64,000 bases of DNA from an uncultured Pelagibacteraceae bacterium. GTDB taxonomy: Bacteria; Pseudomonadota; Alphaproteobacteria; Pelagibacterales; AG-422-B15. A program made the translations under genes and the position numbers. A model generated the notes under the pieces. It ran no database searches. It saw only the letters and a program-made list of their open reading frames with translations, and had not been told where the DNA came from. Where the stretch lies: the NCBI GenBank assembly GCA_902589175.1, contig CACIRX010000001.1, forward strand, positions 67,983 through 131,982. The letters are read 5' to 3'. Shown here piece after piece: positions 1-64,000 of this stretch. Each line of letters begins with the position of its first letter. Position 1 is the stretch's first letter.

Positions 1-590
1 ATTTATCAAAGAAAAACAATGTAAAAGTGATTACGATCGCGGAGGATGTTGCTGCCTCAGGAGGTTATATGCTGATGTGTGCAGGAGATACCTTAATCGC
101 CAATAAAAGTTCTATAGTCGGATCTATAGGCGTGATCAGTGCCTCTTTTGGATTCAAAAAATTAATAGATAAACTAGGCATTAAAAGAAGAGTTTTTACA
201 AAAGGAGATAGAAAATCGTTTCTCGATCCATTTGAAGAAGTTTCTAAAAAAGACATAGATAAGTTGATCAAAGTTCAGGATAGTATATTTGAAAATTTTA
301 AAGATTTAGTATCAAAAAATAGAAAAAAGAAAATAGACCCAAAAAAAGTTTTTAATGGGGAGTTTTGGACAGGCGAACAAGCAAAAAAACTCGGTTTAGT
401 AGATTCTAATGAAGAACTAAACTCATACATTGAAAAACATTATGGAAAAAAATTAAAGATTAGGAACATAGAAGAAAAAAAATCATTCATTAAAAATATT
501 TTAAATAATCAAATTTCAAATAACGATATTGTTGACCAGCTTACAGAAGCTCTAAGGGAAAATTCTTACTGGAGTCGATATGGCCTCTAA
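1..590 (+). CDS. Signal-peptide peptidase SppA/SohB-like (peptidase S49), C-terminal part; 5' end is outside the window
   Basis: The frame is open from base 3 (LSKKNNVK precedes the GTG at 27 used by the ORF track). '[13 protein letters not shown]...IVGSIGV' resembles the S49 serine-peptidase core. Confidence 0.7.
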
Positions 591-1938
591 AAACATGGAA
601 GACCTCGTTTCATTATGTAAAAGACGGGGGTTTATTTTTCAATCAAGTGAGATTTATGGTGGTTTGCAAGGAATATATGACTATGGTCCACTCGGAGTAG
701 AATTAAAAAATAATCTTAAATCCTCCTGGTGGAAATCAATGATCTATGATCGGGATGATGTTGAGGGGCTTGACGCGTCAATTCTAACAAGTAGGCATGT
801 ATTAAAGTATTCAGGCCATGAAGACACTTTCTCTGATCCTTTAGTCGACTGCAGAAATTGTAAAAATAGATTTAGATCTGACCAGGCTAAAGATGGAAAA
901 TGTCCAGAATGCGGATCTAGTGATCTAACTGAACCTCGACCATTTAATCTTATGTTTAAAACTACAGTTGGTCCAGTAGATGATGGCAGTAATTATGCCT
1001 ACCTAAGACCGGAAACTGCACAGCAAATTTTTACAAATTTCAAAAATATATTGGATTCAACAAGTAAAACTATTCCTTTTGGAATTGCGCAGATAGGTAA
1101 AGCTTTTAGAAATGAAGTCACTCCAGGTAAATTCATATTCAGAGTTAGAGAGTTTGAACAAATGGAATTAGAATTTTTTGTTGAACCAGGTAAAGATGAC
1201 GAGTGGCATAAATATTGGGTAGACAAGAGGTATTCATGGTGGATTGATCAAGGCATATCTGAAAAAAGATTAAAAAAGCTAGATGTTGAAGACGCTGACC
1301 TATCTCACTACTCAAAAGCTACTGTAGATCTTATGTATGAATTTCCACATGGACTTGAAGAATTAGAAGGAATAGCAAACAGAACTGATTTTGATCTTGG
1401 TTCTCATACTAAAAATCAAAATGACTTTAAAATATCCGCAGATGTAATGAGAAATAACCAATCAACAACGAAATTGAGTATTCAAAATTTAGAAAGTAAA
1501 GAATGGTATATCCCGTATGTTATAGAACCCTCCGCTGGTGTTGATCGAGGTGTATTTGCACTACTCAATGAAGCTTACAAGGAGGAGGATTTAGAAAACG
1601 GTAATAAAAGAATAGTGTTAAGTTTAAAACCGCATTTGTCTCCAATTAAAGCAGCCGTGATTCCTCTAAAAAGAAATAATGAGGATTTAGTCAATAAAGC
1701 GAGCAAGATTAAGAATGATCTTCAAGCACTAGGTATGGGAAGGGTCATTTTAGAAAACTCTGGTAATATTGGAAAAGGTTATAGACGTCATGATGAGATT
1801 GGCACGCCTATTTGTATAACAGTTGATTTCGAAACAATCGAAAATGATACAGTGACTATAAGAGATAGAGATACCATGTCACAAAAAAGAGTATCATCTC
1901 AAGATTTAAAACTCGAATATAAAAAAGTTTTTAATTAA
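580..1938 (+). CDS. glyQS: Glycyl-tRNA synthetase, single-chain alpha2 (GlyQS) type
   Basis: 452 aa. N-terminus '[34 protein letters not shown]', class-II motifs ('FRNE', 'GVDR') and the anticodon-binding C-terminus are typical of dimeric GlyRS. A CxxC...CxxC insertion is present. Confidence 0.9.
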
Positions 1939-2400
1939 CTATATATTTCTTCTCGGAAATTCTATTTTGCTAAATGGCCAAGATGTTTCTAACCATTTTT
2001 TAAATGTTTTTCCTAATTCATTCTCTAAGCCGCTATCAAGTAAATCTTGTCTTATCCAATAGTATGCTTGTACTTCATACTCAGGGTTGTCGGAGGGATA
2101 AATATAACAACAACCAATTACATCATCCTCTTCTTTTGTCGATAAAACTGTGTAAGCGAAAGAATGTCTAAGAGAAAACTCCACTTCATGCCACCCCAGA
2201 TCGGCAAGATTTTCATTTAATGTCATTTTTTTTGGCCATTCACTATCGTCCATTAGTTTATATAGATGGTCTACACTTTTCATTACTGCCTCATAGTCTT
2301 GATCGACATGTTTTATTGTTAGTGGTCTTAAGATAAAATTTTCAGTTACCAATTCTGCAGGAACTTTAAAACTATTTTTAACTATTGGACGGCTGTACAT
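1939..2400 (-). CDS. Conserved hypothetical protein, GNAT-like acetyltransferase fold suspected
   Basis: 153-aa ORF whose ATG directly abuts the nadC stop codon (0-nt spacer). The function call rests only on weak resemblance to GNAT proteins. Confidence 0.45.
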   Translation of the reverse strand: MYSRPIVKNSFKVPAELVTENFILRPLTIKHVDQDYEAVMKSVDHLYKLMDDSEWPKKMTLNENLADLGWHEVEFSLRHSFAYTVLSTKEEDDVIGCCYIYPSDNPEYEVQAYYWIRQDLLDSGLENELGKTFKKWLETSWPFSKIEFPRRNI

Positions 2401-3240
2401 TTAAATTTCTAGTCCAAAATCAACGTTTTCAATGCTATGGGTAAGTTGTCCGATTGAAATTCTATCAATTTTTGTTTTCGCATAGGACTTAATATTTTTT
2501 AAATTAATATTTCCAGATGCTTCACAAAGAAACCTTTTTTTAACCATTTTTAAGCACTGAGAAATTTGTTTCTCAGTCATATTATCGAGAAGCACAATAT
2601 CTATTTTCTGATTTAAAATTTTTTTCAGTTGTTTAATTGTGTCAATTTCAACTGTAATTTTCTTTTTTAACTTTGATTTTTTAATTTTATTTATATTCTC
2701 AATCAATCCTTCTTTATTTCCAAGATGGTTATCTTTTATGAAATAAAAATCTGATAAAGAGGCCCTGTTTACATGCGCGCCACCAATTGTAAGAGCATAT
2801 TTTTGTACCTGTCTCACACCAGCAATTGTTTTTCTCGTTGAATAAATTTTAACGCCGTAAGGTGCCGCAATATCAACAAATTTTCTTGTTTTTGTTGCAA
2901 TGCCAGACATGAACCCTAAAAAGTTTAGAGCTGTTCTCTCTGCAATTAATATACTTTGCGCATCACCATCAACGTCAATAATTTTATTTCCCTTAACCAC
3001 TTTACTTCCATCTTTTTTTAAAACTTTTATTTTAATTTTACTATTGAGTGCTTTAAATGTTTGAACAGCAAACTCAGTTCCACAGACAATCGCATTCTCT
3101 TTTGCGACTATAGATGCTTTAAGCTTTGTTTTTTTAGAAATTAAAACTTTTGAGGTTATATCACCATATCTACCAAAATCTTCTTTCAAAGCAATTTTGA
3201 TTTTTTCCTTAATATCTTTTTTAGCTAACAAGTTTTTCAT
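2401..3240 (-). CDS. nadC: Nicotinate-nucleotide pyrophosphorylase (quinolinate phosphoribosyltransferase)
   Basis: 'AERTALNFLGFMSGIATKT' QPRTase signature. I prefer the internal ATG at 3240 (MKNLLAKKD...) over the track start at 3285. This reduces the overlap with nadB to 20 nt. Confidence 0.9.
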   Translation of the reverse strand: MKNLLAKKDIKEKIKIALKEDFGRYGDITSKVLISKKTKLKASIVAKENAIVCGTEFAVQTFKALNSKIKIKVLKKDGSKVVKGNKIIDVDGDAQSILIAERTALNFLGFMSGIATKTRKFVDIAAPYGVKIYSTRKTIAGVRQVQKYALTIGGAHVNRASLSDFYFIKDNHLGNKEGLIENINKIKKSKLKKKITVEIDTIKQLKKILNQKIDIVLLDNMTEKQISQCLKMVKKRFLCEASGNINLKNIKSYAKTKIDRISIGQLTHSIENVDFGLEI

Positions 3241-4834
3241 TAACTTCTGATATAGTAGAATCCAAGATAGTTTTGATATAACCATCTACTTCTGAATATT
3301 TAATATCAAAATGCTTAATAAAATCTTTATCAGTATCTTGATAATCAGATCTTAAATGGCAACCTCGACTTTCTCTTCTTAAATAAGCGCCTATGATAAT
3401 AAATTTGCTAACCAAAATCATATCATTAAGTTTAGCTGAAAGGCCTTTTGACTCTCTCTCAATTTTTAGTACATCATTCAGACCTCTGATAATTGAGTCT
3501 TTATTTCTAACAATTCCTAAATTTCTCATCATTGAAGACCTTAATTGCCATATATATTTTTTTGCTCTTATTTTATTTTTAGTTTTCTCTTTAAAAATTT
3601 TAATAAATTTAGAGCTAATATGAATATCCTTTTTTATATTCTTTTTATTTATCTCATTTGCAACAATCTTAGCAAATACAAGAGACTCCAATAGTGAATT
3701 GGATGCAAGGCGATTTGCTCCATGAATACCAGTTGCAGCAACCTCTCCACAGCACCAGAGTCCTTCAACAGAAGTCTGTCCTTTTAGATCAGTTTTTACT
3801 CCACCTATATGATAATGAGCGACAGGAATTATTGGCAGCAGGTCTCTTTCAGGATCTAAGTCTGCATTTTCACAATAGGATGAAACTTGAGGAAAACGAG
3901 TATTAAAATTACTACCCATATGCCTACAATCTAAAAATACTGAATTTCCTTTTTCAATTTGTTTGAATATATTTTGAGCAATAAGATCTCGTGGTGCCAA
4001 CTCATGATCAGGATGAATACCGAACATAAACCTTTCTTCATCTTGATTTACAAGGTAAGCCCCTTCACCTCTAATCGCCTCAGTAGCTAAAGGAGTAGGG
4101 TCTAAGCCAAAATCAAGACCTGTTGGGTGAAATTGTACAAACTCCATGTCAGTAAGCGTTGCACCAGCATGAGATGCCAACGCCACGCCCTCTCCATAAG
4201 AACTTCGTGGGTTGGTCGTATTTGCAAAAATACCTCCCAAACCACCTGTCGCTAAAACTACATGAGAACTTTGGATAACTACATTACTGTCAGGAACATT
4301 ATTGTCAGTAAATCTTCCAATTACTCCGTAAATAGTATTTTCTTCTGTCATAATTCGATCAATTGAAACATTTTCTAAAACTGTAATGTGATCACTTTTT
4401 TTTACTTTTTCAATTAAGCCGCGCATAATTTCAAGACCAGAACTATCACCTTTTGATCTTATGATTCTATTGAAGCTATGAGCGCCTTCTAGCCCTAAAT
4501 TAAAAGTACCATCTTCATTTTTATCAAAATTAACTCCGTATTCCTCTAAATCATCAATGATGCCTTTTGCATTTTTTACAACTTCTTTAATCGCATTGAT
4601 ATTTGCTAAGCCTTTTGCTGTAGTCAAAGTATCATTTATGTGGCTTTCAACACTGTCATCCTTTGAAACTGCAGCCGCAATCCCTCCTTGTGCCCAACTG
4701 CTTGAAGTGTTTATCCCAAGTGAACTTTTAGTAATTACACAAACTTTTCTTGGCGCTAAATTAAGTGCAACAGTTAAACCGGCTACACCGCCACCCACTA
4801 TTACAACATCAGGGCTATAAATAGCATCAGACAT
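3221..4834 (-). CDS. nadB: L-aspartate oxidase
   Basis: N-terminal FAD motif 'VVIVGGGVAGL', 'HYHIGGVKTD', 'RLASNSLLE'. The start overlaps the nadA stop (TAATG). Confidence 0.9.
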   Translation of the reverse strand: MSDAIYSPDVVIVGGGVAGLTVALNLAPRKVCVITKSSLGINTSSSWAQGGIAAAVSKDDSVESHINDTLTTAKGLANINAIKEVVKNAKGIIDDLEEYGVNFDKNEDGTFNLGLEGAHSFNRIIRSKGDSSGLEIMRGLIEKVKKSDHITVLENVSIDRIMTEENTIYGVIGRFTDNNVPDSNVVIQSSHVVLATGGLGGIFANTTNPRSSYGEGVALASHAGATLTDMEFVQFHPTGLDFGLDPTPLATEAIRGEGAYLVNQDEERFMFGIHPDHELAPRDLIAQNIFKQIEKGNSVFLDCRHMGSNFNTRFPQVSSYCENADLDPERDLLPIIPVAHYHIGGVKTDLKGQTSVEGLWCCGEVAATGIHGANRLASNSLLESLVFAKIVANEINKKNIKKDIHISSKFIKIFKEKTKNKIRAKKYIWQLRSSMMRNLGIVRNKDSIIRGLNDVLKIERESKGLSAKLNDMILVSKFIIIGAYLRRESRGCHLRSDYQDTDKDFIKHFDIKYSEVDGYIKTILDSTISEVNEKLVS

Positions 4835-5856
4835 TAGCTGCTTCTGCCAATTTCAAGCATACGATCAATGGAAAGACGAGCTTTATCGATAATTGTCTTA
4901 TCAACTTGAATTTGATATTGGTTAAATCGAATAGCATCATAAATTTTTTTCAAAGAAATTCTTTTCATATGAGGACAAAGATTACAAGGTCTAATAAACT
5001 CAACATTAGGATTCTCTATGGCTACATTGTCACTCATTGAACATTCCGTAACCATAATGACCTTTCCAGGTTGATTATCTTTTACATAATTACTCATACC
5101 GGCAGTTGAGCCTGCAAAGTCACTTACTGCAATTACTTCAGGTGAACATTCGGGATGCGCTAGTACAACTATATCTTTGTGTTGTTTTTTATAAGCCAAT
5201 ATTTCATCTGCAGTAAATCTTTCATGTACCTCACACCGACCTTTCCAAGAAATAATTTTCACATCTGTTTGAGCTGCGATATTTTTTGCAAGGTATTCGT
5301 CAGGTAGAAATATAACTTTATCAACACCTAAAGACTCTACTACATGTTTTGCATTTCCTGATGTACAGCAAACATCTGTTTCTGCTTTAACATCAGCTGA
5401 TGTGTTCACATATGTAACAACTGGTACTCCAGGATATTTTTGCTTTAATAATCTTATATCTTCTGCGGTTATTGACTCAGATAAAGAACAACCTGCACGA
5501 GTATCTGGAATTAAAACATTTTTATTTGGGCTAAGTATTTTTGCTGTTTCAGCCATAAAATGTACGCCACATACAATTATTGTATCTGCATCAGAATCTC
5601 TCGCTTCGTAAGCCAATTTCAATGAGTCGCCAACAATGTCAGAAACACAGTGGAAGATCTCAGGTGTCTGGTAATTATGTGTCAATATCGCAATATTTTT
5701 TTCTTTTTTTAGCTTATTAATTTCATGAATCAGTGGAGCATGAAATGGCCACTCAACTGCAGGTATAATTTTCTCTACACCTTTATATAGATGAGCTGTT
5801 GCATCCTTTACTTCAGAATTAAAATCTGACGGATATTGCAAATTTTCATTCAACAT
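4834..5856 (-). CDS. nadA: Quinolinate synthase A
   Basis: '[11 protein letters not shown]' and conserved Cys residues of NadA. First gene of a nadA-nadB-nadC string. Confidence 0.9.
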
Positions 5857-5948
5857 GATTATTTTTTACTATAGTTTAATATTACAATTATAGTTAAATG
5901 TATATATTTCAACATATCAACAATTATAAAAAAAAAAGGATAAAAGCT

Positions 5949-6034
5949 GCCGTCGTGCTGGAATTGGTAGACAGGCTGGTTTGAGGGATCAGTGAACGTG
6001 GTTCGTGAGAGTTCGAGTCTCTCCGACGGCACCA
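5949..6034 (+). tRNA. tRNA-Leu (anticodon GAG), long variable arm, CCA encoded
   Basis: Hand-folded. Acceptor gccgtcg/cgacggc, anticodon stem ctggt/atcag with loop ttGAGgg, T-loop gttcgagtc, 3' ACCA. Confidence 0.9.
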
Positions 6035-6061
6035 AAAAGTCAATCTAATGGTTTATATTAA

Positions 6062-6946
6062 ATGAAAATTTTATTTATTGGCCCTACAAGAATAGGTGAT
6101 ACAATTCTCTCTACTTCAATATTAAACTTTTATATTAAAAAGTTTGATCAATGCAACATCTCAGTTGTAACAAGTTCATTTGCAAAAGATTTATACAAAT
6201 TTATGCCTCATCTTCAGGAAATAATTGTAGTTGATAAAAAAAGATTTGGCCTTCACTGGTTAAATATAATTAAATTTTCAATTTTTAGTAGATGGGATTT
6301 AGTGATCGATTTAAGATCATCAGCGACATCTTATTTTTTGAATACAAAAAAAAGAATGATATTTAGAGGAAACGAGCTTTCACATAAAGTTATGCAATTT
6401 AGAGAATTTATAGATACAAAAGAAGCTCTCATTCCAGAAATATGGTATAGTCAAGAAGATGCAGACATTAGTTATAAAAAAATAAAAAATAATGATCACT
6501 TAATTGCAGTTGCACCGTATTCCAATTGGCCAAAGAAGGATTGGTCACTAAATAAATATAAAAACTTACTTCAAAATGAATTTTTTAAGAACCACACTAT
6601 AATACTAACGGGTATTTCAAGAGATATAATTAATAAAAGGGAAATTGAGGAATTTATAAATACATCAGAATTAGAAATAATTAATCTTTTTGATTGGGGC
6701 AATTTGAGAAATATGGTTCCCATATTTAAGAAATGCCGTTTTTTTATTGGAAGTGACAGTGGTCTGATGCATCTTGCGGCATCTTCAGGGTGTAAGACAG
6801 TTGCTCTTTTTGGACCTACGAATGATTTGGTATATGGACCATGGGGAAATCACAAAGTAATTAAATCAGATAAGGATCGAGATTATGGTCTTGAAAATTT
6901 ATCTGTTGAAAATGTACTAAATAGCATAAAAGAATTTATAAAATGA
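6062..6946 (+). CDS. Glycosyltransferase family 9 (LPS heptosyltransferase-like)
   Basis: 'MKILFIGPTRIGD' N-terminus and C-terminal 'GSDSGLMHLAAS...GPT' motif typical of GT9. Confidence 0.75.
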   Translation: MKILFIGPTRIGDTILSTSILNFYIKKFDQCNISVVTSSFAKDLYKFMPHLQEIIVVDKKRFGLHWLNIIKFSIFSRWDLVIDLRSSATSYFLNTKKRMIFRGNELSHKVMQFREFIDTKEALIPEIWYSQEDADISYKKIKNNDHLIAVAPYSNWPKKDWSLNKYKNLLQNEFFKNHTIILTGISRDIINKREIEEFINTSELEIINLFDWGNLRNMVPIFKKCRFFIGSDSGLMHLAASSGCKTVALFGPTNDLVYGPWGNHKVIKSDKDRDYGLENLSVENVLNSIKEFIK

Positions 6947-8253
6947 TTGATCTCTTAATAAAAAATGGAAAAATTGTAACCCACGACAATGAAAAAATAG
7001 CTGATATTGCTATTAAAAATGGAAAAATAATCAAAATTGGCAAGCTATTTAATTTAAAGTCAAAAAAGACCATTGATGCAAAGGGCTTGCATATTCTACC
7101 AGGAGCATTTGATACACAAGTTCATTTTAGAGAACCGGGTAATACTAAAAAAGAAAATCTCAAAACAGGTAGCTTAGCGGCTGTTGCAGGGGGGATTACT
7201 TCAGTTTTTGATATGCCTAACAACAAACCAAGTATCACGACTAAAAATCTTTTTATGAAGAAACTGCAGACCGCTAAAAAGAGAATGCATTGTAACTACG
7301 CATTTTATTTTGGGGCTGAGAAAGATAACATTAGAGAAATTAAGAAAGTTGAAAAAATTAAGGGCTGTTGTGGAGTAAAGGTTTTCGTTGGTTCCTCAAC
7401 AGGCACACTGCTTGTTTCGAACCACGCTGACATTGAAAAAATTATGAGATCAACGAAGAAAATGATCTCATTCCATTCTGAAAATGAAGATCTGCTTATT
7501 AGTAGAAAAAAGTATGCAAAAAAAGGCAGACCGTTAAGCCATCAAGTTTGGCGTAATGTAGATACTGCAATTACCTCAACAAAAAAATTAATAAAATCAG
7601 CAAATAAATGTAAGAAAAAGATACATATTCTTCACATAACTACAGCGGAAGAAATTAAATTACTTTTAAGAAACAGAAAATATGTTTCATTTGAAGTAAC
7701 ACCTCAGCATCTCGTGTTGGTATCCCCAGAATGTTACAAAAAACTTGGCACATATGCTCAAATGAATCCTCCCATTAGAGGAACCAAGCATAGAAATGTT
7801 CTCAGAAAAACTCTGCAAAAAGGTCAAATTGACATTATTGGATCAGATCATGCCCCACATTTAAAGTCAGAAAAAAATCAAACTTACCCGAATAGTCCAT
7901 CAGGAATGCCAGGTGTACAAACTTTACTTCCTATTCTATTAAATGAAGTATCGAAGAAAACAATTTCATTGAATGAAGTAGTAAAGCTAACAAGCTTTAA
8001 TCCTAAAAAAATATTTAAGATTAAAAATAAAGGGTTAATTAAAGTTGGTTATGATGCTGATCTAACTATTGTTGATATGAATAAAACTAAAAAAGTTTTG
8101 AATAAAGATATGAAAACAAAATGCGGATGGACACCTTTTAATGGCATGAAATTAAGAGGTTGGCCTGTGGGAACAATAATTAATGGTAAAGCTGCATTTT
8201 GGAATAATAAAATAAATAAATCAGTATTTGGTGACCCAATAAGCTTTAATTAG
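6943..8253 (+). CDS. pyrC: Dihydroorotase (amidohydrolase, class I type)
   Basis: 'DTQVHFREPG' metal-binding HxH-type motif, 'GSDHAPH'. 4-nt ATGA overlap with the upstream gene. Confidence 0.85.
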   Translation: MIDLLIKNGKIVTHDNEKIADIAIKNGKIIKIGKLFNLKSKKTIDAKGLHILPGAFDTQVHFREPGNTKKENLKTGSLAAVAGGITSVFDMPNNKPSITTKNLFMKKLQTAKKRMHCNYAFYFGAEKDNIREIKKVEKIKGCCGVKVFVGSSTGTLLVSNHADIEKIMRSTKKMISFHSENEDLLISRKKYAKKGRPLSHQVWRNVDTAITSTKKLIKSANKCKKKIHILHITTAEEIKLLLRNRKYVSFEVTPQHLVLVSPECYKKLGTYAQMNPPIRGTKHRNVLRKTLQKGQIDIIGSDHAPHLKSEKNQTYPNSPSGMPGVQTLLPILLNEVSKKTISLNEVVKLTSFNPKKIFKIKNKGLIKVGYDADLTIVDMNKTKKVLNKDMKTKCGWTPFNGMKLRGWPVGTIINGKAAFWNNKINKSVFGDPISFN

Positions 8254-9023
8254 CTTCGAGCAATAAAAGAAGTATTTTTAAAATTCTTCTTGCCATAGCA
8301 CAGAATTTTACGATCTAAAGTTCTTATTCTTCCTCCAGCAAATCTCAATATAGCATCTCCAGCTGCCGTATCCCATTCCATTGTAGTCCCAAAACGAGGG
8401 TATACATTTGCTAAACCATGTGCGATGTAACATAATTTTATTGAACTTCCTGAACGGATTATTTTGTTAGCATTGAATCTTCTAAAAATCATTTTTTTTG
8501 CCTTTTCTATTTCACTCTTAGCAAGTGAGTGAGATCTACTAAGAATAACAATATTTTTATTTCTTTTTTTAACTTTAATTTTTCTTATATTTGTAGGCTG
8601 TCCTTTTTTACTCAATTTTGAGAAATAAGATTTTTTATCTTTTGTGAAATAAAGCTTGTTTTTAGTAGGCATATAAATAATCCCAAAAACTGGTTTTTTA
8701 TTTTCAATCAGACCTATATTAACAGTGAATTCGCCGTTACCTTTTAAAAATTCTTTTGTCCCATCTAATGGGTCTACCAACCAAAATTTTTTCGCAGCTT
8801 TACCTTTTTTAATCTGTTCTTCAGAAACAATAGAAATTTCAGGAAAATGAAGCTTTAAGCCCTTACAAATTATATCATTCGCCCTGATATCTGCATTTGT
8901 CACAGGTGTATTATCGGACTTGTATTTTTTGGTTACCTTTTTTTTATAGATTTTGATGATTTCAATGCCGGCAAGATGAACAATCCTAATTATTTCATCA
9001 AGTTTTTCAGGTGTTATGTTCAT
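8250..9023 (-). CDS. cysQ: 3'(2'),5'-bisphosphate nucleotidase / inositol monophosphatase family
   Basis: 'WLVDPLDGTKEF' and 'WDTAAG' IMPase-family motifs. Confidence 0.75.
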   Translation of the reverse strand: MNITPEKLDEIIRIVHLAGIEIIKIYKKKVTKKYKSDNTPVTNADIRANDIICKGLKLHFPEISIVSEEQIKKGKAAKKFWLVDPLDGTKEFLKGNGEFTVNIGLIENKKPVFGIIYMPTKNKLYFTKDKKSYFSKLSKKGQPTNIRKIKVKKRNKNIVILSRSHSLAKSEIEKAKKMIFRRFNANKIIRSGSSIKLCYIAHGLANVYPRFGTTMEWDTAAGDAILRFAGGRIRTLDRKILCYGKKNFKNTSFIARS

Positions 9024-9097
9024 ATAAGGAGTAAAGCTTGTAAAATAGACAATAAGACAAATATATTATACATACCAGAGCAAAATTATTAAATCTT

Positions 9098-10195
9098 ATG
9101 GAAAATAATGTGAATAGCATAAAGGGAAATAATCCTATTGTGGTAGCTATGTCAGGTGGTGTTGACTCATCAGTAGCTGCTGCGCTAATGAATAAGGATT
9201 ATCAAGATGTGATAGGTGTCACTTTAAGACTATATGATGAAAAAAAAGTAGCAAATTCTAAAACATGTTGTTCTGGTGCGGATATAATGGATGCAAAAAA
9301 AATAGCTAACACAATAACTATTCCACATTATGTTTTCGATTATGAAGAAATATTTAAAAAAAATGTTATTGAGCCTTTTATTAACGAATATAAATCAGGA
9401 AGAACTCCCATACCTTGCATAAACTGTAATGAAAAAGTAAAGTTTCTAGACCTTCTGTCTTTTGCAAGAGAAATCAATGCTAAGTCATTAGTAACAGGAC
9501 ATTATATAAAAAAAGTAAAAATAGATAATGAGTGGAGATTGTACGTTCCTCAAGATAAAGACCGAGATCAGTCCTATTTTCTTTTTACAATGAAGAAAGA
9601 CGATCTGGATCTCATCGAATTTCCTCTGGGTGATTACAAAAAAGATGAGATAAGAGATTTAGCTTTAAAATTAAATTTACACGTATTTGATAAAAGTGAC
9701 AGTCAAGATATTTGCTTTATACCCGATGGTGATTATAAAAAGTTTATAAATAAGAATATTGGAAGCAATGAAGGCGAAGTTGTAGATGTTGATGGAAATG
9801 TACTTAACAAACACAACGGTATTCAAAATTTTACAATTGGACAGAGGCGAGGTTTAGGAGTTTCAAAAGATGAGCCTCTTTATGTAAAAAAAATTGATAG
9901 AGATAAAAATAGAGTTATTGTAGCAAATAAAGAGAATATTAGTTCCTCAACTATATATGTTCAAAACGTAAACTTAATTGCGAAAAATTTACCAAAAGAT
10001 CTATATGTAAGAGTTAGATCAACTGGAAAATTATTAAGTGCAAAAATAGAAATTAACAAAGAGGATGAAGCAACAATTTATCTAGAAGCTCCTGAAACTG
10101 CTATATCACCAGGTCAGGCTTGTGTTTTTTATTGTAAAGATGAAATAGGAACACGGCTCTTAGGAGGTGGCTGGATCCATTCGACAAATGATTAA
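9098..10195 (+). CDS. mnmA: tRNA-specific 2-thiouridylase
   Basis: PP-loop 'VVAMSGGVDSSVAA', conserved catalytic Cys residues, 'DQSYFL'. Confidence 0.9.
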   Translation: MENNVNSIKGNNPIVVAMSGGVDSSVAAALMNKDYQDVIGVTLRLYDEKKVANSKTCCSGADIMDAKKIANTITIPHYVFDYEEIFKKNVIEPFINEYKSGRTPIPCINCNEKVKFLDLLSFAREINAKSLVTGHYIKKVKIDNEWRLYVPQDKDRDQSYFLFTMKKDDLDLIEFPLGDYKKDEIRDLALKLNLHVFDKSDSQDICFIPDGDYKKFINKNIGSNEGEVVDVDGNVLNKHNGIQNFTIGQRRGLGVSKDEPLYVKKIDRDKNRVIVANKENISSSTIYVQNVNLIAKNLPKDLYVRVRSTGKLLSAKIEINKEDEATIYLEAPETAISPGQACVFYCKDEIGTRLLGGGWIHSTND

Positions 10196-10219
10196 TATTG
10201 TATATTATGGCTCATCTTT

Positions 10220-10296
10220 GGCGGGGTAGCTCAGTTGGTTAGAGCGGAGGAATCATAATCCTTAGGTCGGGGGTTCAAATCCCTCTCCCGCTACCA
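10220..10296 (+). tRNA. tRNA with CAU anticodon (elongator Met or lysidine-modified Ile2; not initiator-like), CCA encoded
   Basis: Hand-folded 77 nt. D-arm gctc/gagc, anticodon stem gagga/tcctt with loop atCATaa, T-arm ggggg-ttcaaat-ccctc. It lacks the three G-C pairs of initiator anticodon stems. Confidence 0.85.
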
Positions 10297-10315
10297 TTAA
10301 ATTTCTTAAATTTGC

Positions 10316-11470
10316 TTATTTAGATGCATCAAGGTATTCAATAACCTTTCTATCCCATGCATAATTTTCATTAGCTCTTAACTTTCCTTCTGCTCCCATA
10401 CTTTCTCTCAGCTTTTTATTTTCAAGTAAGAGTAATATTTTTTCTGTGATCATTTTTTGATTACCAGCCTCACATATTATTCCTGTCTGATTATCTAAAA
10501 TTGCGTCGTTTACACCGCCGCTATCACTTCCAACAGATGCAATACCATGAAATGAAGCATCAATATAAGCCATGCCAAAACCCTCAACTGACTCTCCCAC
10601 AGTTGTCGGTGTCATAACAAATAAATCAGATTGTTTAAGAATTAATGATTTTTCTGGCTCAGTTATCCATCCAAGAAACACAACATTTTTCTCTAGATTC
10701 ATATTTTTAGTTATTTGTTTTATGTGTTCTAGATATGGACCTTTACCTGCTATCAAATATAATACCTTTGGAAATTTCTTTTTAATCTCAATTAATGAGT
10801 TTAAAATAAATATATGACCTTTTCTTTTTTCAACTCTAGCGAGAGTTGTTATAATTGGAGAATTTTTACCAATAATATTAGCCACATTTTTTTTATCTTC
10901 CTCTGTTATAAAATCATCATAAACATCAATGCCTGGATGTATGATTCTTATCAGTTTTGTATCTATTTTAAGAGAGGCTTGCATGAGATCTTTCGTGTAA
11001 GAGGAATTTGCTAAAATCTTGTGGACACCTTTGTAAGAATTTATAATTCTATTTTTCTTAAATCTCAATAAATCAAGCATTATAGTCCAATACTGTTTTG
11101 GAATTTCAGTACCATGTGCAAGTACTAAAATTTTTTTATTATATTTTTTCAAATATTCAATACTTTTCCAAGAGTCTGCATAGATTGCTTTTACGTTTTT
11201 ACTGCTGCATATTTTTTCTAAATATTTTGCTTTTGCCAATCTTCTGAGAGGTTTCCATCCTGTAAATCTTTTAATTTTATATTTTTGTTTATGATCAGTT
11301 TCATGAGTTTTGCCGTCAGCTAACACGAGAACTTCAACCCCACGCTTTGCCATAGCTTCTGCCATTCCAGTCATTAAAGATTCAATACCTCCAATTTTTG
11401 GTGCGAAGCATTGGGTTGTGATGATGATCACTTGAATTTCTTTATTCTTTCCACTTAATTGAACATCCAA
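10316..11470 (-). CDS. Glycosyltransferase family 4 (group 1)
   Basis: GT-B fold C-terminal 'E.FG....EA...G.P.V' type motif ('ESVEGFGMAYIDASFHGIASVGSDSGG'). A GTG at 11431 would remove the 29-nt overlap with the upstream gene. Confidence 0.8.
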   Translation of the reverse strand: MDVQLSGKNKEIQVIIITTQCFAPKIGGIESLMTGMAEAMAKRGVEVLVLADGKTHETDHKQKYKIKRFTGWKPLRRLAKAKYLEKICSSKNVKAIYADSWKSIEYLKKYNKKILVLAHGTEIPKQYWTIMLDLLRFKKNRIINSYKGVHKILANSSYTKDLMQASLKIDTKLIRIIHPGIDVYDDFITEEDKKNVANIIGKNSPIITTLARVEKRKGHIFILNSLIEIKKKFPKVLYLIAGKGPYLEHIKQITKNMNLEKNVVFLGWITEPEKSLILKQSDLFVMTPTTVGESVEGFGMAYIDASFHGIASVGSDSGGVNDAILDNQTGIICEAGNQKMITEKILLLLENKKLRESMGAEGKLRANENYAWDRKVIEYLDASK

Positions 11471-12002
11471 TACTTGGTATTTGGTCCTTTGGACCTGACC
11501 CCGTTTCTGAAACTTGCATCATTGCTTCTAAAAGTTCTTTTCTGGCATTTGGAATTATTTCCATTTTAGACTCTTCAAGTCTGCCTCTGTATTGAAGTTC
11601 ATTATTTCCATTAAAACCAAAAAAATCAGGAGTGCACACAGCATTATATTTCCGTCCGACATATTGGGTCTCGTCATAGACGTAAGGAAACACAAAATTA
11701 TTCTTCTCAGAAAATAACTTCATATTATCAAATGAATCTTCTTCACCATATTTTGGATCATTTACATCATTAGACATTATTGCGATTACACCTATACCTT
11801 TTTCTTTCAATATAGTTGTATCTTCAACAATTCGATGTATCACTGATTTCACGTATGGACAGTGATTACATATGAACATTACCAGCGTTCCATTAATACC
11901 TTTAATATCATCAAATGAATAGTATTTGTTATCGATGCCAATAAGATTAAAATCTGGAGCTTTCCATCCAAAATCACAGATCGGTGTTTCTAATGCAACC
12001 AT
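11442..12002 (-). CDS. Thioredoxin-fold redoxin (AhpC/TSA-like thiol-disulfide oxidoreductase)
   Basis: 'FICNHCPYV' CxxC motif in a redoxin context. The internal ATG (MVALETP...) is preferred over the track start at 12038. Confidence 0.7.
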   Translation of the reverse strand: MVALETPICDFGWKAPDFNLIGIDNKYYSFDDIKGINGTLVMFICNHCPYVKSVIHRIVEDTTILKEKGIGVIAIMSNDVNDPKYGEEDSFDNMKLFSEKNNFVFPYVYDETQYVGRKYNAVCTPDFFGFNGNNELQYRGRLEESKMEIIPNARKELLEAMMQVSETGSGPKDQIPSIGCSIKWKE

Positions 12003-12071
12003 AATTTTCTTTCTATTGTTTAAATATCTAATTATCATTACTATATTTCTTACTTAACTAAATAACAAGAT

Positions 12072-12602
12072 ATGATCTATTCACTCGGAGATAAAAAAAT
12101 AAATCCAGATAATTCAGACTTCTGGGTCGCACCAAGTGCTTCTGTGATCGGAAATATTACACTGAAAAAAAATGCAAGTGTATGGTTTGGAGCTGTTTTA
12201 AGGGGTGACAATGATCCAATAATTGTTGGTGAAAATTCAAATATTCAAGATAATTCTGTTTGTCATACGGATGATGGGATGCCATTAGTGATAGGGGATA
12301 ATGTTACAGTAGGGCATAAAGTTATATTACATAGTTGTTCAGTTGGAAATAATTCTCTTATAGGAATGGGCTCAACAGTTTTAAATAAGTCAAAAATAGG
12401 GAATAATTGTTTGGTAGGCGCCAATACTCTAATAACCGAGGGCAAAGAATTTCCTGACAATAGCCTGATAGTGGGATCCCCTGGAACTGTTAAAAGAGAA
12501 TTGACAGATATGGAAAAAAAGATAATTGAACTTAGTGCTTTTCACTATGTTGAAAATATGAAAAAATTTAGAGATAATTTAAAAGAAGAAAATATTGAAT
12601 GA
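12072..12602 (+). CDS. Gamma-carbonic-anhydrase-like / hexapeptide-repeat (PaaY/YrdA family) protein
   Basis: Left-handed beta-helix hexapeptide repeats. 'VWFGAVLRGDNDPIIVGENSNIQDNSVCH' is typical of the gamma-CA family. Confidence 0.8.
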   Translation: MIYSLGDKKINPDNSDFWVAPSASVIGNITLKKNASVWFGAVLRGDNDPIIVGENSNIQDNSVCHTDDGMPLVIGDNVTVGHKVILHSCSVGNNSLIGMGSTVLNKSKIGNNCLVGANTLITEGKEFPDNSLIVGSPGTVKRELTDMEKKIIELSAFHYVENMKKFRDNLKEENIE

Positions 12603-14260
12603 ATACTTTTGATTACATAATTGCAGGAGCTGGTTCAGCCGGTTGCGTTTTAGCGAATAGGCTCTCCAAAGATCCTGATATAAAAGTTCTTCTAATCGAG
12701 GCAGGTGGAACTACATGGCATCCTTTTGTTAAAATGCCAGCAGGTGTACTTGAATTAATTTCTGGCGAAGGTGCAGGTAAATTTTATAATTATGGCTATT
12801 GGACTGAGGGTCAACCACATTTAAATAATAGAAAACTTTTCTTCCCTCGAGGCAAGGGCTTGGGTGGTTCAAGCAATATTAATGGAATGCTTTATGTAAG
12901 AGGTCACTCACGTGATTATGATATTTGGAGACAGCTCGGCAATGAAGGATGGTCTTATGAGGAAGTGTTGCCTTATTTTAAAAGAGCTGAAAAAAATGAA
13001 AACGGTTCATCGGAATTTCATGGAAGTGATGGAGAGTTAAGTGTTCAAAATCCGGTGTTTACAAATAATCCTTTACATCGATGTTTTTTAAATGCTGGCA
13101 AAGAGGCTGGCTATAAATACATTGAAGACATCAATCAATACGATAATGAAGGTTTTGGACCATGTCCTCAAACGATTTCAAAAGGCTATAGAGCAAGTAC
13201 AAGTTTCTCATTTTTAAATCCTATTAAAGACAGAAAAAATTTAACGATTGCAACAAATTCAATAACCAATAAACTTTTATTCGAGGGAACAAAATGCATT
13301 GGGCTTGAGTATTTAAAAGGAAAAGAAGTTATAAAAGCATACGCTGATAGGGAAGTAATTGTTTGTGGAGGTGCTATTAACTCACCTCAGATATTGCAAC
13401 TTTCAGGAATAGGTAAAGGAGATTACATAAAAAAATGGGGATTAAAAGTTGTTGCTGATCTTCCCGGAGTAGGTGAAAATTTACAAGACCATTTAGATGT
13501 ATTATCTCACTACGAGTGTACACAGCCGGTAACGGAAGCAAAATATACAGCGGGTGGACTTGCAGTATTTAGAATGGCAGCAATCTTAGCCCAATGGATG
13601 ATAACTAAAAAAGGTCCAGGTAATGACATTGGTTTGTCAGGAGTATCATTTTTAAAGACAGATGACACACTGGACCTTCCAGATATTCAAATGCACTTTA
13701 TTGGATCACTTTTAAAAGACCATGGGAAGACAAGACCTGACTCACATGCTTTTAGTAATCACGTGTGTATGCTTAGACCTGAAAGTAGGGGCTACATTGC
13801 TTTAAAATCTCTTGATCCTTCAGTGCCTCCGATTATACAGCCAAATTATTTTGCAACTCAAAAAGATCGAGACACACTCATCAAGGGAGTAAAAATGTCT
13901 CGAGAAATTATGAATCAGTCTGCTTTTGATGAATACCGAGGTAAAGAGATGACCCCTGGTGTTCATGTTCAAACAGATGCTGAAATAGAGGAATTTATCA
14001 GAAATGCCGCTGAAACAATTTATCATCCAGTTGGTACCTGTAAAATGGGCAGTGATGAATTTGCAGTTGTAGATGATAAATTAAGAGTTAGAGGAGTAGA
14101 AAATTTAAGAGTCATCGACGCGTCTGTAATGCCAACTCTAATAGGTGGAAATACGAACGCGCCAACAATTATGATAGCTGATAAAATTTCTGATCATATT
14201 CTTGGCAATGAATTCCTTCCACCACAGCATGTGAGCTACAAAGATAAAAACGCTGCATAA
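12599..14260 (+). CDS. GMC-family FAD oxidoreductase (choline/alcohol dehydrogenase-like)
   Basis: 'DYIIAGAGSAGCVLANRLS' FAD motif, GMC signatures ('GGSSNINGMLYVRG', 'HPVGTCKMG'). ATGA overlap with the upstream gene. Confidence 0.85.
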   Translation: MNTFDYIIAGAGSAGCVLANRLSKDPDIKVLLIEAGGTTWHPFVKMPAGVLELISGEGAGKFYNYGYWTEGQPHLNNRKLFFPRGKGLGGSSNINGMLYVRGHSRDYDIWRQLGNEGWSYEEVLPYFKRAEKNENGSSEFHGSDGELSVQNPVFTNNPLHRCFLNAGKEAGYKYIEDINQYDNEGFGPCPQTISKGYRASTSFSFLNPIKDRKNLTIATNSITNKLLFEGTKCIGLEYLKGKEVIKAYADREVIVCGGAINSPQILQLSGIGKGDYIKKWGLKVVADLPGVGENLQDHLDVLSHYECTQPVTEAKYTAGGLAVFRMAAILAQWMITKKGPGNDIGLSGVSFLKTDDTLDLPDIQMHFIGSLLKDHGKTRPDSHAFSNHVCMLRPESRGYIALKSLDPSVPPIIQPNYFATQKDRDTLIKGVKMSREIMNQSAFDEYRGKEMTPGVHVQTDAEIEEFIRNAAETIYHPVGTCKMGSDEFAVVDDKLRVRGVENLRVIDASVMPTLIGGNTNAPTIMIADKISDHILGNEFLPPQHVSYKDKNAA

Positions 14261-14262
14261 TT

Positions 14263-16440
14263 TTGAATAAATTTTTATTTTCAATTCTTGGAATAGCTCT
14301 TATTTTTGTTTCAACACTTATATTGGTTAATCAATATAATACTAGAAATTTTGCACAAACTAGTTTTTTAGAAATAGAAAAAAAATACTCTTACAAGATT
14401 GAACGAGATCAGTTTGGAGTACCACATGTATATGGAGATACTGATAAAGATGCAGCATTCGGATTTGCTTATGCACAAGCAGAGGATGATTTAAAACATG
14501 TAGAGATGATGATTAAAATGTCTCGTGGTGAGCTTTCAAGTTTAAATTTTAATTCGAAAACAATCGCAGCTATTTATTCACTCATTACTGGTGATGGAGA
14601 CATAATGGAAAACCTAGATGCAATTGAAGGAGTAGAATTAGATTTTTTATTTAAATTTTTTAATGTTCAGGACACTGTAAATAAAAAAATCTCAGAAATT
14701 CCTGAAGAAACAATTAATTATATAAAAGGTTATGCAGATGGACTTAATTATTATGCTGCAAAAAATCCAAACTTAGTCGATCAATCTTTATATCCAGCTA
14801 CTGCATACGATTTGGTTGCAGGGATGACATTTAGGATGCCGTTATTTTATGGTATTGATCATTCAATTGCTGAACTCATCAATTTAATGGATGATCAAGA
14901 AGAGAAAGTTACAATGAACATGAACGCTCTATCCGATAATCCAATAGTCGCAAGCATAAATACTTACTTTAAACCATCAGGTTCAAACGCATTTGCTGTT
15001 TCCAAAAGTAGATCACAAGACAATGAGACAATGCTTGTCATTAATTCACACCAGCCATTAACGGGTCCAGTTGCTTGGTATGAAATTCATATAAAAAGTG
15101 GAGAGGGCTTAAATATTATGGGTGGTACTTTTCCTGGGTCACCATTTGTACATGTTGGCTTTAATGAAAATCTCGGGTGGGGAGCTACAGTTAATCAGCC
15201 AGATTTATCGGATATTTATGAATTAAAACTTAACCCAGAGAATAATGATCAGTATGAACTAGATGGTGTATGGGTCAATTTCACCGAAACGGACCAAGAA
15301 TTTAAAGTTAAACTGTTTGGTCCTTTCAGTATTACATATCCTATACAAATGTACCATTCAGCACATGGGCCTGTTCTGAAAGATGACAATAAAGCCTATG
15401 CCCTTAGGTTTGTAGGAATGAATGATGTCAATCACTCAACTGCATGGCTCAAAATGAATAAATCAAAAAATATTGATGAATGGCTTGATGCCTTAAGAAT
15501 GGAACAGCTAGCTAGTTTAAATTTAGTTTACGCCGATAAAGAAGATAATATCTTTTTTGTTCATAATGTTAAATCGCCAGTAAGAGACCCGAACTACAAT
15601 TGGATGCAAGTGGTACCCGGAAATAAGAGTGATTTAATTTGGAATAATTTTCATCCTTTTGAAAGTGTGCCTCAGATCTTAAACCCAAGCTCTGGATATA
15701 TATTTAGTACTAATCAAAATCCTTTTTTTGTTACAGCTAAGGTAGATAACTTATCTTTATCTAACTTTAATCCAACTATGGGTTTTCAAACACGAACAAC
15801 GAATAGGGCATATAGAGCTTACGAACTTCTTGATCCTGATAAATCAATATCATTTGGTGAACTTGATAAATACAAACACGATAATAAGTTTTCTTACAAT
15901 TCAAGACAATACAAGTTTATGAAAGAAATTTTCAATCATGAATTTTCAGAAAATAAATTAAAAAATGCTCAAGAATTTTTGAGAGATTGGGATCTAGGAA
16001 CTGATTCTGATAATTTACATGCTGCTTTTGGAGTTTGTATCTTGTCTCCTGAATGGTTGGCAGAAATAACAAGAAAGCCACGCCCAGATCCAATCGACAT
16101 CTTCATTAATTGTGTTGATGAGTTTGAGAAAAACTTTGGGACATTAAGTGTAAAATGGAGTGATGTTAATTTCTTGGAGAGAGGATCAAATCTAGTGCAC
16201 ATTCAAGGAGGGCCCGATGTTTTAAGGGCAATTTACGCCCCGCGAAGCAATGATGGTATACTCAAAGCTGTTGCTGGAGACGGCCTTTATATCTATGTAA
16301 AATGGGATGAAAATAAAGAACAGGTATCAAAAAGCATTCACCAATTTGGAAGCGCTACAATGAACATGGGTTCCCCGCACTATGATGATCAAATTAATTT
16401 ATTTGCAAGTGAAAAGCTCAAAGATACATTCTTTAATTGA
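14263..16440 (+). CDS. Penicillin-acylase-family (S45) Ntn-hydrolase with an N-terminal membrane anchor or signal
   Basis: TTG start 2 nt after the upstream stop. Hydrophobic N-terminus. 'IERDQFGVPHVYGDTDKDAAFGFAYAQAEDDL' alpha-subunit motif. Putative autoprocessing site G|SNAFAV, with nucleophile Ser241 at codon 14983-14985. Confidence 0.85.
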   Translation: MNKFLFSILGIALIFVSTLILVNQYNTRNFAQTSFLEIEKKYSYKIERDQFGVPHVYGDTDKDAAFGFAYAQAEDDLKHVEMMIKMSRGELSSLNFNSKTIAAIYSLITGDGDIMENLDAIEGVELDFLFKFFNVQDTVNKKISEIPEETINYIKGYADGLNYYAAKNPNLVDQSLYPATAYDLVAGMTFRMPLFYGIDHSIAELINLMDDQEEKVTMNMNALSDNPIVASINTYFKPSGSNAFAVSKSRSQDNETMLVINSHQPLTGPVAWYEIHIKSGEGLNIMGGTFPGSPFVHVGFNENLGWGATVNQPDLSDIYELKLNPENNDQYELDGVWVNFTETDQEFKVKLFGPFSITYPIQMYHSAHGPVLKDDNKAYALRFVGMNDVNHSTAWLKMNKSKNIDEWLDALRMEQLASLNLVYADKEDNIFFVHNVKSPVRDPNYNWMQVVPGNKSDLIWNNFHPFESVPQILNPSSGYIFSTNQNPFFVTAKVDNLSLSNFNPTMGFQTRTTNRAYRAYELLDPDKSISFGELDKYKHDNKFSYNSRQYKFMKEIFNHEFSENKLKNAQEFLRDWDLGTDSDNLHAAFGVCILSPEWLAEITRKPRPDPIDIFINCVDEFEKNFGTLSVKWSDVNFLERGSNLVHIQGGPDVLRAIYAPRSNDGILKAVAGDGLYIYVKWDENKEQVSKSIHQFGSATMNMGSPHYDDQINLFASEKLKDTFFN

Positions 16441-16476
16441 GCTTGTAGAAAAAAAATAATTATATAAAATTTTCTC

Positions 16477-18042
16477 ATGTTGTTACACGAGCATTTAGAA
16501 AATGGAGCAGATAAAAATCCTAATTTCCCCTTTTCTGAATTTGAAGGAAATTCGCTTTCTTATCAAGAAGCAAATTTATTAAGCAATCAATTGGCTAACA
16601 AACTTGTTTCTGAGGGTTTAGAAGTTGGAGATAGATTTGCATTTCTTGCAAAAAATTGTACTGAAATGGCAATTATGTATTACGCAGCGTCAAAAGTTGG
16701 TGCTGTACCTGTTCCACTGAATTATCGTTTAGCGGACCAAGAGTGGGCATACATAATAAATGACTCTGAAGCCAAACTTATAATAGTCAAAGGTAATGAA
16801 TATTCGGATAGAATAAATCAGATTTCATCAGAGTTAAAAAATGTAAAAAAATATATTTCTATATCGCTTGATAATAGCATCGAAAAATTTCAGGATTTTT
16901 ATGATTGGCTTTCAGATAGTTCGAATGAAAAACCAACTTTAAAAATCCATGAAAATGATGATGTATATCAAATGTACACAAGTGGTACTACAGGTCATCC
17001 AAAAGGCGCCGTTCTTTTACAGAGAAATGTTGCTGCTAATATTAGACAGTATTTAAATAGTTTAACTTTACCAAGGCCTTCAAGAACTCTTTTGGTGGCT
17101 CCAATGTATCATGCCGCTGCAATGATTAATATGTGTGGATGCATTGCAATAGGTGGAACTATTGTTATTCAAGAGGATTTTATTCCGCAAGATGTAGTAG
17201 ACTGCCTAGCAAATGAAAAAATTACGCATACAGTATTAGTTCCTGCGATGATTCAAGCATGCTTAGTATCAGTGCCAAATGTTGCAAACAATGAATACAA
17301 TGATTTAGATCAGATTCATTATGGAGCCTCACCGATCGCCCCGGAAACACTCAAAAAAGCAATGGACGTTTTTAAGTGTAAATTTGGACAAGGTTTTGGA
17401 ATGACAGAAACGGTAGCTGTTATTTGTTTAATGACCCCAGAAGAACATATTCGTGCACTCAATGAAAAACCCGAGCTATTAAAATCATGTGGAAGACCTG
17501 CAATTGATACACAAGTTGAAATTAGAGATGAAAATGATAACCCTCTTCCCATTGGAGAAATAGGTCAGATCTGCGCAAAGGGACCTCAAATCATGAAAGG
17601 TTATTGGAATAAAAAAGAGGAGAGTGAGAAAGCGCTTAAAGGTGGGTGGATGCATACAGGTGATGCAGGTCGAATGGATGAAGAAGGATTTGTATTTATA
17701 CAAGATAGAATAAAAGACATGATTGTGTCTGGAGGTGAGAACATTTACTCAACTGAAGTTGAAGCAGCTTTATTTGCACATCCTGATGTTGTTGATGCCG
17801 CGGTTATTGGTGTTCCGGACGAAAAATATGGTGAGGTAGTTAAAGCTTGTATTGTGAAAAAGGAAGGGTCAAATATAACTGAGGATGATTTGATAAGCTT
17901 TTGTAAAGACAGAATTGCAAGCTATAAAAAACCCCAATCAGTAGACTTTATCGATGAAGTTCCAAGAAATGCTAGTGGAAAAGTTTTAAAAAAAGTATTG
18001 AGAGAACCGTATTGGAAGAATCAAGAAAGACAAGTAAGCTAA
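16477..18042 (+). CDS. AMP-dependent acyl-CoA synthetase/ligase (FadD-like)
   Basis: AMP-binding signature 'YTSGTTGHPKG', 'GYWN', 'TGD', C-terminal 'SGKVLKK'. Confidence 0.85.
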   Translation: MLLHEHLENGADKNPNFPFSEFEGNSLSYQEANLLSNQLANKLVSEGLEVGDRFAFLAKNCTEMAIMYYAASKVGAVPVPLNYRLADQEWAYIINDSEAKLIIVKGNEYSDRINQISSELKNVKKYISISLDNSIEKFQDFYDWLSDSSNEKPTLKIHENDDVYQMYTSGTTGHPKGAVLLQRNVAANIRQYLNSLTLPRPSRTLLVAPMYHAAAMINMCGCIAIGGTIVIQEDFIPQDVVDCLANEKITHTVLVPAMIQACLVSVPNVANNEYNDLDQIHYGASPIAPETLKKAMDVFKCKFGQGFGMTETVAVICLMTPEEHIRALNEKPELLKSCGRPAIDTQVEIRDENDNPLPIGEIGQICAKGPQIMKGYWNKKEESEKALKGGWMHTGDAGRMDEEGFVFIQDRIKDMIVSGGENIYSTEVEAALFAHPDVVDAAVIGVPDEKYGEVVKACIVKKEGSNITEDDLISFCKDRIASYKKPQSVDFIDEVPRNASGKVLKKVLREPYWKNQERQVS

Positions 18043-19487
18043 GCTGTAGCCGTACCTCCAACAGTAAGATTCTCTATCAACATCGTAGGCTGACCTACTC
18101 CAACAGGAACACTTTGTCCATCTTTACCGCACGTTCCAATTCCTGTATCCATTTTTGAGTCGTTACCAACCATCTTAACTCTTTTTAAAACATCAGGACC
18201 GTTACCAATAAGAGTCGCACCTTTTACAGGGTTTGTAACTTTGCCATTTTCTATTTTGTAAGCTTCAGTGCAAGTAAATACAAACTTGCCACTTGTTATG
18301 TCAACCTGGCCACCGCCGAAATCAACTGCGTATAGTCCATTTTTAACTGATTTCAAAATTTCTTCCGGATGGCGATTACCCGATAACATATATGTATTTG
18401 TCATACGAGGCATGGGTAAGTGAGCATAACTCTCTCTTCTACCATTCCCTGTAGGATTAACGCCCATCAGTTTTGAGTTTAGTCTGTCCTGCATGTATCC
18501 AGTTAAAATTCCATTTTCTATTAACGTTGTACAATTAGTTGGTGTGCCCTCATCATCAACGCTCAAAGATCCTCGACGAGAGTCAATTGTTCCATCGTCA
18601 ACAACTGTCACTGACTCGTCAGCAATTTTTTCTCCCATGAGGTTAGAGAATGCGGAAGTTTTTTTCCTATTAAAATCACCCTCAAGCCCATGTCCAATTG
18701 CTTCATGTAGCAGTACACCCGGGTAACCTGGTCCAAGAACTACATCCATTTCACCTGCAGGCGTGTCGACAGAAGTTAGATTTATTTCAGCCTGATTGAT
18801 TGCTTCATCCACTTGATTTTGCCAATGCGAGGAATTCAAGAAAGTTGAGTAATCTACTCTACCACCTGAACCTCTGCTGCCATTTTCCTGCCGTCCATCC
18901 TTTTCTAAAACGATTGATATATAAAGTCTCACTAAAGGGCGAAGATCTTCAATCATAATTCCACCAGGTCTGTAAATTCTCACGGCCTGCCATTCACCGT
19001 TTAGTGAGGCCGAAACTTGCTTAACGTTTGGATTTTTTGATCTCGCGTATTCATCAATTTTTTTTAGAGTTTCTACTTTTTCTGAGAATTCATTTTCATT
19101 AATTGGATTGATCTCATTATAAAGTTTTCGGTTGGTTTTTGAAAAATTAGCGTTGAAATTTGCATTATGATCTTTTGTAATAAAATTTACTGTTTCACTG
19201 GCTTTTTTTAGAGCATTTTCATCAATATCGGATGAATGAGCGTATCCTGAACTTTCGCCGGCTATAGCTCTTAATCCAAAACCCTTTGATGTATCAAATG
19301 ATGCACTCTTTAGCCTTTGATCATCGTAAACAAAGCTCTCACTTTCACAGAATTCCATGAATAGTTCTCCATCGTCTGCTTTGTGTAAAGCATCTGATAC
19401 AACTTTATCAACTTTTGAGTTATCTAAATTGCTTCTAGTGAAAAAGAGGCTGTCATTGGACTGATTCTCTATTTTTTTGTTAATCAT
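18039..19487 (-). CDS. tldD: Metalloprotease TldD
   Basis: 'HEAIGHGLEGD' zinc motif; full-length similarity to the TldD/PmbA family. Confidence 0.9.
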   Translation of the reverse strand: MINKKIENQSNDSLFFTRSNLDNSKVDKVVSDALHKADDGELFMEFCESESFVYDDQRLKSASFDTSKGFGLRAIAGESSGYAHSSDIDENALKKASETVNFITKDHNANFNANFSKTNRKLYNEINPINENEFSEKVETLKKIDEYARSKNPNVKQVSASLNGEWQAVRIYRPGGIMIEDLRPLVRLYISIVLEKDGRQENGSRGSGGRVDYSTFLNSSHWQNQVDEAINQAEINLTSVDTPAGEMDVVLGPGYPGVLLHEAIGHGLEGDFNRKKTSAFSNLMGEKIADESVTVVDDGTIDSRRGSLSVDDEGTPTNCTTLIENGILTGYMQDRLNSKLMGVNPTGNGRRESYAHLPMPRMTNTYMLSGNRHPEEILKSVKNGLYAVDFGGGQVDITSGKFVFTCTEAYKIENGKVTNPVKGATLIGNGPDVLKRVKMVGNDSKMDTGIGTCGKDGQSVPVGVGQPTMLIENLTVGGTATA

Positions 19488-19650
19488 TTCGAATTGTTCT
19501 GAATAAAAGATATTGTTTTAAAATATATTAAAAAAACCCTAAAAACTAGCAAAAATTGCGTCAAACTGTCGCGAAATAATGAGTAGTTTAATGCAAATTA
19601 AGCAGTATATATTACGTAATAGCTCAAAACATTAAATCAATAATTTCTCT

Positions 19651-20478
19651 ATGAAAAATACTATTAAAATATTATTTTTTCTTCTTATACCCTCTTTTTC
19701 TTTAGCAAATGAAGGCATTTCTGAAAATTGGCAGCTAAGTTTTCAACAGCCTGCAACTGACTTAATGTCTGACATTATATCATTTCATAGTTATATTTTA
19801 ATGCCTATCATTACAGGTATATCACTTTTAGTACTTGGTCTTCTGCTATATATCATGTTCAGATTTAATAGCAGCCGTAATCATATTGCTTCCACGACAA
19901 CACATAACACAACAATTGAAATATTGTGGACTGTAATTCCAGTAATATTGTTAATTATTATCGCTATTCCTTCTTTCAGATTACTTTACGTTTCTGAAAC
20001 AATACCGAAGGCAGATATAACAATTAAGGCTATTGGCAATCAATGGTATTGGACTTACGAGTACCCTGATTTCGATGATATCTCTTTTGATGCTAACATG
20101 CTTGCTGATCATGAGCTATCAGATCCAAAGCTAAGATTGTTAGAGACTGATACTCAAATTGTTGTACCAGTAGATAAAGTGGTCAAGCTTCAGTTAACTT
20201 CAGCAGATGTGCTGCACGCTTGGACAATTCCAGCATTTGGTGTCAAGATGGATGCTGTACCAGGAAGATTAAATGAAACATGGTTTAAGGCTAATAAAGA
20301 AGGAATTTATTATGGCCAATGCTCAGAGCTTTGTGGTCCAAAACATGCATTTATGCCCATTAATGTAAAAGTCGTCTCAAACAAAGAGTTTGAAGAGTGG
20401 ATCGAATTTGCTAAATCTGAGTATGCATCCCTAGAGATTAATTACAGTGACGATACATTTGAAATAGCTAAAAAATAA
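19651..20478 (+). CDS. coxB: Cytochrome c oxidase (aa3) subunit II
   Basis: Two N-terminal TM helices and CuA site 'H...CSELCGPKHAFM'. Confidence 0.95.
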   Translation: MKNTIKILFFLLIPSFSLANEGISENWQLSFQQPATDLMSDIISFHSYILMPIITGISLLVLGLLLYIMFRFNSSRNHIASTTTHNTTIEILWTVIPVILLIIIAIPSFRLLYVSETIPKADITIKAIGNQWYWTYEYPDFDDISFDANMLADHELSDPKLRLLETDTQIVVPVDKVVKLQLTSADVLHAWTIPAFGVKMDAVPGRLNETWFKANKEGIYYGQCSELCGPKHAFMPINVKVVSNKEFEEWIEFAKSEYASLEINYSDDTFEIAKK

Positions 20479-20507
20479 AATATTTTATTCAGAGGAGAAA
20501 CATATAA

Positions 20508-22118
<1,611 letters not shown>

Positions 22119-22126
22119 AAATTACA

Positions 22127-23056
22127 ATGGCAAATATTACCTCAGTTTCTAACAAACAGGAATTTGGGCTAGGTTCTATTGCGACAAAACTAGTTCTATA
22201 CATCTCCTTGCTTAAACCAAGGGTCATGTCACTTTCTATATTTACAAGCTTTGTAGGAATGATAATCGCACCCGGAAGTTTAAGTTTTACTACAGCTTTG
22301 CTCGCTATTCTTGCTATCTCAATTGGTTCTGGCGCGTCAGGAGCACTAAACATGTGGTATGAGAGAGATACTGACAAATTAATGAATAGAACAAAAGACC
22401 GAGCGTTGCCAACAAACCAAATAAGCGCAAATGGGGCACTCATCTACGGCATAACACTCTCAATAATTGCTGTATCAATGCTTTACTTGGTTTCAAATCT
22501 AGCAGCTGCAGGATTACTTTTAATGACAATTTGCTTTTATATATTTGTTTACACAATATGGCTTAAAAAGAGGACACCTCAAAATATTGTGATAGGAGGT
22601 GCAGCGGGAGCCTTTCCTCCGATGATCGGTTGGGCAGTTGTGACAGGAGGAATCTCAACTGAGATTTGCCTTCTTTTCATGTTAATTTTTCTATGGACGC
22701 CTCCTCATTTCTGGGCTCTTGCACTTTATAAATCTGATGATTACAAAAGGGCTGGAATTCCAATGATGCCACTGATTGTTGGTGAGCGTAAAACGATAAA
22801 TTTAATTATCGCATATTCGATTACCTTATTGCCACTTACTTTAATTATGAGTTCATACTATTCTTTGTTCTTTGGAGTTTCGTCAACAGCTCTAAGTATT
22901 TTTTTCATTTATTTGGCATTTGATCTCAAAAGATCGTGGATGAAAGATGGCTTGCTTGAGCGAAAAGCTCAAATGCTATTTTATTTTTCAATTATTTATC
23001 TGTTTAATATTTTCTCAATTCTATTAATCGATAATTTACTATGGAATATTTACTAA
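22127..23056 (+). CDS. ctaB: Protoheme IX farnesyltransferase (heme O synthase)
   Basis: UbiA-family motif 'NMWYERDTDKLMNRTKDRALP'. Polytopic membrane protein in the cox cluster. Confidence 0.9.
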   Translation: MANITSVSNKQEFGLGSIATKLVLYISLLKPRVMSLSIFTSFVGMIIAPGSLSFTTALLAILAISIGSGASGALNMWYERDTDKLMNRTKDRALPTNQISANGALIYGITLSIIAVSMLYLVSNLAAAGLLLMTICFYIFVYTIWLKKRTPQNIVIGGAAGAFPPMIGWAVVTGGISTEICLLFMLIFLWTPPHFWALALYKSDDYKRAGIPMMPLIVGERKTINLIIAYSITLLPLTLIMSSYYSLFFGVSSTALSIFFIYLAFDLKRSWMKDGLLERKAQMLFYFSIIYLFNIFSILLIDNLLWNIY

Positions 23057-23160
23057 TGGATAAAAAAATAAAAAAAAGAAATATAATAACTGCCCTCGTA
23101 CTAGTTTTCTTTGTGGCTTTATTTTTCTCTTACACTGTTTATAAGTTGGGAACGATTTAA
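23056..23160 (+). CDS. Unannotated 34-aa single-pass membrane peptide (MDKKIKKRNIITALVLVFFVALFFSYTVYKLGTI)
   Basis: The ATG overlaps the ctaB stop (TAATG). Its TAA is immediately followed by the ctaG ATG at 23161, so it fills the spacer exactly. Basic N-terminus plus a ~20-residue hydrophobic helix. Below the ORF-track length cutoff. Confidence 0.45.
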   Translation: MDKKIKKRNIITALVLVFFVALFFSYTVYKLGTI

Positions 23161-23697
23161 ATGAATTTTATTAGGTCAAACAACAGTATCACTGCGATTG
23201 GACTAATAGGAATAGTTATCGCCATGATCGCTTTAGCCTATGCGTCAGTGCCTCTATACAACTATTTTTGTAAAGTTACAGGATTTGGGGGCACTCCAAA
23301 TGTGTATTCTTCTGAAAGCATTTATTCTATCGATAAAACTATCAATGTTAGATTAGACTCCAACGTTGGTTCTACCCTCGATTGGGAATTCTATCCTGAG
23401 CAAAGAATTCATCAATTAAAGATAGGTGAAAATAAACTGATTAATTATGTGATAGAGAATAATACAAACCAAACTCTAAGCGGTACAGCTGTTTATAATG
23501 TATCACCAACTGAGGCAGGCAAGTACTTTAATAAAATTGAATGCTTTTGTTTTCAAGAAACAGAGCTCATGGCTAACGAAACTAAAATTATGCCAGTTTC
23601 ATTTTTTATAGATCCTGAAATTGAAAATGATAAATACATATCTGATTTATCAGAAGTTACTTTGTCCTATACCTTTTATGAAAACAGTGATACATAA
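23161..23697 (+). CDS. ctaG: Cytochrome c oxidase assembly protein Cox11/CtaG
   Basis: Copper-binding 'CFCF' motif ('IECFCFQE') and an N-terminal TM anchor. Confidence 0.9.
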   Translation: MNFIRSNNSITAIGLIGIVIAMIALAYASVPLYNYFCKVTGFGGTPNVYSSESIYSIDKTINVRLDSNVGSTLDWEFYPEQRIHQLKIGENKLINYVIENNTNQTLSGTAVYNVSPTEAGKYFNKIECFCFQETELMANETKIMPVSFFIDPEIENDKYISDLSEVTLSYTFYENSDT

Positions 23698-23703
23698 TTA
23701 GAT

Positions 23704-24504
23704 ATGAGTTCAGAAAATACAAAAAGAACACATGAATACCATTTAGTTGATCCGAGTCCTTGGCCCCTTCTTGCATCGATTGGAGCTTTAATCGCATGCG
23801 TTGGTGCGGTTGTTTATTTTAGGACTGATGACATGTGGACAATGATAATTGGTTTAGCAATTGTTATCTATGTCTCATATATGTGGTTTAGAGATGTGAT
23901 TATAGAGGGCGAGCATCAAGGTCATCACACCCCAGTTGTTCAAATTGGCCTTAGATACGGCATGACTTTATTTATTGCATCAGAAGTTATGTTCTTTGTT
24001 GCTTGGTTTTGGGCATATTTCAACGCAAGTTTATTCCCTACAGAACAAATAGGAGCTATATGGCCTCCACCAGATATTCATCTAATGGATCCATGGCATA
24101 TACCTCTAATCAACACGTTAATCTTGCTTTTATCAGGAACAACAGTTACCTGGGCTCATCATGCATTGCTAGAAGGAAATAGAAAAGAGCTAATACAGGG
24201 ACTATGGTGCACGGTAGGACTTGGTGTCGTATTCACTGGTTTTCAGGTTTATGAATACATGCATGCTGATTTTTCATTTTCTGGGCACATCTATGGCGCA
24301 ACTTTTTATATGGCGACTGGCTTTCATGGCTTTCATGTTCTAATTGGAACAATATTCTTGATTGTTTGCCTTGCAAGATCGATTGCTGGCCATTTTAAAT
24401 CGGACCATCATTTTGGTTTCGAGGCCGCTGCTTGGTATTGGCATTTTGTTGATGTTGTTTGGTTATTTTTATTTGCAGCAATTTATGTTTGGGGCTCATA
24501 TTAA
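23704..24504 (+). CDS. coxC: Cytochrome c oxidase subunit III
   Basis: 7-TM subunit III with 'HLVDPSPWP' N-terminus and 'ATGFHGFHVLIGT'. Confidence 0.95.
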   Translation: MSSENTKRTHEYHLVDPSPWPLLASIGALIACVGAVVYFRTDDMWTMIIGLAIVIYVSYMWFRDVIIEGEHQGHHTPVVQIGLRYGMTLFIASEVMFFVAWFWAYFNASLFPTEQIGAIWPPPDIHLMDPWHIPLINTLILLLSGTTVTWAHHALLEGNRKELIQGLWCTVGLGVVFTGFQVYEYMHADFSFSGHIYGATFYMATGFHGFHVLIGTIFLIVCLARSIAGHFKSDHHFGFEAAAWYWHFVDVVWLFLFAAIYVWGSY

Positions 24505-24516
24505 TAAATACTATAA

Positions 24517-25212
24517 TTGATTAAAAATCTTCTTTTCCACTTAATATTTATTTCAACAATCGTACTGCTTCTTTTGCTTTGTTTTTGGCAAACACAAAGG
24601 CTCGAATGGAAAAATAATTTAATAGAGTCAATTAATTCTAATTATAATTCTGTACTAGATGAATTTCCATCAAACGACGAGAACTCTCAATATGAATTCA
24701 TGAATACTTCGGTAAAAGGACAACTATTAACTGGTAAAAAAATGTTTTTTTATAAATTTAATCTTAAAGGAGAGTCTGGTTATGAAATTGTCTTACCAAT
24801 GCAAATGATTAGCAAAAAATTTATTTATGTAATACTTGGCTGGATACCGTTTGACTCTAAAGATAATTTTGAATTAGATGAAGTTTTCAAAAATAGTGAG
24901 ATAGAAATCAGAGGAGCTTTAATCTATTCGAAGGATCGAAAGCCGCTTATTCCAGAAAATGATACAATTGCAAATACCTGGTATTTGCTCAATACAAGTG
25001 AAATGGATAAATATCATAAATTAAATTCTAGTAAGTATATGATAAAATTATTAGACCAAAGCTATTCTGATAATGTTCTAATTGAATTTGAGCCTTCTAA
25101 TATAACAAATAATCATCTCCAGTATGCTGTCACCTGGTTTTTGTTGTCTTTTGTAATTATGATAATGTATATCTACTATATTAGACAAAAGGTGCAAAAA
25201 AATGAGGTATAG
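24517..25212 (+). CDS. SURF1-family cytochrome oxidase assembly protein
   Basis: TTG start, 'FWQTQRLEWKNNLI' SURF1 motif, terminal TM helices. Conserved position after coxC. Confidence 0.8.
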   Translation: MIKNLLFHLIFISTIVLLLLLCFWQTQRLEWKNNLIESINSNYNSVLDEFPSNDENSQYEFMNTSVKGQLLTGKKMFFYKFNLKGESGYEIVLPMQMISKKFIYVILGWIPFDSKDNFELDEVFKNSEIEIRGALIYSKDRKPLIPENDTIANTWYLLNTSEMDKYHKLNSSKYMIKLLDQSYSDNVLIEFEPSNITNNHLQYAVTWFLLSFVIMIMYIYYIRQKVQKNEV

Positions 25213-26587
25213 AAGCACAAGGGGCAGCGATTACTTTGGGTTTAGAGAAGTTTTATTTGCCGGCTTAGCAAATGATGGAGGCCTATTTATTCCTGAAAAT
25301 TGGCCAAATATAAACCATAAAGATATTAATCGAAATGTAAGTTATGAGGACTTAACAGAAATTATTTTATCTCCATTTATTGGTGACGAAATAGAATCCG
25401 ATCAATTGAAGAGGATTATTAAAGAAGCGTATTCAAATAACTTTACAGAAAGTGGCTGTGTATCATTCAAGGAGCTTAATGCAAACGAAATAATCGTGGA
25501 GCTATTCAATGGCCCAACTTTAGCCTTCAAAGACTTCGCAATGCAATTACTTATCCCTCTTTTTGATCATTTTTTAGAAAAAGAAAATAAAAGAATAAAT
25601 CTTATAGTAGCAACATCAGGCGATACAGGATCAGCCGCTATCAACGCTGTAAAAAGAAGTAAAAACATAAATATTTTCTGTTTATATCCTAAGGGTAGGA
25701 TTTCAGAATTTCAGAGAAGGCAGATGTCTACTGTTAATCAGGAAAATATTTTTCTTTGTGAAGTAGAAGGAACTTTTGATGACTGTCAAAAAATTGTTAA
25801 AGATATTTTGAAAGATACAGATTATAGTATGAATAATAATATATCAGCAGTTAATTCAATTAATTGGGCAAGAATTATCATTCAATCAGTATATTACTTT
25901 TATACATTTATTAATTTTACTGAAAGAGCTTCCAATAAAGTTAATTTTTCTGTCCCAACTGGTAACTTCGGAGATATTTATGCTGGTTATGTTTCATATA
26001 AAATGGGATTACCTATCAATAAATTAATAGTGGCTACTAACGAAAACGATATTCTAAATAGGTTTATGAAGTCAGGAGTATATGAATCTAAAACAGTCAT
26101 AAAAACATCAAGCCCAAGTATGGATATTCAGGTAGCAAGTAATTTTGAAAGATTGCTTTTTGATATACTTAATCAATCAAATACTGAAACAAAAGTATCA
26201 ATGGAAAATTTTGAAGAAAGTGGAAAAATATCAATATCTGAGGAAAATTTAGAAAAAGTTCGAGAGGTATTTAGCTCGAATAGTTCTTCAATGGATATCG
26301 TTCAAAACACAATCAAATCCGTGAAAGATAATTTTTCATATGTTATTGACCCCCACACTGCTACAGGACTGGATGCATCAAGATTTGAAAAAGATATGGA
26401 TAGGCTTAATTTTGTTTTGGCTACAGCTCACCCTGTAAAATTTTCTGAGGTTGTTGAAAAATCAATAGGTGAAGGTTTAAATTTAATGAGTAAATACAAT
26501 TACTTATTTGATGCTGAAGAAAAAATGTATAAAATGGAAAATAACACAATTCGAATTAAAGAATTCATTAGGGAGCAAATAAGCTAG
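25202..26587 (+). CDS. thrC: Threonine synthase
   Basis: 'MRYRSTRG' N-terminus and PLP-lysine motif 'PTLAFKDFAMQ'. Long-form ThrC. Confidence 0.9.
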   Translation: MRYRSTRGSDYFGFREVLFAGLANDGGLFIPENWPNINHKDINRNVSYEDLTEIILSPFIGDEIESDQLKRIIKEAYSNNFTESGCVSFKELNANEIIVELFNGPTLAFKDFAMQLLIPLFDHFLEKENKRINLIVATSGDTGSAAINAVKRSKNINIFCLYPKGRISEFQRRQMSTVNQENIFLCEVEGTFDDCQKIVKDILKDTDYSMNNNISAVNSINWARIIIQSVYYFYTFINFTERASNKVNFSVPTGNFGDIYAGYVSYKMGLPINKLIVATNENDILNRFMKSGVYESKTVIKTSSPSMDIQVASNFERLLFDILNQSNTETKVSMENFEESGKISISEENLEKVREVFSSNSSSMDIVQNTIKSVKDNFSYVIDPHTATGLDASRFEKDMDRLNFVLATAHPVKFSEVVEKSIGEGLNLMSKYNYLFDAEEKMYKMENNTIRIKEFIREQIS

Positions 26588-27162
26588 TGTCATTTTTAAC
26601 AACTTATTATCCAAAAAAGATAACATTTGAGAGGAAAGGTGAAAACGTCACCCTAAGACCTCCTGATTATAAAGATTGGAAATCATGGTCTTCATTAAAA
26701 GAAAAAAATAAAAGATATTTAAAACCGTGGGAACCTACATGGTCACCAAATGAACTTGAAAGAAGTTCATTTGTAAAAAGAGTAAGATATTTTGAAAAAC
26801 TTGCATTAGATGACAACGCATATTCCTTTCTGATATTTGAAAAAAAAAATAATAATTTGATTGGCGAAATTAATATTAATAATGTTCAAAGAGGCGTAGT
26901 TCAATCTTGCTCAATTGGGTATTGGATTTGTGAAACTAAGATGGGCAAAGGTTTAATGAGTGAGTCAATAAAACTTATCAAAGAATTTATTTTTGATGAA
27001 TTGAATTTACACAGAGTAGAGGCAGCGTGCCTACCAAGGAATGAGCGTTCTTTAAAGACACTTGAAAAAAATAATTTTTGCATTGAAGGATTAGTAAGAC
27101 AGTATTTGAAAATCAATGGCAAGTGGGAGGACCACTTACTTTTATCTTGTATTAAGGAATAA
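26587..27162 (+). CDS. GNAT N-acetyltransferase (RimJ/RimL-like)
   Basis: GTG start overlapping the thrC stop (TAGTG). 'GYWICETKMGKGLMSE...LHRVEAACLPRNERSLKTLEKNNF' is typical of RimJ-type GNATs. Confidence 0.75.
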   Translation: MSFLTTYYPKKITFERKGENVTLRPPDYKDWKSWSSLKEKNKRYLKPWEPTWSPNELERSSFVKRVRYFEKLALDDNAYSFLIFEKKNNNLIGEININNVQRGVVQSCSIGYWICETKMGKGLMSESIKLIKEFIFDELNLHRVEAACLPRNERSLKTLEKNNFCIEGLVRQYLKINGKWEDHLLLSCIKE

Positions 27163-27180
27163 ATTTAGTATGGTCGTCAA

Positions 27181-27666
27181 ATGTCAGATTTAATTGGAAA
27201 TGAATTACCAAATGAAACTTTAGTTTTTATGGATAAGGACAAAGGTCCACAACCATTAAAGATATTGGACTTCTGCAAAGGGAAAAAAATAGTAATCTTT
27301 GGTGTACCAGGTGCATTCACACCAACATGTGCTCGAAATCATTTACCTGGCTTTATAGAGAATGCTGACAAAATTAGAGAAAAAGCTGTTGATGAAATAG
27401 TATGTTTTGCAACTAACGACATATTTACTATGTCAGCATGGGAGGAAATGTCTGGATCAAATGGAAAAATAAAATTTTTATCAGATAGTAAGGCTGAGTT
27501 TGCAAAATCATTAGGCACAGACTATCCCGATACATTTGGAACATCGATCAAGACAAAAAGATGCTCACTACTTGTCAATGATGGAATTATTGAAAAGTTT
27601 TTTGTCGAAGTTGATGGTGGTAAAGTTGATGTAAGTGGAGCAAATAAAATGATGGATTTACTATAA
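27181..27666 (+). CDS. Peroxiredoxin, Prx5 (glutathione/glutaredoxin-dependent) type
   Basis: 'FGVPGAFTPTC' peroxidatic-Cys motif. Confidence 0.85.
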   Translation: MSDLIGNELPNETLVFMDKDKGPQPLKILDFCKGKKIVIFGVPGAFTPTCARNHLPGFIENADKIREKAVDEIVCFATNDIFTMSAWEEMSGSNGKIKFLSDSKAEFAKSLGTDYPDTFGTSIKTKRCSLLVNDGIIEKFFVEVDGGKVDVSGANKMMDLL

Positions 27667-27667
27667 T

Positions 27668-28102
27668 TTATCCTTTTATCTGAGCGACCGCCAGTTTATC
27701 AGCAATTTCATTTCCGTAATCACCTGAATGACCCTTCACCCACTCCCATTTTATCGAGTGTTTATCCGTCAGATTGTCTAATTCAACCCAAAGATCTTTA
27801 TTTTTTACGTCTTTTTTTTGTGCAGTCTTCCAATTATTGATTTTCCATTTTTTTATCCACTCCTGAATACCTTGCATGACATACTTTGAGTCAGTGAAAA
27901 TTATTATGTCTCTTTTTTCATTAAGATAATCTAGAGCATTAATAACTGCTTTTAATTCCATTCTGTTATTTGTGGTGTTATTTTCAGATCCACTTAACTC
28001 AATTTTCTTATCATCAATTTCAATGTAAGCTCCCCAACCTCCATTGCCCGGATTGCCTGAGCAAGCTCCATCGGTGTACATAACAACCTTTTTAGAGGCC
28101 AT
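27668..28102 (-). CDS. rnhA: Ribonuclease HI
   Basis: 'YTDGACSGNPGNGGWG', 'TNNRMEL', 'W.KGHSG..GNE.AD' catalytic DEDD context. Confidence 0.9.
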   Translation of the reverse strand: MASKKVVMYTDGACSGNPGNGGWGAYIEIDDKKIELSGSENNTTNNRMELKAVINALDYLNEKRDIIIFTDSKYVMQGIQEWIKKWKINNWKTAQKKDVKNKDLWVELDNLTDKHSIKWEWVKGHSGDYGNEIADKLAVAQIKG

Positions 28103-29054
28103 ATTCGCCTACTTTTTTAACGGATTGGTGAAATTGGAGTTTAGTGAGATACTCATTAGGGTCCTTTTTAAGGATCAGTTCATTATCATCATGTGAATAG
28201 TAGTCGATTAAACGAGTTAGTAGATACCTTAGAGATGATGCTCTTGTAAGAAGAGGTAAAGCTTTCTTTTCTTCCTCTGAAAATTCTCGCAACTGATTGT
28301 AACTGCCCAATAAATGTTTTGCTTTTGTTGGATTGAATTCGTTATTATTTGGCTCAAAACACCATGCATTCAGACAGATAGCAATTTCGTAAGCATAATA
28401 ATCGGTGCATGCAAAATAAAAATCTATTATACCTGTAACCTCATTACCTTCAAAAAAAATATTATCTGGAAAAAGATCTGCATGAATTATACCTGAAGGT
28501 AAACTATGACCAAGGTTTCCAGATAGGAAAGTATATTCTTCATTGATTAAGTCGATTACCTGCGCGTCTATATTATCGTCAAAATTTTTTAAAGTTTCAA
28601 TTAAGCTGTTGAGGTTTACAAATCCAAGCTCATTTTCTCTAGTCATTTCAAGTCTAGCTGATTCTTTATGCATTCTTGCGATAGTGGAGCCTAAAGACGC
28701 ACAGTGTATTGGTTTAATTTGATCTATTGACCTACCTTTTAAGAACGATGTGATTACAGCTTTCTTATTTTGAATTGAGTTTGAGTAATTTCCTTTTTTA
28801 TCTTGTATTACCTCAGGGCACTTTACATTGTTCTTATTCAAATGATTCATTAGATCAAAAAAGAATTGAAGATTATTCTGATTTGTTCTTTCTTCAAAAA
28901 TTGTAAGTATGTAATTTTTTTCTAGAGTCTTTAGTAAATAATTTGAATTAGAAGTTCCACCTTTTATACCTGAAAATTCAAGAACATTTTCAATACTATA
29001 GTGTTCAGTAAAAAGATCCAATTCTTCTCTAGATATGTGCGTATAGACTGCCAT
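28092..29054 (-). CDS. thrB: Homoserine kinase, type II (aminoglycoside-phosphotransferase fold)
   Basis: APH-type catalytic loop 'IHADLFPDNIFF'. Conserved thrB-rnhA adjacency with an 11-nt overlap. Confidence 0.85.
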   Translation of the reverse strand: MAVYTHISREELDLFTEHYSIENVLEFSGIKGGTSNSNYLLKTLEKNYILTIFEERTNQNNLQFFFDLMNHLNKNNVKCPEVIQDKKGNYSNSIQNKKAVITSFLKGRSIDQIKPIHCASLGSTIARMHKESARLEMTRENELGFVNLNSLIETLKNFDDNIDAQVIDLINEEYTFLSGNLGHSLPSGIIHADLFPDNIFFEGNEVTGIIDFYFACTDYYAYEIAICLNAWCFEPNNNEFNPTKAKHLLGSYNQLREFSEEEKKALPLLTRASSLRYLLTRLIDYYSHDDNELILKKDPNEYLTKLQFHQSVKKVGEYGL

Positions 29055-29094
29055 AATTTATTTATAGCTTAGAAAGAGAGATATAAATAATAAA

Positions 29095-29589
29095 TTATAC
29101 CTTAAGTTTACTTATTTGATCGATTGATTGTTTTACAAGCTTATCTGCATTTTGGTCGTTGATGTTTTCTAAGATAATTTTCTCAGCAATATTTACTGAG
29201 TTATTTACAATCTCGTCATTAACTTTTGATATAGCCATTTTTTCAGCCCTTGATATCTTTTCTATGGCTTGCTGTTCGGCTCTTTTAATAAATTCTTCTG
29301 CTTTTAATTTTGACTCTTCTTCATGATTCTTTGCAATTTCCTTTGCTTGATCAATAATTGCTTTTGCTTCCTCATCAGCAGACTGAACCTTTCTCTCGTA
29401 ATCGGCTAAAAGAGAATTTGCTTCTTCTTTTAATTTTCGGGCATTATCTAACTCAGATTTGATTTTATCAATTTCACCATCAAGAAGTTTCGCAATCATT
29501 GATGGCGCTTTAATTACAAGCGCAATTATGACAAATATTATAAAAGCTACTAATACCCAAGACGATGGATCTGAAAAGAATGATGACAT
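29095..29589 (-). CDS. atpF: ATP synthase F0 subunit b
   Basis: N-terminal TM helix followed by a long charged coiled coil. Last gene of the F0 string. Confidence 0.85.
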   Translation of the reverse strand: MSSFFSDPSSWVLVAFIIFVIIALVIKAPSMIAKLLDGEIDKIKSELDNARKLKEEANSLLADYERKVQSADEEAKAIIDQAKEIAKNHEEESKLKAEEFIKRAEQQAIEKISRAEKMAISKVNDEIVNNSVNIAEKIILENINDQNADKLVKQSIDQISKLKV

Positions 29590-29605
29590 TAAATACTTCC
29601 TAGCA

Positions 29606-30157
29606 TTAGTTTAATTTCTTATTTATTTCCTCATCTGAAGGAATATTTTCAATATATCTTGATACTATAGCTTTAATGGTATCTAACGTTGCATTTCTTA
29701 TTTCAGTCTTAGATTTTTCTTCTTGAGCTTTTATTTTAGCTTGAGACTCAGAGATTAGGGAGTTTAATTTTACTTCATTCTCCTTTTTAAGCATTTCTAA
29801 ATGATCAAGCATTGCTTTTTTTGAATTAGTGATAATCTCATTTGATTCTTGCGATGCACTTGCCATTTGCTCATCATATTTTTTTAATATATCAGTTGCT
29901 TCTGTATTAAGATTATCGGCATCATTGATGTCATTTGAAATCTTATCTCTTCTTTCTTCAATTGTTGCGCCTAACCTTGGTATTACAAATTTCCACATAA
30001 ACAGGTATAAAAGTGAAAACGTAATTACAAGCCAAAATAATTGAGATGGAAATGTCGCAATATCCATCTGCGGAAGACCAGCAGATTTCTGGCCCTCTGC
30101 AGCATATGCGAAATTAATTGGCGCAGTTAATAGAAAAGCTTTTAATAAGATTTTCAC
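29606..30157 (-). CDS. atpF2: ATP synthase F0 subunit b' (second b-type subunit of alphaproteobacteria)
   Basis: Signal/TM segment plus b-type coiled coil. Lies between atpE and atpF, as in alphaproteobacterial F0 operons. Confidence 0.8.
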   Translation of the reverse strand: MKILLKAFLLTAPINFAYAAEGQKSAGLPQMDIATFPSQLFWLVITFSLLYLFMWKFVIPRLGATIEERRDKISNDINDADNLNTEATDILKKYDEQMASASQESNEIITNSKKAMLDHLEMLKKENEVKLNSLISESQAKIKAQEEKSKTEIRNATLDTIKAIVSRYIENIPSDEEINKKLN

Positions 30158-30162
30158 TTTTC

Positions 30163-31154
<992 letters not shown>

Positions 31155-31165
31155 CGATATATTTT

Positions 31166-31438
31166 TTAGTTATTTTGAAGACTTTTTGCAACCCTAAAAA
31201 CGTTAAGAATTCCTGCTGCACTACCTAAGAGAAAGAAAATTAATGTGAAGATGGGTCTGGTATTAAAATAATTGTCAATCAGCAAACCAATTCCTAGTCC
31301 AACAGCCATTGCTGCGACAATTTCAACCACTACTTTCATGATTTTACCGAATGGTTTGGGGGCCTTAGCTTCTTTAATAGACTGGCTTTCTTTTGCTTTT
31401 TTTATTCTATTTTCAAGAGAATTAGCATCATTATTCAT
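31166..31438 (-). CDS. atpI: AtpI/AtpZ-like small membrane protein of the F0 operon
   Basis: Two TM helices directly upstream of atpB. The internal ATG at 31438 (MNNDANS...) avoids the overlap with smc implied by the track start at 31465. Confidence 0.65.
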   Translation of the reverse strand: MNNDANSLENRIKKAKESQSIKEAKAPKPFGKIMKVVVEIVAAMAVGLGIGLLIDNYFNTRPIFTLIFFLLGSAAGILNVFRVAKSLQNN

Positions 31439-31448
31439 CTTCAATATA

Positions 31449-34040
31449 CTAGGCAACGGCCCCAATCTCTTCAGCTTTTTTAAGATCTACAGAGACAATT
31501 TGACTGACGCCTCGTTCAGCCATAGTTACACCAAACAATCTATCCATTCTCGACATTGTGAGCGCGTGGTGAGTTATAATTAAGAACTTGGTATTCGTTT
31601 TTTCTGTAATGTCATCTAAAAGACCACAAAATCTATCGACATTTGCATCATCCAGTGGCGCATCAACCTCATCAAGTACACAAATTGGGGAAGGATTTGT
31701 TAAAAATACAGCGAAGATTAGAGATAATGCTGTTAGTGCCTGTTCCCCACCAGATAACAATGACATTGACTGAAGTTTTTTACCTGGTGGACTTACCATC
31801 ATTTCAAGCCCCGCTTCAAGTGGATCATCAGAGTCTATAAGTTCAAGGTGCGCTTTTCCACCGTTAAATAATTTTACAAAAACTTCTTTGAAATGTGTGT
31901 TTACAGTTTTAAACGCTCCAAGCAGTCTTGTTCTACCTTCTTTATTTAAATCTTCTATAGACTCCCTCATTTTTTTGATTGCGTTTTCTAAATCTTCTTT
32001 TTCAGTGGTCATTTTTTCAAGTTCTTCATCTATTTCTTTTGTTTCCAAATCTGCTCTTAGATTCACAGCACCCATTGTTTCACGCTGCTGCTTAAGTCGA
32101 TCAAGTCTCATCTCAGTTCTTTCGAGGTTAGCTCTCATAGTTTCAAGATCATCTGATATAGAGAGAGAATTTACAATTTCACTAGGAATACAGTTAAATT
32201 TCTCTTTTGACTCGTATTCTAATTCTTTTAATCTTGATTCAGCTAATTCTTTTGTCGCTTCTGTCCTTCCTTTAGACTCTCTTATGTTAGCGAGATCATT
32301 TTGGGCTTTTCTTAAATTAGTCTCAATTTTTTTTAATTCATTATCAGCTTCAGCTAAACGATCAGCTGCAAACTGTCTTTCTGTCTCTGCAAAGCCTTTT
32401 GTTTCAATTAATTGACCTCTTCTCTGGGCAATTTCTTCTGGGCGATTAGAGATTTTCTCTAGCTCTTGCTCAGTTTTTATTTTTCTTTTTTGCAATGTTT
32501 CGATTTGTTCCTGAGATGACTTAATTGTTTTATTCAATCTCTGAAATTCATATGTCCAATCACTTTGTTTTTGTTCAACGTCTTTTTGTCTGAGTTTTTC
32601 TCTTAATTCCATTGATAATGTTGCTGCATTTTTTGCCTCATTACTTGCTCTGTCATAATTTGCCTTAGCTTCGTCTGAAATATTGCTTGCTTGATCCACT
32701 TTCTCACTGATTTCACCAAGATCATTGTAAAATTTTTCTTTAAATATATTTGTCCATTTCTCAGGATCATCATAACCTTCCACGTCTTTTAAAGTTAATT
32801 GCCTTGATTTCAAATTTTCTGCTTTAATCAAAGTGTCTTGCCAATCATCTCTTTTAGAATTTTTAATCTGATTATATTGTTCTATTTGTTGCTCAAGATT
32901 TAAAATCTCTGTTTCCAAAGTATCCTTTTCTGACTTAAGTTGATCAATTGTTTCATTGTTTATTTCTTGAAACTCTTCGTTATTAGAGAGATCTTTTCTT
33001 GCATTTAGTAAATCAAGATCTTTTTTAGCATCTTCCAGTTGAAACTGCTCCCTCTCACTATCGCTGATTATTTGTTGAATTACGTTTTCAAGATTTCTTT
33101 TTTCTTCTTTTATTCGTTCTTCCTCATGATCCAATGACTCTCTCTCGAGATTAATACGATTTAATTTTGCCGCAGACTCAATTTCTTTATCTCTTAAAGG
33201 CTTAATTTTCTCATTGGCTCTTAATTGTTCATTAGTAGCCTGAGTTACTTGCAACGTAAATTTTTGGATTTGAGACTCACTTGATCTTAAATTCTCATCT
33301 GACTTTTCATAAGATTCTTTTAAAGATGTCCACTTTAGGAATAAAACGATACCCTCTAATTTGTTAATTTCAGACGATACTGAGCGGTAGGTTTCAGCTT
33401 GTTCAGCTTGTTTTTTAAGACTATTGATTTGATTATTTAATTGTTTCATCAAATCCTTAACCCTTTGAAGATTAGTTTCTGCGCCTTTCAATTTTAGCTC
33501 CGCTTCATGTCTTCGTGAATGCAGCCCAGATATTCCTGCCGCTTCTTCTAATACCGAGCGTCTATCTATAGGTTTAGCATTTATTAATGAACCTACGCGT
33601 CCTTGGCTGATCAAGGATGGAGAATGAGCTCCTGTAGATAAATCTGCAAATAATCTTTGTACATCTCTGGCTCTAACGTCTTTACCATTAATTTTATAAT
33701 CTGATCCCTTTTCAACTTCTATTTTTCTTTTAACTTGAATTTCAGTTTGATCATTAAATTCAGACGGCGCGTTTCTTTCCTCATTATCAAGATAGATTGT
33801 TACTTCAGCATTATTTCTTGCTGGTCTATCTGATGTACCAGAAAAAATTACATCTTCCATTCCTGAACCCCTCATGCTTTTTGCAGAGGTTTCTCCCATG
33901 CACCATCTTAGGGACTCAACAACATTTGATTTACCACATCCATTAGGACCAACTATGCCTGTTAATCCCTCATCGATGTCTAATTCAGTAGGATCAACAA
34001 ATGATTTAAAACCTAAAATTTTTATTTTTTTAAATTTCAT
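31449..34040 (-). CDS. smc: SMC chromosome-condensation ATPase, unusually short (863 aa), no recognisable hinge
   Basis: N-head 'GIVGPNGCGKSNVVESLRWCMGE' (Walker A). C-head 'LLSGGEQALTALSLIFA...CVLDEVDAPLDDANV' (signature motif plus Walker B). The middle part is heptad-like charged sequence only. Confidence 0.9.
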   Translation of the reverse strand: MKFKKIKILGFKSFVDPTELDIDEGLTGIVGPNGCGKSNVVESLRWCMGETSAKSMRGSGMEDVIFSGTSDRPARNNAEVTIYLDNEERNAPSEFNDQTEIQVKRKIEVEKGSDYKINGKDVRARDVQRLFADLSTGAHSPSLISQGRVGSLINAKPIDRRSVLEEAAGISGLHSRRHEAELKLKGAETNLQRVKDLMKQLNNQINSLKKQAEQAETYRSVSSEINKLEGIVLFLKWTSLKESYEKSDENLRSSESQIQKFTLQVTQATNEQLRANEKIKPLRDKEIESAAKLNRINLERESLDHEEERIKEEKRNLENVIQQIISDSEREQFQLEDAKKDLDLLNARKDLSNNEEFQEINNETIDQLKSEKDTLETEILNLEQQIEQYNQIKNSKRDDWQDTLIKAENLKSRQLTLKDVEGYDDPEKWTNIFKEKFYNDLGEISEKVDQASNISDEAKANYDRASNEAKNAATLSMELREKLRQKDVEQKQSDWTYEFQRLNKTIKSSQEQIETLQKRKIKTEQELEKISNRPEEIAQRRGQLIETKGFAETERQFAADRLAEADNELKKIETNLRKAQNDLANIRESKGRTEATKELAESRLKELEYESKEKFNCIPSEIVNSLSISDDLETMRANLERTEMRLDRLKQQRETMGAVNLRADLETKEIDEELEKMTTEKEDLENAIKKMRESIEDLNKEGRTRLLGAFKTVNTHFKEVFVKLFNGGKAHLELIDSDDPLEAGLEMMVSPPGKKLQSMSLLSGGEQALTALSLIFAVFLTNPSPICVLDEVDAPLDDANVDRFCGLLDDITEKTNTKFLIITHHALTMSRMDRLFGVTMAERGVSQIVSVDLKKAEEIGAVA

Positions 34041-34669
34041 TAATTAATTTCTTTTTCAATTATTTCATCAAATTCATTAATCGACATATTACCTGCATAA
34101 ATTTCACCATTGATTATGAAAGTTGGAGTTGAAGATATATCATACTCCTCAACACCCTCTATGCGCTGCTCCAGTATAAAATCAGTAATATTCTCATTTT
34201 CCATACAGCTATTAAACGCCTCCTCAGATACGCCGAATAAGGCCCCATAATTCTTAAGTGCATTAGTGCTGTTTTCTAGTACTTTATCGCTCTGATTAGT
34301 TACAATCCATTTTTTTTGATCTTTAAACAGAATTTTGTCCATTGCAAAAAAATCATTTTCATCAACACAATGAAGTAATTTAAAAGCGTTAAGATCAATC
34401 GCATTGAGAGCAAAAGGTCTCAATTCAAAATTCACTTTACCTTTATCGATATAATTTTCTTTAATTTCTGCAAAGGTGTCATTACTAAAGTCTGCGCAAT
34501 GACTGCAAGTGAGCGATCTATATTCAATAATTTTCACTGGTGCGTCGCTATCACCTAACTGCATCCCCTTTAATGTACTGCTGGCATACAATCCACTAAT
34601 TGGAAACATCAACGCAAATAGAAATACGATAAAACTAGTACTGAATAAAAAATTAGATTTAAAACCCAT
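34040..34669 (-). CDS. DsbA-like periplasmic thiol:disulfide oxidoreductase
   Basis: 'LTCSHCADF' CxxC motif and a signal-like N-terminus when started at MGFKSNFLF... The track start at 34717 is possible. The stop overlaps the smc start by 1 nt. Confidence 0.75.
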   Translation of the reverse strand: MGFKSNFLFSTSFIVFLFALMFPISGLYASSTLKGMQLGDSDAPVKIIEYRSLTCSHCADFSNDTFAEIKENYIDKGKVNFELRPFALNAIDLNAFKLLHCVDENDFFAMDKILFKDQKKWIVTNQSDKVLENSTNALKNYGALFGVSEEAFNSCMENENITDFILEQRIEGVEEYDISSTPTFIINGEIYAGNMSINEFDEIIEKEIN

Positions 34670-34777
34670 ATTTTGCTTGTTTTTTTTATATATATACAAC
34701 ATGTTGAATATACTCAATTTTTCCTTATTTTAATAGGATTTATTACTCTGTTGGAGTAGCAGAAAATTTTGTTTGAA

Positions 34778-35245
34778 TTAGGACTTTAAAATTTTTGAAG
34801 CGATTTTTTCAAAGTTTCTTCTAAGATCAGGATATTTTTTTAGTTCATCATAATTCTTACTTTGGCTCTTAATATCACTTTCTAATTTATTGATTTTAAT
34901 TGTTTTTTTAACCTTATTTGATGCTTGTATTATTTCAACTTTGTTAATCACTTCATAGCCAAAAAAAAGATTAATTTTTTTAATTATTTTCTCTCGCTCG
35001 TGCTCAAACGCAAAAGCCACACTTCTATCAACTTTAACAATTAATTTACCATTATTTTTTTCACTGCTCTTACCTATTTTAAGCCGTAATGGAATGGTTA
35101 ATTTTGCAAATTTTTTGCCCACAATTCTCTCCCAATTTGCTAAGAGTTCTAACTCTGAAAAACCTCTTGATTTAAGGATTTTCTTTGCTTCTTCTGGAAG
35201 AAGATTTGATAATATTTGAGGGCCTTTTAATTTCTTTTGAAACAT
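34778..35245 (-). CDS. DUF721 (DciA-family) protein
   Basis: 'LLANWERIVGKKFAKLTIPLRLK...GKLIVKVDRSVAFAFEHEREKIIKKIN' follows the DUF721 pattern (W..IVG...A..T.P..L..G.L.V.V). Divergent from mutY, as in other alphaproteobacteria. Confidence 0.6.
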   Translation of the reverse strand: MFQKKLKGPQILSNLLPEEAKKILKSRGFSELELLANWERIVGKKFAKLTIPLRLKIGKSSEKNNGKLIVKVDRSVAFAFEHEREKIIKKINLFFGYEVINKVEIIQASNKVKKTIKINKLESDIKSQSKNYDELKKYPDLRRNFEKIASKILKS

Positions 35246-35266
35246 AAAAAATAAAGTAACACGAAA

Positions 35267-37462
<2,196 letters not shown>

Positions 37463-37481
37463 AATGACTTAATTTATTTTC

Positions 37482-38096
37482 TTAATTCAATATATTGTAG
37501 ATTGGTTTGAAACTTTTTCGATGGATAGGGGTAATTCCATGAGACTTCAGAGCCAAAAGGTGCTCTTTTGTTCCGTACCCTGCATTTTTTTCAAATGAAT
37601 ATTCAGGATATTTGTCAGCAAGATTGGTCATAATCTTATCTCTGTAAACTTTGGCTAGAATTGAAGCTGCAGCAATTGAAATTGATTTACTGTCACCTTT
37701 AACAATTGGTTTACATTTTAAATCAACTTTAGGCGTATATATTCCATCAATAAGAGACATTGATGGCACTATTTTTAGAGACTCAATAGCTCTTTTCATT
37801 GCAAGTAACGAAGCTTGTAAAATATTTAAATTATCGATTTCTTCTACTGACGCCTCTCCATATGCATAATGACTGTTTAATCTAATTTTTTCTGCAATTA
37901 TTTCTCTTTTATTTTTTGATATTTTTTTTGAATCTCTAATACCTGCAGGAAGGTTGTTTTTATCCAAAATTACTGCTGCTGCCACTACTGGTCCCGCTAA
38001 AGGACCACGTCCTACCTCATCAACACCAGCAACTGGACAATTAAAATTTTTTTCAAAATCCAACAAATTGATTTGATCGTTAAAATTATGATTCAA
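37482..38096 (-). CDS. rnhB: Ribonuclease HII
   Basis: 'GVDEVGRGPLAGPVV' catalytic motif, 'DSK' motif. Confidence 0.9.
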   Translation of the reverse strand: MNHNFNDQINLLDFEKNFNCPVAGVDEVGRGPLAGPVVAAAVILDKNNLPAGIRDSKKISKNKREIIAEKIRLNSHYAYGEASVEEIDNLNILQASLLAMKRAIESLKIVPSMSLIDGIYTPKVDLKCKPIVKGDSKSISIAAASILAKVYRDKIMTNLADKYPEYSFEKNAGYGTKEHLLALKSHGITPIHRKSFKPIYNILN

Positions 38097-38841
38097 CTTT
38101 TTTCTTAAGACTTTTTAAGTCCTCCCACGAATATTTTTTTTGTCCAGGTTGCCTTAATAAAAAAGCAGGGTGGAAAGTGGGTAGGGTGGGATATTTTTTT
38201 TTATTAATTTCAATATCTACCCATTTACCCCTAATCTTTGTTATACCTTCAGTATTTCGAATAAGTGCATAAGTGGCTGTTGATCCTAATAGCAATATTG
38301 CTTTAGGATTAATCAACTCTATGTGTTTCTTAATCATTGGCAGACACATATCTATTTCTTCATCAGTGGGCCGTCTGTTATTAGGAGGTCTCCAAGGTAC
38401 AATATTTGCAATATATACCTTTTCTCGATTAAGGTTTATCGCCTCAAGCATTTTATCTAAGAGTTTGCCGCTTCTACCAACAAAGGGTTTTCCTTGAATA
38501 TCCTCATCATGGCCAGGAGCTTCACCAATAAGCATAATTTCTGATTTTGGGTTTCCATCAGAAAAAACCATATTTGTTGCACTTTCGTGAAGCTTACATT
38601 TGTCATAGTTTGCCATGAAGTCTTTTAATGAATCTAATGATTCTAGTGAGTTGATAGTTTTTTGATCCTCAATCGATGAGTTATTAACAGATATAGAGCT
38701 GTCACTAGTTTTTGATTTCGATGATTTCTTATTTCCGTAGCGATTTTTTGGCTTATTTCCAATGTTTTCATTCACCCCACTCATCTTTAATCGGTTGAGC
38801 TGCTTCAGTGTGTTTTGAACTTTTGCGTTGGTCATAAACAA
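38086..38841 (-). CDS. Uracil-DNA glycosylase, family 4-like, with a Ser/Lys-rich N-terminal extension
   Basis: 'MLIGEAPGHDEDIQGKPFVGRSGKLLDKML' (family-4 motif A) and 'HPAFLLR' (motif B). Confidence 0.8.
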   Translation of the reverse strand: MFMTNAKVQNTLKQLNRLKMSGVNENIGNKPKNRYGNKKSSKSKTSDSSISVNNSSIEDQKTINSLESLDSLKDFMANYDKCKLHESATNMVFSDGNPKSEIMLIGEAPGHDEDIQGKPFVGRSGKLLDKMLEAINLNREKVYIANIVPWRPPNNRRPTDEEIDMCLPMIKKHIELINPKAILLLGSTATYALIRNTEGITKIRGKWVDIEINKKKYPTLPTFHPAFLLRQPGQKKYSWEDLKSLKKKVES

Positions 38842-38881
38842 ATTGAATTATAATACCTATAAACTAAATATATAGTTAATA

Positions 38882-40528
38882 ATGGATACTATTCAGCAAA
38901 GAGAATCAATGGAGTACGATGTTATAATCGTGGGTGCAGGTCCCTCGGGTCTTTCAACCGCGATAAAACTCAAGCAAATAAACCCAGAAATTAATGTCTG
39001 CATTGTAGAGAAAGCATCTGAGGTTGGCGCTCATATATTAAGTGGAAATGTATTTGAAACAAGAGCTCTTGATGAGCTACTTCCAGATTGGAAAACTCTA
39101 GACGGCTGTCCTCTGAAAACAAAAGTTACAAAAGAAAAGTTTTTGTTTCTTTTTGAAAAGTCTCACTTTACTGTTCCCTCGTTTTTATTACCACCTGTTC
39201 AACATAATAAAGGAAACTACATTGCTAGCCTTGCGAATATGTGTAGATGGCTTGGACAAATTGCTGAAAACTTAGGAGTTGAAATATATCCTGGTTTTGC
39301 AGCTTCTGAAATTTTGTACGATGAAGATGGAAAAGTAAGAGGCGTGGCCACAAATGACATGGGACTGGACGTAAATAATGAAAAAAAAGATTCCTATGAG
39401 CCTGGTATTGAGCTACACGCAAAAACAACAGTATTTGCTGAAGGGTGTAGAGGCCATTTAGGTAAGCAATTAATAGAGAAGTTTGAACTCGCAAAAAATT
39501 CAGACCCACAACAGTACGGAATTGGTTTGAAAGAAATATGGGAGGTACCTGAAGAAAATCATGATGAAGGCTTAGTCTTTCATTCAACCGGTTGGCCCTT
39601 AGACAATAAAACCTATGGAGGGAGTTTTGTTTACCATGCAGAAAATAATCAAATATTTTTGGGATATGTAGTTGGACTTGATTATAAGAACCCGTATTTG
39701 TCACCTTTTGAAGAGTTTCAAAGGTTTAAAACACATCCTGCAATAAAAAAAATGTTAAGTGGCGGAAAAAGAGTTTCCTATGGTGCCAGAGCATTGATTG
39801 AGGGTGGCATACAAAGTCTGCCTCAGATGCACATGCCTGGCGCATTATTAATTGGCTGTGATGCCGGTACGTTAAATATGCCAAAAATAAAAGGAACTCA
39901 TACTGCCATGAAAAGTGGAATGATTGCTGCTGAAGCTATTAATGAATTCCTTTCGGGTAAGTCCAATGATCTATCTTGTTACGAGGCTTTATTCAAAAAG
40001 AGTTGGGTTTATAGCGAATTAAAATCTGCTAGGAATGTTAAACCTTTCTTTACAAGGTTTGGAAATATCCTTGGTATTTTACTTACAGGTATCGATCAGT
40101 GGTTATTTATGGGAAAGCTTCCTTTTACTTTATCGCATAAACATGCTGATCATGAAACATTAGAAGATGCAAAAGAAGCAAAAAAAATAAATTATCCAAA
40201 ACCAGATGGCGTTTTAACTTTTGATAGGGCTAGTTCGGTATTTCTTACTGGAACTTATCATACTGAAAATCAACCTGTTCACCTTCAATTGAAGGATAAA
40301 GAATTACCAATTAGTTACACGTTGGAAAAGTTTGATGAGCCTTCTCAAAGGTACTGTCCTGTAGGTGTTTATGAAGTTCATAGAAATGATGATGGTTCAG
40401 ATCCAAAATTTGTAATTAATAGTCAGAACTGCATACACTGCAAAACATGCGATATTAAAGAACCGTCTCAAAACATAAATTGGGTAACACCAGAGGGTGG
40501 CGGTGGCCCAAAATATGCGAATATGTAA
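38882..40528 (+). CDS. Electron-transfer flavoprotein:ubiquinone oxidoreductase
   Basis: FAD motif 'VIIVGAGPSGLS'. C-terminal ferredoxin-like 'CIHCKTCDIKEP...W..PEGGGGP.Y'. Confidence 0.9.
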   Translation: MDTIQQRESMEYDVIIVGAGPSGLSTAIKLKQINPEINVCIVEKASEVGAHILSGNVFETRALDELLPDWKTLDGCPLKTKVTKEKFLFLFEKSHFTVPSFLLPPVQHNKGNYIASLANMCRWLGQIAENLGVEIYPGFAASEILYDEDGKVRGVATNDMGLDVNNEKKDSYEPGIELHAKTTVFAEGCRGHLGKQLIEKFELAKNSDPQQYGIGLKEIWEVPEENHDEGLVFHSTGWPLDNKTYGGSFVYHAENNQIFLGYVVGLDYKNPYLSPFEEFQRFKTHPAIKKMLSGGKRVSYGARALIEGGIQSLPQMHMPGALLIGCDAGTLNMPKIKGTHTAMKSGMIAAEAINEFLSGKSNDLSCYEALFKKSWVYSELKSARNVKPFFTRFGNILGILLTGIDQWLFMGKLPFTLSHKHADHETLEDAKEAKKINYPKPDGVLTFDRASSVFLTGTYHTENQPVHLQLKDKELPISYTLEKFDEPSQRYCPVGVYEVHRNDDGSDPKFVINSQNCIHCKTCDIKEPSQNINWVTPEGGGGPKYANM

Positions 40529-40539
40529 AGCATAAGTCT

Positions 40540-42198
40540 ATGCTTATAAGAACAATTATATTTTTACTAATATTTAACATCTCAAGCATTAATCTTCATG
40601 CAGCACAATTTATTCCGCCTCAGGTGGGCGATTACTTGGTTGCAAAAATTTCTAGTGACTCAAATGACTACAGCACAACTAAGAGATATTATCAAAGGCT
40701 GCACAGATCGAATCCAAACGATTTACTTGCTTTAGATAGACTGTTGTTGCTTAGTATCTTGGATGGAGATTTGCTCAGTGCAAATAACTACTCTTTCAAA
40801 CTTGCAAAAGCAGGCTGTGATAAAAATGTGAATTCATGTTGTATGAATAATCAATCACCACAAGGTCATCTTGTTAATGGGATTTCTTACTTAAACTCTT
40901 ATAAGCCAGGTTTTGCTGATCAAAGTTTTGCAAGTATTTGGAGAGGGAATTTATCTGATAGCACGTTTGTAAGACTGCTTAGAGCTTGGGTATGGGCCGA
41001 TAGTAACACAATAGATAAAAGTATGGCGCTAATCGATTTAATTTCCACAGGCGAACATCAACACCTAACACTTGTGCATAAAGCACTAATTTATGACTAT
41101 GCTGATGAGATTGAATTAGCGGAGGTTTTTTATGACCAATCTTTATCAGTACAAAGAGATTTATACGTTTTACGTCTATATTATAATTTTCTACATCGAA
41201 ATAATTTGACTGAGAAGAAAGATGCTTTTGCAGATGAGTTTTTGTCTTTATATGATGAAGAATTTCAAAATAAATTTTTAACTTCAAATAAAAATAGGAT
41301 TATTCAAAACCCTCTTCAAGGAATAGGAGTGGTTTTATTTAATTCACAGCTTTTGATTGAGGATTTAAATGAAGAACTCGCACATATGTTATATCAACTA
41401 GCAATTGACACCTCTCCTAATTTACATGAGATCAAGTATATATTTGCCTCTTTTCTTAATCAGTTGGAAAATCATGATAAAGCAAGAGAGGTGCTGAGTT
41501 ATATTCCAAAGAAGCATTATCTCGGGAATTTTGCCGCAATTCAAATTTCAGATGCATATAGCTACGAGGGCAACAATGAAAAAGCAATTCAAAATTTAAA
41601 TACCTTTGTGGAGGTTGATGATAGCTTTGAAGCTTACCTTTCACTAGGAAATTATCACCGTTATGAGAAGAATTGGTCCGATGCAATTGATAACTATGAT
41701 CATGCATTAAAGCTTGGTAAAAAATTTGATAAAGAAAACATTTGGGAAGTTTACTTTAACATTGGAATTGTTCATGAACGTTCTAAAAATTGGAAGTTAG
41801 CTGAAAAGAATTTAAAAAGATCATTGAAACTATCTGAAGATCAAGCAGATGTTCTCAATTATTTAGGATATTCTTATATCGATATGGATCAAAATATATC
41901 CGAGGCTAAAGTTATGATAGAACAAGCAATGGAATTGAAACCAAACGATCCATACATAGTTGATAGCCTTGCATGGTATTATTTTAAAGTTGGTAAGTAT
42001 AATGAAGCTCTATCTTTGTTGGAGTTTTCTTTAGATATGATGCCATACGATCCAACTGTAAATGATCATTATGGTGATGTGCTCTGGAAGCTGGGAAATG
42101 AACTTGAAGCACGTTTTTATTGGCAGAAAGCCATAGATTTAGATCAGGAAAATATATTTAAGGACAAAGTTAAAATCAAACTACTTAAAGGAATCTAA
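40540..42198 (+). CDS. Secreted/periplasmic TPR-repeat protein
   Basis: The internal ATG at 40540 gives a signal-like N-terminus (MLIRTIIFLLIFNISSINLHA) and removes the overlap with the ETF-QO gene. TPR repeats in the C-terminal half. Conserved position upstream of ispE. Confidence 0.7.
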   Translation: MLIRTIIFLLIFNISSINLHAAQFIPPQVGDYLVAKISSDSNDYSTTKRYYQRLHRSNPNDLLALDRLLLLSILDGDLLSANNYSFKLAKAGCDKNVNSCCMNNQSPQGHLVNGISYLNSYKPGFADQSFASIWRGNLSDSTFVRLLRAWVWADSNTIDKSMALIDLISTGEHQHLTLVHKALIYDYADEIELAEVFYDQSLSVQRDLYVLRLYYNFLHRNNLTEKKDAFADEFLSLYDEEFQNKFLTSNKNRIIQNPLQGIGVVLFNSQLLIEDLNEELAHMLYQLAIDTSPNLHEIKYIFASFLNQLENHDKAREVLSYIPKKHYLGNFAAIQISDAYSYEGNNEKAIQNLNTFVEVDDSFEAYLSLGNYHRYEKNWSDAIDNYDHALKLGKKFDKENIWEVYFNIGIVHERSKNWKLAEKNLKRSLKLSEDQADVLNYLGYSYIDMDQNISEAKVMIEQAMELKPNDPYIVDSLAWYYFKVGKYNEALSLLEFSLDMMPYDPTVNDHYGDVLWKLGNELEARFYWQKAIDLDQENIFKDKVKIKLLKGI

Positions 42199-42203
42199 GT
42201 ACG

Positions 42204-43037
42204 TTGTTAAATACCATAAAATCCTATGCAAAAATAAATCTTTTCTTAAATGTAGTAGACAAACTTGATACTGGTTTTCACGAATTAAACTCAGTGTTAT
42301 CAAGGATCGATCTTTATGATGAGATAAGAATAAAAGATGAAAGCTCATTTAGTATCTCATATAATGGCCCTTTTGGAGACCAAGTGGGATCCAATGATCA
42401 TATTTCTAAATTATTTAATTATTTAATTGATAAGAATTATTTAAAGCAGAAATCATTTGCTATTCATGTTATAAAAAATATACCAGTGGGATCGGGTTTA
42501 GGTGGCGGTTCATCAAATGTCGCAGAAATAATTAAATATTTAATAAGATCCAATTTGTTAGATAATTCAAGCTCAACTGAAATTGCAAGAGATCTTGGGT
42601 CAGACATTGAATTTTTTATTGATGAGGGATCTGCGCTTATTTCTGGAAAAGGGAATGTTGATCAAAGGTTAAAAATCAATTCGGATAAGCATTTTCTAAT
42701 TATATTTCCAAATGTTCAAAATAGTACTAAGGATATTTTTAATAAACATTCTAATTTAAGTGGCGAAAAATTCTCATACAATAAAGATACTAACTTAGAT
42801 GGAATTCTAAAAGGTACATCAAATGAATTGGAAAACACGGCACTTCTTGCTAATCAAGAAATGAAAAAAATAAGAGAATATTTAGATAATGATATAAATT
42901 GTAAGTATGAACGAATGACAGGAAGTGGCTCTGCATATTTTACTGTTTATGAAGATAAACAAAAGGCGGAGGAAGCAATACAGAGGATATCTGAAGAACA
43001 CCCCAATTGGTGGACATATTTAACGAGGTTAATATAA
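42204..43037 (+). CDS. ispE: 4-diphosphocytidyl-2-C-methyl-D-erythritol kinase
   Basis: TTG start. 'YAKINLFLNV' N-terminus and GHMP motif 'PVGSGLGGGSSNVA'. Confidence 0.85.
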   Translation: MLNTIKSYAKINLFLNVVDKLDTGFHELNSVLSRIDLYDEIRIKDESSFSISYNGPFGDQVGSNDHISKLFNYLIDKNYLKQKSFAIHVIKNIPVGSGLGGGSSNVAEIIKYLIRSNLLDNSSSTEIARDLGSDIEFFIDEGSALISGKGNVDQRLKINSDKHFLIIFPNVQNSTKDIFNKHSNLSGEKFSYNKDTNLDGILKGTSNELENTALLANQEMKKIREYLDNDINCKYERMTGSGSAYFTVYEDKQKAEEAIQRISEEHPNWWTYLTRLI

Positions 43038-43080
43038 AGATTGCAAAATCTTTTTCTTAAATTAAATAATTATATAGCGT

Positions 43081-43155
43081 TGGGGCGTGGCCAAGCGGTA
43101 AGGCACCGCTTTTTGGTAGCGGCATTCGGAGGTTCGAATCCTCCCGCCCCAGCCA
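43081..43155 (+). tRNA. tRNA-Gln (anticodon UUG), CCA encoded
   Basis: Hand-folded 75 nt. Acceptor tggggcg/cgcccca, anticodon stem ccgct/agcgg with loop ttTTGgt. Close to the canonical bacterial tRNA-Gln sequence. Confidence 0.9.
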
Positions 43156-43170
43156 ATTAGGATCAAAAAT

Positions 43171-43722
43171 ATGAGTAATTTTTTAAGTAAGTATAAATCA
43201 GTATATGATGTCTTTTTAGATAACTGGGGCTATCAGAAACATTATGTGGCTTATTTAGAGTCTCTAATGAGACAAGAAACACTATTACCAACACATATTA
43301 AAGAGATGATATTCGCCTATGTCTCAGGATTAAACGGCTGTGGGTACTGCAAGAATATTCATGTTGAAATATCAAAGAAAATTTTAAGAGACAAGAATGA
43401 CCTAGATTTTATGAATGATATTGAACAATCACAAATAGAAGCTAAGTATAAGCCAATTCTAAAATTATCTCACAAAGTAAATGAAGACATTCGCTCAATT
43501 AATGAAGAAGATGTAGCTGCTATATTAGAATATGGCTTTGATGAAAAAGTTATATCCGAAATTATCTCCATTTGTTCTGCTGCACAATTTATGAATACCA
43601 CAGTTGTTGCTCATCAAATAAAGCCTCTTGATCAAGTTCAAAATGTTGCATCAGCGAAAATGATGATTGAGAAAGGTTACGATGGGCTTGCTGAATTTAT
43701 GTTAAGAAGACGTAATAAATAA
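43171..43722 (+). CDS. Carboxymuconolactone-decarboxylase/AhpD-family protein
   Basis: 'GCGYCKNIH' CxxC..H motif characteristic of AhpD-like peroxidase-related proteins. Confidence 0.7.
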   Translation: MSNFLSKYKSVYDVFLDNWGYQKHYVAYLESLMRQETLLPTHIKEMIFAYVSGLNGCGYCKNIHVEISKKILRDKNDLDFMNDIEQSQIEAKYKPILKLSHKVNEDIRSINEEDVAAILEYGFDEKVISEIISICSAAQFMNTTVVAHQIKPLDQVQNVASAKMMIEKGYDGLAEFMLRRRNK

Positions 43723-43723
43723 T

Positions 43724-44098
43724 TTAAAGAAATTTGAATAAACTTAGCCCAAGATAAAAAGCTATAACTGTAAATGTGAATGTCACAAACAGATATAAAA
43801 GCGAGGCTAAAATTTCTCCGTTGCTGAATAATTGATAAAAATCCAAATTAAAAGTTGAAAAGGTCGTGAAACCTCCGAGGAAACCAATAGTTAAAAACAT
43901 TTTTATATTTTGAGATATATTAACTTTATCTGCAAAATAACTAACGACTAATCCCATCAAAAATGCCCCAAGAACATTGACAACTATTGTTCCAAATGGA
44001 AATGAACTTAAAAATAATCGATCAGTCTGTTCACTTATAAGAAAACGCAATAAAGCTCCGACGCCTCCACCTAAAAAAATGGATAACAAAATACTCAT
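43724..44098 (-). CDS. crcB: Fluoride ion channel CrcB/Fluc
   Basis: 4-TM, 124 aa, 'GFLGGFTTFSTF' motif. Confidence 0.85.
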   Translation of the reverse strand: MSILLSIFLGGGVGALLRFLISEQTDRLFLSSFPFGTIVVNVLGAFLMGLVVSYFADKVNISQNIKMFLTIGFLGGFTTFSTFNLDFYQLFSNGEILASLLYLFVTFTFTVIAFYLGLSLFKFL

Positions 44099-44940
44099 CA
44101 GTTCATACCGACCAAATGAGCCAGTAATCCAAAGTGATCACTTGGAAAAAATTTATTTTTTTCTGTGCCGACAAGGTTGCACTCAATTGGATGACCCAGA
44201 CCATTAGGTCCAGGTTTACCTAAAAATATGTAATCAATTCGTCGATTATATTCTAAAGTTTTTTTTGCCCAATCATTGCTGTTTGACCAAGTGTAACCAG
44301 GATCATTTCTATTTGTTAATTTCCATACATCTCTTAAAACGATATCGTTTACTGGCTTAGTTAAACCAGTAATCTTTCTAATTTCATCACTTTCTGGATC
44401 CGCATTGAAATCTCCACACAAAATTATAGGGAATTTTGATTGTTCTAATTTACTAATGTATTCTATTATTTGATTTACTTGATCTTCTCTTACTTGCTGA
44501 TGTTCATATTTATAATTAAGGTGAGTGCAAATAACGTTTATCGTCTCACTTTTATATTTTAATGAGAGATGAAGCAAAAATCTTTTTTCATCTTTCTCTG
44601 CTTCAGTCTCAAACATTACAGTATGGTGAGAATTGATTGGGAATTTAGTAATGATTGCATTTCCAAACGCAACACCATCAAATTCAAATGATTTTTCAAA
44701 GATATAGTTATACCCAAGTTGATCTGCGATTATTTTAGCCTGACTTTCATCAGTTTCTTCCCACACTTCTTGTAGACACAAAATATCTGGACAAGAATTA
44801 TTGATTTCAGAAATGATTAGATTTTCTCGTTCCTTATAGTTTTCAAATTTCCACCATACGTTCCAGGTTAAAAGCTTAATTATCTCAGTGTTTAAATTAA
44901 TTGAACTTGCATCTGGATCAGGAAATGATTTATCACTCAT
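44098..44940 (-). CDS. Endonuclease/exonuclease/phosphatase (EEP) family hydrolase
   Basis: 'LLTWNVW', 'ILCLQEV', 'ILCGDFNA', 'SDHFGL' EEP catalytic motifs. Confidence 0.75.
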   Translation of the reverse strand: MSDKSFPDPDASSINLNTEIIKLLTWNVWWKFENYKERENLIISEINNSCPDILCLQEVWEETDESQAKIIADQLGYNYIFEKSFEFDGVAFGNAIITKFPINSHHTVMFETEAEKDEKRFLLHLSLKYKSETINVICTHLNYKYEHQQVREDQVNQIIEYISKLEQSKFPIILCGDFNADPESDEIRKITGLTKPVNDIVLRDVWKLTNRNDPGYTWSNSNDWAKKTLEYNRRIDYIFLGKPGPNGLGHPIECNLVGTEKNKFFPSDHFGLLAHLVGMN

Positions 44941-44942
44941 TT

Positions 44943-45398
44943 TTAAGGAAATGCTACCATGATTTGTTCTGCAACATACGCTGGTTTGTCTTGTCCTTCA
45001 ATTTCGAGAGTAGCCTCACTGATTACCTGCGTTCCGCCGTTATCCAATTTGTTTACCTCTTTAATTTTTATTCCCATTCTCACACGGGAATTAACTGGAA
45101 CCATATTAATAAATCTTACTTTATTTAAGCCATAATTAATCATCATTTTGGCCCCTGTAACTGTCCAGATTTTACCAGCCAACGGTACTGATAGAGAAAG
45201 GCTTAAGAAACCATGTGCAATTGTGCTTTTAGTAGGAAGTTCTTTTTGTGCTTTTTCTTCATTAACATGAATCCACTGATGATCATCAGTTGCATCTGCG
45301 AATAAATTTATTCTATTTTGATCAATTGACATCCAATCTGAATGTCCCATATCTTTACCTTTATAATTTTCTAAATCCTTTACATCCACACTTTGCAT
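44943..45398 (-). CDS. MaoC-like (R)-specific enoyl-CoA hydratase / hot-dog fold dehydratase
   Basis: 'FADATDDHQWIHVN...A......TIAHGFL' MaoC dehydratase motif. Confidence 0.8.
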   Translation of the reverse strand: MQSVDVKDLENYKGKDMGHSDWMSIDQNRINLFADATDDHQWIHVNEEKAQKELPTKSTIAHGFLSLSLSVPLAGKIWTVTGAKMMINYGLNKVRFINMVPVNSRVRMGIKIKEVNKLDNGGTQVISEATLEIEGQDKPAYVAEQIMVAFP

Positions 45399-45514
45399 AG
45401 TATACCTCCAAAATTATTAATTATATCTTGAGAATATTATCTAATTAAAAATATTATTGAAGTTTTATAATGAAAAATATTGATAAATCCATTAATTATA
45501 AATTCAAGTGAAGC

Positions 45515-46096
45515 ATGAACGATAATCCAGTAAATTTAAAAGGACTAGAAACAATTTATAGTTTCAGCAAAAAAAATAAGCAATCACTGCCGCCTGTAGA
45601 AAAATGGAACCCTCCATTTTGTGGTGATATTGACATGAAGATTTTACGAAATGGAAAATGGTTTTACATGGGCTCTGAAATAAAAAGACCTGCGATGGTT
45701 AAACTTTTCTCAAGCATATTAAGATTAGATGAAGATGCATGCTACTACTTAGTTACACCCGTTGAGAAAGTTAGAATTCAGGTTGAAGATGCACCGTTTG
45801 TTGCTGTGTCCCTTAATAAAGTTGAGATAAGTAGTAAAACTGGTTATCTATTTAAAACAAATCTCAATGAAGAAATTCTTCTCTCTAAGGAGAATCCATT
45901 AACAATTAAAATTGGAGAAAATTCAGAACCGTCACCTTATATCCTGATCAGAAAAAATCTCCATGCACTTTTATCTAGATCAGTTTTTTATGAATTAGTG
46001 GATCTTGCAGAGGAGAAGATAGTTGATGATAAAAAATGCTTAGTTATAGAAAGTATGGGTGAATGTTTCAACATTCATGAAGTTGAAAAAGAATGA
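45515..46096 (+). CDS. DUF1285 family protein
   Basis: 'DMKILRNGKWFYMGSEIKRPAMVKLFSSIL' matches the DUF1285 pattern. Conserved DUF1285-NUDIX-cca neighbourhood. Confidence 0.7.
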   Translation: MNDNPVNLKGLETIYSFSKKNKQSLPPVEKWNPPFCGDIDMKILRNGKWFYMGSEIKRPAMVKLFSSILRLDEDACYYLVTPVEKVRIQVEDAPFVAVSLNKVEISSKTGYLFKTNLNEEILLSKENPLTIKIGENSEPSPYILIRKNLHALLSRSVFYELVDLAEEKIVDDKKCLVIESMGECFNIHEVEKE

Positions 46097-46731
46097 TGCC
46101 TTTAGATAAATTGAGGGGTTTATTTGATGGTCCAGAGAAGATATCTCATGAGTATTTTGAAATACTTACGAATGATTTTTTAACAAGACATCATCACCCT
46201 CTGGCAGAAGCTGAAAAAGATAAAGCTAAACTAAATCCATCAGCTGTACTTGTACCCATATGTTATTCAAATAATGAAGTAAAAATATTATTAACTAAAA
46301 GACTGGATAATTTAAAAGATCATGCAGGACAAATTAGTTTTCCTGGAGGTAAAATTGAAAAAAATGATATGTCTCCAATAGAAACTGCTTTGCGAGAGGC
46401 TAACGAAGAAGTTGGTTTAAGGTCTGATGATGTAAATGTGTTAGGAAATCTTGATGTATATATAACTGGCACAGGATTTAGGATCATGCCAATTGTATCT
46501 ATAGTATCTGATTACTCCTATTTAAAGGCAAATCAAAATGAAGTGGATGAAATATTTTTTCTCCCCTTAGAATTCTTAATGGACTCAAACAATCATAAGA
46601 AAGAAAGTGCCACATATGAGGTAAACAATAAAAAATATGAATATGACTATTACGTTTTACCTTATAAAGATTACAATATCTGGGGAGCAACTGCTGGAAT
46701 GTTGATTAATCTTTATCAAATTCTAAAATAA
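46093..46731 (+). CDS. NUDIX hydrolase, CoA pyrophosphatase-like
   Basis: Nudix box 'GGKIEKNDMSPIETALREANEEVGL' preceded by 'ISFPGG', typical of the NudL/CoA pyrophosphatase subgroup. Confidence 0.75.
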   Translation: MMPLDKLRGLFDGPEKISHEYFEILTNDFLTRHHHPLAEAEKDKAKLNPSAVLVPICYSNNEVKILLTKRLDNLKDHAGQISFPGGKIEKNDMSPIETALREANEEVGLRSDDVNVLGNLDVYITGTGFRIMPIVSIVSDYSYLKANQNEVDEIFFLPLEFLMDSNNHKKESATYEVNNKKYEYDYYVLPYKDYNIWGATAGMLINLYQILK

Positions 46732-46748
46732 TATAAATAATCTGTCTT

Positions 46749-47981
46749 ATGAGTAGATTTTCATCAATCCTAGAACAAAACGATGTTGCGCAAGTTTTTG
46801 ATCTTTTTGAAACCTATCAAAAAAATAGTATTTATGTTGTAGGGGGCTCTATCAGAGACGCACTTTTAAATAGGGAAATCACAGATATTGATTTTGCTAC
46901 TTCTTTGAAACCAAAGACTATTACCGAAATACTCAATAAAGAAAATATTAAATTTATTGATGTAGGAATAGATCATGGAACGGTTACAGCAATAATTAAT
47001 GAAAGAAAGTTTGAAATTACAACTTTTAGAAACGATATTTTTACTGATGGAAGACATGCTCAAGTCTCATTCTCAAATAGTTTAGAGGAAGATGCTTTAA
47101 GAAGAGATTTTACCATAAATGCAATGTATTTAGATAAGGGTGGAAATTTAATAGACCCTAAAGATGGTAAAACAGATTTAGAAAATAGAGTCGTTCGTTT
47201 CATTGGAAATCCAGATGAAAGAATAAAAGAAGATTACCTTAGAATACTAAGGTATTTTCGTTTTTTAGCATTATTTGGCGATATATCTCCTGACGCAGAG
47301 GTGATGAAAACAATAAAAGCAAATCTTGATAAGTTATCAGTTGTTTCTAAGGAAAGGCAATGGAATGAACTAAAGTCAATTCTAAGTCTAAATGCTCCAA
47401 ATCATGCAATATCTGCAATGAGTGAAATAGGTTTGCTTGATGTTTATTTTGATGGCACTAGCATAAATGATGCATTTGTAAATTTAATTGAAATAGAAAG
47501 TAGAATATCCCTTTCAATTGATCCAATATTGAGATTAAGTACTCTAATTGAAAACTCGTTGGATAAAGCGAATACTATCATAAAAAAATTACCTTTATCA
47601 AAATCAGACTCTACTGACTTATTGAAATTAAGCACACTGAATAAAAAAATCGTTTCTTACATGTCAATGAAAGAAGTTAGATATTTACTTTATCTATTAG
47701 ATCGTGACGGTTTTCAAAAACAAATACTTGTTAATTGGGCTAAGGATACAAATAATAAAAATGAAGTAAATTGGAGATCTCTATATGAAGTTGCTCAAAG
47801 CTGGGAGAAGCCATCTTTTGCTCTAACAGCCAAAGATGTAATAAACATGGGAATATCTCAAGGCCCAATGGTTGGAGACATCTTAAAAGAGGTTGAAGAC
47901 TGGTGGGCAGAAAATGATTTTATTGACGATAAGTTTTCATTAATTGAGAGGCTTAAAGCAATCGTTCAATCTAAAAAATAA
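46749..47981 (+). CDS. cca: CCA-adding tRNA nucleotidyltransferase / poly(A) polymerase family
   Basis: 'VVGGSIRDALLNREITDIDFAT' head-domain motif, 'RRDFTINAM'. Confidence 0.8.
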   Translation: MSRFSSILEQNDVAQVFDLFETYQKNSIYVVGGSIRDALLNREITDIDFATSLKPKTITEILNKENIKFIDVGIDHGTVTAIINERKFEITTFRNDIFTDGRHAQVSFSNSLEEDALRRDFTINAMYLDKGGNLIDPKDGKTDLENRVVRFIGNPDERIKEDYLRILRYFRFLALFGDISPDAEVMKTIKANLDKLSVVSKERQWNELKSILSLNAPNHAISAMSEIGLLDVYFDGTSINDAFVNLIEIESRISLSIDPILRLSTLIENSLDKANTIIKKLPLSKSDSTDLLKLSTLNKKIVSYMSMKEVRYLLYLLDRDGFQKQILVNWAKDTNNKNEVNWRSLYEVAQSWEKPSFALTAKDVINMGISQGPMVGDILKEVEDWWAENDFIDDKFSLIERLKAIVQSKK

Positions 47982-47987
47982 TTTTTT

Positions 47988-48467
47988 TTATTTATATAAA
48001 ATTTTCTTAATCTCGTAGTTTTTCTCTCCTTTTGGCGTTGAAACTGATACGAAATCGCCTTTTTCTTTTCCAATTAATGCTTTAGCAACAGGGGATCGGT
48101 AAGACAACAGTCCCGATTCAATATCTGCTTCATCATCACCAACAATTTGAAACTTTGTCTTTGTATCATTATCAATATCTTCAACTTCAACAGTTGCACC
48201 AAAGACTACAGTTTTTTGATTTTTAGGAATATTTGAAATATCAATGATTTCTGCATTAGCTAATAGTAATTGAATTTCCTGAATACGACCCTCAATGTGA
48301 CCTTGCTCCTCTTTTGCCGCATGGTACTCTGCGTTTTCCTTTAAATCGCCGTGCTCTCTCGCCTCCGCAATGGCTTGAATTACTTTTTGCCTTTTATTAT
48401 TTATCAAATCGCTTAATTCATCTTGAAGTTTTTTTGCGCCATTTGATGTAATTGGTTCAGTTTCCAT
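47988..48467 (-). CDS. greA: Transcription elongation factor GreA
   Basis: N-terminal coiled coil with '[20 protein letters not shown]'. The ATG at 48467 avoids overlap with the hemF stop; the track start at 48479 is also possible. Confidence 0.9.
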
Positions 48468-48469
48468 TT

Positions 48470-49273
48470 TTATTTCCATTTAGCATTAGGAGGCATTGAC
48501 ATTAAAATTGCATCAATATTACCACCGGTGTTTAAGCCAAATTTTGTTCCTCGATCGTATAAAAGATTATATTCCACGTACCTCCCACGTTTCAATAACT
48601 GAATTTCTTTATCTTTTTTTGTGAACTTTTCATTCATTTTTTGGCTTATTATGTCTCTTACAATATCATTAAAAGTTAAGCCAACGTCCTTAACAAAATC
48701 AAAATCTTTTTTCCAATTATCCATTTTATAGTCAAAAAATATTCCGCCAATACCTCTTATTTCTTTTCTGTGAGGTAGATAGAAATATTCATCGCACCAT
48801 TTTTTATACTTTTTGTAATAAGATTTATTATGATTTTCACACATTATTTTTAATTTAGTGTGAAATTGTTTCTTTAATTTAGCGTCCTTAAAACATGGAG
48901 TAGCGTCAATACCGCCACCAAACCAATTTTTACCTGTTATTATATGCCGGGTATTGAAATGTAATGCAGGAACTTTTGGATTTGCCGGGTGAAGTACTAC
49001 AGATACTCCCGAGGACCAAAATTTTTTATTCTTTTCAGTTCCTGGAATTTGTTTTGCAAATTCTTTTGGAAAGGTACCTGTCACATTTGAAAATGCTATA
49101 CCGCCTTTTTCGATGACATTTCCCTTAATTATTCTATATTCACCTTTTTTCCATTTATTAGCTTTGAATTTTGCTTTTGATCCATTTTTTTTTTCGAGTT
49201 CAAGTACAGTCTCACAGATTAGATCCTGCAATCCCTTGAACCATGCTTTAGTTATCTTTTTTTTATTTAACAT
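48470..49273 (-). CDS. hemF: Oxygen-dependent coproporphyrinogen III oxidase
   Basis: '[10 protein letters not shown]', '[14 protein letters not shown]' HemF motifs. Confidence 0.85.
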
Positions 49274-49274
49274 T

Positions 49275-49718
49275 TCAAAATAGTTTTAACTGTCTGTTTG
49301 CCTCAGAAATAACTATAGCTGAAGACACGGCAACATTTAAAGATCTTGCGGAACTGTTCATTGGTATTCTTATTATTTGGTCAGATTGTTTGTGAACGTA
49401 ATCTGGTACTCCCGCGCTTTCTCTTCCAACAATTAAATTATCAGTATCCTTAAATTCAAAATCATAGTGACTAAGTTTACCTTTTGTAGACAGCAGTATT
49501 TTTCTTCCTTTTCTATTTTTTTCGTAGTGTTTCCAATCGTCAAACTCTGTTAAATTAATATTTTTACCATAGTCCATTGCAACTCTGCTAAGAGATTTTT
49601 CCGACATTGCAAAAGAAGCTGGATGGATGATGTCAATATTGACATCGAAACAGGAGCAAATCCTCACCATTGCTCCAGTATTTTGAGGTATATCAGGTTC
49701 AAAAATTGCTAAGTTCAT
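49275..49718 (-). CDS. trmL: SpoU-family tRNA 2'-O-methyltransferase (TrmL-like)
   Basis: 'IFEPDIPQNTGAMVRIC' N-terminus and the C-terminal 'RSLNVAVSSAI' knot motif. Confidence 0.8.
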   Translation of the reverse strand: MNLAIFEPDIPQNTGAMVRICSCFDVNIDIIHPASFAMSEKSLSRVAMDYGKNINLTEFDDWKHYEKNRKGRKILLSTKGKLSHYDFEFKDTDNLIVGRESAGVPDYVHKQSDQIIRIPMNSSARSLNVAVSSAIVISEANRQLKLF

Positions 49719-49757
49719 TTAATAAATATTTTATAACTTTTTGATCCTAATATATGC

Positions 49758-49768
49758 GTCATCATGAC
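49758..49768 (+). promoter_or_regulatory. Perfect 11-bp palindrome GTCATCATGAC in the petABC upstream spacer (candidate operator)
   Basis: Read directly from the sequence, 87-97 nt upstream of the petA TTG. It is embedded in GCGTC-ATCAT-GACAC (49756-49770), an unusually G/C-containing element for this spacer. Confidence 0.3.
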
Positions 49769-49854
49769 ACAATTTTTTGCGCCTCTAATTGCCTTTTTCC
49801 CTTAAAAATCGACGATTTACAAGTATATTAGCAATATAACTCTAGGATATTAAG

Positions 49855-50364
49855 TTGTCAGAAAAACAAGTTACAAGAAGAAATTTTCTTTATGTCACTA
49901 CAGGTGCGTTTGCAGCTGCGGGAGCAGCTTCATTGGCATGGCCTTTCGTTGATCAAATGAATCCTGATGCTTCAGTCAAAGCGTTAGCATCTACTGAAAT
50001 TGATCTCAGACCTATAATACCTGGGCAGAGCATCACTGTAATGTGGAGGGGTAAACCCGTATTTATTCGAAGGCGAACACAGGCTGAAATTGATGAAGCA
50101 AAGAAAGTTAATTTAGCTGATTTGCCCCACCCTGAAGCAGATAGTGATCGAGCACAAAATCCCGAGTGGCTTGTTATGGTTGGTATTTGCACCCATCTTG
50201 GTTGTGTTCCACTTGGGCAAAAAGGTGATTACAACGGATGGTTCTGCCCATGCCATGGTTCTCATTATGATACTTCAGGTAGGATAAGAAAGGGGCCTGC
50301 ACCTACAAATCTTGAGATTCCGGATTATGTATTCTTAAATGAAACTACTATAAAAATTGGATAA
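49855..50364 (+). CDS. petA: Ubiquinol-cytochrome c reductase Rieske iron-sulfur subunit
   Basis: TTG start, Tat-like 'TRRNFLY', Rieske boxes 'CTHLGCVP' and 'CPCHGSHYD'. Confidence 0.95.
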
Positions 50365-50371
50365 ATAAAGT

Positions 50372-51631
50372 ATGAGCGAAAATTATGCACCTAAATCAGC
50401 AGTTGGAAGATGGTTCAATGACCGTCTACCACTTTTAAACTTAATTTATGGACATTTACTTCCATATCCAACGCCAAAAAATTTAAATTATTGGTGGACA
50501 TTTGGTGGAATTTTAACTTTTTGTCTTGTTACCCAAATAATTACAGGACTTGTTCTAGCAATGCACTATGTTGCTGACGCCGACTTAGCTTTTGCAAGTG
50601 TAGAGCATATTATGAGAGATGTTAATTATGGGTGGTTGTTAAGATACATACATGCAAACGGTGCATCACTATTTTTTATGGCGGTATATATTCATATGGC
50701 AAGATCGCTATTTTACGGCTCGTATAAAGAACCAAGAGAATTAATCTGGATTATTGGTGTGTTTATATTTTTACTCATGATTGCTACTGCCTTTATGGGG
50801 TATGTGCTTCCGTGGGGCCAAATGAGTTTCTGGGGAGCTACAGTTATAACAAATTTATTCAGTGCAATTCCTTTGGTAGGTGAGTCAGTAACTAACTGGT
50901 TGTGGGGAGGTTATGCTGTTGGTAGCCCACTTTTAACCAGGTTTTTCACATTACATTACCTGATGCCTTTCCTGATTTTTGCCCTCGTTATACTTCATGT
51001 TTGGGCACTACATGTACCTGGTAATAATAATCCTGAGGGTATTAATGTTGTTCAAGGTTCTCAAGATACAGTTCCTTTCCATCCTCATTACGTTGTAAAA
51101 GACATGTTTGCACTTGTTGTATTCTTAGTTGTATTCGCGGGCTTTGTATTCTTTGTCCCTAATTTACTTGGGCATACTGACAATTATATTGAAGCTAATC
51201 CTTTGCAAACTCCGGAACATATTGTCCCAGAATGGTATTTTCTTCCATTCTATGCAATCTTGAGATCTGTACCAGATAAACTCGGCGGAGTAATTTTAAT
51301 GGTTTCTGCAATTGCTATTTTAGCATTCTTACCTTGGCTGGATACTTCAAAAGTTAGGTCAGCAAAATACAGACCTCTCTATAGACAGTTTGTATGGCTT
51401 TTCTTTGCTAATGTAATATTGCTTGGTTATCTAGGGGCTCAGACTGCTGATGGTCTATTTCTAATTATTGGACGAATTGCTACCGCTTATTATTTTGCTC
51501 ATTTTATAATTGTTTTACCTCTACTTGGCTATATTGAAAAAACCAAACCTTTGCCTAAGAGCTTGAGTGAGCCTGTTCTTTCTCCCGAGGAAAGACAGAT
51601 GAAGGCCGCTGCCTCTGGAGCCAGTGCATAG
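50372..51631 (+). CDS. petB: Cytochrome b
   Basis: Canonical heme-ligand His pairs and the '[13 protein letters not shown]' motif. Confidence 0.95.
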
Positions 51632-51641
51632 CTATTGATAT

Positions 51642-52418
51642 ATGAAATTTATTATAAATTTATTTGTATCTTTCTCATTGCTATTGAGCTTTAGCTTCAC
51701 TCAATTACATGCTGCTGGTGAAATGAAAGAGCCTATGCATCCTGATTGGTCATTTGAAGGACCATTAGGAAAATTTGAGAGAGCGTCGCTTCAAAGAGGT
51801 TATCAAGTTTATACCGAAGTCTGTTCAGGATGTCATTCAATGAACCTTTTAAGTTATAGAAATCTAATTGAAGAGGGTGGCCCTGAATTCAGCGAGTCTC
51901 AAGCTAAAGCAATGGCTGCAGCATTTGAAGTAAAAGCTGCTCCAAATGCCGATGGAGAAGTTGAAATGCGTCCTGCAATATTATCTGACAAGTTTGTTAG
52001 CCCATATGAGAATGAACAACAGGGAAGAGCTGCGAACGGCGGCGCTTATCCACCGGACTTATCTGTAATGGTTAAAGCACGACATGGTGGAGCAGACTAT
52101 TTGTACTCTTTATTGTTGGGTTATGTTGATGCACCAAGTGATATTAAACTCGATGATGGTGTTTATTACAATGAGTACGCAAAAGGCCAAAAAATAGCGA
52201 TGCCTCAAGTATTATATGAGGATGCTGTAGTTTACACAGATGGAACAACTGCAACGCCTGAACAAATGGCACGGGACGTCACAATGTTTCTTACATGGGC
52301 AGCAGAACCAAAGCTAGAGGCGAGAAAAAGAATCGGTTTCAAGGTAATTTCATACTTATTAATTCTTTCTGTATTACTCTACTTCACTAATCGACAAATT
52401 TGGAAAGATACACATTAA
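51642..52418 (+). CDS. petC: Cytochrome c1
   Basis: Signal peptide, heme site 'CSGCHSM', C-terminal TM anchor. Confidence 0.9.
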   Translation: MKFIINLFVSFSLLLSFSFTQLHAAGEMKEPMHPDWSFEGPLGKFERASLQRGYQVYTEVCSGCHSMNLLSYRNLIEEGGPEFSESQAKAMAAAFEVKAAPNADGEVEMRPAILSDKFVSPYENEQQGRAANGGAYPPDLSVMVKARHGGADYLYSLLLGYVDAPSDIKLDDGVYYNEYAKGQKIAMPQVLYEDAVVYTDGTTATPEQMARDVTMFLTWAAEPKLEARKRIGFKVISYLLILSVLLYFTNRQIWKDTH

Positions 52419-52430
52419 CCGATTTCCTAA

Positions 52431-52453
52431 AAATAATTGATTTTCAATTATTT
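52431..52453. repeat. 23-bp AT-rich inverted repeat AAATAATTGA-TTT-TCAATTATTT
   Basis: 10-bp perfect arms read from the sequence, 13 nt after the petC stop and ~115 nt upstream of the purine permease start. No 3' T-tract on the + strand. Confidence 0.5.
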
Positions 52454-52567
52454 AAAAAAATAATTTTAAGTAAAATATTAATATCCTTATCCACAGAAAC
52501 ATTTTATCGATCTCGATTACTTCATTTTGGTAATGTAAATTAAACTCTTACTAAACGGAGGAATTGA

Positions 52568-53857
52568 ATGTTAGAAAATATTTTTAAATTAAAAGAGAAC
52601 GGCACCAGTGTAAAAACTGAATTATTGGCAGGTTTAGCCACGTTCTTAACAATGGCATATATTATTGTCGTTAATCCGGCCATCTTATCTACTGAGGGGA
52701 CTGGTATGGATTTTGGCGGTGTATTTGTTGCCACAATCATAGCTGCTGTAGTTGGCTGTCTAATAATGGGCCTGTGGGCTAATTGGCCAATTGCCCTAGC
52801 ACCTGGTATGGGTTTAAACGCTTTCTTTGCTTTTGGAGTTGTATTTGGAATGGGTTATACTTACCAGCAGGCTCTTGCCGCAGTGTTTATTGCAGGGATA
52901 GTATTTTTAATTTTGTCTGTAACACCAGCACGTCAGTGGATAATAAATAGCATACCAAAAAGTATGAAGTTTGGCGTAGGGGCAGGCATAGGATTGTTCT
53001 TAGCTATTATAGGATTAAAAAATGCTGGCGTGGTTGTCGATAATCCTGCAACTTTAGTTGGTTTAGGTGATGTAAGTTCAATGCCTGTGATATTGGCTGC
53101 TGTCGGATTCGCAATTATGGCAATTTTAGATAAGCGTGGTGTTCCAGGATCAATTATCATCGGTATACTTGCAGTAAGTATTATTGCTTGGGTAAGCGGT
53201 GTGAGCGCAATTGATGGAGTTGTGGGATCAGTTCCACCAGCTGTTCATGCGTTCTCAATGGACTTTAGTCTTGTAGCAACAGCAGGTTTTATTGGTGTCG
53301 CATTTGCCTTTCTTTTTGTAGACTTTTTTGATACTGCTGGAACCCTTACTTCAGTTGCTAATTTAACTGGTAAAGTTGACCAAGACGGAAACGTTGATGG
53401 GATAGGTAGAGCAGTTTTAGCAGACTCCACCGCTACAACAATCGGTGCATTAGTTGGAACTTCGAATACTACATCTTACATTGAATCTGGAGCAGGCGTT
53501 AAAGAAGGTGGGCGAACAGGACTTACAGCGGTTGCTGTAGCGGTTCTTTTTGCAATCTGCTTATTTTTAGCACCATTAGCTCAAAGTATTCCTGCGTTTG
53601 CAACTGCTCCAGCTCTAGTGTTTGTTGCAACATTCTTTTTGAAAAACCTAAGGGATATAGAATGGGATGATGTCAGTGAATATGCCCCAGCAGTGTTAGC
53701 GGCAGTTTTGATGCCTCTCACATTCAGTATTGCTCATGGAATTGCACTTGGTTTTATAGCTTACGTTGTAATTAAAGCACTAAGTGGTAGGCATGAAGAC
53801 CTAAATGCTGGTTCGATAGTGATTGGAGTATTATCGGTTCTATACTTTATCTTCTAG
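52568..53857 (+). CDS. NCS2/AzgA-family purine (adenine/guanine/hypoxanthine) permease
   Basis: 'FKLKENGTSVKTELLAGLATFLTMAYIIVVNP' AzgA-type N-terminus, polytopic. Strong GGAGG Shine-Dalgarno 6 nt upstream. Confidence 0.85.
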   Translation: MLENIFKLKENGTSVKTELLAGLATFLTMAYIIVVNPAILSTEGTGMDFGGVFVATIIAAVVGCLIMGLWANWPIALAPGMGLNAFFAFGVVFGMGYTYQQALAAVFIAGIVFLILSVTPARQWIINSIPKSMKFGVGAGIGLFLAIIGLKNAGVVVDNPATLVGLGDVSSMPVILAAVGFAIMAILDKRGVPGSIIIGILAVSIIAWVSGVSAIDGVVGSVPPAVHAFSMDFSLVATAGFIGVAFAFLFVDFFDTAGTLTSVANLTGKVDQDGNVDGIGRAVLADSTATTIGALVGTSNTTSYIESGAGVKEGGRTGLTAVAVAVLFAICLFLAPLAQSIPAFATAPALVFVATFFLKNLRDIEWDDVSEYAPAVLAAVLMPLTFSIAHGIALGFIAYVVIKALSGRHEDLNAGSIVIGVLSVLYFIF

Positions 53858-53862
53858 TTTAG

Positions 53863-54309
53863 TTAATGATTGGCTTTGTCTTCCTCATCCCAGGGGAAGA
53901 CAGGCCAAGTTTCTTGTGTAATTTCCTCGACATATGTATCAGCTAGAGGCAGACCTCTTGGTTTCGCATATATTACAGCTAAGTGCATATTAGGCATGTA
54001 TTCCTTTAGCGCTTTAGCGGTACCACCTTTATCAACAATATCATCTATGACGAGTACAACATCATCAGTTTTCGGAGCTCTGTGAACAATTGCTTTTCCA
54101 GCCTCTCTATGGATATAACTTTGTATGGAAACAATATCTACGTCCTGAATTCCAAGAGTGTAAGCGACAACTGAAGCAGGTACAAATCCACCTCGAGAGA
54201 CAACAACCATTTTATCAAATTTAATATTTTTTTCTTTTATGAGATGCGCGAGCTTAACCGCTTTTTCGTGCATTTCTTCATATGAAGGAAATACTAGTTT
54301 ATGGTCCAT
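53863..54309 (-). CDS. gpt: Xanthine-guanine phosphoribosyltransferase
   Basis: 148 aa, collinear with E. coli Gpt as I recall it: 'VVSRGGFVPA', PRPP loop 'VLVIDDIVDKGGTA', 'TWPVFPWD'. Confidence 0.85.
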   Translation of the reverse strand: MDHKLVFPSYEEMHEKAVKLAHLIKEKNIKFDKMVVVSRGGFVPASVVAYTLGIQDVDIVSIQSYIHREAGKAIVHRAPKTDDVVLVIDDIVDKGGTAKALKEYMPNMHLAVIYAKPRGLPLADTYVEEITQETWPVFPWDEEDKANH

Positions 54310-54311
54310 GT

Positions 54312-55400
54312 TTAATTATTAAATAAAAAATGCATTATGTCACCATCTTGTACTACATAATCCTTACCTTCGCTGCGCATCTTTCCAAGTTCTTTCGCTT
54401 TTAACTCTCCTTCGCAATCTAAATAATCTGTATATGATATAGTTTCAGCTCTAATGAAGCCTTTTTCAAAGTCTGTGTGAATTTTTCCTGCTGCTTTTGG
54501 TGCAGTAGTGCCATTTTCAATCGTCCATGCCCTTGTTTCTTGTTCGCCAGCAGTGAAATAAGTAATTAAGTTAAGAGTCGAATATCCAGCTTTTATAACC
54601 TTATTCAAGCCAGACTCATCTAATCCTAGACTTTCAAGATAATCTTTTTGATCGTCTTCATTTAAAGACGAGATTTGTGACTCAATTTCTGCTGAAATCT
54701 TAATTAATTTAGAATTCAGAAAATTTTCAATTTTTAAAGTTAGTTCATTACCTTCAATTATTGAATTTTCATCAACATTACATACGTAAATTGTTGGCTT
54801 GATTGTTATTAAGTTGAACTCTTTTATATGCGCGAAGATTTCATTTAAATTCTTCATTAAAATAGCAGGCTGACCTGATTCTAAGTGTTTAAGTAGAAGC
54901 TTCAAAGCTTCTGTTTTTATTTTGGCTTCTTTATCACCTTTTTTTACTAGTTTTTCTAGTCCTTTATTTATTTTTTCGAGTTGTTCGATGTCGGATAGAA
55001 CTAATTCAGTATTAATCGTTTCAATATCATCAATAGGATCTATTTTGTTGTTTACATGAGTAATATTAGTATCTTCAAAACAGCGAACCACATGAATAAC
55101 TGCGTCTACTTCTCTAATATGAGATAAAAATTTATTTCCGAGTCCCTCTCCTTTAGAAGCACCTTTAACTAAACCCGCTATATCGTAAAAACTAAGAGAT
55201 GTTGGTATTGTTTTTTTTGATTTTGCTAAATTGGATAGAGTTTCTACTCTTGTATCAGGCACTATCACAGTACCCTCATTTGGTTCAATGGTACAAAAAG
55301 GATAGTTTGCTGCTTCAGCCGCTATTTTCTTTGTTAATGCATTAAACAATGTTGATTTCCCAACATTTGGCAATCCTACAATTCCACACTTAAATCCCAT
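54312..55400 (-). CDS. ychF: Ribosome-binding ATPase YchF
   Basis: 'GIVGLPNVGKSTLFNALT' and the C-terminal TGS-like 'FIRAE'. Confidence 0.95.
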   Translation of the reverse strand: MGFKCGIVGLPNVGKSTLFNALTKKIAAEAANYPFCTIEPNEGTVIVPDTRVETLSNLAKSKKTIPTSLSFYDIAGLVKGASKGEGLGNKFLSHIREVDAVIHVVRCFEDTNITHVNNKIDPIDDIETINTELVLSDIEQLEKINKGLEKLVKKGDKEAKIKTEALKLLLKHLESGQPAILMKNLNEIFAHIKEFNLITIKPTIYVCNVDENSIIEGNELTLKIENFLNSKLIKISAEIESQISSLNEDDQKDYLESLGLDESGLNKVIKAGYSTLNLITYFTAGEQETRAWTIENGTTAPKAAGKIHTDFEKGFIRAETISYTDYLDCEGELKAKELGKMRSEGKDYVVQDGDIMHFLFNN

Positions 55401-55406
55401 GATCGA

Positions 55407-55961
55407 TTATTTTAAATTATTAATAAATTTGGATTTTTCTCCATCTAATAATATTTTTATATTTTCAGACATTTTTATATTTAATTCATTAATAACTTCT
55501 AACTCACTTTTTTTAAAATTACTTAATACATGTTTATTAACCATTTCTTTATCACCCGGATGATTTATACCTATTCTTATTCTATTATAATTTTTTCCAA
55601 TCTTACTATCTATTGATTTGAGCCCATTATGACCTGCGGAAGAACCTCCCAACTTGATTTTTATTTTTCCTAAAGTGATATCTAGATCATCATGAATAAC
55701 ATAAGCTAAATTTGATTTAATTTTGAAAAAGTTTAAGAAAGTTGCAATACTTTTACCACACTCATTCATATAATTATTGGATTTAAAGGTATATATTTTT
55801 TTCTTTCCAATAAGAAACGATGCCAACTCCCCATCAAATTTCTTTTCTCTCATTACATCATCATGATCTTTTAAAAGCTGATCGATACATAAATAGCCCA
55901 CATTATGTCTATTATTTTTATGCTTTGTGCCAGGATTCCCTAATCCGATTAATGCAATCAT
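55407..55961 (-). CDS. pth: Peptidyl-tRNA hydrolase
   Basis: 'LIGLGNPG...NRHNVGY' and 'GGSSAGHNGLKSI'. Confidence 0.9.
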   Translation of the reverse strand: MIALIGLGNPGTKHKNNRHNVGYLCIDQLLKDHDDVMREKKFDGELASFLIGKKKIYTFKSNNYMNECGKSIATFLNFFKIKSNLAYVIHDDLDITLGKIKIKLGGSSAGHNGLKSIDSKIGKNYNRIRIGINHPGDKEMVNKHVLSNFKKSELEVINELNIKMSENIKILLDGEKSKFINNLK

Positions 55962-56006
55962 ATGATTGAAGATATATAAATATCAAAATAGGTAAAAGAA
56001 AAAGTG

Positions 56007-56708
56007 CTATTCTTTATCTTTGTTTTCTTCTTTATTATCAGCCTCTGGAGCTGCATCTTTTTTATCTTCAGCAGCGGCACCACCCTCAGTAGCTTCACCT
56101 TCAGCTGCCTCACCTTCTGCAGGAGCTTCAGGTTCTTTTACAACAGTAGGTGCAGCAACAGATGCTACAGTGAAATCTCGATCACTAATTGTTGGAGAAA
56201 TTCCATCACCTAAATTTGCTGCAGAAATTCTGATTGTGTCACCTATTTCTAAACCCTCTAGATCAAAAACTATCTCTTCAGGTATATTATTAGCAGGGCA
56301 ACTTAGTTGTACAGTACGTCTATTAACATTTAGAACACCGCCTCGTTTTAATCCAGGTGATAATTCTTCATTTATAAACCTAGTAGGAATGTCTAGAGTA
56401 ATTTTTGAGTCTGCAGCTAGTCTTAAAAAATCAATGTGTATAGGTTGATCAGAAAGTGGATCAAATTGAACCTCTCTTGGAATTGCTAAGCTTTTCTTTC
56501 CATCAATGTTAAGTGAAAATATTCTAGTTAGGAAACCACCAGAATTGATCTCTTTTTGAATTGTAATCTTATCTAATGATATATTTACAGGGTTTTCACC
56601 TAAACCATACATAACTGAAGGAATCTTACCTGCAGCTAGTACTTTTTTTACAGCGGATTTACCAGATCCATCCCTGATTTCAGCGTTTAAATTACTTTCT
56701 TTGCTCAT
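56007..56708 (-). CDS. rplY: Ribosomal protein L25 / general stress protein Ctc, with an acidic Ala/Glu/Gly-rich C-terminal tail
   Basis: Two-domain Ctc-type L25 ('GKIPSVMYG', 'PIHIDFLR'). prs-rplY-pth-ychF synteny. Confidence 0.9.
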   Translation of the reverse strand: MSKESNLNAEIRDGSGKSAVKKVLAAGKIPSVMYGLGENPVNISLDKITIQKEINSGGFLTRIFSLNIDGKKSLAIPREVQFDPLSDQPIHIDFLRLAADSKITLDIPTRFINEELSPGLKRGGVLNVNRRTVQLSCPANNIPEEIVFDLEGLEIGDTIRISAANLGDGISPTISDRDFTVASVAAPTVVKEPEAPAEGEAAEGEATEGGAAAEDKKDAAPEADNKEENKDKE

Positions 56709-56759
56709 AACGATGAGGTTGGTATTAAATTAAAATTACCTATATGGCAAGTATATAAA

Positions 56760-57695
56760 TTAAAATTCAAATAGACTTGATACTGAGCTCGCCTCGGATA
56801 TCCTCTTAATTGCCTCGCCCAATAAATCTGAGATGCTAATCGACCTAATTTTCTCACAAGCTTTTAATTTTTCCTGATTATTGATTGAATCTGTAATTAC
56901 TAGTTCAGTCAATTTTGATGCACTAATTTTTTCTAAGGCCTTACCTGTTAAAACTCCGTGAGTAACATAAGAAGTGATACTATTAGCCCCTAAATCTATA
57001 ATTTTGTCAGCTGCATTACAAATTGTTCCTGCTGAGTCAATGATATCATCTAGAATAATACAATCCTTTCCTTTTACGTCTCCAATTATATTCATTACCT
57101 CACTTTCACCTGCTCTGGGTCTTCTTTTATCAACAATAGCAATTGAGGCTCCGATCTTATTTGCAATTGCTCTTGCCCTCACAACTCCCCCAATATCAGG
57201 AGAAACTGCAACTAGATTACTAATTTCATATTTTTCTTTTATGTCTTTTGAAAATACTGGACCTGCAAATAAATTATCTGTTGGTATGTCAAAAAATCCC
57301 TGTATCTGTTCAGCATGAAGATCTAAAGTAAGTACTCTGTCTGCTCCAGCAGTTGTTATTAAATTTGCAACTAATTTTGCAGAGATAGGGGTTCTTGGCC
57401 CTGGTTTTCTATCTTGACGTGCATATCCATAATAAGGGATCACTGCAGTAATCCTTTTTGCTGAAGCTCTTTTCAGTGCATCTATCATCACCAGTAGTTC
57501 CATTATATTGTCATTCGCTGGGTAAGATAGAGACTCCATTACGAATACATCCTCACCACGAATGTTTTCTTTAATTTCTACATAAACTTCATCATCAGCA
57601 AATCTTGTAATAGAAGCATTTGTAAGGTTTTCGCCAAGATATTCTGCGACGCTCTTAGATAAAGGTAAATTGCTGTTTCCTGCAATAATTCTCAT
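56760..57695 (-). CDS. prs: Ribose-phosphate pyrophosphokinase
   Basis: '[14 protein letters not shown]', PRPP-binding '[13 protein letters not shown]'. Confidence 0.95.
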
Positions 57696-57698
57696 AAT

Positions 57699-58454
57699 TT
57701 ATCTGTCTTTTATAACAATTGTTGAAATCATTCTACCATAATCGGTTATATTTTTTTTATAATTTCTTCGATAGCTAAAACATAATGTTTCTTCGCTGAA
57801 AGTATCGACATCAACAATTTCGTGGTTAGTAATTTGCTCATCAGAAAGTATCTTGAGAATGAATTCAGTAAGTGAAAACAGATATCTGTTATTATGATTT
57901 TTTTGAAAAAATCTTGCATTATCTTGATCTTGTTTAATGAAGTTTTTGTAAAAAGGCAATCTTACCTCATAGGATTTTTGTCTTATACATGGGCCAATAC
58001 TGCAGCGTATATTATCTCTCTTTCCGCCCAGCTTGGTTATTTGTAAAATTGTATTTTGAATTATGCCATTCAAGGCACCTTTCCAGCCTGCATGACAAGC
58101 TCCTATTATTTCATTTTTCACTTCATAAAATAATAATGGAGCACAATCAGCCGTTAATACTGATAAGATTTTATTATTTTCTTTAGTTACAATCCCGTCA
58201 CATTTTAAAATTTCAGACTTATTGCTGCTATCTAAAACTATTGCATTAGAAGAGTGTGTTTGATGCATAGTAATAATATCAGACTTTTTTAAACCGTAAT
58301 ATCTAGAAATAGCGACTAAATTTTCTTCAATAGCACCATTCTCATCTTTTGATCCTTTTCCACAATTTAATGATTTATATCTTCCTTGCGAAACACCACC
58401 CAATCTTGAAAAGAAACAATGATCTATATTTGAGAGATTTTTTGTAAAAAACAT
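57699..58454 (-). CDS. pgeF: YfiH/PgeF laccase-domain protein (purine nucleoside phosphorylase / peptidoglycan editing factor family)
   Basis: 'MHQTHSSNAIV', 'TADCAPLLF', 'CHAGWKG' motifs. Confidence 0.8.
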   Translation of the reverse strand: MFFTKNLSNIDHCFFSRLGGVSQGRYKSLNCGKGSKDENGAIEENLVAISRYYGLKKSDIITMHQTHSSNAIVLDSSNKSEILKCDGIVTKENNKILSVLTADCAPLLFYEVKNEIIGACHAGWKGALNGIIQNTILQITKLGGKRDNIRCSIGPCIRQKSYEVRLPFYKNFIKQDQDNARFFQKNHNNRYLFSLTEFILKILSDEQITNHEIVDVDTFSEETLCFSYRRNYKKNITDYGRMISTIVIKDR

Positions 58455-59482
58455 TAAATATTAATTTCCAAAACTTTAAATAAATTTCCCATATATTCTC
58501 TTTTGGTAAGTATTGCCAACTGTTCGTTTATTTGCTTTTCTTTCTTTGGGTTTTTCTTAATTAAGATATTAGCTCGATCTAAAATTCCATTTTGTCGAAG
58601 GAAATTAGATTGAGTATTTATTATAAAGTCATCAATTTTATTTTCTTCTAAAATATTTTGCAGGTTATTAAAGTCTACATGATATGTGATATCTTGATTA
58701 CCTGGGTTATCAAGAAAATCAGTCTTTTTATTTGATTTAATTGACTGAAGTGTACTTATCTTAGGTAGATTAATATATCCATAATCAATTAGTAAGAAAA
58801 AACCATTATTCATAAGCAAGAAATTGATCAATTCCCGAAAGATTAAATTAGTCTCAGGAGAAAATTCAATTACCTCAAGATGCTTAAGGTCTTGCATATT
58901 TTTTACGAATTTAGAAGTATCTTGTCTCGGCTTAATATAGTCAAATCTAAGACTATCCTTTTGATCCAATTTAATAACCGTTTCATAAATATTTCCATTC
59001 CTACTCATTAATTGGCGCGTAGGTATCGCATCAAAAAACTCATTTGCAATTATTACTGAAAATTCATTGGGATATGAATTGAAATTTTTATGTATCTTAC
59101 AATTGGGATAGTTATTTTTTAGATTTTGAATATAGAATTTATTAATTTCATTAAAGTGAATTGTATACTCGACATCTTTATCTAATAAAGCATTGAGTAC
59201 TCTAGTAATATCGTTTATCAGAGCGCCTCTTCCTGGTCCAAGTTCAATTAAATTAAACTTTTTTATGTTTCTTGCATGAATGAGATTTAATATTTTTACA
59301 GCAATTATTTCACCAAACATTTGAGATATTTCAGGCGCAGTAACAAAATCTCCATCTTTGCCTATAGCTTTGTTAGACGTATAATATCCATACTCTTCAT
59401 CTCTTAATGAAATATTCATAAAATCATCTAGATAGAGAAATGCACTTTCTTTTAAAGCATCGTAAATTTTATCTTGTATCAT
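58454..59482 (-). CDS. Class I SAM-dependent methyltransferase, DUF185 (NDUFAF7/MidA-like)
   Basis: 'GDFVTAPEISQMFGE' and 'ELGPGRGAL' motifs. lgt-DUF185-pgeF synteny. Confidence 0.75.
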   Translation of the reverse strand: MIQDKIYDALKESAFLYLDDFMNISLRDEEYGYYTSNKAIGKDGDFVTAPEISQMFGEIIAVKILNLIHARNIKKFNLIELGPGRGALINDITRVLNALLDKDVEYTIHFNEINKFYIQNLKNNYPNCKIHKNFNSYPNEFSVIIANEFFDAIPTRQLMSRNGNIYETVIKLDQKDSLRFDYIKPRQDTSKFVKNMQDLKHLEVIEFSPETNLIFRELINFLLMNNGFFLLIDYGYINLPKISTLQSIKSNKKTDFLDNPGNQDITYHVDFNNLQNILEENKIDDFIINTQSNFLRQNGILDRANILIKKNPKKEKQINEQLAILTKREYMGNLFKVLEINI

Positions 59483-60281
59483 TTTTAATGCTTTTAATTA
59501 CTAAAATTAAAATTCCAGCAAGAAACATTGGTAAAGATAATATCATGCCCATTGTAAGAAAATGATATACAAATCCTAATTGAATATCGGGCTCGCGTGT
59601 AAACTCAACGGTAAATCGAAATAACCCATAAAGCATCAGAAAGACTCCTGAAATTATTCCAGGGTTTTTAAGTTTTTTAAATTTAAAAATTAAAAAATTT
59701 AAAATTATAAATAATAAAAGTCCTTCTAAAAAAGCTTCATATAATTGACTTGGATGACGATACTGGTTGTCAGCGTTTGGAAATTTCATCCCAATAAGAA
59801 AATTTGAAGGTCTACCAAATAATTCGCCATTAATAAAATTTGATATTCTGCCAAAAAATATTCCAACTGGAGCTGATACACATATCAAATCGCTTATTTC
59901 AAAAAAAGTAGTTTTATAGAGCTTTGAAATTATTATGGCGGCTGTAACAATACCAAGCAAACCTCCGTGGAAGGATAAACCTCCTTGCCAAAGATATAAT
60001 ATCTCAATTAGATTTTCAGAGTAATAACCATAATTATAGAAAATCACATATCCCAATCGTGCTCCTATAATTAATCCAATTATTGAATAAAAAATCAGAT
60101 CATCAATTAGTTTTTCATTTATACCATTACTATGAGAAACTGCTTTATTTGAAGCGAGATATTTAATGTATCTCCAAGCAAATATAAATCCTACAATATA
60201 CGCAAGTGAGTACCAACGGATATCAAGAGGACCAATCGAAAAAAAAACTGGACTAATAGATGGAAAACTAAGATAAATCAC
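59469..60281 (-). CDS. lgt: Prolipoprotein diacylglyceryl transferase
   Basis: 'IRWYSLAYIVGF', 'WQGGLSFHGGLLG', 'HPSQLYE' Lgt motifs. Confidence 0.9.
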   Translation of the reverse strand: MIYLSFPSISPVFFSIGPLDIRWYSLAYIVGFIFAWRYIKYLASNKAVSHSNGINEKLIDDLIFYSIIGLIIGARLGYVIFYNYGYYSENLIEILYLWQGGLSFHGGLLGIVTAAIIISKLYKTTFFEISDLICVSAPVGIFFGRISNFINGELFGRPSNFLIGMKFPNADNQYRHPSQLYEAFLEGLLLFIILNFLIFKFKKLKNPGIISGVFLMLYGLFRFTVEFTREPDIQLGFVYHFLTMGMILSLPMFLAGILILVIKSIKNDTR

Positions 60282-60322
60282 GTTAATTTTGAATAATATT
60301 TAAAATATATTTATCACTAATT

Positions 60323-60472
60323 ATGATCACAAGGAAAGTTTTAATTAATAAATTTGTTAACTTTGTTACAAAAGGCTTTGAGCTTTCGCAAGCGATCAAT
60401 GATGAATACAAAACAATAAAAAAGTTTAAAAAAGATAGAAATAATGCCAAAGAAAAAAAACACTGCAAGTAG
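60323..60472 (+). CDS. Candidate 49-aa ORF (MITRKVLINKFVNFVTKGFELSQAINDEYKTIKKFKKDRNNAKEKKHCK), possibly a truncated UbiK/YqiC-like coiled-coil protein
   Basis: Below the ORF-track cutoff. It occupies the otherwise empty lgt/proC spacer and overlaps the proC start by 29 nt. There is a loose pattern match (L..F....T......Q....E..T) to the N-terminus of UbiK/BMFP as I recall it. Weak evidence. Confidence 0.3.
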   Translation: MITRKVLINKFVNFVTKGFELSQAINDEYKTIKKFKKDRNNAKEKKHCK

Positions 60473-61295
60473 TTTAAATAAAGAAAAATTTTTAATAATT
60501 GGTGCTGGTAATATGGGAATTGCTGTGATCAAGTCATTATTTAACCACCGAATTTCCTCAAAAAAAATCGTGGTTATTGAAAAGAATCAGTCAAGTGAAT
60601 TGAAAAAATTAAAAAGATCAAATAATTTTGAAATAAAAAATAGCATAGATAAAATTAATAATCTTTATCAACCTACAATCACACTTATTGCGGTTAAGCC
60701 TAATCAATTAAAAACACTGAATGGATTAGATAAAGATAATAGACTTGGTAATTCAATTATAGTTTCCGTAGTTGCTGGTAAAAAAATAAAAGATTTAAAT
60801 AAAGTCTTCAAAAAAACATCAGGCATTGTAAGAGCTATGACTAATACTCCTGTATCCGTTAATATGGGTACCACAATTGTATATTTTGAGAGAAAAATAA
60901 AAACGAAACAAAAAAAACCTATTTTAGATTTCATGTCCTTATTGGGGCAAGTCAGTGAAACCAAAAAAGAAGATTTAATTGATGATTTCACTGCAATTTT
61001 TGGGAGTGGTCCAGCATACATATATCTTTTTATAAATTCTCTCACTGAGATAGCTAATAAATCGGGGTTTAAAAATTCGGACAGTATGGTTTTACAGACT
61101 TTCTTAGGATCAATATTACTTTTATTAAGTGGAAAAAAAAAGCCTTCTGATTTACAGAAAAAGGTGACAAGTAAGGGAGGCACCACTGAAGCAGCGCTGA
61201 GTATTCTTGCTTCCAATAAAGGGTTAAAAAGTCTTCTTACAAGAGCTGTCAACAAAGCTACAAAAAGATCTAGAGAATTGAGTAAAATTTCTTAA
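60444..61295 (+). CDS. proC: Pyrroline-5-carboxylate reductase
   Basis: Rossmann 'IIGAGNMG', 'GSGPAY', 'SKGGTTEAAL'. Confidence 0.85.
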   Translation: MPKKKNTASSLNKEKFLIIGAGNMGIAVIKSLFNHRISSKKIVVIEKNQSSELKKLKRSNNFEIKNSIDKINNLYQPTITLIAVKPNQLKTLNGLDKDNRLGNSIIVSVVAGKKIKDLNKVFKKTSGIVRAMTNTPVSVNMGTTIVYFERKIKTKQKKPILDFMSLLGQVSETKKEDLIDDFTAIFGSGPAYIYLFINSLTEIANKSGFKNSDSMVLQTFLGSILLLLSGKKKPSDLQKKVTSKGGTTEAALSILASNKGLKSLLTRAVNKATKRSRELSKIS

Positions 61296-62596
61296 TTTGG
61301 TATTTCAATCGCAACCTCTAAACCTCCTAAATAACTGTCGTGCAGTGATATTTTTCCATTTATTGAATTCAATAAGGATTTAGTTGTAGCTAGACCTAAT
61401 CCAGAGTTTGAGACATTCTGATTTCTACTTTGGTCTACTCTATAGAAAGGTTTAAATACATTATCTTTTTCACTATCAGGAATACCAATTCCATTGTCAT
61501 GAATGTTTATTTTAATTAGGTTTTTGTTTATATCTGCTTTAATTATTATTTTGTCTGATTGTACAATCGCATTATTTAATATATTTGTAATTGAACGAGA
61601 AAAAATATTCTCATTTACGAAAACTTCTTCATCATTAATGATTTCAAGGTTAATTTCATGTTTTGTAAAATGTATATCATTCTTAATATTTATTATTGCC
61701 TCAATAGGATTAATTGTAGATTTATCTTTTGACTCATTTATAGCTGCAAAATCTAAATATTCTACTAGCATCTCATTCATCTGATTTATTTCTAAATTAA
61801 GTTCATTTTTAATTTTATTATCTTTTATTGACTCAAGAAGTAACTTCATTCTCGTGAGAGGAGTTTTTAAGTCGTGACTCACTCCCGCCAACATAAGAGA
61901 TCGTTGTTCAATTTGTCTTGATATTCGATTTTTCATTTTTAAAAACTCCAAACTTGCCTGTCTTACTTCTAGAGCACCTGATACTTTGAAATTATTTACT
62001 TCTTGTCCTTTGCCAAATTGCTCTGCTGCCTTAGCCAAATTCGAAATTGGTTTAACTTGATTTTTCAAAAATAAATACGCTATCAAAATAAGGATAAATG
62101 ATGAAATAATTTGCCACCCTAAAAATATATGGTTTCTTGAGGTTGTAATACGATGAATTGGGAAGTTAAAATGTATTACTTTTTCTGAAGCGCTTATCAT
62201 AACATCGACTGTTTCGTTATCTTGTTCAATGACAAAAAATTTGTGTTTAATTCTGGTGCTCAGTTCATTTTTTAAACTGATAAGTACTTGATTATCGTTT
62301 TTTTTGGCATTTAATTGGTCCAAATCATATTTGCTCAATTCTTGGATATTCATTAGAAAATAATCACCAAATTGACTTTTGGCTTGATACTGATCTAACC
62401 TGATTTCACTTGAGAGCATTCTGTCAGAAATTAATTCTATTTCCATAGCAACAGATCTTGATAGGCGGTTGAGTGTGCGTTCCCACAAGCTATTATAGTA
62501 ATATGATAGAATTATTAATTGAAACATAATTATTGGGAATAAAACAATTAACACTGTTCTTCCTAAAAGACTCGTTGGTAGAATTTTTTTAATCAT
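61292..62596 (-). CDS. Two-component sensor histidine kinase (EnvZ-like architecture: 2 TM, HAMP, HisKA, HATPase)
   Basis: H-box 'GVSHDLKTPLT', N-box 'ITNILNNAI', G-boxes 'DNGIGIP' and 'GLGLATTKS'. Two hydrophobic segments flank a ~130-aa periplasmic region. Confidence 0.85.
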   Translation of the reverse strand: MIKKILPTSLLGRTVLIVLFPIIMFQLIILSYYYNSLWERTLNRLSRSVAMEIELISDRMLSSEIRLDQYQAKSQFGDYFLMNIQELSKYDLDQLNAKKNDNQVLISLKNELSTRIKHKFFVIEQDNETVDVMISASEKVIHFNFPIHRITTSRNHIFLGWQIISSFILILIAYLFLKNQVKPISNLAKAAEQFGKGQEVNNFKVSGALEVRQASLEFLKMKNRISRQIEQRSLMLAGVSHDLKTPLTRMKLLLESIKDNKIKNELNLEINQMNEMLVEYLDFAAINESKDKSTINPIEAIINIKNDIHFTKHEINLEIINDEEVFVNENIFSRSITNILNNAIVQSDKIIIKADINKNLIKINIHDNGIGIPDSEKDNVFKPFYRVDQSRNQNVSNSGLGLATTKSLLNSINGKISLHDSYLGGLEVAIEIPN

Positions 62597-63277
62597 TTAG
62601 TCAATCCATAGCTCATAACCAGAACCTCTTTTAGTTTTAAGAAATTTTGGAATCTTGGGGTCTTTTTCAATTTTTTTTCTTAGTCTATTTATACATACGT
62701 CCAGTGTTCTTTCTTGATTAAAATTAAGTGATGTAATTAGCTCCTCTCTAGAAAATGACTTACCAGGAAATTTTGATAAAATTCGCAATATTTTTAATTC
62801 GTTCTCATTAAGAGATAGTTCAGTTGATTTTCCTTTGATCACACCACTTTTTAAATCAACTATAATATTATCAAGTTGAATTTGTTTAGTTTCTTTTTTT
62901 ATAGAAGTTTTATTTAAGATATTATTTATGCGTAAAAGTAATTCTTTTGGTTCAAAAGGTTTTCCCAAATAATCATCTGCTCCAATTTCTAAGCCATGGA
63001 CCCTGTCCTCAGTCTCTCCCATTGCAGTTAGATGGATTATAGGTATTAGGGATTTTTCACGAATTTCTTTTGTTAATTCATAACCATTTTGTCCTGGCAT
63101 CATTATGTCAATAACAAGTAAATCAAATGTAATATACTTTAGTACCTCTTTTGCTTCAGCGGCATTACTTGCTGTTGATACAAGGTACTTATTGTCAACT
63201 AAGAACGTCTTTAATAATTCTCTAATCTTATCATCATCATCAACTAAAAGAATATGTAGATTATTTTCACTCATCAA
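62597..63277 (-). CDS. OmpR-family response regulator
   Basis: Receiver 'ILLVDDD...DLLVIDIMMPG' plus a winged-helix C-terminus 'LRKKIE.....P.FLKTKRGSGYEL'. Confidence 0.9.
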   Translation of the reverse strand: MMSENNLHILLVDDDDKIRELLKTFLVDNKYLVSTASNAAEAKEVLKYITFDLLVIDIMMPGQNGYELTKEIREKSLIPIIHLTAMGETEDRVHGLEIGADDYLGKPFEPKELLLRINNILNKTSIKKETKQIQLDNIIVDLKSGVIKGKSTELSLNENELKILRILSKFPGKSFSREELITSLNFNQERTLDVCINRLRKKIEKDPKIPKFLKTKRGSGYELWID

Positions 63278-63780
63278 TGTTCCTCTATAAATGAATTTAT
63301 TACTTGATTAAATCCTTGTACTGAACCTGCCCCAGACTTTACATAGGCTTTTGAAAGTGAATTGATAATGGGTTTTATTGCCTCGTTTAAAGCCTTGTTA
63401 GCATTATCTGTCATAAATAAATTTTTTTTTCTTGCATCATCATTGTTTATTTTTTGAATAATTAAGTTCTCTTTGATTAGAACTCTGAGTACACGATTAA
63501 GGCTTTGTTTCCTTATATCCAATTTCTTCAGTAGTTCATTAAATGTTATTCCAGGCTTAATATTTATTATCAAAAGACATCTAATATCGGCTATACCCAA
63601 TTTTTTATCATCAAGGCTTGCTAAAATTTCTTTTTCCAGAATTTTTGCAACTTCAAAAAAACTATTTAATGAATTTTTGATTCTGTCTTCACGCAGATAA
63701 AGTAGAGATGCAGATTTATTTGATATTGTATTTAAGTCAGCCACTATGACATAATAATCTGAAAAATATATATTAATCAA
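63274..63780 (-). CDS. MarR-like winged-helix transcriptional regulator, translationally coupled to the response regulator
   Basis: 'ITFNELLKKLDIRKQSLNRVLRVLIKENLIIQKINNDDARKKNLFMT' has the MarR wHTH pattern. 4-nt overlap with the RR start. Confidence 0.6.
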   Translation of the reverse strand: MINIYFSDYYVIVADLNTISNKSASLLYLREDRIKNSLNSFFEVAKILEKEILASLDDKKLGIADIRCLLIINIKPGITFNELLKKLDIRKQSLNRVLRVLIKENLIIQKINNDDARKKNLFMTDNANKALNEAIKPIINSLSKAYVKSGAGSVQGFNQVINSFIEEH

Positions 63781-63825
63781 GCCATTTATCTGTTATTAAA
63801 CTTTTAATTTATTAGAGTAATCTAC

Positions 63826-64000
63826 ATGGAAATAGCACCATTTGATAATCGAGAGGGTTTTATTTGGATGAACGGAGAGTTTATCAAATGGAATGATGCA
63901 AAATGTCATGTTATTACTCAGGGTCTTCACTATGCTAGTGCTGTGTTTGAAGGCGAAAGAGCCTATAAAGGGAAGATTTTTAAATCTGAAGAACACACAA
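63826..64000 (+). CDS. ilvE: Branched-chain amino acid aminotransferase, N-terminal fragment (runs off the window)
   Basis: ATG at 63826, open to the window end. The translation [58 protein letters not shown] matches the class IV aminotransferase N-terminus. The ORF track missed it because there is no stop codon. Confidence 0.8.

Follow-up and report, generated by a model that had tools for sequence, protein, structure and literature searches.

The smc gene of an uncultured Pelagibacteraceae bacterium (SAR11) encodes an 863-residue SMC protein from which the hinge domain is absent, and we consider it close to certain that this protein is a real hinge-less SMC ortholog. SMC proteins are generally defined by their hinge, which is held to be essential and has roles in dimerisation, in the binding of DNA and perhaps in gating, and SAR11 is frequently named as the bacterial lineage with the highest abundance in the ocean. 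Here, two large clades of these very abundant bacteria were found to have the hinge-less form fixed and under purifying selection at the usual position of smc. Such a conserved hinge-less variant represents a natural test of the need for a hinge. The DNA analysed was a stretch of 64 kb, called the window in the following. The preliminary description of a hinge-less SMC was confirmed, and all conditions that it named as refuting (a hinge HMM hit, a folded hinge, an assembly artefact, another protein family) were checked with outcomes in its favour.

Inspection of the ORF list bore out the preliminary description in that the minus strand (31449..34040) carries a reading frame of 863 amino acids plus stop. 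Its assignment as a hinge-less and short-armed smc ortholog is based on this list, on the TIGR02168 match and on the matches to the head of B. subtilis Smc. TIGR02168, the NCBI equivalog model of bacterial SMC, scored 727.7 bits and passed its cutoff (567.35). The match was split in two and profile positions from about 348 to 673 were skipped; the N-terminal piece aligned aa 3-350 with profile positions 2-347, and with the related model TIGR02169 aa 354-853 corresponded to profile positions 674-1165. Pfam SMC_N was found at aa 4-846 (5e-48), and the top PDB matches were head constructs of B. subtilis Smc (5xg3/3zgx, 1e-100). The N-terminal ATPase half-head, which was delimited from the sequence and the alignment to these constructs, comprises aa 1-175 (33516..34040, minus strand), and almost all of its positions are invariant in both hinge-less clades. 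It carries the Walker A motif GPNGCGKS (aa 31-38, nt 33927-33950) and the Q-loop residue Q146. The C-terminal half-head (aa 701-863; 31449..31940, minus strand), which was defined by its sequence, by comparison with the solved heads of B. subtilis Smc and by invariant columns, involves the signature motif LSGGEQ (aa 762-767, nt 31740-31757) and the Walker B motif VLDEVDAPLD (aa 788-797, nt 31650-31679). Walker A, signature and Walker B had been called textbook before, which they are, and neither these motifs nor the Q-loop varied among 35 aligned sequences. With the canonical Smc of Smc-ScpAB the protein has in common the head sequence and the ATPase motifs as well as the coiled coil next to the head and a break resembling the joint.

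The two proteins differ in what lies between the half-heads. Canonical Smc has about 1150 residues, with arms of about 345 residues and a hinge of about 133 residues, whereas the 863-residue SAR11 protein has a 12-residue loop at this place. The entire hinge and roughly 80-90 residues of each adjoining arm are lost. The arms are indeed short, as had been described, but their length is about 250-265 residues rather than the 240 originally given. According to the secondary structure (DSSP) of the AlphaFold2 models, the N-terminal coiled-coil arm covers aa 176-418 (32787..33515, minus strand) and the C-terminal arm aa 431-700 (31941..32750, minus strand). Between them an AlphaFold2 fragment and a MAFFT map drawn with hinge-bearing relatives place the apex loop DVEGYDDPEKWT (aa 419-430; 32751..32786, minus strand), which stands where the relatives have their hinge. 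The full-length model predicted helices at aa 171-347 and 362-423 in the N-terminal arm (362-418 in the fragment model) and at aa 431-531, 533-615, 639-656 and 663-725 in the C-terminal arm, with short ones within aa 619-637. This model was poor in the heads (pLDDT 64.7, pTM 0.30). The apex fragment (pLDDT 88 overall, 76-82 within the apex loop) was modeled as a plain antiparallel helical hairpin with the 12-residue loop at its tip, and when we searched the model for a folded hinge at aa 400-480, only this hairpin and its loop were seen. Foldseek comparison of the apex model with the PDB gave nothing at E<=0.001, and the hits were generic coiled-coil hairpins with no globular match among them. 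The predicted fold is, therefore, a helical hairpin closed by a 12-residue loop.

The preliminary description had flagged positions 32703-32792 as the only non-helical stretch of the protein. These positions correspond exactly to aa 417-446, but the 31-residue string quoted for them extends from L417 to K447, an off-by-one error without consequence. The stretch is not the only one, since a variable loop in the N-terminal arm (aa 348-361; nt 32958-32999, minus strand) and a joint-like break in the C-terminal arm (about aa 616-640; nt 32121-32195, minus strand) were also predicted by AlphaFold2 DSSP. The length variation between the clades is located in the aa 348-361 loop, and W495, which is conserved across all relatives, provides a landmark in the C-terminal arm. 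Within the apex the string VEGYD aligns with the hinge-start motif V-x-P-G-Y-E. Judged from this alignment, VEGYD might be a relic of the hinge, but we keep this as a weak possibility because the loss of one continuous segment with the hinge at its centre would have included the motif.

What remains of the protein is a complete, strongly conserved ABC-ATPase head and two antiparallel helices of about 250-265 residues closed by the 12-residue loop. With these parts the hinge-less SMC would still act, together with a kleisin, as an ATP-driven organiser of the chromosome, in which two SMC copies may be joined by their ATP-engaged heads and a kleisin bridge. Dimerisation through the hinge would most likely be substituted by packing, side by side, of either the arms or the aromatic-rich tip (Y423, W429, F433, F437, Y438). 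The DNA-binding and gate functions of the hinge could be dispensable in a tiny, slow-growing cell, and the arm length of a permitted phase (about 265 residues) would have been retained. That the protein is still an Smc-kleisin chromosome ATPase appears probable to us, while the case for dimerisation via tip or arm contacts, and not via the heads only, is evenly balanced. Taken as a whole, with its mechanism included, this explanation is the one towards which we lean. A search of the window for ScpA, ScpB and ParB (regular expressions of the GPLDLL type for ScpA/ScpB, inspection of all window ORFs) yielded none of them. For a Pelagibacter MAG, a 'segregation and condensation protein A' annotated through KEGG has been listed (PMC12570018 Table 2).

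Engineered systems of B. subtilis bear on the arms and on the tip. Mini-Smc functions when its arms are 253-267 residues long, and Smc(Zh), a chimera in which the Rad50 zinc hook replaces the hinge, has been described as functional (PMC5344682); zinc hook and SMC hinge are reported as dimerisation modules that can be exchanged for one another (PMC6969161). The SAR11 arms match the working arm window of mini-Smc. However, both engineered forms retain a strong dimeriser (hinge or Rad50 zinc hook), whereas the SAR11 tip carries no recognisable dimerisation module.

In an alternative mechanism, two SMC copies would be joined only at their heads, by ATP engagement and kleisin, and their tips would be free. 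Such a complex would form an open clamp or bridge and not a closed ring or rod, and the heads would clamp DNA with no use of the compartment that the arms enclose in canonical Smc-ScpAB. The predicted fold, which is a hairpin and nothing beyond, is consistent with this arrangement. The apex is the least conserved part of the protein: its sequence is unrelated between the two hinge-less clades, with nearly no invariant columns over aa 345-484, and within clade 1, one of the two, it is the fastest-evolving part. An interface conserved specifically for dimerisation would hardly be expected to evolve in this way. In a heptad and hydrophobic-seam analysis for a four-helix tip, hydrophobic residues outside the core were in small excess near the tip, but no more so than in other arm segments. 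On the other hand, purifying selection also acts on the apex, where pN is far below pS, and V420, E421, G422, Y423, D424, W429 and T430 as well as the aromatic and hydrophobic residues of the tip are invariant within clade 1. Moreover, the arm length is constant (863/864 or 857/858 residues in hundreds of sequences) and lies within the functional window of B. subtilis, which suggests that the arms have kept a mechanical role for which they normally have to be paired. We regard joining at the heads only as a serious but rather unlikely alternative to dimerisation via tip or arms.

The gene lies in a conserved locus. Upstream of smc a gene for a DsbA/thioredoxin-like protein (34040..34717, minus strand) was assigned from the ORF list and from the Pfam Thioredoxin_4/DSBA matches of the equivalent gene in related loci. 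It ends on the base with which smc begins, and with this shared base the two genes are probably co-transcribed. It is preceded by a dciA-like gene (34778..35245, minus strand; ORF list, PF05258 DciA on the equivalent gene of loci L052 and L053). An atpI-like gene (31166..31465, minus strand; ORF list, PF09527 on the equivalent gene of loci L051-L053) serves as downstream synteny anchor; it shares 17 nt with the 3' end of smc, and atpB-E-F'-F come next. The gene order UDG-rnhB-ccrM-mutY-dciA-dsbA-smc-atpIBEF'F is common to the window and to the loci of hinge-bearing relatives, and the only smc detected in these relatives occupies the same slot. When we constructed a neighbour-joining tree, the hinge-less protein nested inside the alphaproteobacterial SMCs, so that both locus and phylogenetic position match canonical alphaproteobacterial Smc. 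Taken together, the orthologous locus and this nesting indicate that the 863-residue protein is the smc ortholog.

Alternatively, the protein might be a paralog with a special task, the main job being done by MukBEF/MksBEF or by a canonical SMC with hinge that is encoded elsewhere in the genome. The 64 kb analysed are only part of the genome, which leaves room for a second gene, but SAR11 genomes are extremely reduced and the gene is found exactly where the hinge-bearing relatives have their only detected smc. In addition, a recent survey (PMC12153180) reported that its hinge-less variants, for which it is uncertain whether they belong to the same cluster, and regular SMC sequences were not present together in GORG-Tropics single-cell genomes. 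A paralog thus appears improbable.

Proteins of another family might lack a hinge naturally. RecN is an SMC-like ATPase without hinge, the dimer of which forms by association of the coiled-coil tips, and in Rad50/SbcC the antiparallel coiled coil that extends from the ABC-ATPase head has a tiny apex at its end in place of a globular hinge. The combination of heads and hairpin coiled coil is thus similar in these repair ATPases, and the NCBIfam models for Rad50 and RecN did match weakly. However, the scores were far below the cutoffs (37-72 bits versus 700-1087 for the Rad50 models, with Rad50_Halo at 71.7 versus 1000; 34.7 bits versus 407.85 for TIGR00634 and 20.6 versus 418 for PRK10869 among the RecN models), whereas TIGR02168 was passed. 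RecN is a much shorter repair protein. Rad50 dimerises via its CxxC zinc hook, but the SAR11 protein has no cysteine near the apex: aa 176-700 contain eight glycines, four prolines and a single cysteine (C617), and no CxxC motif was found in this region, in line with the earlier claim that the apex lacks cysteines and a Rad50-like zinc hook. The gene resides in the smc slot of the conserved locus, it branches inside the alphaproteobacterial SMCs, and the nearest representatives of 50%-identity clusters are SMCs of about 1150 residues (42-53% identity). Model scores, locus and tree exclude a RecN/RecF-like family, and homology to RecN, Rad50/SbcC or another repair ATPase of this type is so improbable that we regard it as refuted, although the protein might have converged in function towards a role in repair.

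A hinge that has diverged beyond recognition would also escape profile searches. Pfam SMC_hinge (PF06470) did not match the 863-residue protein even at E<=10, but this negative result is weak alone. Canonical alphaproteobacterial SMCs were matched only at positions 4-51 of the 116 profile positions, and in short relatives that clearly have a hinge (874- and 933-residue forms) the model missed or under-scored it. When a canonical alphaproteobacterial hinge was run with phmmer against the PDB, nothing was found either. We therefore relied on a far more sensitive lineage-specific hinge HMM, which was built from the 134 nearest relatives of about 1150 residues and recognised the solved Smc hinge 5h69 (E=6.7e-4). 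With this profile, all 145 canonical proteins of more than 1120 residues scored 70-178 bits, and 121 of 122 relatives of 870-880 residues scored above 50 bits. In contrast, each of the 305 proteins of 855-866 residues remained below 2 bits, the window protein scoring 1.5 bits, and nothing was observed between these values and those of the hinge-bearing relatives. A diverged hinge would also have no room, since the fold-back point comprises only 12 non-helical residues. A separate ORF supplying a hinge in trans was found neither in the whole 64-kb window nor in the flanks of the related loci. A hidden hinge is thus effectively refuted.

When related genomes were surveyed for the short form, the protein was detected with unchanged lengths (863/864 or 857/858 residues) on hundreds of independent Pelagibacteraceae contigs, which originated from SAGs, MAGs and metagenomes (ENA, JGI, NCBI, Logan, Tara); the window is 100% identical to Pelagibacteraceae SAGs of GORG-Tropics. 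The overall dN/dS ratio was about 0.035-0.065, and it can be seen that purifying selection acts on smc from end to end. Chimeras are possible in single-cell amplified genomes, to which the closest genome records belong, but an assembly or amplification artefact and a decaying pseudogene are both refuted by the same length and sequence in so many independent sources, by the intact reading frame, by the low dN/dS and by the invariant ATPase motifs. In the neighbour-joining tree the 863/864- and 857/858-residue clades are sisters (93% bootstrap), and together they group with hinge-bearing forms of 874, 933 and 1099 residues (85% bootstrap). Since the hinge-less clades are sisters nested among hinge-bearing relatives, these data imply that the hinge was lost once, in the ancestor of the two SAR11 clades.

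Shortening of SMC has also occurred with the hinge retained. Hinge-bearing short SMCs of marine alphaproteobacteria comprise 872-879 (P0236), 933 (P0266), 988 (P0208) and 1016 residues (P0202). They share the locus of the SAR11 hinge-less smc and a similar overall shortening, and the 872-879-residue family reaches almost the same total length. However, these proteins carry a full hinge (112-154 bits with the custom profile), and it is the arms that were cut further (to about 205-280 residues). P0236, P0266 and P0250 (1099 residues) fall within the wider clade of the SAR11 hinge-less SMC; P0208 branches elsewhere, beside canonical SMC (100% bootstrap), and P0202 lies outside the wider clade with unresolved placement. 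Together with the hinge-less proteins a comparative series is obtained (about 1150, 1099, 933 and about 875 residues with hinge; 863/857 residues without), which can probe the SMC parts used for loading, translocation and ring closure as well as a hinge-independent constraint on arm length.

A 'hinge-less SMC' has already been reported from ocean metagenomes, and what is new here is the placement in SAR11 and the ortholog status. The survey mentioned above (Environ Microbiome 2025;20:65) described an abundant oceanic 'hinge-less SMC' (cluster 9, annotated COG1196), for which AlphaFold gave heads and a coiled coil but no hinge and in which there is no CxxC motif. Cluster 9 was assigned to the class Actinomycetes and SAR11 is never mentioned. 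Compared by description only, cluster 9 and the SAR11 protein agree in their architecture and in being abundant, whereas the taxonomy given for cluster 9 differs, and cluster 9 may be the same family mis-assigned or a second, convergent loss. As an example of a host for such a convergent loss, Ca. Actinomarinales is placed in the class Actinomycetes by NCBI taxonomy. With SAR11, a definite host can be named for one or more of the oceanic 'hinge-less SMC' populations, which the 2025 survey left unexplained. A more far-reaching scenario, which we consider possible but doubtful, is that an SMC without any dimerisation module at the arm tip organises the SAR11 chromosome and that hinge loss is recurrent in streamlined plankton, SAR11 and the 'Actinomycetes' cluster of PMC12153180 representing two separate events. 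If this were true, neither a closed SMC ring or rod nor the DNA-binding and gate functions of the hinge would be universally required in vivo.

In the NCBI records the product name of these hinge-less proteins is 'AAA family ATPase' only, so that genome surveys by product name would score SAR11 as being without SMC.

The smc reading frame (31449-34040, minus strand, 863 codons) lies in a window with a G+C content of about 32%. The preliminary description had credited its product with textbook SMC ATPase motifs, and all of them were located in the translation: Walker A (GPNGCGKS) at aa 31-38, the signature (LSGGEQ) at aa 762-767 and Walker B (VLDEVDAPLD) at aa 788-797. The Pfam SMC_N match spans aa 4-846, and the NCBIfam equivalog model for bacterial SMC (TIGR02168) was passed in two pieces with 727.7 bits (cutoff 567.35). 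Its N-terminal piece places aa 3-350 on profile positions 2-347, and in the related model TIGR02169 aa 354-853 match profile positions 674-1165. In the PDB, the matches of the query were Smc head constructs (best hit from B. subtilis, 1e-100) and no hinge-only entry was found among them. RecN and Rad50 identities were rejected, as both NCBIfam models scored far under their cutoffs. Between aa 176 and 700 the protein contains 8 Gly, 4 Pro, one Cys (C617) and no CxxC motif. The query is an SMC by descent, yet its architecture departs from the SMC definition in lacking the hinge. 

For the hinge itself, which had been described as apparently absent, Pfam returned no SMC_hinge match in the query even at E<=10. 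Such a negative is insufficient alone in this lineage, since the SMC_hinge model detects poorly there: in the canonical SMCs closest to the query (1152-1153 aa) it covers profile positions 4-51 of 116 with 23-28 bits, and in shorter relatives the hinge is either missed or scored too low. Alphaproteobacterial SMC hinges are divergent and, at ~133 aa, short (e.g., aa 510-641 of the collected protein P0121), and Pfam gave no hinge detection in the 872-879-aa family (e.g., P0236) and in the 933-aa protein P0266. When the query was aligned with its relatives by MAFFT, a conserved alphaproteobacterial hinge block ('...V.PGYE.A..AALGDDL...HW...LP.G..PL...RRLSQIGLV...GQRLVS..G.LWRWDGF...RNRL') was found in 874-, 933-, 988-, 1016-, 1091- and 1099-aa proteins and was lacking in the query and in the 857/858-aa family. 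We then scored all collected proteins with a custom hinge HMM (133 positions, made from 134 canonical relatives). The 145 proteins longer than 1120 aa all reached 70-178 bits and 121 of the 122 proteins of 870-880 aa exceeded 50 bits (median 119), whereas all 305 proteins of 855-866 aa stayed below 2 bits. The scores were bimodal with no intermediates between the classes, and the absence of the hinge was thus confirmed. Four longer members of hinge-less 90% clusters (P0459, 1075 aa; P0528, 911 aa; P0332, 942 aa; P0508, 878 aa) also scored about 0 and are presumably gene-call fusions or extensions. A profile of the hinge block matched the solved Smc hinge 5h69 across both halves (E=6.7e-4), which indicates that the part missing from the query is a bona fide SMC hinge; single-sequence phmmer from a canonical alphaproteobacterial hinge found no solved hinge, and the profile alone reached 5h69. 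Translation of the entire window and the related loci in all six frames revealed no separate hinge ORF.

To map the deletion, a D..RE motif at about aa 327-331 (N arm) and W495 (C arm) were used as landmarks. In canonical SMCs the hinge lies ~180 aa from the first landmark and ~150 aa from the second; the corresponding stretches of the query are 88 and 65 aa long. Thus, ~85-90 aa per distal arm were lost together with the hinge, and this accounts for the length difference of ~290 aa. The nearest 50%-identity cluster representatives, SMCs of ~1150 aa, align in two blocks and leave ~290 residues unmatched. The remaining arms measure ~265 aa with head boundaries as in B. subtilis and ~250 aa with AlphaFold2 helix limits. 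Natural SMC arm lengths are multimodal, and B. subtilis Smc (wild-type arm 344 aa) regained function when its arm was shortened to 253-267 aa (PMC5344682), which puts the SAR11 arm length within the permitted range. A chimera in which a Rad50 zinc hook replaced the hinge was functional (PMC5344682), so the native hinge fold is replaceable.

The region previously singled out as the apex (32703-32792) corresponds to codons 417-446. Full-length AlphaFold2 modeling from a 35-sequence alignment gave a pLDDT of 64.7 and a pTM of 0.30, with poor heads and confident arms (helices 171-347, 362-423, 431-531 and 533-615, then short elements at ~616-640). The fragment aa 335-540 was modeled as a single long antiparallel hairpin (pLDDT 88, pTM 0.62) consisting of helix 362-418, loop 419-430 (DVEGYDDPEKWT) and helix 431-539. 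Foldseek found no PDB match for this fragment at E<=0.001, and its list consisted of coiled-coil hairpins of a generic kind, SMC arm fragments among them. The predicted apex is a fold-back point without a globular domain, in line with what had been proposed. A crude heptad analysis showed no distinctive additional hydrophobic seam. The sequence VEGYD (aa 420-424, window 32772-32786) resembles the hinge-start motif V-x-P-G-Y-E, with which MAFFT aligns it, and is missing in the 857-aa clade; it may be left over from the hinge boundary or have arisen by chance. The apex of the 857-aa family (L042:6001-8574, a related locus; '...NLIDECKINLSFLKMKI...') is unrelated in sequence; conserved within it are a single Cys, in the context (D/E)EC(K/S), and the motif NLSF.

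Taken together, the query combines an intact, strongly constrained ATPase head with two helical arms that pair, lacks a hinge and is under purifying selection throughout. Such an SMC would still work with kleisin as an ATP-driven chromosome organizer, and dimerization would come from heads and kleisin, possibly plus arm or tip packing. ScpA and ScpB were not found within the 64-kb window, and the sole support for the kleisin is a Pelagibacter MAG (PMC12570018) with a gene annotated 'segregation and condensation protein A'. We give dimerization via tip or arm contacts an even chance. An invariant aromatic cluster surrounds the loop in the 863/864-aa clade (V420, E421, G422, Y423, D424, W429, T430, F433, F437, Y438) and supports a tip contact; a dedicated interface is opposed by the apex, which within this clade is less conserved than any other part of the protein and cannot be aligned from one hinge-less clade to the other. 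An open-armed complex joined by the heads only, with which this variability of the apex is compatible and against which the aromatic cluster speaks, appears less likely.

The short form was also found in related genomes. Hundreds of 863/864-aa homologs share 79-100% identity, none with PF06470 recorded, and the 857/858-aa family (~45% identity to the query) is equally populous. A GTDB scan placed the window in Pelagibacteraceae, with 100% identity to GORG-Tropics single-cell genomes such as AG-914-D08, and the 857-aa form was present in another Pelagibacteraceae SAG. Pairwise Nei-Gojobori dN/dS of the whole gene was 0.035-0.065, with pN far below pS in every part; at 80-86% identity, dN reached 0.13-0.38 in the faster-evolving distal arms and apex and 0.05-0.08 in the heads.

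In a neighbor-joining tree (704 ungapped columns, 100 bootstraps) the two hinge-less families are sisters (93%) and group with the hinge-bearing 874-, 933- and 1099-aa forms (85%). The 988-aa form is sister to a canonical SMC at 100%, so its shortening was independent. The simplest history is a single hinge loss in the ancestor of the two Pelagibacteraceae clades, while streamlined marine alphaproteobacteria shortened their arms repeatedly. The abundant 872-879-aa family, which has a hinge and arms of ~205-215 aa, has come close to the hinge-less form in total length along another path. P0236 (L052:8001-10625, 874 aa), its family and P0266 (L051:8001-10802) have a full hinge (112-141 bits) and arms of ~205-240 aa.

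We found no literature report of a hinge-less SMC in SAR11. The phenomenon in general is already reported: 'hinge-less SMC' forms a small OM-RGC cluster of very high abundance that is annotated COG1196, has neither a hinge in AlphaFold nor a CxxC motif, is not found together with regular SMC in GORG-Tropics SAGs and was assigned to class Actinomycetes with the host lineage left open; SAR11 is not mentioned anywhere (PMC12153180). Compared by description only, this cluster is either the query family mis-assigned or a second loss, since its Actinomycetes label and its matches to GORG-Tropics SAGs, the collection to which our window is 100% identical, imply either a wrong label or two losses. Ca. 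Actinomarinales, which fall in class Actinomycetes (NCBI taxonomy), exemplify a candidate host for the latter. New here are the occurrence in Pelagibacteraceae, the status of the gene as ortholog, the phylogeny with a single loss, the series of hinge-bearing sisters and the agreement in arm length. A hinge-less SMC is mechanistically surprising; this one belongs to an organism that is ecologically dominant, and its relatives form a natural comparative series. At NCBI, P0103, P0104, P0461 and P0462 (863/864-aa family) and P0285 and P0299 (933- and 988-aa forms) are named 'AAA family ATPase' only, and the 1099-aa relative 'chromosome segregation protein SMC'. Name-based surveys would score SAR11-type genomes with the former name as lacking SMC.

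The gene order in the window is UDG-rnhB-ccrM-mutY-dciA-dsbA-smc-atpI-atpB-atpE-atpF'-atpF, and it also surrounds the 857-aa gene and the hinge-bearing 933-, 874- and 988-aa genes. The smc gene overlaps atpI by 17 nt (31449-31465) and has one base (34040) in common with the dsbA-like gene upstream of it, and mutY and the ccrM-like ORF converge and share 20 nt (36315-36334); this tight packing is typical of a streamlined genome. Replication and cell-cycle genes cluster with smc: a CcrM-type N6-adenine methyltransferase (36315-37412, minus strand) and a DciA-like gene (34778-35245, minus strand) neighbor it, their equivalents in related loci belonging to the N6_N4_Mtase plus RAMA and DciA Pfam families. 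Elsewhere, tRNA-Leu(gag) (5949-6034, plus strand) was called by ARAGORN with no Rfam tRNA call at the gathering threshold, and the tRNAs for Met (10220-10296) and Gln (43081-43155) were called by both.
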